A DNA stretch of 35,479 nucleotides from a virus. Taxonomy: Duplodnaviria; Caudoviricetes. A model generated the notes under the pieces. That model saw nothing but the letters and a program-made list of their open reading frames with translations, was not told the origin of the DNA and searched no databases. The position numbers and the translations under genes are program-made. Location: positions 1 through 35,479 of the IMG/VR virus record IMGVR_UViG_3300046508_000033; one strand, 5' to 3'. Below are positions 1 to 35,479 of the stretch, piece after piece (position 1 is the first letter of the stretch; every line of letters starts with the position of its first letter).

Positions 1-213
1 ATGATCTGCGGAGAAAGGACAAACCGACTTCTGTCCTCTCCTTCCTGTTTCTCCTGTATCCCCCTGATCTCCCTGTTCACCCTTGTCGCCAACAATTAAA
101 TTTCTTCCCCACTTGGCAATCCCCAGTATCATAAGGCCGCCGCCTATGGCCAGACCAATTCCCAGGGCAATGACCATTTTTACTACGGTAAACTCAGTAA
201 TTTCCGCTGCCAT
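1..213 (-). CDS. Membrane protein with short collagen-like tract (partial, runs off the left edge); possible holin or lysis-region gene
   Basis: Hand translation from ATG 213: MAAEITEFTVVKMVIALGIGLAIGGGLMILGIAKWGRNLIVGDKGEQGDQGDTGETGRRGQKSVCPFSADH..., open to base 1. One hydrophobic helix, then 7 Gly-X-Y triplets. GGGGGTG lies upstream. Not in the ORF track. Confidence 0.6.
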   Translation of the reverse strand, partial: MAAEITEFTVVKMVIALGIGLAIGGGLMILGIAKWGRNLIVGDKGEQGDQGDTGETGRRGQKSVCPFSADH

Positions 214-230
214 TTCACCCCCATGTCCAT

Positions 231-473
231 CTATTTTACAACTCCGCTCAGTTGAGGGCCGTCCTTGCCCAAAGCCTTAAACCAATCCCGCCACATGCAC
301 TCTGCCGCTATCCTGCCGGCCTCCGGGGTCTTCACCTTGACTGACTTGAGCCCCGGCAACTTAGGATGGACCTGCCAGCCTTCCCCCTGATGACAAGCCA
401 CCACCATGAGCGTGTAGGGGCCAGCCTTGCCGTTCCAAGCTCCGGCCTGGTTTTGGCTCCAGGATAGCATCAC
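231..473 (-). CDS. Hypothetical protein
   Basis: 80-aa ORF, 4-nt overlap with the upstream LuxR-like gene, same strand as the operon. Confidence 0.55.
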   Translation of the reverse strand: MMLSWSQNQAGAWNGKAGPYTLMVVACHQGEGWQVHPKLPGLKSVKVKTPEAGRIAAECMWRDWFKALGKDGPQLSGVVK

Positions 474-772
474 AATTTACACAGCCCCATTCGGAGGGCT
501 TCACGGGCCAGCATAACCATGACGTTCTCTGCTCCACCGCGCTGGATCCCTAATTTCTCGCAGAGCGAGCCGATATGCGTACCGACCGATTTTACACTGA
601 CGCCTCGTTGGGCGGCGATCTCCCCCGTAGCCTTGCCCCTGCCGATTCCCCCCAACACCTCTAACTCGGCCATGGTCAAAAAATCCGGCGCCGGGCGGGT
701 CAAGGTCCCGCACTCGGGGCAGAAGTGGATCAGGCCTGCCAGGGTTTTATCGAGGACCAGGATCTGCTGCAT
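470..772 (-). CDS. LuxR-type HTH DNA-binding protein with N-terminal CxxC
   Basis: LTMAELEVLGGIGRGKATGEIAAQRGVSVKSVGTHIGSLCEKLGI matches the GerE/LuxR HTH pattern. FCPECG precedes it. Confidence 0.85.
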   Translation of the reverse strand: MQQILVLDKTLAGLIHFCPECGTLTRPAPDFLTMAELEVLGGIGRGKATGEIAAQRGVSVKSVGTHIGSLCEKLGIQRGGAENVMVMLAREALRMGLCKL

Positions 773-779
773 CTCAGCC

Positions 780-1730
780 TCAATACTTCACAATAAAATT
801 CACCACCTGGAACGGTGGGTTCGACGAGCCGGTGGTTCCAGAATAGGCCGCCGAGAACGTGTACAAATAGCCTGGGGGGCCGATGGAGTATTCGCCGCCG
901 CTGCCAGCGCTGTACTCCAACCCTCCCGAGAATGCCCCTGAGTAAGTATGCGTATGGTCAATCGCTCCGCCTGTGCCTCCCAGGGTGGCGCCAGTCCCCC
1001 CTGATGCCGCCTTGCCCATAGGGAAGCGCTGGCGCATATCGGGGACATTGAAGGTCGTGGTGCCATTGCCGGAGCCGAACGTGGTCCCGATCACTCCAAA
1101 CAGGGATGAATAGGTAGTCCGGGAAACCGCCGAGCCGTCGCAGAGCAAAAATCCGGTGGGGGCGCTGGTGCCGCCATAAGGTGTAATAACACCGACCGGA
1201 GAGCCACCACCGCCGCCCCCGGCCATGACAAAGACGCCATCCGTGGCATCGTAGATCAGGAGAGCCGGCTGGTTAAGCGTTAATGTCGCGCCTGGGATCG
1301 TGATAGCCCCCAGCCCGTTTATGGCGAGGGTACAGGCTCCTGTGCTGCTGACGTTGGGAATGAACTTATAGACCACGCCCCCGACGTAGGAAGTGACGGC
1401 TGGGGCCAGGGTGATGCTGTAATTGTTGCCGGAATTGGAGGCCAAGGGCACGCTGGGGTCAAGGGGCCGGAGGGCCACCCACCCACTATTCCCTGAATTA
1501 CGCTGTTTCAGATAGCCGGCCCCGGTGTCGGCCCAGAGCATGTAAGCCGAGGTGGGCGACGGTGCGGAAGGCCCGGAATTCAGGGTGTTGAGGGTGTCCA
1601 GGGCCAGATTTAGGTCGGCCCTGACTGTGGCCCCGGTGCCATTGGGAACTATCAGAGAATTTTGGCTGGACAGTGATTGCCCGGAGAGGGCCAGGGTCAG
1701 CGCCGAAAGCAGAATCAGGAATCTTTTCAT
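780..1730 (-). CDS. Tail fibre protein with phage tail-collar domain and signal-peptide-like N-terminus
   Basis: PVGVITPYGGTSAPTGFLLCDGSAVSRTTYSSLFGVIGTTFGSGNGTTTFNVPDMR is the tail collar motif and the protein ends NPPFQVVNFIVKY. Start moved to ATG 1730 (MKRFLILL...), which overlaps the upstream stop as TAATG. Confidence 0.9.
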   Translation of the reverse strand: MKRFLILLSALTLALSGQSLSSQNSLIVPNGTGATVRADLNLALDTLNTLNSGPSAPSPTSAYMLWADTGAGYLKQRNSGNSGWVALRPLDPSVPLASNSGNNYSITLAPAVTSYVGGVVYKFIPNVSSTGACTLAINGLGAITIPGATLTLNQPALLIYDATDGVFVMAGGGGGGSPVGVITPYGGTSAPTGFLLCDGSAVSRTTYSSLFGVIGTTFGSGNGTTTFNVPDMRQRFPMGKAASGGTGATLGGTGGAIDHTHTYSGAFSGGLEYSAGSGGEYSIGPPGYLYTFSAAYSGTTGSSNPPFQVVNFIVKY

Positions 1731-4444
1731 TATTGTCCCACCTGCCAGTTGAATTCTGAAACGACCGGAGTAACCCCGGCTTGATAAACCGTGAGAGCCA
1801 GACGCAGGTTGATTCCCCATGCATAATACTGGCCGGGCTTCAAGTCCTGCCAATTGCCCCAGGTGCTGCCGTCCTGGGAGATTCGAATCTGGACCTTCAC
1901 GTCTGCCTGTCCGGCTGCCAGGCCGTCCATATCAGGAATCGAATCGAAATCCGTCCAGTCGTCAATATTTGGGGTCGGCAGGACGCTCTCAAAGAGATAG
2001 TTGGCTGCCACGGTGACCAACTTGCAACTTCCTAAATCCACTAGGCTGCCGGCCGGGATCGTGTAGGTGCCAGAACCGCCCCCGGAGATCTCAAGATTGG
2101 CGCCAGTCTTAAAGACACCGCCGGTCATGGCCCCCAGCCAACCCGCCGCATATTCGTCGCCGGAAGCCAGGACCGTCCCGATGATGCTGGAATTGGTGAC
2201 TGTGATGGAGGAGGTCACGCCATACCAGCCCTTGTAGTGTGCTGCTACCCAATAGGTGCCATCACCATAACAGGGGCAGTTCGGGGTGTCAGTGCGGGCT
2301 ACGATTTCAGCCGTGCCCCAGGCCGTCCCTTTGCGCACCTCATAGTCCATGAAGCGATAGCTGGCCAGGGGGTCATCCGCCTTATCCCAGACCAGAGACA
2401 TTTGGTTGCTTTGGTAAAAACTGCTGAGGTTGGTGATGCCCGGGAGACCCTGCGTCATGCCGGCGCCGCTCAAATAGAACGTGAAAGGATCGACATCGCT
2501 TAGAGATTGGATGGCCCCGTGCCAAAGGTTGTAGCTCAGGAGCTTGATATAAACGGTTTGCCCGATATGGGTCGGGTCATAAGGAATTTTGAAAATAGCC
2601 TGGTCCAATCGGACGACCGGGCTGTTGGCGGCATGGCCGGTGATCGGAGTAAGATAAGCCCCCCGGCGCAGGTAGTCCCCCAGGGTGTATTTATTGGCTG
2701 CAGTCAAGGTGGCCGTCTGGTAGCTGATGATCTCGCCGTCCACCCAAAAAGCCGTAGCCAGGAGATCAGCGTCTGCTTGGGTGCCGGAAAAGAGGACGCC
2801 AAGGCTCTGCGTCAAATCCACTTGGCAGGAGTTGACCGTATCTGGGTCGCTTCCCGAGTTGAACTGCGCCTCCAGGATGCCTATGCGCGCCGGGTTAATG
2901 ACCAGACCCAGGCGTTTATAGGTCGTGCCGTCAAAGCTGGTCCAGACCTCGGCACCGCCCCAATTCGGACCTCCGCAAGCCGCCAGCCAAACCTCATAAC
3001 CGTTCTGAGTAAGTAAGGCCGGAGCCTCGAAGATGGTCGGAGGGTTGACATTTCCGGGAGCCACATTAAGGTCGAGTGCCAGGCCGCCAGAGGGCTGCAT
3101 GGTATGCAGGGCCGGGGTCCCGGTGGCTTCCGGCCATTCCTCCACCTCAAAGGAAAGGGTTCCGTCATCGCCTTCCTCAATCGAGACGACCCGGCACATG
3201 GCGCCGGAGATCCCCAGGTGCGGGATAGTGAGAGAAACCCAATCCATTGGGTCGAGCAGTAAATAACGGCCGTCCAGTTTGAACTTATAGGTGTTGCGGA
3301 TATAAAGGCATTTCTGCAGCATGGTCTGGCCGATGAATTGCGCCAGGCTGGCGCTGCAAATGGCATGAGTCTCAGTGCTGGTCTGTATCCGGGGACCGTA
3401 AAGATCGACGGCGCACATATCTTTGATGTCGATGATGGCGGTGTTGTAATTATTGCTTCGGTCAAAGATCTCGAGCTGAAACCAGTTGTAAGCGTCCGAA
3501 ATAGCTGTCCGGGAAGCGGTCACCGGAGGATTTCCTTTTTCGGAAATGAAATCATCCGGTCCCAGGTTATATTCCGGGCTCATGTTTGGGGTGAAGGTGA
3601 CGCCGTTCCCCGTGGCCGCGGTGTCGCCATAAGGGACCACGTTGAGGACGCCGCCGCTCCAAACAATTTCCGAGTTGGAGAGCTGGCAAACATATTCCAG
3701 GAATTGCGCTGCCGCCTCCTGAGAGGTCAGTTGGGGGCTGAGAAAAATGTTGTTGGCCTTGCAGTAATTGGCGAACTGCGTCAGATCTCCGATGAGGCCG
3801 GAAGCCCAGCCGCAGCCGTAATTCGGATTAGTGAGAAAATCATGGATAATGTCGCTGGGTAGAGCGTCGATTATCCCGGCGCCGGGGTTGAATTGCTTCA
3901 GTCCCTGCACCTCGAAATTAAAGTTCGGAAGCTGTGCCCCGCTGCCCAAGTCAATTCCTGCCGCGCAAGCCACGGCCAGGCCGGAATAGGCCAGCGCCTT
4001 GGATGGATAGCGGGTGCTCAGGTAGCCCCAGGGACTGGCAGGGGAAGCCCCAAGCATGATCTGAGAAAACCAAGAGGCCGGACTGTAAGGGGTGGAGTCG
4101 ATATAAACGGTTGACACTCCAGCGATCGGGCCTTTGCAGATCCCGATCATAATGTCCATGGCGTAGGTGTAAGACACTTCAGTCGTGGTCGTGGTCTTGC
4201 TACCGCCGCCCCCGCCGCCTTTACCACCAGAGGGGGTGGAATTGGTGGTGGTGGTATAGTGGGGAATGGCTTGGAAGCCTGCCGCCCAGATGATATTGCC
4301 AGGGATTCGCTGTTGCCCGTAAACGATGGCGATGGTCGCCCCCTGGCAAGAGCTCTGCACCTGATAGCCCATCAGGGGGACTTGTTGCTGAGCCGGGCTG
4401 CTGGGAAGGCCGCTTGTTTTTTTGCTGCCTCCGAACAGGCTCAT
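1730..4444 (-). CDS. Tail tip/host-specificity protein (gpJ-like, GTA-type baseplate protein)
   Basis: 904 aa, with the IAIVYGQQRIPGNIIW, AYSGLA and LPNFNFEV motifs. Follows DUF2163 and NlpC/P60 in the usual order. Confidence 0.85.
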   Translation of the reverse strand: MSLFGGSKKTSGLPSSPAQQQVPLMGYQVQSSCQGATIAIVYGQQRIPGNIIWAAGFQAIPHYTTTTNSTPSGGKGGGGGGSKTTTTTEVSYTYAMDIMIGICKGPIAGVSTVYIDSTPYSPASWFSQIMLGASPASPWGYLSTRYPSKALAYSGLAVACAAGIDLGSGAQLPNFNFEVQGLKQFNPGAGIIDALPSDIIHDFLTNPNYGCGWASGLIGDLTQFANYCKANNIFLSPQLTSQEAAAQFLEYVCQLSNSEIVWSGGVLNVVPYGDTAATGNGVTFTPNMSPEYNLGPDDFISEKGNPPVTASRTAISDAYNWFQLEIFDRSNNYNTAIIDIKDMCAVDLYGPRIQTSTETHAICSASLAQFIGQTMLQKCLYIRNTYKFKLDGRYLLLDPMDWVSLTIPHLGISGAMCRVVSIEEGDDGTLSFEVEEWPEATGTPALHTMQPSGGLALDLNVAPGNVNPPTIFEAPALLTQNGYEVWLAACGGPNWGGAEVWTSFDGTTYKRLGLVINPARIGILEAQFNSGSDPDTVNSCQVDLTQSLGVLFSGTQADADLLATAFWVDGEIISYQTATLTAANKYTLGDYLRRGAYLTPITGHAANSPVVRLDQAIFKIPYDPTHIGQTVYIKLLSYNLWHGAIQSLSDVDPFTFYLSGAGMTQGLPGITNLSSFYQSNQMSLVWDKADDPLASYRFMDYEVRKGTAWGTAEIVARTDTPNCPCYGDGTYWVAAHYKGWYGVTSSITVTNSSIIGTVLASGDEYAAGWLGAMTGGVFKTGANLEISGGGSGTYTIPAGSLVDLGSCKLVTVAANYLFESVLPTPNIDDWTDFDSIPDMDGLAAGQADVKVQIRISQDGSTWGNWQDLKPGQYYAWGINLRLALTVYQAGVTPVVSEFNWQVGQ

Positions 4445-4881
4445 GCTTTCCTCCAGGGGCTAAAGAACTTGCGCTCATGGGCACGGAGGCGCAGATTGTT
4501 TTCAGCATGGTCGAGCACTACCCCGAACCCTACTGCTGAATGGATGATGCCTGGCCAGTCGGTGATGATGGCCGCATGGCTGTAGGTTCGTCCCAATTTC
4601 CAGATCACGACGTCGGCCGCCTGCTGTTCTCCTTCGGGAATCTCAAGAGCGAATTGCCTTAAATAATCCAGGTATTTTTCTTCCGTGCGGTGCAGATGCC
4701 ACTGGTAGGCGTAATGCTCAATGGTAAATTCCGGGATGACGTGTACCGCCCGATAGACCGCCACCAGGAGCATTCCACAATCCACCCCGGCTCCCTTAAC
4801 CATACCCTCGTGATGAAAATTCGTACCCAGCCAGGTCAGGGCCTCTTTGATTACCAGTCGGCGGTCGAGCTGCTCTGTCAT
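4441..4881 (-). CDS. NlpC/P60 family tail-associated peptidase
   Basis: EALTWLGTNFHHEGMVKGAGVDCGMLL (catalytic DC) and SHAAII...IIHS (His residues). Confidence 0.92.
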   Translation of the reverse strand: MTEQLDRRLVIKEALTWLGTNFHHEGMVKGAGVDCGMLLVAVYRAVHVIPEFTIEHYAYQWHLHRTEEKYLDYLRQFALEIPEGEQQAADVVIWKLGRTYSHAAIITDWPGIIHSAVGFGVVLDHAENNLRLRAHERKFFSPWRKA

Positions 4882-5747
4882 TAGATCACCGTGGAGGGGG
4901 CCGGGATAAAGGGCTGTCCCCCGAAATTGATCTGGTTGCTAAACTTATTCAGGCAGGTGCTCATCTGCCGGTCGCATCCGGCCCAGGCCGTGAAGGTGTC
5001 GTTCGCAGCCGGTGTCCCGATAAAAGGGACCATGGTCGTGATCGCCTCGCCGTTGTAGGCTTTGATTGCCCGGGTCTGGCCGATGCAAACCCCGGAAGTC
5101 ATGGTGATTTTGCCCAAGGTGAACCAGCCATCTGTCTGAAACAGGTTGGTCTTGAAAGAAAAAGCGGAGTTGCCGGCGTCAGCGATAACATGGCCGCCCT
5201 GGGAGAAGCTACTCCGGACCACCCCGCAGTTGGCATCGTAAAGGGAATAAGCGCAGCCTGACTGATAAAGTTGCCAGGGCACTTGAGTATCCAGTAGTTC
5301 CAGCGGGCTTTTGATGTTGATCTGGATCTGGCCATAATCCACCTGGGGCAGATCAGCGACGCGCCCAACAAAAAGGATCACCGGATTAAATTGGGCTGGG
5401 TTGCTCCAGGAGGCGAAGATCAGGCGGCTCATGGTCAGCATGGCGCCGTCGAGCGCCCCCTGGAGCAGGGCGGTCTGAAAGCCGGTGCCCTCCAGAAGAT
5501 TGCCGGTGGTCGCATAGCAAATCAGGGTCAGAGTGTCCACCTGGATCCCCCTGGTTTGCTTCAATTTGCTGCGCTGCATGAGAGGACCTGTGGACAGGTA
5601 GGTATAACCGCCCGAGATGATATTGACGTCGGCCGAAGTCAGATAAAGGTGGAAGCCATCAGTCATAGCAAAGTCATATAAATCGGCCTGGAAAAACTGC
5701 CGGTTCGCATCCAAAAAGGTGATCAGTTCTGCGTCAGCCGATTTCAT
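4881..5747 (-). CDS. DUF2163/BR0599-type baseplate hub protein (gpL-like)
   Basis: YQSGCAYSLYDANCGV and C-terminal AGCDRQMSTCLNKFSNQINFGGQPFIP Cys motifs. Confidence 0.9.
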   Translation of the reverse strand: MKSADAELITFLDANRQFFQADLYDFAMTDGFHLYLTSADVNIISGGYTYLSTGPLMQRSKLKQTRGIQVDTLTLICYATTGNLLEGTGFQTALLQGALDGAMLTMSRLIFASWSNPAQFNPVILFVGRVADLPQVDYGQIQINIKSPLELLDTQVPWQLYQSGCAYSLYDANCGVVRSSFSQGGHVIADAGNSAFSFKTNLFQTDGWFTLGKITMTSGVCIGQTRAIKAYNGEAITTMVPFIGTPAANDTFTAWAGCDRQMSTCLNKFSNQINFGGQPFIPAPSTVI

Positions 5748-5787
5748 GGTTCGCTCTTAGCAGGCGGGTGGTCATAGTATGCTCCGC

Positions 5788-7536
5788 TTACCAGATGCCG
5801 CCTTTTATTGAGAATTCCCATGCTCCAACATCAGGTAGGCCTCTAATCGTATTTTGGCCGTAGTCAGTTGTAAGCCCCACATTTACCCCAGCATTGATGC
5901 AAGGTGAACCTGCTTGCAGTTTAAAATCAGTAGATAGAGCAAAAGAGCCACCAGCATTTACAAAGACCGGGTTGGTAACGATAGAATTAGTATCGCCACC
6001 ATAAGAACTTATAGCGCTTTTCCAGGCTGCAAATGTTGATTCGGTGTATTCCTGAAAATTCCAGTGGTAAGTATTGGTGTTTCCATAGTAACAGTTATAG
6101 TCAAATTTAAGCCCTGTTAAAGTAACATCTGACCAGACGATAACGTCTTCACCAGCGTTATTATAGAAGATATTATTTTTTACCAGAGTGTTAGTGCAGT
6201 CCAAACCCAAGAATAAACTGGCGGTAGCAGTGGAGTGGGTAACATTATTGGCACCGTTGGCTATAACATTATTATAGATATGCGTACCAGGGCAACCCCC
6301 TGCCCCACCACCTACTCTTATTCCACTCCAATGACCACCACTGGCGTCAAGAGCATTGGTAGTGTACCCAAAATGATTAACAATGTTATAAGCAACAATG
6401 GCATTAGTGCCGCCTCCATCAACTCCTATCCCACCACAGGGAACATCATGGATAAAATTCCTGGTGATTGTTATGCTATAGGTCTCGCCAGTGTTTGTCG
6501 CGAGTTGTATGGCGTGATCAGCCTCGCCAGTATCGAGGCCGATATGATATATTTCATTGCCAGCAATAGTGGTTGGTCCCCACTGTATTCCAATGCCAAA
6601 GACATCCCCATTCGGAGCATACAGACCAATATCATAAATTTTGCACCCTGATACTATTCCGTTGGTGGAATTTTGGTAGATTCCGGTCGCACAATTATGG
6701 ACTGTTAGATTACTGAAGGTAACATTGGTGGTTTGGCTCAACCCATTATCCTGCTGAGTTCCACCGTGAGCAAAGGCAGCGTAGGCACTGGAGTACTGAA
6801 TAGTGCTACTATCCACAATGATGTGATCAGAGGTGCCCCGAATATCGACCGTTGACCTCCAGGGAGAGTGCCACTGCAACACATTATCTGTTGATCCACC
6901 AGGACCATAGAAGTCAATGCCAGTGATCGTGATATAGTTTTTACTATCTACCAACACCCCATAGGAGCGAGTGCCAATCTCAGCGGCTCCAGGGTTTCCG
7001 GCGTCGTTCCGGTAATAACCCACACCTGTACCATTTCGGCAGAAGAAGTGATTGTTGGGTATGGCGCTTAACGCTAAATCAACGCTCGGGTCTTCCCATT
7101 CTGCCAGATGGCCGCCCACGACCACTCCGTAGTAATCGGTATTCCCTGCCACGGAAGCAGACCATACTTTGACGCCACCAACATTGTAAGCCAGAGTCCA
7201 ATCACCTGTAGCGAGAGCGGTTGAACGGTAGATGAGAGGCGATCCCCCGACATTTTTCTGATAGGTAATAGGCGATCCTGCCGACCCGGACGAAGGCGGG
7301 GTGAGCTGGCCTCGATAGGCCCCGCCAGCGTCAGAGACTACTATCGTGTCTCCCGCCGAGAAAGTCGTGGCATTATGCACCGTCAGATTCATGGCGGTAG
7401 ACGTAGCCGAATCGGAGGTTGCTGCCCCCTTGGTCGCCGCCGTGCCATCTGCCCGTATGTAGTAAGTGGTTGCCCAACCCGGCCCTGCCAGGGAAAGGAG
7501 GATGCAGGCAGTTATCAGTAGAATTAGTTTTTTCAT
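5788..7536 (-). CDS. Right-handed parallel beta-helix (pectin-lyase-like) protein, putative depolymerase/adhesin, with signal peptide
   Basis: MKKLILLITACILLSLAGPGWA followed by TTYY. Repeated GI/NN beta-helix turns. C-terminal DFKLQAGSPCINAG...PDVGAWE. Visibly more AT-rich than its flanks. Confidence 0.85.
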   Translation of the reverse strand: MKKLILLITACILLSLAGPGWATTYYIRADGTAATKGAATSDSATSTAMNLTVHNATTFSAGDTIVVSDAGGAYRGQLTPPSSGSAGSPITYQKNVGGSPLIYRSTALATGDWTLAYNVGGVKVWSASVAGNTDYYGVVVGGHLAEWEDPSVDLALSAIPNNHFFCRNGTGVGYYRNDAGNPGAAEIGTRSYGVLVDSKNYITITGIDFYGPGGSTDNVLQWHSPWRSTVDIRGTSDHIIVDSSTIQYSSAYAAFAHGGTQQDNGLSQTTNVTFSNLTVHNCATGIYQNSTNGIVSGCKIYDIGLYAPNGDVFGIGIQWGPTTIAGNEIYHIGLDTGEADHAIQLATNTGETYSITITRNFIHDVPCGGIGVDGGGTNAIVAYNIVNHFGYTTNALDASGGHWSGIRVGGGAGGCPGTHIYNNVIANGANNVTHSTATASLFLGLDCTNTLVKNNIFYNNAGEDVIVWSDVTLTGLKFDYNCYYGNTNTYHWNFQEYTESTFAAWKSAISSYGGDTNSIVTNPVFVNAGGSFALSTDFKLQAGSPCINAGVNVGLTTDYGQNTIRGLPDVGAWEFSIKGGIW

Positions 7537-8282
7537 TTGGTGTATTCCACGAAAATGGAGAATGACAGATTAAGTGGCGATCCGGTTGGGGACGACGTAA
7601 CCAGGGCAATGAAATCGCCATCGGCCAAAGTGACCGCCGTGGGCGTGGTGGAGGCTGCCGTGGGCGTGACGCTTATCCCGGTAAAGCCGGTGGCGTCTGA
7701 GCCATTCTTGGTCAACTTGGCCCCCACCGACGTGCCGCCGCTGATCTTGTAGCTGCAACTCGCCAGCTTGGCTGTCTGCCCGGTCGGTAAACTGATAAAG
7801 ATTCCCGGGAAAGTTCTGGCGTCTACCGCATCGAGTAACGCAAAAGTGTGGGGGATACGAAGAGATTGAGTTCCGCCGGTACAATTGGTTAGAGTTCCAC
7901 TTGCGGGTGTGCTAAGTGCCCCTCCTAAGTAAAGAGGCGCGCAATTTTGGTCAGGAAAGGTAACTGTTCTATTGGTTGTGCCGCCAGTGGTAAAAATTAC
8001 ATAGTGCGGGATGGCGTAATTGGCGGTCATGGAGATTACCCCGGTTCCGGGGGCATAGGTCAGCCCCGCCGCCGTGCTGCTTACCCCAGCCATTGCCGGG
8101 ATCGTGCCCAGGCCGACCTTGTAGCTCTGCGTCGGATCGGCGGCGTTATAGATAACAGTGTAGTCGCCGGTGGTTGGCGAGGCCTTGGTCGGCAAGGCGG
8201 AAATCTTAGAATCCGCCCAAATGCTGACTGGAAGGAGTGTGATGATAATGACTAGACCCAAGATCTTAGTTAAATTTTTCAC
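7533..8282 (-). CDS. Putative tail fibre/adaptor protein with signal peptide
   Basis: Hydrophobic leader, then ADSKISALPT. Thr/Gly-rich beta-type sequence. Overlaps the next gene by 4 nt. Confidence 0.7.
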   Translation of the reverse strand: MKNLTKILGLVIIITLLPVSIWADSKISALPTKASPTTGDYTVIYNAADPTQSYKVGLGTIPAMAGVSSTAAGLTYAPGTGVISMTANYAIPHYVIFTTGGTTNRTVTFPDQNCAPLYLGGALSTPASGTLTNCTGGTQSLRIPHTFALLDAVDARTFPGIFISLPTGQTAKLASCSYKISGGTSVGAKLTKNGSDATGFTGISVTPTAASTTPTAVTLADGDFIALVTSSPTGSPLNLSFSIFVEYTK

Positions 8283-8284
8283 TT

Positions 8285-9106
8285 TTAATCCTCCGTTAAG
8301 ATGCGGGTACCATCTTCGTTTAACAAATTCGAGCCATCTTCTGAGAGTATGTCGGCGCTGCTAGGAGCCGGGGGAGAAGATCCTGTGTCGCCCTCCATCA
8401 AGACGCGCGTGCCATCTTCGTTCAACAAATTCGCGCCATCTTCCAAGAGTATGCCAGCACTGTCAGGAGCCGGGGGACCCGGGGGAGGCAACGAAGATCC
8501 GCCGGTATCCCCCCGAACCTGTGCGAGGGTGACCTTTTGTCCGGTGGCATAAACCTGGGCCTCAAGATCCAGCTCCAGAGAATCCTCCTTAAATTTGACC
8601 CGGTAATAAAAATAGAAAGAGGCGCTCACCACCACACCAGAGGCGGGTGCGGTGACAAAGGTAACGATCCCGGAATTAGAATAGGCAATCGAGTAAGCCG
8701 TGGTGGCCTGTAAAAACCCGTTCAGGTAAATCTTGGGCGCGGGGGTCTGCTGAATATCATTCCGGGCCTCGATAAAGAGCCCACCCTGGCTGCGGTTAAG
8801 CTGAAAGACTGTGTTGGTGCCATTCCCCAATCCGAGCGCCGCACCCAAGGCATAATTATCCACCTGGTCCACGAATAGGAAGGTATCGAAACTGCCTCCC
8901 CTGGCATTGTAGAAACCCCAGAAGGTAGTTAGATCCGTGGCGTTCAGCATCCCAAAAGGGAGGTCCCATTCATACATGGGCGCAGACCAAAGTCCCACCC
9001 GGACCTCCCGGCCGCTCTCGGCTTGATTGGCCAGGGTATTCCAGGAGGCCCGTTTGGTGATGGGCCAGGTGATGCCCTTAAAGGTGGGGAAAAGGCTATC
9101 GCTCAT
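8285..9106 (-). CDS. DUF2460 family distal tail protein with duplicated acidic C-terminal extension
   Basis: SGREVRVGLW, FYNARGGSFDTFLF, LGLGNGTNTVFQL, FVTAPASGVVVSASFYFYYRVKF. Position between tape measure and DUF2163. Confidence 0.88.
   Translation of the reverse strand: MSDSLFPTFKGITWPITKRASWNTLANQAESGREVRVGLWSAPMYEWDLPFGMLNATDLTTFWGFYNARGGSFDTFLFVDQVDNYALGAALGLGNGTNTVFQLNRSQGGLFIEARNDIQQTPAPKIYLNGFLQATTAYSIAYSNSGIVTFVTAPASGVVVSASFYFYYRVKFKEDSLELDLEAQVYATGQKVTLAQVRGDTGGSSLPPPGPPAPDSAGILLEDGANLLNEDGTRVLMEGDTGSSPPAPSSADILSEDGSNLLNEDGTRILTED
8288..8512 (-). repeat. Imperfect tandem duplication (2 copies) encoding GDTG..PPAP.SA.IL.EDG.NLLNEDGTR.L.E
   Basis: Visible in the protein and in DNA (ccatcttcgtt.aacaaattcg.gccatcttc occurs twice). 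Confidence 0.85.
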
Positions 9107-9449
9107 GGTCCCTCAAATAAGATCGGCGCACCGCCGGGGTGGCGTCAGCCCACCAGGTCGGAAGTCGTTTAGTTGACGATTTCTGCACTTTTAGCGGCAT
9201 GGGTTGACAATCTGAATCCTTTTGTGCCTTCCGCTTTACACTCGACATCAGCGCAATTTCAGCCGGGATTGCTATGGTCACCGGCCGGGGACAATCGAGA
9301 CAAAATTCCAGACCCCAACTTACCCTCTGCCACCATGCCGTTCCAGGCCCGAGTTGCCGGGCGATGCAGGCCCCGGGAGATATGCGGGTGGGAAGCCCCA
9401 ATTTTGTGATTACGGCGCATTCCACCATTTCCAAGGGGGCCAGATTCAT
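9096..9449 (-). CDS. Hypothetical Cys-containing protein
   Basis: Fills the gap between tape measure (TGATG overlap) and DUF2460. Pattern C...C...CLDC. Confidence 0.55.
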   Translation of the reverse strand: MNLAPLEMVECAVITKLGLPTRISPGACIARQLGPGTAWWQRVSWGLEFCLDCPRPVTIAIPAEIALMSSVKRKAQKDSDCQPMPLKVQKSSTKRLPTWWADATPAVRRSYLRDHER

Positions 9450-12112
9450 CAGGTTACCGGCACGAAGTTGCGCCCCAGGCTCTTTAAGGCCGCGGCCAGG
9501 GCATTAGGGTTGCGTAACAGAACCCGCTGGACGTCAGCACCGTCAAGGGCATTGATATGGAGGTGAATATCTCCCTGCTTTTGCTTACCAGGAGATCCGT
9601 TATCCATCAGACGGTCCAGGCCGGCCGCCTTGTCAGCCGGGAGAACAGCCTCTCCCTTATGCAGCATCGCCGCACCGGTCCGGGGAATATTCCAGGCGCC
9701 GACGTCATAACTTGCCATGCCCAAAAAACTCATCGCTCCAGCTGCCGCCGCCAGAGCGACCTCTGGGGCCATGGCGATGTTAGCCGGGTAAGGCATATCC
9801 TCCATGACCGATGCGAACCCAGCCGCCCCAGCTTTACCCGCAGAGGCCGAAATGCTGGAGATGGCAGCCTCTTCCTGGGAGGCCTTGCCGTAGATTAGCA
9901 TCTCCAATTGGTTGGCGATCCATGTCTCGGCCATCTTGGTTGCCATGCCGACAAAGGACGCGATGATGGAGGTGCAAAGGTTCTGGATGGCTGCCTTCAT
10001 GGTGGTCGTGCCCTGAATAATTCCCATGATAGAGCCTTGGATAGCGCTCTGGATCGGGGCCATGATGCTCTGGATGGTTTCCTTGTTCTTGAGGGCTGCT
10101 GTCTGGAGGGCCTTCTGTTCCTCCGTTAATTTCTTTTGCTTGAAGGTGGCGAGCTGCTGCCCCAGGATCTCCTGCTGCTTTTCATCGTTTTTATAGACCA
10201 CCATCTTCTGAGCGATGGCCTGGCGCTCGATCTCAAGCTCTTTGGCTTTTAAGACCCTAAGCCGGGCGAGGGCCGTGGTGGCGGAAATCTCGCCCATCTG
10301 TTCTTCAAATTTGACCGTTTGCTCTTGCCGGGCCAGGTCCATCTGGGCCAGTTGCGCCTTGCCGTCCACCTGCTTGGATAAGAGATCCCGCTTGTGCTTG
10401 TCGTCCTCTTCGTCAAACTGCGCCTGCTTTTTGAGGATGGCCCGGTATTCGTTGCTCTGCTCTCCCCAGGTCGACTTGACGAAAGCTGTCTCCTGAGTCA
10501 TCAGAGCCCGCTTGGAGGCCCAATTCGTCCGCTCGCTAACCATCTGCCGGTCCATCTCGGCAAGCTGATCCTGGGCCTCCTGCTTGGCCAGGCCCTTGTC
10601 GATGGTGAAGATCTCTTTCCGGACGGCCAGGTATTCCTTGGAGCCTTCAGCACAGATCTCTAATTTGGCTGCCCAAAACTCACGCTCGGCCTGCTTGGAG
10701 AAGTCGAGAAATTGATTTTGCGCCATCTTGAGCTGATCAAGCTCGTCCTTCCAGACCTGGAGGTCGCCAGGTGCGCCGCCACCGCCCTTGCCGCCGGTGT
10801 CTTTAGCTACGAATTTATTACCGCCCGAGGGAGTTTCCGCCCCTGGTTTGGGCTTGGCTCCGGCGGCACTGGCCGCATCTAGAACCGGGTCACCGCTGCC
10901 GCCCTTGCCTTTAATGGCCGGCTGGGCATTCATCAGGGCAAAGCGCACGTCGTTGGAATCCCGGATGGCCTGTTCTCTCCAATCCTGAAGCGAAGATTTC
11001 ATGGCGGCCATGCCGGCGGCGAAGGCCCCCACCACGTCCGTCCCACAGGTTTCCATCAGACGCTGCTTGACCGCGGCCGCCCCGGCGCTCATGGCCTCCC
11101 AGGTGCCTTGAAAAGCGTCCCGGATATTACTGGCCACCACGGTCGCTTGCATCATAAAGTCCTGGGCGCCCCGTACCATGGAGGCAAAAAAGTTGATGGC
11201 GTCGGCAGTGAATTTGGCAATTTCGGGGCCGACCGCGCTAAAGGCCTTACCCAGACTGATCAAGGCTGGGATCACGGCCTCACCGATCTTGTATTTGATC
11301 GAATCGAAAACCAGATCCACATCATGCATCCCTTCCTTGAATTCCCGACTCTTGGCCACCGATACGTCGGTAACGGTGAGCCCCAGGGAGGCCAGGTGGT
11401 CGCGCATCTCATCCACCGCGGCACTCGTCATCCGCAGGAAGCCGGGCATGGCCTCCACCGACCGACCGAAGATAGTGGTCGCCAGCATGTTGCGCTCGGT
11501 GCCCGCCTCCATCCCCTTCATGGCGTCGATGGAATTGAACAGTATTTCATTCATGGAGATCAGGCTGCCGTTCGCGTCCCGCGTCTTAATGCCGTTGTCG
11601 TTAAATCCCTGTTCATTGGTCTTGAGTTGCCGGGTCATCCGGGTGAGCGAACCGGCCAAAGTATCCCCGGAAACCCCCACCCTACCAAAGGATTGGATCA
11701 GGGCCTGCGCATCCGAGACATTCATCCCCATGACGGTCGAGAGCTTCTTAGCCTCTAAATTCATCTCGACGTACTTATCCACCACCCCCTTAAACATCGC
11801 CCCGCCGGCCATGATCGCCCCAATGCCCATGGCAATCTCGCCCAATTTGGTCAGGGTGGAAGTAATGGCAGTGATGCCCGAGGTCACCTGGCCGTGCATG
11901 TCCTTAATGGCCCCGGCGACCCCGGTCCCCATCTTGTCGAAGTCCTGCTTGATCTGTTGGGTGCTTTGGGTAGATTGCCCCTGGACCTGCTTGAAGCCGT
12001 CCTGCATGGTCTGTTGGGTCTGTTGCAGGATCGCGGCGATTTGGGAGAGCGCCTGCTGCGCCTCAGAGATATCGATTTGTACCTTGCCTGAAATTTGGTC
12101 TTGATCAGCCAT
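9449..12112 (-). CDS. Tail tape measure protein
   Basis: 887 aa, helical and Ala/Gln/Lys-rich. C-terminal SYDVGAWNIP...AMLHKGEAVLPA. Follows the tail chaperones. Confidence 0.93.
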   Translation of the reverse strand: MADQDQISGKVQIDISEAQQALSQIAAILQQTQQTMQDGFKQVQGQSTQSTQQIKQDFDKMGTGVAGAIKDMHGQVTSGITAITSTLTKLGEIAMGIGAIMAGGAMFKGVVDKYVEMNLEAKKLSTVMGMNVSDAQALIQSFGRVGVSGDTLAGSLTRMTRQLKTNEQGFNDNGIKTRDANGSLISMNEILFNSIDAMKGMEAGTERNMLATTIFGRSVEAMPGFLRMTSAAVDEMRDHLASLGLTVTDVSVAKSREFKEGMHDVDLVFDSIKYKIGEAVIPALISLGKAFSAVGPEIAKFTADAINFFASMVRGAQDFMMQATVVASNIRDAFQGTWEAMSAGAAAVKQRLMETCGTDVVGAFAAGMAAMKSSLQDWREQAIRDSNDVRFALMNAQPAIKGKGGSGDPVLDAASAAGAKPKPGAETPSGGNKFVAKDTGGKGGGGAPGDLQVWKDELDQLKMAQNQFLDFSKQAEREFWAAKLEICAEGSKEYLAVRKEIFTIDKGLAKQEAQDQLAEMDRQMVSERTNWASKRALMTQETAFVKSTWGEQSNEYRAILKKQAQFDEEDDKHKRDLLSKQVDGKAQLAQMDLARQEQTVKFEEQMGEISATTALARLRVLKAKELEIERQAIAQKMVVYKNDEKQQEILGQQLATFKQKKLTEEQKALQTAALKNKETIQSIMAPIQSAIQGSIMGIIQGTTTMKAAIQNLCTSIIASFVGMATKMAETWIANQLEMLIYGKASQEEAAISSISASAGKAGAAGFASVMEDMPYPANIAMAPEVALAAAAGAMSFLGMASYDVGAWNIPRTGAAMLHKGEAVLPADKAAGLDRLMDNGSPGKQKQGDIHLHINALDGADVQRVLLRNPNALAAALKSLGRNFVPVT

Positions 12113-12395
12113 CGGTTCCCCTTTCCAGATAAGGTGCCATCAAAAGGTCCAGAGGATTTTGGCCAGCCATGCTAACCCCGGCCTGCCCCATCATGCCCAG
12201 GAGGTCGCCGGCGTTGTCGTTATTAATGGAGGCCGTTTTGCCACTTCCTTTAATCCCCAGATAAGCCTTGACCATCAGGTGCATCGGCGGATTCTCGGTC
12301 CAATATTCCATCAGTGCATAAACCCGGGGGAGCGTGAGGTTTTCTTCTATGTAGTCCGGGGTCCAGCCGGTGACCGTAATGATATGGGCCAGCAA
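12105..12395 (-). CDS. Tail assembly chaperone, gpT-like C-terminal part (probably reached by -1 frameshift)
   Basis: This frame stays open upstream through the slippery site: GNGGGEQAGNGIDWDWLLAHIITVTGWTPDYI. Confidence 0.75.
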   Translation of the reverse strand: MLAHIITVTGWTPDYIEENLTLPRVYALMEYWTENPPMHLMVKAYLGIKGSGKTASINNDNAGDLLGMMGQAGVSMAGQNPLDLLMAPYLERGTDG

Positions 12396-12406
12396 CCAAT
12401 CCCAAT

Positions 12407-12715
12407 CTATGCCGTTACCGGCTTGCTCCCCCCCGCCGTTTCCCCCGGGACAAATCCGCTCAAACGCAGCAATATAGCGAGGGCGTCTTTGATTTCCCCA
12501 AAAGTCGCATCCTCTTCCAAGTTTTCCCGGGTGAATTCGGGATAATTCCGTACCAAGGCCGCGTGGATGAGTTCCTCCATCAAATCAGGACCCAGGTCAG
12601 CATCGTTCAATTTGTTCCCAGTGATTTCCTTGAAAAACTTCTTGCAAGCCTTCCAATTCAGGGGGGGCAACACCTTTTCCTTGCCCCCCACCAAGATTTT
12701 CTCGCCGTCGATCAT
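12407..12715 (-). CDS. Tail assembly chaperone (gpG-like)
   Basis: 102 aa between tail tube and tape measure. Ends in ...VPGE at the slippery site. Confidence 0.8.
   Translation of the reverse strand: MIDGEKILVGGKEKVLPPLNWKACKKFFKEITGNKLNDADLGPDLMEELIHAALVRNYPEFTRENLEEDATFGEIKDALAILLRLSGFVPGETAGGSKPVTA
12440..12446 (-). other. Putative -1 ribosomal frameshift site GGGGGAA
   Basis: Minus strand reads ccG GGG GAA acg. A -1 slip joins the 102-aa ORF to the 12105-12395 frame with no stop. Confidence 0.7.
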
Positions 12716-12729
12716 AAATCCCCCGTGGT

Positions 12730-13494
12730 TTAGTTGTTGAAGCTGACCTGCCCGACAACCCCGGTGCCGTCGTCCATAGCGGCGAAGTCGATTTCCGGGA
12801 TAAGGTAATCCTCCAACTTGGTCCCCATGGTGAGTTTATTGGAGATGCATTGGTTGAGAACCCAGGTCATGGACTTTCCAGCCACCACCATATTCAGAAC
12901 TGCCTTAAAGAAGACCCCAGAGCCGAGGGGATGATTGCGGATCGTGATCACCTGGCCCGGGACCGCGCTGGCGGTGTAGGAGTAGCTGACCAGCATGGCC
13001 GTGCCGACCGTATCCCCCGAGTAGAAGGTATAAAGACCGGCAGCATAGGAATACTGCCCGGCGGCCAGAGGCGTGGCGACGCACTTCAGGGGCATCCCGG
13101 TTGCGGCATATTTGACCCCCAGGTTAATTCCAAAAACGCTGCTATTGGTCACCAGGATGGTGTGGGCGCTGGCGATTCCATGAGCCTCATCTTTGGCGAT
13201 CTTGATTTCACCATCCGCCGGGGTTTCCCCGAAAAAGAGGTTAAGAGCCGCAGCAGAGATCGCCCCGAATTTGCTCTTGCCGGTGATCTTCTTCTGGCCG
13301 GGCAGACTCATCAGGGGATAACTGTCCTGGCCGAAAAGGTCTTTGATATTCCCGGTAAACTCCACGGTGCCTTCCTGCAAACCGGCAAAGGGGACCGGCG
13401 TAGGGTTGGCGATGGCGGCGCCGGTTATGTCGATGGTCGGCACGGCCCAAAGGCTGCCGGCTCCAAATCCGAACTGTCCAGGGGTGGGGCTCAT
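12730..13494 (-). CDS. Major tail tube protein
   Basis: FGFGAGSLWA...FAGLQEGTVEF...KDLFGQ...KLEDYLIPEIDFAA. RBS AAGGAGG. Position before the chaperones. Confidence 0.8.
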   Translation of the reverse strand: MSPTPGQFGFGAGSLWAVPTIDITGAAIANPTPVPFAGLQEGTVEFTGNIKDLFGQDSYPLMSLPGQKKITGKSKFGAISAAALNLFFGETPADGEIKIAKDEAHGIASAHTILVTNSSVFGINLGVKYAATGMPLKCVATPLAAGQYSYAAGLYTFYSGDTVGTAMLVSYSYTASAVPGQVITIRNHPLGSGVFFKAVLNMVVAGKSMTWVLNQCISNKLTMGTKLEDYLIPEIDFAAMDDGTGVVGQVSFNN

Positions 13495-13510
13495 TACTAA
13501 ATCCTCCTTG

Positions 13511-13963
13511 CTATAAAGTGGCTGAGGCAGCGCCCCAGGCGTGGTAGTAAGTGAGTTGCGGCACGGTCAGGCCCAGAATGCCCGTCGTGTCGTTGGGGAT
13601 ATGGTTATCCCAGGTCCATGTGTGCATCTTGGAGAAATAGGCCCCGGCCAAGTCCGGGCGAATCAGGCTGTAGAGAACATTCTCAATCGCTTCTTGAATC
13701 GGGTCGGCCTTGTCATAATAGGCCGGCGGACCGGCGGGTCCCAGGTTGATATAAACCCCGACTACCAGGTCCATGGAGACCTCCACGATCAGTTCATCCT
13801 TGCGGGTAGATTTCTCCGATCCCGTGAAAAAATAGAGCGCCGGGGCCACGGCAACGTCATTCAGCATCGGCCAGTGTTTGGTCTGCGTCACCTGTCTGAT
13901 TTGCGGGATGGCCCGGAAAGCATTATTAAGAGCGGCCATCAGATCGGCTTTCATAGTGCTCAT
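13511..13963 (-). CDS. Putative tail terminator protein
   Basis: 150 aa, directly upstream of the tail tube. Call rests mainly on synteny. Confidence 0.6.
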   Translation of the reverse strand: MSTMKADLMAALNNAFRAIPQIRQVTQTKHWPMLNDVAVAPALYFFTGSEKSTRKDELIVEVSMDLVVGVYINLGPAGPPAYYDKADPIQEAIENVLYSLIRPDLAGAYFSKMHTWTWDNHIPNDTTGILGLTVPQLTYYHAWGAASATL

Positions 13964-14532
13964 TGGCCTTCTCCCACCAGGGCGCGACAGTCAGCCACAA
14001 ATTCAGGGCGCATCGGGTCTAAAATGTCCTGCTGTATGTCGATGCGGCGGGGCACCGTCACCGAGGCCTTGAGAACAAAGAGCGGCACAATCTGGTCTTT
14101 GCCGGTCTTACCAAAGATCACCCCTTTTCGGATGAAGGTCGGCATCCCCAGAAAAGTCCAGGGCGGCCCTTCCATGTGCCCCCGGGCGACTCCCGCCGCG
14201 GTCAGAGCTGCCGGCAACGGGACCGTCAAGAATTGCTTGTTGGTTGGCTTGATCGTGTAACTCGATCCCTTGGGGCCAAAGTGCACCACGGCGTACTTCT
14301 CACCCACCACCACGCCCCCGGTGATCTTGCTGCCGTCGTTTTCAATGTCCAAGGGCCGGGTGCTCTGAATCAGATCGCCGGTACGCCGCCCCAAGGTGTC
14401 GCTCGAGGTGCCCCCGCGCATCCGGTCGATGAAGGCGCGCCAGAGCAGGGCGGTATATTTCTTGACGAGCCGTTCCGCCTTGGGTTGGAGGTTCGCCGCG
14501 AGGCCCTGCATTTTTTCGATGAGATCGGCCAT
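13960..14532 (-). CDS. Putative neck/tail-completion protein
   Basis: RRTGDLIQS and YAVVHFG motifs typical of HK97 gp10/Mu gpG-like proteins, plus synteny. Confidence 0.65.
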   Translation of the reverse strand: MADLIEKMQGLAANLQPKAERLVKKYTALLWRAFIDRMRGGTSSDTLGRRTGDLIQSTRPLDIENDGSKITGGVVVGEKYAVVHFGPKGSSYTIKPTNKQFLTVPLPAALTAAGVARGHMEGPPWTFLGMPTFIRKGVIFGKTGKDQIVPLFVLKASVTVPRRIDIQQDILDPMRPEFVADCRALVGEGQ

Positions 14533-14534
14533 AG

Positions 14535-15185
14535 TTACATCGTGTAGCGAAAACGATAGTGGCCCAACGTCTCTTTCACATCGGGCAGGAATTTGTCTGA
14601 ACTCTTTTTCTGAATGGAGCCATCCGGAAAGGTCAGCGACAACAACCCGAGATCTTTGCGCCGCTTAAAGTCATAGGCCACCTGCTGGCAGATCGCGCCT
14701 TCAAGGTCGCCCGGAATCTGATCGGCTGAATAGCCGCCGATGTAAGTCACCCGGATTGTCTTCTCGCCCGCGTACCAATTGACACCGCCGCACAAAATCA
14801 CCTGCCCGGTAACAGGACTCACTGCAGCTCCAGCCGTGTTGTCCACCGGCACCGCCAAGAAGTTCCCGGTCCAGTCAAAGAATAGAGACCATTGCACCCG
14901 CACCAGGGAGGCAATCGGGATATTTTTCAGGAAGAGCCAGGGGCCACCGCCGTCGCAATACTGGACATATTCCTGTTTCTCAAACTCACGATTGCAATAT
15001 TGCTGGGCGTCCCCTGAAATTTTGGTAATCAGGTATTGCAGGACCGTATCCCATTCCGGCAGCCAATCCGCCCCAGCCGAGGCCACATCTTCCACCAGCC
15101 AGGGAGAGGCTTTGACGCTCTCAAGGGTTGTCAGAGCAAAGGGGATTCCCGCATTTGCCGGAGTGCCAGTGCCGCCGCCGCTCAT
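14535..15185 (-). CDS. Head-tail connector (adaptor) protein
   Basis: LTTLESVK, AQQYCNREF, IRVTYIGGY...IPGDLEGAI, and LPDVKETLGHYR. Confidence 0.8.
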   Translation of the reverse strand: MSGGGTGTPANAGIPFALTTLESVKASPWLVEDVASAGADWLPEWDTVLQYLITKISGDAQQYCNREFEKQEYVQYCDGGGPWLFLKNIPIASLVRVQWSLFFDWTGNFLAVPVDNTAGAAVSPVTGQVILCGGVNWYAGEKTIRVTYIGGYSADQIPGDLEGAICQQVAYDFKRRKDLGLLSLTFPDGSIQKKSSDKFLPDVKETLGHYRFRYTM

Positions 15186-16732
15186 TGGCTGACTACCTCC
15201 TGATCGGGATTGGTGAAGTTGAAACCCGATTTTTGCCGGAAAATAAAAATCTGGCCGGCGTCCAGGTAAAAGGTCACGACGCCGTTCTGATCGGTGCGCC
15301 CGGAAGCAATGACATTGACCCCTAGGGCATCAGTGGCGACCCAGATATCGGCGTCGGCAATCGGCTGGCCGTTATCAGAGCGGGTCAGGGTATAATTCCA
15401 AGCGATGGCGCCTGATCCTGTCCCTCCACTGGTAAGCGTCCGGGTCACATAACCCCAGACATCAGCCGCCGAAATCCCGGCGCCAGCCGTCAATGTGCGA
15501 GTGATTGCTCCCCAAACCGCAGAGGCGATGCTGGCCGCCGAAGGAATGTCACCAACCGCGGCAGGAGAAGCGGGGATCAGGCTGGTCTTGGCCGTCACCG
15601 TGCCGATGGCGGTATCCATCTCGGCTTTGGTTGGGGGGTCGAAGGCTTCGAGACGAGCATCGATGTCGCCGGTAGAGAGGTCGTACAAGGCGTCCAAGGT
15701 CTGCTTGGTACCGGAGATAACCATGGCTGAACCCACCGCAGCAGGAGATGTTGGGAGGTTGTCGGTCTTGGCCTTGATCAGTCCTATGTTAGTATTGTCT
15801 GGGGCCGGCAAGGCACCAATAGCCGCCTGGATGGCCTTGAGAGTCTCCGTGGTCCAGCCACTTCCTTTGATGGCCGTCAGGGTTGTCTCCAGGGCCTGAA
15901 GGTCGATCTGGTCCGAGAGAGTCTTGAGGGTGTCGTTGTCGGCCCCACGCAAAAGAGTAGCCAAGGCGTCGAGAGTTTGGGTGGTGCCCGAGATCGAGAA
16001 CCCAGATTTATCGTTTACATCGACCTTGCCGCTGGTGAGGGTTAACGCCCCGGCCAAGCGGGTAAGCAGGGTCGTGATTCCAGATGAATCAGGTGGCGCA
16101 TTTGTCAGAGTGGCCACCGTGGTCACCGCCGCCTGGGTATCAGCCGGTTTGGTGCGGCTGGTTATAGTAGCGTCCAGGTTAGCAATCCGGGTATCCCCCA
16201 ACGCTGTCAGCCCGGCCCCCGCCGCCCCAATTCTTCCATAAGCATCCCCTGTTTGCTTCACCGCAGTCAGATCAAATACTGGAGAAGCCACATTTAGGAG
16301 AGCCTTGAACCCAGCTGCTAAGTAGCCTGCCGTCTCAGTCAGGGTCGTTCCCAAGATAGCGGTGAGGTTTGACGGGGTATTCGCTAACTGGATTTCAATA
16401 AGACAGGGGGCAATCCCAGTGCCCTTGATCATGATCGTGACCTGATTGACCCCGGCCGCCAGGATATTGTTTGGCAGATCAAGTTCATAAAGGCCCGGCA
16501 GATTCGTATCATCGACTAATTTGAACCCAAGATAATTGTTTCCACTGGAGGCCCAAGTCCCCAGAGTGGCAATCGTTTCCATCGTCAGGGCATGGGCAGC
16601 AACTCCGGCCCGAACATAGTAGGCAGTTACCCCGGAATAGAGCAACGCAGTCTTACCCGCCCCAGTGGTAACAGTGGAGTCTTGGAGGAAAACGTGCTTG
16701 ATTACTGAGGTAATTCCAGGAGTTAAAATCAT
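15182..16732 (-). CDS. Putative virion fibre/decoration protein with internal repeats
   Basis: Thr/Ala-rich 516 aa with three pairs of internal repeats and a C-terminal small beta domain (GRTDQNGVVTFYLDAG). Confidence 0.6.
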   Translation of the reverse strand: MILTPGITSVIKHVFLQDSTVTTGAGKTALLYSGVTAYYVRAGVAAHALTMETIATLGTWASSGNNYLGFKLVDDTNLPGLYELDLPNNILAAGVNQVTIMIKGTGIAPCLIEIQLANTPSNLTAILGTTLTETAGYLAAGFKALLNVASPVFDLTAVKQTGDAYGRIGAAGAGLTALGDTRIANLDATITSRTKPADTQAAVTTVATLTNAPPDSSGITTLLTRLAGALTLTSGKVDVNDKSGFSISGTTQTLDALATLLRGADNDTLKTLSDQIDLQALETTLTAIKGSGWTTETLKAIQAAIGALPAPDNTNIGLIKAKTDNLPTSPAAVGSAMVISGTKQTLDALYDLSTGDIDARLEAFDPPTKAEMDTAIGTVTAKTSLIPASPAAVGDIPSAASIASAVWGAITRTLTAGAGISAADVWGYVTRTLTSGGTGSGAIAWNYTLTRSDNGQPIADADIWVATDALGVNVIASGRTDQNGVVTFYLDAGQIFIFRQKSGFNFTNPDQEVVSQ

Positions 16733-17937
16733 CCGTTAAGTCCTCCGTTCAGAGCAGGTCTGTTGAGACCGCCTTCCATGCCGGGGTGAATTAAAAGACT
16801 ACCTGCCGGGGTATATTCACCATAGAAAGAATATCTATAACCAAAAGAAGCTGTGGACCCAAATGGGTCGTTCCAAGTAGAACCACTTGCTATGTAATTA
16901 TCTTCATTAGCAACACCTGTGTCATATCTGGTTATATTATAATAACCACTCTGACCTCTACTGCCTATCCAATAGACAGTATTAGCTAATAGTCCACTAT
17001 AAGCGATTGATGTGCCGTACCAATTTAAACTTGTGGGTATAGTTCCACCAGAATCTATAGCTGCAAGTTTGGCTCCCGCTTTAGATGGACTACCACCATC
17101 GTCTGCATATATCGCCGGATTAACTCTACTTGCATTAGTCCAGGGGGAATAAGTGTAAACATAGATTTTTGTCAAAACACCTGAGAAAGCGGGGGAAGTG
17201 ACAGCCTTACCCAAACGACACTGAATAAGATCTGATGAGACCTCAGACGCTCCCCCCGTATGATACCCAAACTCCAGCCCGGCTGCGTGGCGCACTGGAT
17301 AGACGGCTTTATCTAAAAAGTCCTGGGGGATGGTGACGGTGAGCAGTCCGGTCTTGTCGTCAATATTCAGCTCGCCCCAAACCCAAGTACCATTAGCGTC
17401 CTCAAGCCGGGGCCGGTAGATGTGAAATGCTTTGCCTGCTTGGTAATTTTTACCCCCCAAAGCGGTATGATCGCCAGCCATAGTCTGGTGGTAAACGGCG
17501 TAGGAACCCACTACGTTTTCGGGGCGTGACGCACCATACTTGGTTTCCTCAAGAGTGAGATCTGGTTGGTAAAAAAAATCCAGGCCCTTAGTCTGGAGGG
17601 TCATACTGATAACATTGCTCTTGGGCGGCTCCTTCAGGACAATCTCTAACTCATACCCACCGCCTTCCTTGCCGCCCTCAACCTCATAGAAATGAGCCTC
17701 AACCTTTTCTCCGACCCATTGAATCTTATTGTCCACCACGGAAACCACCGGGGCCTTCTCATCATGCACCAGCCGGACCGAGAAATTGCACTCGTTATCC
17801 CAACGTTTGATCTTGGCCTGGGGGTAGAATTTGCCGGGTTGTTTAATATCGCCAACCTCAACCTCAGCAAAGGATTTCTCCTTGCCGACGTATTTACCGG
17901 CTATTGCATCGTAGGCGCTGGCGATAATATCAGGCAT
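16729..17937 (-). CDS. Putative virion structural protein with AT-rich C-terminal domain
   Basis: 402-aa ORF inside the head module, overlapping the next gene by 4 nt. Function not recognised. Confidence 0.6.
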   Translation of the reverse strand: MPDIIASAYDAIAGKYVGKEKSFAEVEVGDIKQPGKFYPQAKIKRWDNECNFSVRLVHDEKAPVVSVVDNKIQWVGEKVEAHFYEVEGGKEGGGYELEIVLKEPPKSNVISMTLQTKGLDFFYQPDLTLEETKYGASRPENVVGSYAVYHQTMAGDHTALGGKNYQAGKAFHIYRPRLEDANGTWVWGELNIDDKTGLLTVTIPQDFLDKAVYPVRHAAGLEFGYHTGGASEVSSDLIQCRLGKAVTSPAFSGVLTKIYVYTYSPWTNASRVNPAIYADDGGSPSKAGAKLAAIDSGGTIPTSLNWYGTSIAYSGLLANTVYWIGSRGQSGYYNITRYDTGVANEDNYIASGSTWNDPFGSTASFGYRYSFYGEYTPAGSLLIHPGMEGGLNRPALNGGLNG

Positions 17938-17939
17938 AA

Positions 17940-18038
17940 TTATTCACCTGGAACCTGCACGAACAGGATGAGCCGGTTGCCCACCCGGCGGGTAACCAGG
18001 GCGCCTTTGGATAGAGTGAGCGCGTCGGTTAGTTGCAT
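17940..18038 (-). CDS. Possible 32-aa small protein
   Basis: MQLTDALTLSKGALVTRRVGNRLILFVQVPGE, stop 2 nt before the next ATG. Weak RBS. Confidence 0.3.
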   Translation of the reverse strand: MQLTDALTLSKGALVTRRVGNRLILFVQVPGE

Positions 18039-18119
18039 GACTTTTTCACAACCTCATGCGATTTAATGGCCCGGTCCAATGGAGGTCCATCGAGCCCTTT
18101 CTTCTTTTCCGCCTCAATC

Positions 18120-19403
18120 TCAGCCTTTGATTTCGGCATACCAGATCGTCTCGCACACCCGGAAGTTATCACCGAAGGCCTCCTTGACCGCCCGGACCAC
18201 GCCTGAGAACTGATTTTCTGAATAGTCGTGGCCAGCGATCAGCTTTTTAGTCTTGGGGAGCCACGCCGCGATATCGGCCTTGACCGCCTCATAAACATGA
18301 TCGCCGTCGATGAAGACCATATCTACCGAGGCATCCGGGAAGGCCCGGGCTGCCCGTTCCGAATAGGTTTCCATCACCGCCAAATTATCGAAGGCCCCGA
18401 CATTCTCAAAAAAGGACTGCCGCAGATTGGCCGCAGCCTCTTCCGATCCGATAAAGGCCGGGTCCCGTGGGTCGATGGAATAGACCAGGCCAGGACAGGC
18501 GCAGAGCAGGGCATGGGTACTGCGGCCAGCGAAGGAGCCCACCTCGACAACGGATCTAATTTGCTTGGCCGTCTCATAAAGCCAGCGCAGCTCGCCCACG
18601 GCCATCATGCCCATGGTATTGACGAAGCCGGGATAGGGCAGTGCCCCGAGGGGCAATGGCTCTTCGATGATCTGCTGGAATAGAGCATTGCTCTCGACCG
18701 CCTGGGCCTTCTTCAATTCCGGGTCCTGCTGGAGCACGGCCCCCGGGTGCATGTGCCAGGTCACCGCGTTCGGATTGAAATGGAAACGGTGCCCGATGGA
18801 GGCCAGGCGCCGGCCGAGTTCACTGTCCTCGTGCCCATAGCCCACGAATCGCTCGTCGAATCCGATACTGCCATCCTTGGCCGGGGTCCGGGCCGCCGAT
18901 ATCGACATGCAGACATTGCCGGTCTGGAAATGATGGAAATCGCCGTTCACTTTCCCCTGCATCCAAATGGTCATCAGCCCGGGTTCAATCGGAACCGGCA
19001 GGCCCAGGGCCAGGTAAGATTCGGAATCGGACTTATAGCCCACCTGAACTTCCTGGGGGTTGAACTCCCTCAGGTAGGACTCGATAAGTTGCGGGTGCGG
19101 CAGGCAATCATCGTCCAGCATGATCAGGACGTCGCCGGCCGCATTGCGGATACCCATATTCTTGGCCTGGGCCGCGGTGTTCTTATCCTTATTCCCGGTG
19201 TCGTACCATTTCAGGGAATAGCGGGGGTTCTTCTTGCGCGTGGCCAGCATCTTCTGGGTGCCGTCGGTCGAGCCATCGACGCAGACAATGACCTCGAAAG
19301 GCTCACGGTAAGTCTGCTCCAGGAGTAGGCCCAGATGCCGCTTCAAGGCGTCCTTGCGATTCCAGGTCAGGATCAGGTAGGTTAGGCGCATTGCTTTCCC
19401 CAA
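18120..19403 (-). CDS. GT2 glycosyltransferase fused to class I SAM methyltransferase (Methyltransf_24-like)
   Basis: VIVCVDGSTDGT, LDDDC and FDERFVGYGHEDSEL (GT-A fold), then VVEVGSFAGRS, DMVFIDGDHVYEAV and IAGHDY. Confidence 0.9.
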   Translation of the reverse strand: MGKAMRLTYLILTWNRKDALKRHLGLLLEQTYREPFEVIVCVDGSTDGTQKMLATRKKNPRYSLKWYDTGNKDKNTAAQAKNMGIRNAAGDVLIMLDDDCLPHPQLIESYLREFNPQEVQVGYKSDSESYLALGLPVPIEPGLMTIWMQGKVNGDFHHFQTGNVCMSISAARTPAKDGSIGFDERFVGYGHEDSELGRRLASIGHRFHFNPNAVTWHMHPGAVLQQDPELKKAQAVESNALFQQIIEEPLPLGALPYPGFVNTMGMMAVGELRWLYETAKQIRSVVEVGSFAGRSTHALLCACPGLVYSIDPRDPAFIGSEEAAANLRQSFFENVGAFDNLAVMETYSERAARAFPDASVDMVFIDGDHVYEAVKADIAAWLPKTKKLIAGHDYSENQFSGVVRAVKEAFGDNFRVCETIWYAEIKG

Positions 19404-21517
19404 TAAATCTCCGCATGGGTCCGAAACTCAAAATTAGGATTTTCTCTCAGGTTCATCTCGATCACCATCGCCTGAAGGCCGGTTTTCCAGAGCGAGTAAG
19501 CATAGGAAATTTGATCAGAACTGGTCCCGGCACAGATCTCTTGCCACCACATCTCCATGGCCGCCTTGACCGCCGGATCGTGGTGGCGCCGGAAGAGGAT
19601 GCCGCATTCGTACAACCCCGACTTGGCAGGCAACCCGGCTTTCTCACAGCGATGAATGGTCTTCTGGATCAGGTCCTGGTGATCCTTTTGCTCCTGGATG
19701 ACCAGTTGAGCCTCTTCATAGGGGCAATTTCGCCGCGGGTGCCGGTGCATGGCCAAGCCGTGGCCGTTCAAAGACTGCACCGCGGCCTTGGCGACCTGGG
19801 GACCGGGAGTAATATTGGCGTCAACCCAGATACTGATATCATGGTCCGGAAAATAGGTGTGTGGCAGGGCCTTGGGGTGCTTGGCGGTGCGCACGGCCTC
19901 CTGGTGGCTCCAGGTGAAGGGCCGGATTTCCCAGACCTTCGACTCAAGGGGTTGGTCAGTAAAGCAGACATAATCGACCCCAGGAATGGGCACCGGATCA
20001 ACCAAGGTGTCCCGACCGGCCCCGGCGATGGCGGTATAGATCACCGTGCGGTTTCGGGAGATGATGTTCAGGTAAATATCAGGGTCATCACACCATTCCC
20101 GGAATTTCTTCAAATCAGAATCGACCTGAAAGAGGCGGCGTTCATGGGCGCACCCCGCACCGGCCCGCCCCGGCAAACCTTTGATGGCACAATGCAGGCG
20201 CCGGTCGGCCCCGGGTAGCAGGAAGCCGCGGCCCTGATTGTGATTCCACCATAGGCGCAGATCCACGGAACAGTCAGGCAGTTTGCCGTCCCCCGGGATG
20301 GCCTCGAACACATCGGGGATCAAGGATTTGCGGAAGCCGGTCTGCGATAGGGAGGCGTGGTCCTCGCGGCCCATATCCTTCCAGCCTGGCACCCCGGGGT
20401 GATAGCATTTGGTCCCCCAGATACCCGCCAGTTCGTGAACGTCCAGGAGACCCGCCAGCGTCTCGATATACTCCGGCCCATACCAATCATCATCTTCCAT
20501 GACGATCACCTTGTCATGGGCCACCAGAGCCAGCGCCGCGGCCAAATTCTTTCCCAGGGTGCAGGGCGGATCGTCGGCTTGGGGCTCGCGCCGGATCACC
20601 GTGGCGCCGGGGAAGCGCGCCGCATCTACCGGCACCTGGCCATCATCCACGATCAACCATTGGTCGGGTTGCCGGATCTGCCGGGACACCCATCGCCGCA
20701 GCAGGGCCAGGGCCTCGGGGCGGTCGCCGGTCGGGGTGATCACGGTCACCTTATCCTCACGGGGTTCGGGAATCATGCCGAACTCAAAGCATTTGAGGCC
20801 GGAATCGGGATTGAGATTGATCACCCGGATACCTTTTCCCTTGAGAATGGGAGCCGCTTCCTCGAACTCTTCCCGGAAGTTGTTATAAATCTCATCCCGC
20901 TGCCGCACCGGATAGCCATCATGGAAATTTTTCTGCCACTGGCCGCTGGTCTGGAGGTCAAAGCCGATCAGGTAAATCGGATTGGCACCCAGACAAATTG
21001 CCAGGTTAAGAGCTGCAAAGCCTGAATGAGATCCTGAGAAAATCCCCTGAGCGATGGAGTTGCTGACTTCGCGGCCGAAGAGCCGGGGGACTTTCTCCAC
21101 CTCGTTGCCGAAATCATAACTGTGGCTCTCCACCCATACCTTGAGAGCTTGGGAATCCTTGAATCTTTGCGTCGGTCCGGAGCCCAGAGATCCATCGCAA
21201 AGCCATTTATAAAGCCTGCTGTCTATGCCGAAGATGATGGTCGGGTCGAAAAGTTCAAAGGCCCGGTTGATACCGATCACCAGTTCGCCCTGGAGCCGGG
21301 AGAAATCCCAATCGGCCAAGCTGGGACCGCCGCCCAGGATGAAGCAACGACGGCCCCGCCAAGCCCCATCTTTGAGACGCAGGGAAACTTCTTTGATCGG
21401 TTCCAGCTTGTGGCCTTGGCCAGCCAGAATCTCCGGAGAAGGCTCGAAAACCTCCCCCGGCTGGATCATCTGGCGGCCATCGTGGACCACATAGCCTTTG
21501 CGGACCCGGCAGATCAT
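19382..21517 (-). CDS. Multidomain glycosyltransferase: short N-terminal domain + DUF115/Maf-like + GT2-like + DUF616-like
   Basis: CFILGGGPSL...SGFAALNLAICLGANPIYLIGFD; VITPTGDR...LIVDDG...MEDDDWY; VIYTAI...YVCFTD...SIWVDAN...HPRRNCPYEE...DQIS. Confidence 0.82.
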   Translation of the reverse strand: MICRVRKGYVVHDGRQMIQPGEVFEPSPEILAGQGHKLEPIKEVSLRLKDGAWRGRRCFILGGGPSLADWDFSRLQGELVIGINRAFELFDPTIIFGIDSRLYKWLCDGSLGSGPTQRFKDSQALKVWVESHSYDFGNEVEKVPRLFGREVSNSIAQGIFSGSHSGFAALNLAICLGANPIYLIGFDLQTSGQWQKNFHDGYPVRQRDEIYNNFREEFEEAAPILKGKGIRVINLNPDSGLKCFEFGMIPEPREDKVTVITPTGDRPEALALLRRWVSRQIRQPDQWLIVDDGQVPVDAARFPGATVIRREPQADDPPCTLGKNLAAALALVAHDKVIVMEDDDWYGPEYIETLAGLLDVHELAGIWGTKCYHPGVPGWKDMGREDHASLSQTGFRKSLIPDVFEAIPGDGKLPDCSVDLRLWWNHNQGRGFLLPGADRRLHCAIKGLPGRAGAGCAHERRLFQVDSDLKKFREWCDDPDIYLNIISRNRTVIYTAIAGAGRDTLVDPVPIPGVDYVCFTDQPLESKVWEIRPFTWSHQEAVRTAKHPKALPHTYFPDHDISIWVDANITPGPQVAKAAVQSLNGHGLAMHRHPRRNCPYEEAQLVIQEQKDHQDLIQKTIHRCEKAGLPAKSGLYECGILFRRHHDPAVKAAMEMWWQEICAGTSSDQISYAYSLWKTGLQAMVIEMNLRENPNFEFRTHAEIYWGKQCA

Positions 21518-21519
21518 GG

Positions 21520-21939
21520 TTAGACCAAAAACTCCACGGCGTTGTCCTGGGTGATCGGCAGGTATTTAGCGCGAGAGAGGACCAGGACGGCCCCGAATAC
21601 GACGGCGCCGGTAGCCGGGGTGATGTCGAACTGAAGCCAGCGTTTGCGGTTTTGGAGATTAAGTTCGGCCACATAGACCTTGCTGGCTCCAGTGGCCGCC
21701 TGGGTGATTTGGGTGAAGACGCCAAGGGTGACTGCCGAAGGGGTTCCCTCTTCGGTGTCGCTTTCATTTACCACCACGTCCAGGGTGCTACTGCCCGCCA
21801 TGGCACCCACGGACACAATCAGCAGGGCGTTCCCGTAGCCCAGACAATCGAACTCCTCGGAGTGCTGCACCGTGGTCTGGGAAGAGGGGTCCAGGACCTG
21901 CTTCACCAGGAAACTTTTGCTCGGATTCATTTGGGGCAT
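21520..21939 (-). CDS. Putative capsid decoration/cement protein
   Basis: 139-aa beta-rich protein directly after the major capsid gene. RBS AAGGAG. Confidence 0.6.
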   Translation of the reverse strand: MPQMNPSKSFLVKQVLDPSSQTTVQHSEEFDCLGYGNALLIVSVGAMAGSSTLDVVVNESDTEEGTPSAVTLGVFTQITQAATGASKVYVAELNLQNRKRWLQFDITPATGAVVFGAVLVLSRAKYLPITQDNAVEFLV

Positions 21940-21994
21940 CGTCTTTCTCCTTCCTGTCGAGTAAAGGGCCAGGCCATCCCGGCCCCGTTAATGG

Positions 21995-23260
21995 TTAGTT
22001 GGCGGCGGCGATCCGCGCATCGGAGCACAGGGCGAAGGAGGCGGCGTGGCGCACTGCCACATCGACTTCCATGATGATCCGAATCCAGGTCTGGTCCGCG
22101 GCGAAGGCAGTGCCGGCCACATCGGAGGCCTGGATACGCAGACCGGCCCATTGACCGATCAAGAGTTCCTGCCAGTTGCCGAAGTAAATCTCGGTGCAGT
22201 TGGTGGAGGAACTTTTGACCAAGTTGGTCGGGATCTGCGTGGTGGTGGCGAAGGGATAGCCCATCGCCGCTTCCAGGGCCTGGTCGGTCATAAAACTGGA
22301 CTGAGTCAGGGCCGTGAGGAAGCCGATCAGGGGCTGCGTGCCGGTATCCCCGGAGAACTGCGGGATTTTGAGCTGCTTCAGGTTTTTCTTGAGGACCGGG
22401 TTGAAGGCGAATCCGAGCTTACCACGCAGGGCATTGGCCGCGGCGAGTTGGTACTCCAGTTCGGTGAACACGTCCAGATTGCTGACCACCGCGCCGGTAG
22501 CCCCGAAGGCATAGGTACCGATGCCGGGGGTGTTAGCGATACCCAGGGGCTGATTGCTGGAGCCGGGGCCGCGCAGGGCCGCATAATCGACCGCTAAGGC
22601 CATCTGAAGACCGATATCCTGATTGACCAGGGCCTCGGCTTCCGGAATGGACATGCGGATCAGGGAGTTGGAGAGCTGTACCAGGGCCATGGCCTTGTGC
22701 GGGGTCAAGGAAAGCTGCCCGAAGGTCAAGGAACTGGGATCAACAGCGACATTGTCTCCGATCCAGTAAACCGTGGCACCCCCGGTCTGTTTGGGGAAGG
22801 TCACTGGATTGCCCTGGAGGTTGGGGATAACCCGGGCACCGAGCTTGGTGCAGACGGGTTCGGAGCGCAGGTACTCCACCAGCTCCGGCACGGCCTGGGC
22901 CGGGACCAGATAACCGCCGGCAGTATCGTTGGTATAGCCGAGCGCCTTCTTGGAGGCCTCTTTCATTACCGACTCTTCATAGCCGGCCTGGGAGAAGTCC
23001 CGGGTCTGAATTGCATGGAGGGCCTTGAACATCGAAAACTTTTCTTTGCCCTCGCTCACGCCGGGCATGTCAGCCCACTTGCGGGACTGGACTTTGCTCT
23101 CGATTTCCTTGAAGCGAACTTCCATTTCCGCATACTTGACCTGGAGTTCCGGGAACATTTTGAAGGCCTCGAGGACGGTAATGGGCTTGTCGTCGCCCCC
23201 TTTCACCGTCTCGGCCAGTTTCGCCTGAATATCTGCCAGCATTTCCTTGATTTTGTCCAT
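21995..23260 (-). CDS. Major capsid protein, HK97 fold
   Basis: N-terminal coiled-coil delta domain, AGGYLVP, DYAALRGPG...PLGI, IYFGNWQ, and DVAVRHAASF. Confidence 0.95.
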   Translation of the reverse strand: MDKIKEMLADIQAKLAETVKGGDDKPITVLEAFKMFPELQVKYAEMEVRFKEIESKVQSRKWADMPGVSEGKEKFSMFKALHAIQTRDFSQAGYEESVMKEASKKALGYTNDTAGGYLVPAQAVPELVEYLRSEPVCTKLGARVIPNLQGNPVTFPKQTGGATVYWIGDNVAVDPSSLTFGQLSLTPHKAMALVQLSNSLIRMSIPEAEALVNQDIGLQMALAVDYAALRGPGSSNQPLGIANTPGIGTYAFGATGAVVSNLDVFTELEYQLAAANALRGKLGFAFNPVLKKNLKQLKIPQFSGDTGTQPLIGFLTALTQSSFMTDQALEAAMGYPFATTTQIPTNLVKSSSTNCTEIYFGNWQELLIGQWAGLRIQASDVAGTAFAADQTWIRIIMEVDVAVRHAASFALCSDARIAAAN

Positions 23261-23274
23261 TTAAGGGCTCCTCT

Positions 23275-24309
23275 TTATTTGCACACGGTTAGGTGCAAGT
23301 TGGCGGTTAAAGTACGCAATTCCTCAACCTCGGCCGCTTCCTTCTCGGCTATTGCATCGGCTGGTCTCGCCCCATGAGGCTCTGCGCCAGGGTCTAACGC
23401 CGTGCGGTAATAACTTGGCTTGGGTTCTGGTTCGTGGGCCGCGTTCTCTTCCGGTTTGGCCGCTGCGTCCATCACATCCTTGCAGTGCTGGTGGGCATCC
23501 ATCATGTGCCCCATGGCCTTAGTCAACTTGTCCTTATTCTTGGCGCTCAGGACCGCCCCGGCTTTGAGATTAAATTCGCCCAGGGTATCCGCTAAGGTCT
23601 GCTTGAGGCCGTCCATCAAGTGCTCCTGGATGGCCTTCTCGGCGTCTTCCGGGATCGGGTCAATGCCCAGGGCGATGAGGCGTTGGTTGATCGGGCCGTA
23701 TTCTTTTTCCGGGGGAACTTCGTCTACGGGGGCCTTTTCTTCGGAGGCCTCAAAAGCCTTCGCCTGGTCGGCCGTAATGATCCCCTTCTGGACGGCGTTC
23801 ATAACCGCTTCGGGGTTGGCCGGAACCGGGACCATCGAAAGTTCATAAAGCTCCTGCTTCAGATAGTGGGTGCCGGTGCGCGGCTGAAAACCGCTCTCGT
23901 CGACCTCTCCCCGGATAGGTTCGCTCTTGAGGCCCTGGAAGCCTACAGAGACGGCCTTCATCAAGCCGCTCTTGTAAAGGCGGTAAACCGTTTCCGGGGT
24001 GGGGTGATTGGCAGGCCAGCCGGCCGCATTGATCTCTTCATCGGTCGGGTAATGGACCCGGAACGTGAGGCCCTTGTCGCCCTTCTGGACATCGATAGCC
24101 TTGCCCACCGGCGGTTGACTGTAATTATGAGCGAACAGGATCACCGGGTTCTTTTTAAAGTTCTTCAGGTCCCAACCCTGGACATCCACCACGTCGCCAT
24201 AGCGATCAACCGCATCGGTGGATCCGATAAACTCCAGGGTGCGCTCTTCCGGCGCCCCCACTTCCTTGACCTCAAAGTCGAGAATCTTATGCTGAAGGCT
24301 TTTGGCCAT
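23275..24309 (-). CDS. HK97-family prohead protease with C-terminal extension
   Basis: DRYGDVV...GWDL...NPVILFAHN, AVSVGF, and ELYELSMVPVPANPEA. Start reassigned to ATG 24309 (AAGGAGG RBS). Confidence 0.93.
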   Translation of the reverse strand: MAKSLQHKILDFEVKEVGAPEERTLEFIGSTDAVDRYGDVVDVQGWDLKNFKKNPVILFAHNYSQPPVGKAIDVQKGDKGLTFRVHYPTDEEINAAGWPANHPTPETVYRLYKSGLMKAVSVGFQGLKSEPIRGEVDESGFQPRTGTHYLKQELYELSMVPVPANPEAVMNAVQKGIITADQAKAFEASEEKAPVDEVPPEKEYGPINQRLIALGIDPIPEDAEKAIQEHLMDGLKQTLADTLGEFNLKAGAVLSAKNKDKLTKAMGHMMDAHQHCKDVMDAAAKPEENAAHEPEPKPSYYRTALDPGAEPHGARPADAIAEKEAAEVEELRTLTANLHLTVCK

Positions 24310-24571
24310 GAGTTGCTTCCTCCTTTTCGTAAACCGGGGCCTGCCTGATGATCGGCCCAGAGGTTTCTTGTCCCCGGGGGGCAAACCGAAAGACGAATTG
24401 CTTGGTTTCAGGGTCAACCCCATATTTTTGCAGGCGATAATCCGCGGGGATTCCGCCCTCTTTTAACAAGATCGTATAGCCGTTCTTCGTGACGATGGCG
24501 GCCCCGACTCGAAAGAGCATTCCCAAAACATCGGGGGGCACCTGGATTTCGATTCTGGGGCGGTCGACCAT
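24287..24571 (-). CDS. Hypothetical protein
   Basis: 94 aa with a TAATG overlap to the portal stop. Overlaps the protease start. Confidence 0.6.
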   Translation of the reverse strand: MVDRPRIEIQVPPDVLGMLFRVGAAIVTKNGYTILLKEGGIPADYRLQKYGVDPETKQFVFRFAPRGQETSGPIIRQAPVYEKEEATHGQKPSA

Positions 24572-26682
24572 TAGTCTTTCTCCACCACGGGGGCCGCTAC
24601 GCAGCGGCAGTTAATCACCTCTTCCGGATCGCCCCCGGGGTCGCTGGGATAGGCCAGCCCATTGCTGAAGGTGTCGCCCCGGTCCACGATCTCGCCGTCC
24701 ATCACCGCATGAATTTCCCGGACTACATCGTCGCCAGCCGTGGTCCATTCCTGGCGCTCGATACCCAGCATGTCCATGGCGGCGTCGCGGGCGGGAGCTG
24801 CAGCCTGTCCGGTCTCAGTCCGGGCGATGGTCAATGAACGGGATTCGGAAAAGTTATATACTTCACGAACCCGGTCCTGTAGCTCGGCCACCGTCTCCAG
24901 GTCAGCCATGCCCTCGGCCAAAGTGTCCCGCAGGTTCTCCCGGGTGACCTCGTTAATGTCCACCACCTTGATCAGCTTATCTTTGAGAACGTCGATTGCT
25001 GGCGTGTCGGCAAGGATAAACTGCTCCGGGTTGGCGCCGAGTTCGGTGACCAGGATTTTCCCGGCCTCGTTCCCCACGTTGTTCCAGAACTGCCAGGAGA
25101 TTTTCTTGAGGCTGTCATTCCAGGCATTGCTATCGAAAAGCAATTTATCCGCCTCGTCACTGGAGGCGCGCACCTGGGCGATTGCCTTACCCCAATGCTG
25201 CTCAATCAGCCGCAGTTGCTCCTTGCGTTGCTCATAGAAATAGCGTTTCATGCGCGGCTGGAACTTGCGCTCCATGACCGACTGAAATTTGTGGTACTGT
25301 TGCCAGTAGGTGCGGCGGTCGAGTTTACGGCGGATGAGGATCTGGCCCTTCTTGGGTTTCTCTCCTTCGGCAGGCGCTGAGGCTGGTGCGGGGGCAGGAA
25401 CCGCCGGTGCAGGCGCTGGGGTCGGTTCGGGAGGATTGAGAATATTCTCTATGGGCGAAAGGTTGAACGGCAGATAGCCGGTCTCGCCGCCCTCGATAGC
25501 TTCAAACCCCAACCCCAGAGTCTCGTTGATGTTGTTGAATGGAACGCCCATGGCAAAGAGCTTCTGGGCCGATCCAAGGAGGGTGTCGAAATCTTCCCGC
25601 AGGGCGTCGATGGCGGTGCGGTCGAACTCCATATAGAAATCACCGCCGGGCAGGAAATAGAGGAACTTGTTGTAGAGAGCATCCTCAATCGTCTTCATCA
25701 CCGGGATCAAGGTCTTAGTCCAGAACACCCGGTCCATGGTCTGCGAGGTGGCCTTATTGATATTTTCATACAAGGAGAGTTCGGTTTTGGCGACCTTGAA
25801 GATGGCCATGATCTCTTCCCGGTTGTATTTCCGCATCTCCAGGAAGTCCATGTCCTTCTGGCTAATGCCGATCTGCTTGTATTCCAGACCGCCTTCCAGC
25901 AGAGCGATAAAGTGAGCCTTGTCCACGCCCTCATGCTTGCTCCGCCATTGGCTGCGGATGCGCCAGAACTCATCTTCGTCGAGCGGGTCCTTGGCCTGGA
26001 GCACTCCCCCCGGCGTGGCATCATTCTTGAAAAAATTGGCATTGTATTGGGCGGCGCTCACGTCCTGCAGGATACTCAACTGAGCCACGGCGAGGGGTGA
26101 CAGGCCCCGGTAATCGTCATAAGGGCTGAAGTCGCGGAAGAAGATAATCTCATGCGCATCAAAGGGTATCTTCTTGTCACCCACCTGATAAACCCAGCCG
26201 ATGATCAGACCGGATTGTTTGTCGGCAACGTGTTTAAACCGGCCCGGATTGAAGGTCCATAATTCCTTGGGAATATCCTGCTGAGTTTCGCGCTCGGCCA
26301 GGATGAAAACTTCTCCGCAGAGCTTGTAATAGGTAGTGATGGCCTGGATAAATTCGGAACAGGACATGGCAGGGTTGGGGCGATCAAATAGGCGGGTAAT
26401 GTCGGTGTTGGCCAGGAGTTTCTGGTCTTTGGGGGGGCCGATGAAAAAGCGCATGGGGATCGTCTTGATATTTTGGGCGATGGCGGCGATGCAGGCGTAG
26501 ACCCAGACGTGCTGTGCATAGGGTTGGGTTACGGAGTTTCCAGCCATGCCAGCCAAGAGACTCGGGGCGGTGAGGAACATCTGCGTGGCCATCGGATTGA
26601 CCACGACGCCGGAAGCATCCCGAAGGACAGGGAAGATAGAACGCAGACGATTGAATGCCCGAGACAGCAATCCACTTGCCAT
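24571..26682 (-). CDS. HK97-family portal protein fused to MuF/SPP1 gp7-like minor head domain
   Basis: VWVYACIAAIA, RPNPAM, RGLSPL, FFKNDATPGGVL, DMDFLEMRK (portal). Pro/Ala linker. IARTET...EWTTAGDDVVREIH...INCRC (MuF). Confidence 0.93.
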   Translation of the reverse strand: MASGLLSRAFNRLRSIFPVLRDASGVVVNPMATQMFLTAPSLLAGMAGNSVTQPYAQHVWVYACIAAIAQNIKTIPMRFFIGPPKDQKLLANTDITRLFDRPNPAMSCSEFIQAITTYYKLCGEVFILAERETQQDIPKELWTFNPGRFKHVADKQSGLIIGWVYQVGDKKIPFDAHEIIFFRDFSPYDDYRGLSPLAVAQLSILQDVSAAQYNANFFKNDATPGGVLQAKDPLDEDEFWRIRSQWRSKHEGVDKAHFIALLEGGLEYKQIGISQKDMDFLEMRKYNREEIMAIFKVAKTELSLYENINKATSQTMDRVFWTKTLIPVMKTIEDALYNKFLYFLPGGDFYMEFDRTAIDALREDFDTLLGSAQKLFAMGVPFNNINETLGLGFEAIEGGETGYLPFNLSPIENILNPPEPTPAPAPAVPAPAPASAPAEGEKPKKGQILIRRKLDRRTYWQQYHKFQSVMERKFQPRMKRYFYEQRKEQLRLIEQHWGKAIAQVRASSDEADKLLFDSNAWNDSLKKISWQFWNNVGNEAGKILVTELGANPEQFILADTPAIDVLKDKLIKVVDINEVTRENLRDTLAEGMADLETVAELQDRVREVYNFSESRSLTIARTETGQAAAPARDAAMDMLGIERQEWTTAGDDVVREIHAVMDGEIVDRGDTFSNGLAYPSDPGGDPEEVINCRCVAAPVVEKD

Positions 26683-26717
26683 AGGGACATTATTAGGGAG
26701 TATTGATTACTTGTCAA
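26683..26717 (-). promoter_or_regulatory. Sigma70-like promoter, predicted +1 at or near the portal ATG
   Basis: TTGACA (26717-26712), 17-nt spacer, AATAAT (26694-26689), 6 nt, then ATG. No Shine-Dalgarno sequence. Confidence 0.6.
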
Positions 26718-26773
26718 TTCCCACTACTATAGGTCAAATGTAGGGTCGGTAGTAATAATTACTGAAAAAGGAC

Positions 26774-26810
26774 AAAAAAAGAGCCCCCAGTCCGCGAGGA
26801 TCTGGGGGCT
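26774..26810 (-). terminator. Rho-independent terminator ending the early region
   Basis: AGCCCCCAG-a-TCC-tcgc-GGA-CTGGGGGCT followed by CTTTTTTT. Confidence 0.9.
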
Positions 26811-26830
26811 GAGTTATGATCATGGAATAC

Positions 26831-27022
26831 TTAGTTACATATCACAAACCTATGTGGATCACCGAATGCTTCTGCGCTGGGCCTCAATTCACCTTCGTGT
26901 ATCATCAATTCATCTTCGCTTAAGTGGTAGTCTCTCCCTACCCCGACATTAATGTAGACTGGCAAGTCGCCGTGTTCTTTGATGGCCTTTTTCAAGACCT
27001 TGATCAGTTCCGATGCTTTCAT
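26831..27022 (-). CDS. Hypothetical phage protein
   Basis: MKASELIKVLKKAIKEHGDLPV, a common small phage ORF type. RBS-like GGGGG and 4-nt overlap with the upstream gene. Confidence 0.7.
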   Translation of the reverse strand: MKASELIKVLKKAIKEHGDLPVYINVGVGRDYHLSEDELMIHEGELRPSAEAFGDPHRFVICN

Positions 27023-27243
27023 AATCGCAATCCCCCTTCATCCAGGGCCTGGATGCCGCGTCTGTAAAAATTGCTCCACCGGGTAGCCTTATCGGGGAAC
27101 GTAAAAACTCCAGTTGAATAATCAAATTCAAAATCCCAGACCGGATCGCCATCTTCCCAGACTCGGCAATGCCTTTTCTCTGTCATCGGATAGGGGTATC
27201 TTACCGAAAATCCTATCTTCGCGTGTACCATAATCCCCTCCAT
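27019..27243 (-). CDS. Hypothetical protein
   Basis: 74-aa ORF in operon orientation with a purine-rich RBS. Confidence 0.55.
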   Translation of the reverse strand: MEGIMVHAKIGFSVRYPYPMTEKRHCRVWEDGDPVWDFEFDYSTGVFTFPDKATRWSNFYRRGIQALDEGGLRL

Positions 27244-27328
27244 ACCACAATTCCCTTCCTCGGTAAAGACCGGAACCCCCGAAGGAGCCCCGGCCTGTGG
27301 ATTTTGGAAGATTAGTTTTTCGTGGGGG

Positions 27329-27601
27329 TTACTGCACGGCCTCCTTGAGCGCGCGTTGGGCCTGGAACTTCACCGCCTTCTTGGCCGGGATATTCACCGG
27401 GCTGCCGTCCCTGGGGTTCCGTCCGGTCCGCGCTGCCCGCTTCGAGATGGAGAACTTGCCGAAGCCGGCCAGGGTGACATCTTCGCCCCGGACCAGTGCT
27501 TCCTCGATACTCACCAGAAAGGTGTCCAGCAATTTCCACGTAAGGGACTTGCTTTCCTTCACTCCTTCGGCCACCTTCGCGGTCAATTCTGCTTTAGTCA
27601 T
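27329..27601 (-). CDS. hup: HU/IHF family DNA-binding protein
   Basis: MTKAEL...VTLAGFGKFSISKRAARTGRNPRDGSPVNIPAKKAVKF. Confidence 0.96.
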   Translation of the reverse strand: MTKAELTAKVAEGVKESKSLTWKLLDTFLVSIEEALVRGEDVTLAGFGKFSISKRAARTGRNPRDGSPVNIPAKKAVKFQAQRALKEAVQ

Positions 27602-27663
27602 AAATCCCTCCTATCTGAAATACCGCGACTCGCCGCCGCGGGTGGTGCGCGTTAGTTACTTAC

Positions 27664-28011
27664 TTATGGCCTCCATGATGGCTTGGTTGATGGCCTGTTG
27701 CCCCTTTTCCCCTGATTGGCCGCTGCCTGGATGCGGTCGGCTGCAAAAAAGGGGACTTGAGCATCATAGCAAGTTACTAAAAACGCCCCGCACTCTCCCT
27801 GATTCGCAGGATATTGAACAACACCCATTCCTTTTTCACCAACAGGCACCCACCTCCACCATTCTTTCCTGATATATTTAGTGTGGACTTCAATATCAGG
27901 TTGTAAGGCGCTCAAATTTTCGGCAAATTCAATGGGGTCATGGTCGCCCTTTGCAAAAAAATAAAGAGTTCCGTGACCCTCAAGTTCCCTTAATTCTCGG
28001 ATGACCATCAT
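27664..28011 (-). CDS. Hypothetical phage protein
   Basis: 115 aa, RBS AAGGAG, AT-richer than its flanks. Confidence 0.65.
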   Translation of the reverse strand: MMVIRELRELEGHGTLYFFAKGDHDPIEFAENLSALQPDIEVHTKYIRKEWWRWVPVGEKGMGVVQYPANQGECGAFLVTCYDAQVPFFAADRIQAAANQGKRGNRPSTKPSWRP

Positions 28012-28051
28012 CCCACATTCTCCTTTAATCCATGGGCTGGTGAAACATATT

Positions 28052-29869
28052 TCACGCCGCCTCCCTCGCCCTTACCGGGCTGATCACCCCGTCCTGAATC
28101 CACCACACCGCAAGTTCCGGGATAGGTGAGGGGTCGGCATGGTCACTGGTGGCGAACACCAAAATAGTGTCGAAATCCTTGTGCACTGCCAGGAGAAAGT
28201 CTATCAGTTGGCTCCGATTCAGGGGATCGAGGATGTCAGCCTCGTCGACGAGGAACAGACGGGCGCCGGCCAGAGTAGCCAGCACATATTGAAAGCAAAT
28301 CCCTGCCCGATATCTGGCGGATTTCGATAGCAGAGAAAATGGGGTAATCCCCCGGTAGACCTCCAGATCCTGCGTCAGGTGCAAGGGCTGGTGTTCATCG
28401 CAATCCGGGAAGAGATACCCAGATCCGAACGCCAGCCTTTCGTTGACCGGCCCCAGGGCCTCTGTAATGAGTTGTGAGGGGATACCCGTGGGCGCCAGGG
28501 CTTTGGCCAAAGCATCATAAAGGACCACCTCCTTATCGGCCTCAGCCAGCTTGACGGCCGCCGCATCCGCCGCCTCTTTCTCCCGCCAGAACTTGCGCAC
28601 CGCGTCCAGGAGGTCGAGGCCTACCTGCAGCCGGAAGTCCAGGGCGGTGATCTGCTCATCTATCCCGGCGGTGACCGTGGCCTGGTCCTCTTGGGCTTTA
28701 AGTTTGGCGATCTTGTCCACCAGGGCCTGGCGGGTTTGGGTGTAGGAGTCAAAGGCGCCCTGCTTGGCCTGGGCCAGCTTGAGTCCTTCCACCAGGCGGA
28801 CAACTTCCACTTCCTGCTCCTGCAAGTCCGCCGTCACCTTCTTGACCTTCACAGGGTCCGGGGCTATGTCGCCGGACACCCCCACCTCCTTAGCCTTGGG
28901 GCAGGGCACATCGGAGCCGGAGAACACTGGGCACAGGTCTGGATAGAACCGGGGGGCCTTGCCGGGCTTCAATGCTTCAGCCTGCTTTTTCAGATCATCC
29001 AGAATCGGCCGGTTGATCTCCAGGAACTTCTCCCATTCCTCCACCTTCCCCTCTTCCTGTAGGTCTGGGCATTCGGCCTCGAGCCTTGCCAGCGCCGCCT
29101 CCAATTCCGGGAGTTTATCAGCCTGGGCCTCCATCTTGCCCCGCTTCTTCAAGAGAGTGTCCCGTTCCGTCCGGAGCACCGATAACCCTTTTTCCACATC
29201 GGGCGCCTGGATATCGGGGAGGATGAATTCCTTGTCCCCGATGGTGGCCCGGGGGGCGGGTTCATCTACCGTGGCCATGGACCGCAGACTTTTTGCAACA
29301 CGGCGCCGGGTGATGGCTTCGGTTTCGGCTGCGGCAAAACCATCCTGTTCGGCCTTCTTCGCCAGTTCATCAATAGTGTCGATAGTCGCATCCGTGGGAG
29401 TCTTTTCCGGGAGCACTTCCACCAGACTATCCACCAGGCGCATGCCGATATCTTTCCGGGTCGGATTGAGGCCAGGGATATGCTTGAACAGCACCTCCCG
29501 CCGCTCCTTGTCCGCCAGGGATAGGAAGGCAAGGGGGTCGGCCAGAATGGAAAACATGACTTGGTCGTCCGGGACCGGGCCGGTGACCGTGGCCGGGGTC
29601 TTGGGCGTCTTCTTCCGGGCGAGAACCTGCTTATCCGCCAGGGTGAGCGTTACCTCCGCGGCCTTGGCGCCATCGTGAATTAGCTGGGCCTGGGCTTCGT
29701 GCGTTTTGAGACCGCGGGCCTGGCCGGTGAGACACCACTGCACCGCGTCCCTCAGGCTGGACTTGCCGGCCTCATTCGGACCTGCAATGATGTTCACCGG
29801 GGCCTGGAGGTCCATCTCCAGGGATTCTATGGCCAGAAAATTATGGATCGTGAGCTTGTCTATTTTCAA
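28052..29869 (-). CDS. SMC/Rad50/SbcC-like ABC ATPase
   Basis: Walker A GPNEAGKS, long coiled coil with central CPVF...CP, degenerate signature LSKSAR, Walker B LFLVDEAD. Confidence 0.9.
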   Translation of the reverse strand: MKIDKLTIHNFLAIESLEMDLQAPVNIIAGPNEAGKSSLRDAVQWCLTGQARGLKTHEAQAQLIHDGAKAAEVTLTLADKQVLARKKTPKTPATVTGPVPDDQVMFSILADPLAFLSLADKERREVLFKHIPGLNPTRKDIGMRLVDSLVEVLPEKTPTDATIDTIDELAKKAEQDGFAAAETEAITRRRVAKSLRSMATVDEPAPRATIGDKEFILPDIQAPDVEKGLSVLRTERDTLLKKRGKMEAQADKLPELEAALARLEAECPDLQEEGKVEEWEKFLEINRPILDDLKKQAEALKPGKAPRFYPDLCPVFSGSDVPCPKAKEVGVSGDIAPDPVKVKKVTADLQEQEVEVVRLVEGLKLAQAKQGAFDSYTQTRQALVDKIAKLKAQEDQATVTAGIDEQITALDFRLQVGLDLLDAVRKFWREKEAADAAAVKLAEADKEVVLYDALAKALAPTGIPSQLITEALGPVNERLAFGSGYLFPDCDEHQPLHLTQDLEVYRGITPFSLLSKSARYRAGICFQYVLATLAGARLFLVDEADILDPLNRSQLIDFLLAVHKDFDTILVFATSDHADPSPIPELAVWWIQDGVISPVRAREAA

Positions 29870-30084
29870 GATAGCCTCCCTTCAAATAGGCACCGGATAC
29901 CATTCCTTACTGCCTGGCGGTAAAAATAGTATGGCTCGACAAGCCATAGAAATTCCATGACCGACTCATAAGCCGCCTTGGCTGCTGCTGGGGCTGCTGC
30001 CGAGATGACCCAGGGACCGACTTCGAAGTTTGCCAAGCTCTTATACATCTTTTTGCTTTGTTCTGGAGATTCTCCGATTGTCAT
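29866..30084 (-). CDS. Hypothetical protein
   Basis: Strong RBS TAAGGAGG. Overlaps the ATPase start by 4 nt. Confidence 0.6.
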   Translation of the reverse strand: MTIGESPEQSKKMYKSLANFEVGPWVISAAAPAAAKAAYESVMEFLWLVEPYYFYRQAVRNGIRCLFEGRLS

Positions 30085-30100
30085 AAAAAGTCCTCCTTAC

Positions 30101-30129
30101 AAAATAGGGGGCCGGATTAGTGGCCCCCT
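30101..30129 (-). terminator. GC hairpin closing the array (terminator or processing stem)
   Basis: AGGGGGCC-actaatcc-GGCCCCCT followed by ATTTT. Confidence 0.65.
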
Positions 30130-30134
30130 TCCTT

Positions 30135-30344
30135 GCTCCATGCCTGGCCTTGCCTTGCCGTGCAGTGCCTCGCCTGGCCTCGTTCCTTGCCGTGCCATGC
30201 CGTGCCGCGGTCCGAGCCTTGCCCCGCCCCGCCGCGCCAAGCCGGTCCATGTTCCAGGCCTTGCCTCGCCAGGCCACGCCGTGCCGCGCCCCGCCATGTT
30301 CCCCGCCCCGCCTCGCCACGCCAGACCGCGCCTTGCCGCGGGCC
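30135..30344 (-). repeat. GGC-NN pentamer array: five units separated by GG(A/C)NC punctuation
   Basis: Hand parse gives 39 variable dinucleotides, 34 internal triplets (31 GGC, 1 GGT, 1 GGA, 1 TGC) and 6 separators (GGCCC, GGAAC, GGAAC, GGACC, GGAAC, GGAGC), accounting for exactly 210 nt. Confidence 0.95.
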
Positions 30345-30349
30345 TTGAC

Positions 30350-30817
30350 TTACGTTTCCTTCACCGGGTCCGCATAAGTAAGTTGCTGGGCCGCGGTAGC
30401 CGCCGCCAATTTCAGTTGCGCCCCCAAATTCTGGAAATGGTCACAGACCCTTACTTCTTCCGGGGCCAAGCCGGTTCTGTCTGTCCTTGCAGCAACGAGA
30501 GAGGCCCTATCGACCTTGCTTAAGCCGCTATCAAATAGGGCGACGGAATGAGTAACCCGTTTATGAGAATCCAGAAACTCAAATCCTTCGTCACGGACAG
30601 CCTTGGTTACAAGGTTGTTTTCCTTGAAGAGTTTCGCTCGCCAGGAGTTCGTGACTGTCCAGAACCGAGGTTCCTTGCGCTGATTCCCGAGACAAGCCGT
30701 AATATCCGCGTAGGAAATGAAGTCCCCCGGTTTAGGGACGCCAAATTTTTCCTGTAATCGCTGGACATCAATATCCGTAGGAAGGCCACCGACACCGATT
30801 TTAACGCCGGTATCCAT
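30350..30817 (-). CDS. Hypothetical protein, probable accessory of the RAMP/array locus
   Basis: ATG 1 nt after the RAMP-like stop. Its own stop lies 5 nt before the array. Confidence 0.8.
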   Translation of the reverse strand: MDTGVKIGVGGLPTDIDVQRLQEKFGVPKPGDFISYADITACLGNQRKEPRFWTVTNSWRAKLFKENNLVTKAVRDEGFEFLDSHKRVTHSVALFDSGLSKVDRASLVAARTDRTGLAPEEVRVCDHFQNLGAQLKLAAATAAQQLTYADPVKET

Positions 30818-30818
30818 G

Positions 30819-31487
30819 CTACACCGCCTTTATGGTGGCCGTGAACTTACCCCATGGCCCCGGTGACTTCGGGGAAGACGGCCGCCAGTCACCCATGCCC
30901 GCATAGTTCCCGGCAAAGGTCAGGATGTTTTTCAGAACGTCCCTGGTAATCATTTCATCAAATACGGTGATGGTCCCTTTGCAGGACCATTGATCGAAAC
31001 GGGGCCGGACGCGCACATGCTTTGCTTGGCCGATCTTGGCGCGCTTCACAAACAAACTGAACCCTAATTCCTGCGCCTGTAGTTCGTGGAGGGCGAAATC
31101 CGGCTCCTCAATTAGAGCCTTTATGGGAGCATAAGGGACCTCTGCGCCATCCTTTACGGTCAACGTCCAGGCACTTTGGTCCACCACAAGCCCACTCTGG
31201 GTTTGGGCCTTGAAGGTTTTTTTACCGTTGCCGGTAGGACAACGAGTGCCGCCCTCACGAAGCACGGTCATAAGGTTATCTGAGGGGATTACGACACGCC
31301 CCTGTTCGACGTAGAGATTACCAATCCACCGCCAGGCAGGGGACCGATCATCGCCTTTGACAGAGATTTTTTGGTTTGCCGGGTCGAGTTCCCATTTTTT
31401 CATAACTTCGGCCCAGGAAAGGTTGTCGTGATGCATCAACAAAGGGGTTTCTCCAGTGAGTTCGACTGCGTAAGTGCTGTGATTCAT
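30819..31487 (-). CDS. Stand-alone RAMP/Cas7-like RNA-binding protein (222 aa)
   Basis: YAVELTGETPLLMH (RRM beta1), VVIPSDNLMTVLREG (cf. IPGSSLKG.LR), VRVRPRF, and C-terminal Gly-rich loop AGNYAGMGDWRP...GPWGKF. True start is ATG 31487 with an AAGGAGG RBS, not 31742. Confidence 0.75.
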   Translation of the reverse strand: MNHSTYAVELTGETPLLMHHDNLSWAEVMKKWELDPANQKISVKGDDRSPAWRWIGNLYVEQGRVVIPSDNLMTVLREGGTRCPTGNGKKTFKAQTQSGLVVDQSAWTLTVKDGAEVPYAPIKALIEEPDFALHELQAQELGFSLFVKRAKIGQAKHVRVRPRFDQWSCKGTITVFDEMITRDVLKNILTFAGNYAGMGDWRPSSPKSPGPWGKFTATIKAV

Positions 31488-31488
31488 G

Positions 31489-32631
31489 TCATGCCTCCTT
31501 ACCCTGTTTATGAAACCCAACCTTCTCAACTTCCTTACTCGCCGCCCCGGCCAGAATCTCCCCCAGCAGGTCCTGACGCTTAAGTTTCTTGAGGCCGCGC
31601 TCAAGGGCCGTTTTGGTAGTCGAGAGCACATTCCACATTTGGTCCTTTTCCAGACCCTGGTCCATGAGATATAAGGCGATCTCCTTGGGGTCAAGGTCGT
31701 ATGAGGTTGATAAACTGGGGCCATAGCACATATCTCCGACAATCACCGGCCCGTTCTCCTTAACCCATGCCTTGAGCCGATCCTTGAGGGCCTTCTCCAT
31801 CTCGGTTATCGCCAGGAGGATACCGGCCGCCTTGGTTGCCTGTTCCCGGGTCGCCGGGGCCATGACTTCGACGGGCACGAGGGCCTGGGACATGGTGGGG
31901 CAAAATGACTGCACCCCACACATTCCGCAGTAACTCCCGGGCCGTGGATCAAAATGCTTCTCGCCTTCGATGATGGCGATCTTGGCCTCCAGTTCCTGAG
32001 GCACGGTGTCGAGATCTTCCGGCAGGAGCAAGATTTCCCGCTCGGCGCCATAGCGGAGAAAGTGTAGGCGTAACAGGACCTCTTCGGCGTCGGGGTAGAG
32101 GGATTTGCGCACGGCCCAGCCGTATATCCTCAACTGAAGGGGGATATGATCCGGGTCGATGTTGATGATTGCCCGGTTGGTCTTAAAATCAATGACCACG
32201 GCCAACCCGCCCTGCAGGAAAGTGAAGTCGGCAATTGCCCTGAAAAAAGCATCGGCCGCAAACCAGTCCACCGTCTGCCAGGCTCGGTTAAAGGCCAGTC
32301 GCTTTTCGATGCCCGGCTTTTCGATAGGCGGGAGTACGAAGTTTTCAAAGAACTGGGTGAAAATCTCGGCCACGTCCGGATGAGTGGAAGGCGTGAGCAG
32401 GCCCCCAGCCCAATCCCAATCTGTCACCTGGCCGGTATTCACCAGGCGAGAGAGATAGTCGCCGGCCAACTTGTGAGTGTCCCTGCCGATGATCAGGGGT
32501 TCACTGTCCGCCCGCGGTATCTTTTCGATACGGACCTTTTTGAACGCGTGGGGGCAACCACCATGGACCTCCCCGCCAAAATACATCTCCAACGCGGACC
32601 ATGAATAGGCCGGGGGTTTCTTGCTTGCCAT
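31489..32631 (-). CDS. PD-(D/E)XK nuclease, Cas4/AddB-like with four Cys (putative Fe-S)
   Basis: YSWSAL...CP, G...H, E...AIAD...VIDFKT, QLRIY, and CGMCGVQSFC. Confidence 0.88.
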   Translation of the reverse strand: MASKKPPAYSWSALEMYFGGEVHGGCPHAFKKVRIEKIPRADSEPLIIGRDTHKLAGDYLSRLVNTGQVTDWDWAGGLLTPSTHPDVAEIFTQFFENFVLPPIEKPGIEKRLAFNRAWQTVDWFAADAFFRAIADFTFLQGGLAVVIDFKTNRAIINIDPDHIPLQLRIYGWAVRKSLYPDAEEVLLRLHFLRYGAEREILLLPEDLDTVPQELEAKIAIIEGEKHFDPRPGSYCGMCGVQSFCPTMSQALVPVEVMAPATREQATKAAGILLAITEMEKALKDRLKAWVKENGPVIVGDMCYGPSLSTSYDLDPKEIALYLMDQGLEKDQMWNVLSTTKTALERGLKKLKRQDLLGEILAGAASKEVEKVGFHKQGKEA

Positions 32632-32654
32632 ATATTTAGGATCCTCCCTTAAAA

Positions 32655-32682
32655 TTGAAAAGGGGCCCCGGAATGGACCCCT
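32655..32682 (-). terminator. GC hairpin with T-tract upstream of the Cas4-like gene
   Basis: AGGGGTCC-attccg-GGGCCCCT followed by TTTCAATTTT. Confidence 0.6.
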
Positions 32683-32740
32683 CTATCTATAGGTGTTTCG
32701 TGAAGAAAATAGCCCAAAAATGGGCATTACGGGCCCGGCC

Positions 32741-34108
32741 TTAAAAAAGCGATTTACGATCCCCATTGCCCCTGGCCTGCCCACCGTTATCTTTGGGGGG
32801 CGCCGCCGAGGACCGGCCGCCTTGCGGGGATGTCGCCAGCCGTTCCTGGCCCTCCTGGGTTTCGGACGCGGTGACGATTTGCACCTTGATCCCGGATTCC
32901 GCAAAGGTCTTGACGATCATTTCCGGGGTAAGCCTCCTGGCCACTTCCGCCAGGTTGTCCACCAGTTCCAGGGTGATAACCATTTCTTCCTGAAGGTTCA
33001 TAGAATAATCGAGCCAGCGACCGATCTTCCGGCCGTCCCGAGTAGTGAGTTCGCAAGGCAGGTCATCGGCCATGAAGCCGACCTTTTCCACCAGATCCAT
33101 CAATTCCGGGAGGGTGATCTTGCCTATTGGACGAATGCCCTCCTGCTCCACGCCGTCCCCCTGCTCCTGGCCCTGCGTCCCTGCCGCCGCTGATACTTCC
33201 GGGGCGACCGTGGGTGATTGGGTGGCTGGGGGCGCTTTCGTGCTGCTATGGGGCTTAGAGGCGGTCGGTTCGATCACCACCCCCTCGGGATAGAACTCTT
33301 CGGCCGTCTCAACCTGCTCTTGTGTCGGTTCCTCATGCGGAGCCACCAGGAGTTTGCGGGCTTGGTCCTCGATCAGGTCCATCCTGATTTTATGCTCCAC
33401 CCGCTGGCGAGCCCGCTCATATCCCAATTCGGCAAGTGCGCTTTCAGGCCCCCGGTATTCAATGCTCATCACGAAGACCACCATGGGTTTGCCCGTTGTG
33501 GGGATGGTGACGGTTTTGGGAGACAACACCAGCATCAGGGGTATCCCAGACAACGGCCCCCCCGTAATTGCCTTGATAAGTGCCATGGATGACAAAATGG
33601 CGTTCACTGAGTTGAAGGAAGTTGTCCTAAAAGACCAAACCCCGCCCACCCGGTTGACGCCTTCGATGAGCACGGATAATGTTCCCAGGGTTTTGCACTT
33701 ATCCTGCCCCTGATACATAGGGTCCTGCCTCTCGCATGGACATGAAACCGGCTGGTAGTTGTCGTTCTCGCCGGTGAGCCGGGAGGCCCCTTCACCGTCC
33801 CCGGAACACCAGCACCGGGACCCCTTATAGCAGGCATAGCGGGTGAAGAAATTTAGGTCGATGTCGTCATACAGAAGACGAATCGGGATTTCGATGAGCT
33901 TGTCGCCCCCGGGGTTAATCTGGGCCATGAGGTCTATATCGGGCATGAGGCGTCCGCCCGCATCCCTTTGCATGGTCGTGATGACGATGTGGTCAAGTTT
34001 CTTGGGCTGGGCAAATTGCTTGCCCTGGGCTGAGGTTTTCATCTCGCCCTTCTCGCCAATTTTGATACGGCCTCTTTCAGCCAATCGCGGAATGAGATTC
34101 TTGATCAC
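32741..34108 (-). CDS. Gp3-like/recombination directionality factor-like protein
   Basis: GRIKIGEK...PKKLDH, CSGDGE, CPC...CK, and GGVWSFRTTSFNS. GTG start with AAGGAGG RBS. Low-complexity C-terminus. Confidence 0.7.
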   Translation of the reverse strand: MIKNLIPRLAERGRIKIGEKGEMKTSAQGKQFAQPKKLDHIVITTMQRDAGGRLMPDIDLMAQINPGGDKLIEIPIRLLYDDIDLNFFTRYACYKGSRCWCSGDGEGASRLTGENDNYQPVSCPCERQDPMYQGQDKCKTLGTLSVLIEGVNRVGGVWSFRTTSFNSVNAILSSMALIKAITGGPLSGIPLMLVLSPKTVTIPTTGKPMVVFVMSIEYRGPESALAELGYERARQRVEHKIRMDLIEDQARKLLVAPHEEPTQEQVETAEEFYPEGVVIEPTASKPHSSTKAPPATQSPTVAPEVSAAAGTQGQEQGDGVEQEGIRPIGKITLPELMDLVEKVGFMADDLPCELTTRDGRKIGRWLDYSMNLQEEMVITLELVDNLAEVARRLTPEMIVKTFAESGIKVQIVTASETQEGQERLATSPQGGRSSAAPPKDNGGQARGNGDRKSLF

Positions 34109-34649
34109 TTCGTGCCTCCTTTATTTTCTGTTGGTAAGTTCGGTTGTATTCATCACGACATTTCCGATGAATTGCATGAGCACCCTTTGCAACCATGTTC
34201 ATAGGATCATCGTAAGTTTTGCAAAAATAACACCTCTGCCAATTCGCATGGCCACATGCTTCATATGCCCGCTGCCTTTGATGAAGCAGCATATGGTATG
34301 CTTGGTCTTCACAAATTACCAACTGCTCCGGGGTATGGTGATGCACGACGTGAGGAAGTTTTAAAAACTTCTTAAGTGCCTTTTCTGCAATGAGGATATG
34401 CTCCGGAATCCACCCAAGCGAGGTGGCCCGCGGGTGTTCAGAATTGTGAATCATGGCATATCCTCTATTATTGACATACCGACCACCAGCCCACCTATGA
34501 TGCTTATGTCTGCACATTCTCGCTTGGTGATTCTGGAGATATTTGATGGGGTCTCCCTTGATATGTCCGTTCCTGACATCATTTCGCTGTGCGATCCTTG
34601 TCTTCCCACCGCACCCGCACTGGCATAGTCCAACGGGTATCTCTATCAT
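34077..34649 (-). CDS. HNH homing-endonuclease-like protein
   Basis: LCQCGCG, WAGGR...GY...HPRA...EHILIAEKAL...VVHH...LVICEDQAYHMLLH, and CYFC. Confidence 0.8.
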   Translation of the reverse strand: MIEIPVGLCQCGCGGKTRIAQRNDVRNGHIKGDPIKYLQNHQARMCRHKHHRWAGGRYVNNRGYAMIHNSEHPRATSLGWIPEHILIAEKALKKFLKLPHVVHHHTPEQLVICEDQAYHMLLHQRQRAYEACGHANWQRCYFCKTYDDPMNMVAKGAHAIHRKCRDEYNRTYQQKIKEARSDQESHSAIG

Positions 34650-34677
34650 AAAAAAGCCTCCTTACCCTATGTGGGTT

Positions 34678-34806
34678 TTACAGTGTCACCAGCATAAACA
34701 CGGCCAGGGCCAGAATCAGCAGCCCGGTCAAAAAGAAACCCAGCACGGCGTCAAAGGCCTCCCGGCGATCTTCCGGGGTCGATAAATAGGTTTTGTAGAA
34801 TTTCAT
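34678..34806 (-). CDS. Small membrane protein (42 aa)
   Basis: MKFYKTYLSTPEDRREAFDAVLGFFLTGLLILALAVFMLVTL with a GGAG RBS. Below the ORF track cutoff. Confidence 0.55.
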   Translation of the reverse strand: MKFYKTYLSTPEDRREAFDAVLGFFLTGLLILALAVFMLVTL

Positions 34807-34831
34807 GGTTTGGTCTCCCGGCACTGGTTAA

Positions 34832-35005
34832 TTAGGCCTTCCCTCTCGTGGTGCTGTTTTTCCTACGTTCATCTTCCAAACATTGCTCCAACCACTTGAT
34901 CTTGCTGTTTTCCAGATATTCCATGCCGCCCTTGAGCTGGAGAATCTCGGCTTCGAGTTCCTGGATGCGGCGGTTGGCTTCTTCCACATCGTTGTAGAAG
35001 GTCAT
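34832..35005 (-). CDS. Small coiled-coil protein (57 aa)
   Basis: [27 protein letters not shown]..., with an ATGA overlap to the pentapeptide gene stop. Confidence 0.6.
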
Positions 35006-35479
35006 GGTCGCACGACCTTAACCAGGGCCATGATCGGGGCCTTATGGATATTCCACCAGGCCAAGGCCCGCCTCTCCATCGTCGAGATTTGCTTGTCGTC
35101 AAAGGATTCCCATTCCTCGAAAGTATGGAGTTCACAGCCGATTTTAAGATGCGTATCAAAAATAAAAATCGGCCATGTTAATCCTGAAATTTGTATTGGC
35201 GGCTTGGTTAAGGGGATACCTTCGCCATATGAAGCGCCCCGCAGGTAAGCGCCCTCCAGGTTAGCGCCCCGCAGGTAAGCGCCCTCCAGGTTAGCGCCCT
35301 CCAGGTTAGCGTCCTCCAGGTTAGCGCCCTCCAGGTTAGCGCCCCGCAGGTAAGCGTCCTCCAGGTTAGCGCCCCCCAGGTTAGCGTCCTCCAGGTTAGC
35401 GTCCTCCAGGTTAGCGTCCTCCAGGTTAGCGCCCCGCAGGTAAGCGCCCTCCAGGTTAGCGCCCTCCAGGTTAGCGCCC
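35002..35479 (-). CDS. Pentapeptide-repeat protein (5' partial)
   Basis: (A-N/Y-L-E/R-G/D)n, then [42 protein letters not shown]...ALAWWNIHK...RP stop. Start lies outside the window. Confidence 0.92.
35233..35479. repeat. 15-bp coding tandem repeat, 16 full copies plus a partial
   Basis: agcgYccYScaggtW units, encoding the pentapeptides on the minus strand. Confidence 0.95.

What the first reader, a model, noticed from the sequence alone, without database searches (positions are those of the whole stretch)
30135..30344. The array splits into five guide-like units whose NN strings read like codon positions 1-2
Seen (minus strand): 5-nt separators break the register into five units. U1 30339-30298: GC AA GC CT GT GA GG GG. 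U2 30297-30251: AT GG GC AC GT CT GA AA CT. U3 30250-30209: AT CC TT GC GG GG AA TC. U4 30208-30182: GC AC AT AC AA. U5 30181-30135: GA CA GA AC AC AA AA CA AT. Four of the five hold 8-9 dinucleotides. None of the 39 is TA or TG, and 31 of 39 start with a purine. Inference: if every third target base is skipped, they read as plausible peptides, e.g. U2 (I/M)GATVL(D/E)(K/N)L and U1 A(K/N)ALV(D/E)GG. That would mean targeting coding DNA while ignoring the wobble base, so synonymous changes would not allow escape. This is a post hoc pattern and could instead reflect a structural bias.
Basis: partly seen in the sequence, partly recalled or inferred. Interest (0 to 1): 0.85.

Follow-up and report, generated by a model that had tools for sequence, protein, structure and literature searches.

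The report
Phage VIPR guides aimed at kin

Summary
Five in-phase GGY-NN runs (8, 9, 8, 5 and 9 NN) are bounded by six GGAAC-like pentamers. They follow a 222-aa gene whose product matches SUSP1 Vipr (PDB 36pp, E 3.3e-9; RAMP fold) and a winged-helix-like partner gene, and a terminator closes the locus. It is a phage VIPR system, and the 1-nt-skip, wobble-phase code is published (bioRxiv 10.64898/2026.04.26.720920).

Unit 2 passes the proposed test. In 77 loci chosen only for likeness to the phage's own capsid, it has 18 sites with 2 or fewer mismatches at a 1-nt gap. All 18 are in frame in capsid genes. Gaps 0, 2 and 3 give none, and shuffles average 0.03. Prophages in six contigs of one bacterial class match 17/18; the phage's own capsid matches 12/18.

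Unit 1 may read the portal of the same prophages (14/16) or a prohead protease; this is unresolved. Units 3-5 have no supported target. The same 7-nt junction recurs in 31 of 101 sequences (window plus 100 related loci), so the units are real modules, but RNA ends are untested. Verdict: a new member of a known system, modest interest.

The parts
30819..31487 (-). vipr gene, 222 aa RAMP (Cas7-like) protein
   Evidence: Only PDB sequence hit is 36pp_D 'SUSP1 Vipr protein' (E 3.3e-9 single sequence; 2.5e-12 profile). AF2 pLDDT 93. Top fold hits are CRISPR type VII and Csm/Cmr RAMP subunits (best Z 10.0, rmsd 2.9, 133 aligned). SUSP1 H17/R138/D177/W178/R179 align to H19/R161/D200/W201/R202, kept in 117-118 of 118 homologs.
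30350..30817 (-). candidate vap accessory gene, 155 aa, predicted winged-helix-like domain plus helical hairpin
   Evidence: Homolog near vipr in 77 of 100 related loci. AF2 pLDDT 89. Weak matches to winged-helix DNA-binding domains (no Foldseek E below 0.001; best Z 7.5, rmsd 2.8, 68 aligned).
30340..30344 (-). leading boundary pentamer (GGCCC)
   Evidence: Sequence; same position relative to the first NN as the GGAAC junctions.
30303..30339 (-). U1, 8 NN; candidate targets: portal of the U2-matching prophages (14/16) or prohead protease (16/16 in unrelated-looking phages)
   Evidence: unresolved.
30298..30302 (-). junction GGAAC
   Evidence: 93 of 126 distinct 7-nt junctions in related arrays are GGAAC.
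30256..30297 (-). U2, 9 NN; predicted target is the HK97-type major capsid gene of related phages and prophages, sense reading, skip on codon position 3
30251..30255 (-). junction GGAAC
30214..30250 (-). U3, 8 NN, one degenerate scaffold (GGA); no supported target
30209..30213 (-). junction GGACC
30187..30208 (-). U4, 5 NN; too short (10 bases) to assign a target; perhaps a truncated unit
   Evidence: 9 of 112 junction-bounded units counted in the window and related loci have 5 NN or fewer.
30182..30186 (-). junction GGAAC
30140..30181 (-). U5, 9 NN, one degenerate scaffold (TGC); no supported target
30135..30139 (-). closing boundary pentamer (GGAGC)
   Evidence: many related arrays also end in a junction-like pentamer.
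30098..30129 (-). intrinsic-terminator-like hairpin and T run closing the locus
   Evidence: 8-pair stem, 7 G-C, followed by a T run; the main stem of the centroid fold. A consensus match, function not tested.
22817..22843 (-). the phage's own capsid codons at the position homologous to the U2 target (LGARVIPNL), 12 of 18 read bases match
25888..25911 (-). the phage's own portal codons at the position homologous to the candidate U1 site (FIALLEGG), 12 of 16 read bases match

Best explanation
The array lies in a phage locus with a Vipr-family gene and a partner gene, and likely encodes several VIPR guide RNAs, of which U2 is predicted to direct silencing of the major capsid gene of related temperate phages sharing the host. 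Shown: the locus anatomy, the protein family, the recurrence of the junction, and the U2 sequence match with its gap size and codon phase. Taken from published work on SUSP1 and P. fulva VIPR, not tested here: one Vipr protomer binds each pentamer, holds the GGY away and presents NN, which pair with DNA while one target base is skipped, giving transcriptional repression. Inferred: the array is transcribed with or after vipr-vap up to the terminator. Each GGAAC-type junction breaks the 5-nt phase by 2 nt, so one filament cannot run across it, and it likely marks the guide end, by cutting or by capping. The phage escapes its own guide because its capsid differs at 6 of 18 read bases. U1 probably adds a second hit on a head-assembly gene (portal or prohead protease).
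For: Vipr identity. Arrays beside 98 of 101 sequences (window plus 100 Vipr-relative loci, middle of the output cut).

U2 exact, viral contigs: 7 of 8 hits are in-frame PF05065 capsids, 4 distinct below 90% identity, 28-45% identical to the window's capsid.
Unbiased set (77 of 80 loci chosen by capsid likeness; 3 contigs already found by U2 left out; 1.64 Mb both strands): 18 sites at 2 or fewer mismatches and 9 at 1, at gap 1; 0 at gaps 0, 2 and 3; 100 order-shuffles mean 0.03, max 2.
Family mean 13.4/18 against a shuffle maximum of 11.9, 0 of 60. 23 of 119 capsid homologs can reach 17/18 or more.
In 83 genomes of the class of G014, 6 of the 7 one-mismatch sites are prophage capsids.
No self target: best matches in the window at gap 1 are 13/16 (U1), 13/18 (U2), 11/16 (U3) and 13/18 (U5).

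Junctions: 126 distinct in 31 of 101 sequences. Junction-bounded units mostly hold 8-12 NN, and units of one locus are more alike in register (239/1983 = 0.121) than shifted (0.071-0.090).
Against: No contig was found with an exact U2 site and a second unit at 2 or fewer mismatches, so the actual target element was not identified. Exact U2 hits in metagenome contigs are capsids in only 7 of 36 cases, and only 1 of 6 one-mismatch sites in 401 genomes of the wider phylum is a capsid. U2 also matches a conserved host gene at 16/18: 34 of 58 listed sites read like the one identified as queC, and one 17/18 site lies in a squalene-hopene cyclase gene. So convergence on a conserved gene can arise without targeting, or marks host off-targets. 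U1, U3, U4 and U5 show no enrichment over shuffles, and U1, U3 and U5 none over backward controls in the 83 genomes (14 vs 18, 6 vs 4, 5 vs 4). The units (5-9 NN) are at or below the 9-16 repeats given for SUSP1-type vrRNAs and have no structured tail. Nothing here shows expression, processing or silencing.
Confidence: 0.82

Rival explanations
1. It is a VIPR array, but it works as one long unprocessed RNA. The junctions are only internal phase breaks or scars of unit acquisition, and each in-phase run nucleates its own filament on the same transcript.
For: No ribozyme or other Rfam family in the window. No stable structure between units (z -0.92). One terminator at the end only.
Against: The published staggered arrays are drawn as individually processed vrRNAs (legend of Fig. 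S18; the figure itself not seen). In relatives the NN before the junction is strongly biased (AA 45, GA 44, AT 14, AG 11 of 126), as a recognised end motif would be.
Confidence: 0.25
2. U1 targets the portal gene of the same prophage clade that U2 targets, so the array attacks one rival at two head genes about 2.6-2.9 kb apart.
For: Among 10 elements whose capsid matches U2 at 17/18, four have a 14/16 in-frame portal site (G428, G456, G002, L314) and two a 13/16 site (G459, G014). The summed score is reached by 3 of 200 shuffles. The window's own portal has 12/16.
Against: The elements are kin, so the sites are not independent, and 79 of 200 shuffles reach 2 mismatches in at least one element. 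None of the 73 exact viral hits was identified as a portal (62 scanned). The portal family as a whole does not beat shuffles.
Confidence: 0.4
3. U1 targets a prohead protease gene, in the helix just before the catalytic-serine motif.
For: 27 of 73 exact viral hits are prohead proteases of two Pfam families (21 S77, 6 S78; 7 and 2 distinct below 90% identity) at the same motif position. The reversed control's largest families hold at most 3 distinct sequences (36 hits).
Against: Only one control scan. The hit contigs have G+C of about 0.32-0.46 (S77) or 0.70-0.74 (S78), unlike this phage (about 0.57). 119 close homologs of the phage's own protease reach at most 9/16 at that position. None of these hit loci has a U2 site within the 2 kb flanks.
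Confidence: 0.3
4. U2 acts on a host gene (queC-like, 16/18, or squalene-hopene cyclase, 17/18) rather than on rival phages.
For: 34 of 58 listed sites in 83 genomes read like the queC site.
Against: Capsid sites match better (17-18/18) and lie in the family of the phage's own capsid. The queC-like site mismatches at the last NN, near the 3' end where SUSP1 pairing begins.
Confidence: 0.06
5. The array is not a guide at all: a short protein-coding or neutral G-rich repeat, and the codon-like look is a structural bias.
For: ORFs of 66-92 aa overlap it on both strands. Relatives' NN share the purine-first bias (0.63).
Against: A 5-nt period with fixed GGY and free NN beside a Vipr gene in 98 of 101 sequences. 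The gap-specific, phase-specific U2 match.
Confidence: 0.02

Closest known systems
VIPR systems (Vipr + vap + vrRNA), type II examples Escherichia phage SUSP1 and Pseudomonas fulva prophage; bioRxiv 10.64898/2026.04.26.720920, structures in 10.64898/2026.04.26.720927
   Same: Phage-borne two-gene locus with a stand-alone RAMP. GGY/NN repeats on the gene strand. 1-nt skip falling on the wobble base. Targets in competing phages or prophages. No self target. Functional SUSP1 residues conserved.
   Different: The Vipr is distant from SUSP1's (Felixounavirus-type homologs about 24% identical). Units are shorter (5-9 NN against 9-16), abut one another, and lack the about 40-nt structured or pseudoknot tail. 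The predicted target is the capsid gene of kin rather than satellite recombinase or lysogeny regulators.
Staggered vrRNA arrays (Fig. S18 of 10.64898/2026.04.26.720920)
   Same: [quoted passage not shown]
   Different: The legend speaks of 1-nt overlapping positions; here the phase shifts by a 2-nt insert (GGAAC-type junction). The figure could not be seen, and the string GGAAC does not occur in the supplement's text, so identity with that class is likely but not established.
Class 1 CRISPR-Cas backbone RAMPs (Cas7, Csm3, Csm4, Cmr4)
   Same: RRM core, thumb and glycine-rich loop fold; filament on a guide RNA.
   Different: No CRISPR repeat-spacer array was seen and no other cas gene was found among the 32 window proteins scanned. 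Recognition is gapped, not contiguous.

Membership tests
VIPR | Stand-alone RAMP (Vipr) with RRM core, thumb and G-loop, outside a CRISPR locus | tested here: met
   SUSP1 Vipr, the only hit; RAMP folds; H19, R161, D200, W201, R202 conserved; no cas Pfam among 32 window proteins.
VIPR | Adjacent vap accessory gene, predicted to interact with DNA | tested here: met
   155-aa neighbour found in 77 of 100 related loci; winged-helix-like model, weak structural matches only. Which of vap1-6 it is was not determined.
VIPR | Intergenic GGY/NN (YNNGG) tandem repeats with variable NN | tested here: met
   the closest relative (L001, Vipr 82% identical) has the same scaffold and junctions with entirely different NN strings.
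VIPR | Targets follow the 1-nt skip rule, skip on codon position 3 | tested here: met
   Met for U2 only (18 sites at gap 1, 0 at gaps 0, 2, 3; all in frame). Inconclusive for U1; no signal for U3-U5.
VIPR | No self-targeting at 80% or more NN match | tested here: inconclusive
   U2, U3 and U5 stay below 80% in the window; U1 has one 13/16 (81%) site, which is chance-level; U4 is too short. The contig is a partial genome.
VIPR | vrRNA is expressed, binds Vipr and silences its target | not testable with these tools
   No RNA run listed; needs bench work.
VIPR type II (SUSP1-like) | Each vrRNA ends in a conserved structured 3' tail of about 40 nt | tested here: not met
   Units abut through 5-nt pentamers; no stable fold between them.
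VIPR staggered arrays | Back-to-back vrRNAs, offset in register, processed at the boundaries | tested here: inconclusive
   Back-to-back offset units are seen, but the offset here is +2 nt against '1 nt overlapping' in the legend; figure not visible; processing untested.
VIPR ribozyme-interspersed arrays | Hammerhead ribozymes between vrRNAs | tested here: not met
   Only 5 nt lie between units; no Rfam match at gathering threshold in the window.

The most novel reading that the evidence does not exclude
A tail-less VIPR subtype, common in one part of the Vipr tree, in which a 2-nt phase-breaking GGAAC junction replaces the structured tail as the signal for guide ends and as the unit of guide gain and loss. 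This phage uses it for kin discrimination, hitting two head-assembly genes (capsid and portal) of one resident prophage clade at conserved motifs where its own copies have drifted away.
Probability: 0.25. Interest if true: 0.55.

Novelty: new member of a known kind. Interest (0 to 1): 0.3.

Why it matters
What the locus adds is a compact test case for open VIPR questions. How are tail-less, back-to-back guides cut or capped? Do guides of only 8-9 NN work? How does a phage aim at a conserved capsid motif of its relatives without silencing itself (12/18 self, 17-18/18 kin)? If the junction alone delimits guides, it would also give a very short way to multiplex VIPR guides in one transcript.

Tried and rejected
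- Self-targeting in the window at gaps 0-3: only the array itself matches fully, at gap 3.
- U3 exact in viral contigs: 15 hits, the largest group six near-identical tail-fibre genes; no convergence.
- U3 as a DNA-methylase N-terminal motif (recalled lead): no such exact hit.
- U3 against a neck-gene motif of the U2 clade: 3-5 mismatches, chance level.
- U5 exact: 4 unrelated hits.
- U3 in five named handles with 3 mismatches: background only.
- 358 guides parsed from relatives, run against the capsid loci and the window: 3, 4 and 5 guides hit at gaps 0, 1 and 2, so no enrichment.
- Six guides of the distant VIPR on G459:C40 against the window and G004: no better than shuffles.
- No RNA holder listed, so RNA ends could not be mapped.
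- No sigma-70-like promoter on the minus strand in 29900-31700; no Rfam family; no Pfam family for Vipr, only PHROG 4652 of unknown function; the ESM Atlas gave only hypothetical viral clusters for the vap.
- The careful tree did not finish; the quick tree was used.
- Vipr was not found with this query in 4 of 5 genomes holding U2-matching prophages; the genomes are incomplete, so absence is not shown.
- The bioRxiv supplements and all figures were not visible; Data S3 and S4 of the VIPR paper may already list this clade and its targets.

Full report
Setting. The window is a partial temperate-type phage genome. Portal, HK97 prohead protease, capsid and tail genes lie on the minus strand, next to a recombination block with Gp3-like, PD-(D/E)XK, SbcC-like and HU genes. 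The held genome is only this contig. All nine listed runs are peat metagenomes, two holding half the sampled words or more. Names on capsid and protease homologs include Desulfobaccales and Desulfobacca, which suggests but does not show the host.

Observation. Five in-phase GGY-NN runs of 8, 9, 8, 5 and 9 dinucleotides are bounded by six pentamers (GGCCC, GGAAC, GGAAC, GGACC, GGAAC, GGAGC). Each pentamer is the scaffold GG-C with two bases inserted, so it shifts the 5-nt phase by 2. Runs of four or more units arose 27 times in 100 shuffles of the whole window, against five such runs in 210 bp here. Contigs of three runs show the same letters where they cover the array. The composition statistics are real but weak evidence, because relatives' arrays share the purine-first bias.

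What it is. The 222-aa gene upstream (31487-30819) has one PDB sequence match, SUSP1 Vipr (E 3.3e-9; 2.5e-12 as a profile). Its model (pLDDT 93) matches CRISPR RAMP subunits. The SUSP1 residues that grip GGY (H17, R138, D177, W178, R179; paper 720927) align to residues kept in 117-118 of 118 homologs. The 155-aa gene between it and the array has homologs near vipr in 77 of 100 related loci and a winged-helix-like model with weak matches only. A terminator-like hairpin follows the array. GGY-NN arrays were found in 98 of 101 sequences: the window, the best 80 of 144 viral loci and all 20 genome loci (the middle of the output was cut). This is the VIPR anatomy.

Literature seen. 10.64898/2026.04.26.720920: whole text in six parts, without figures, plus a term search of the PMC supplement. 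[quoted passage not shown] 10.64898/2026.04.26.720927: parts 1-2 of 6. 10.64898/2026.10.15.759431: parts 1-2 of 8 and passages. 10.64898/2026.10.21.760802: passages only. Two library searches were run. GGAAC was not found in the texts searched for it, but figures and data files were not visible, so I do not claim that the junction is unpublished.

Are the separators real boundaries? The same 7-nt junction occurs 126 times in distinct contexts in 31 of 101 sequences, 93 times as GGAAC. Of 112 junction-to-junction units in 26 loci, 73 hold 8-12 NN. Units of one locus are more alike when aligned at the junction (0.121) than when shifted (0.071-0.090). On a quick tree of 85 Vipr proteins (identical, short or array-less rows left out) the junction label needs 7 changes against about 25 for shuffled labels, 0 of 500 as low. 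It is clustered but not shown to be one clade. In relatives the NN before the junction is mostly AA, GA, AT or AG; in this window it is not so biased, and U2's last NN matches its target. Exact U2 hits do not extend into U1 or U3. So the units are modules; whether the RNA is cut there is untested.

Targets: U2. Seven of 8 exact viral hits are in-frame HK97-type capsids reading MGATVLDNL. They are homologous to the window's own capsid, which reads LGARVIPNL there and matches 12 of 18. In 77 loci chosen only by capsid likeness, U2 has 18 sites at 2 or fewer mismatches at gap 1, all capsid and in frame. Gaps 0, 2 and 3 give none, and 100 shuffles average 0.03. Family-level and protein-level tests agree. 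In 83 genomes of the class of G014, which was drawn from the phylum of L009's genome, 6 of 7 one-mismatch sites are prophage capsids reading MGATLLDNL. These capsids are about 51-52% identical to the window's, and three of the prophage regions share its Gp3-like and PD-(D/E)XK genes. Against this: 29 of 36 exact metagenome hits and 5 of 6 phylum-wide one-mismatch hits are unrelated genes, and a queC-like host site matches 16/18 in 34 of 58 listed sites. The capsid remains the best reading because it matches better and emerged in a small search space fixed beforehand.

Targets: the rest. U1 has two candidates, both head genes. One is prohead proteases: 27 of 73 exact hits, 9 distinct sequences, against at most 3 distinct per family in one reversed control, but in phages of different G+C and not among the phage's close protease homologs. 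The other is the portal of the U2-matching prophages: 14/16 in four of ten elements, with the summed score reached by 3 of 200 shuffles, but the elements are kin and 79 of 200 shuffles reach two mismatches somewhere. U3, U4 and U5 gave nothing above controls. The control also shows that in-frame hits are expected for any codon-like string (32 of 36), so 'reads like a peptide' proves nothing without convergence and gap specificity.

Mechanism. By the published SUSP1 model, Vipr would polymerise one protomer per pentamer. The NN would pair with the template strand of the rival capsid gene, skipping each wobble base, and block transcription. I infer that the phase break at each junction ends a filament and marks a guide end, and that the phage is spared by divergence at the read positions. 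The closest relative with a complete record (G004, Vipr 82% identical) has the same architecture with different NN strings, as expected for programmable guides.

Verdict. A genuine VIPR locus, most like the published staggered arrays. Earlier notes of this scan describe similar loci with capsid-reading guides (unchecked, not used as support). New member of a known kind, interest 0.3.

Noticed in passing
L450 / G459:C40:about 87400-91100 (minus strand): A second, distant VIPR locus: 184-aa Vipr-like gene, a 226-aa partner that looks ParB-like by eye (not scanned), and at least six degenerate GGY-NN runs. It lies about 41 kb from the U2-matching prophage capsid on the same contig. Its guides do not match the window or G004.
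   Followed up: partly
window 24571-29869: The portal gene follows the SbcC-like/HU block through a few small ORFs, with no terminase among the window proteins scanned. In the complete relative G004 the portal directly follows the SbcC-like gene, and none of 20 long ORFs scanned hit a terminase Pfam. Shorter or divergent terminases were not looked for.
   Followed up: partly
window 18120-21517: Two glycosyltransferase family 2 genes (one with a methyltransferase domain, one with MptE-like and TOD1/MUCI70 domains) sit between capsid and neck genes; G004 has a similar pair. Possibly virion glycosylation.
   Followed up: no
window 35002-35478 (minus): Pentapeptide-repeat protein, cut by the contig end; it explains the 15-nt tandem repeat at 35233-35479.
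   Followed up: partly
window 8290-8477: A 102-nt tandem duplication (1.8 copies, 83% alike) at the 3' end of the DUF2460 gene.
   Followed up: no
runs X2 records 5 and 6 on window 30215-30337: Other GGY-NN arrays with different NN occur in a second peat run, aligning only in part: related VIPR phages in the same habitat.
   Followed up: no
L005, L006, L007, L011, L016, L020, L084 and others: The larger group of Vipr relatives ends each guide in a short GGG-led hairpin instead of a GGAAC junction, and L012 uses U-rich spacers between guides; the architectures sort on the Vipr tree.
   Followed up: partly
L336:15673-18900 (G004 portal): The relative's portal-Mu F fusion carries an intein/Hint-like C-terminal extension (weak Pfam hits) that the window's 703-aa portal lacks.
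   Followed up: no
U1 and U2, fifth NN: Both guides have GT at the fifth NN where the MGATLLDNL/AIALLEGG prophage clade mostly has CT; either a shared escape change or coincidence.
   Followed up: no
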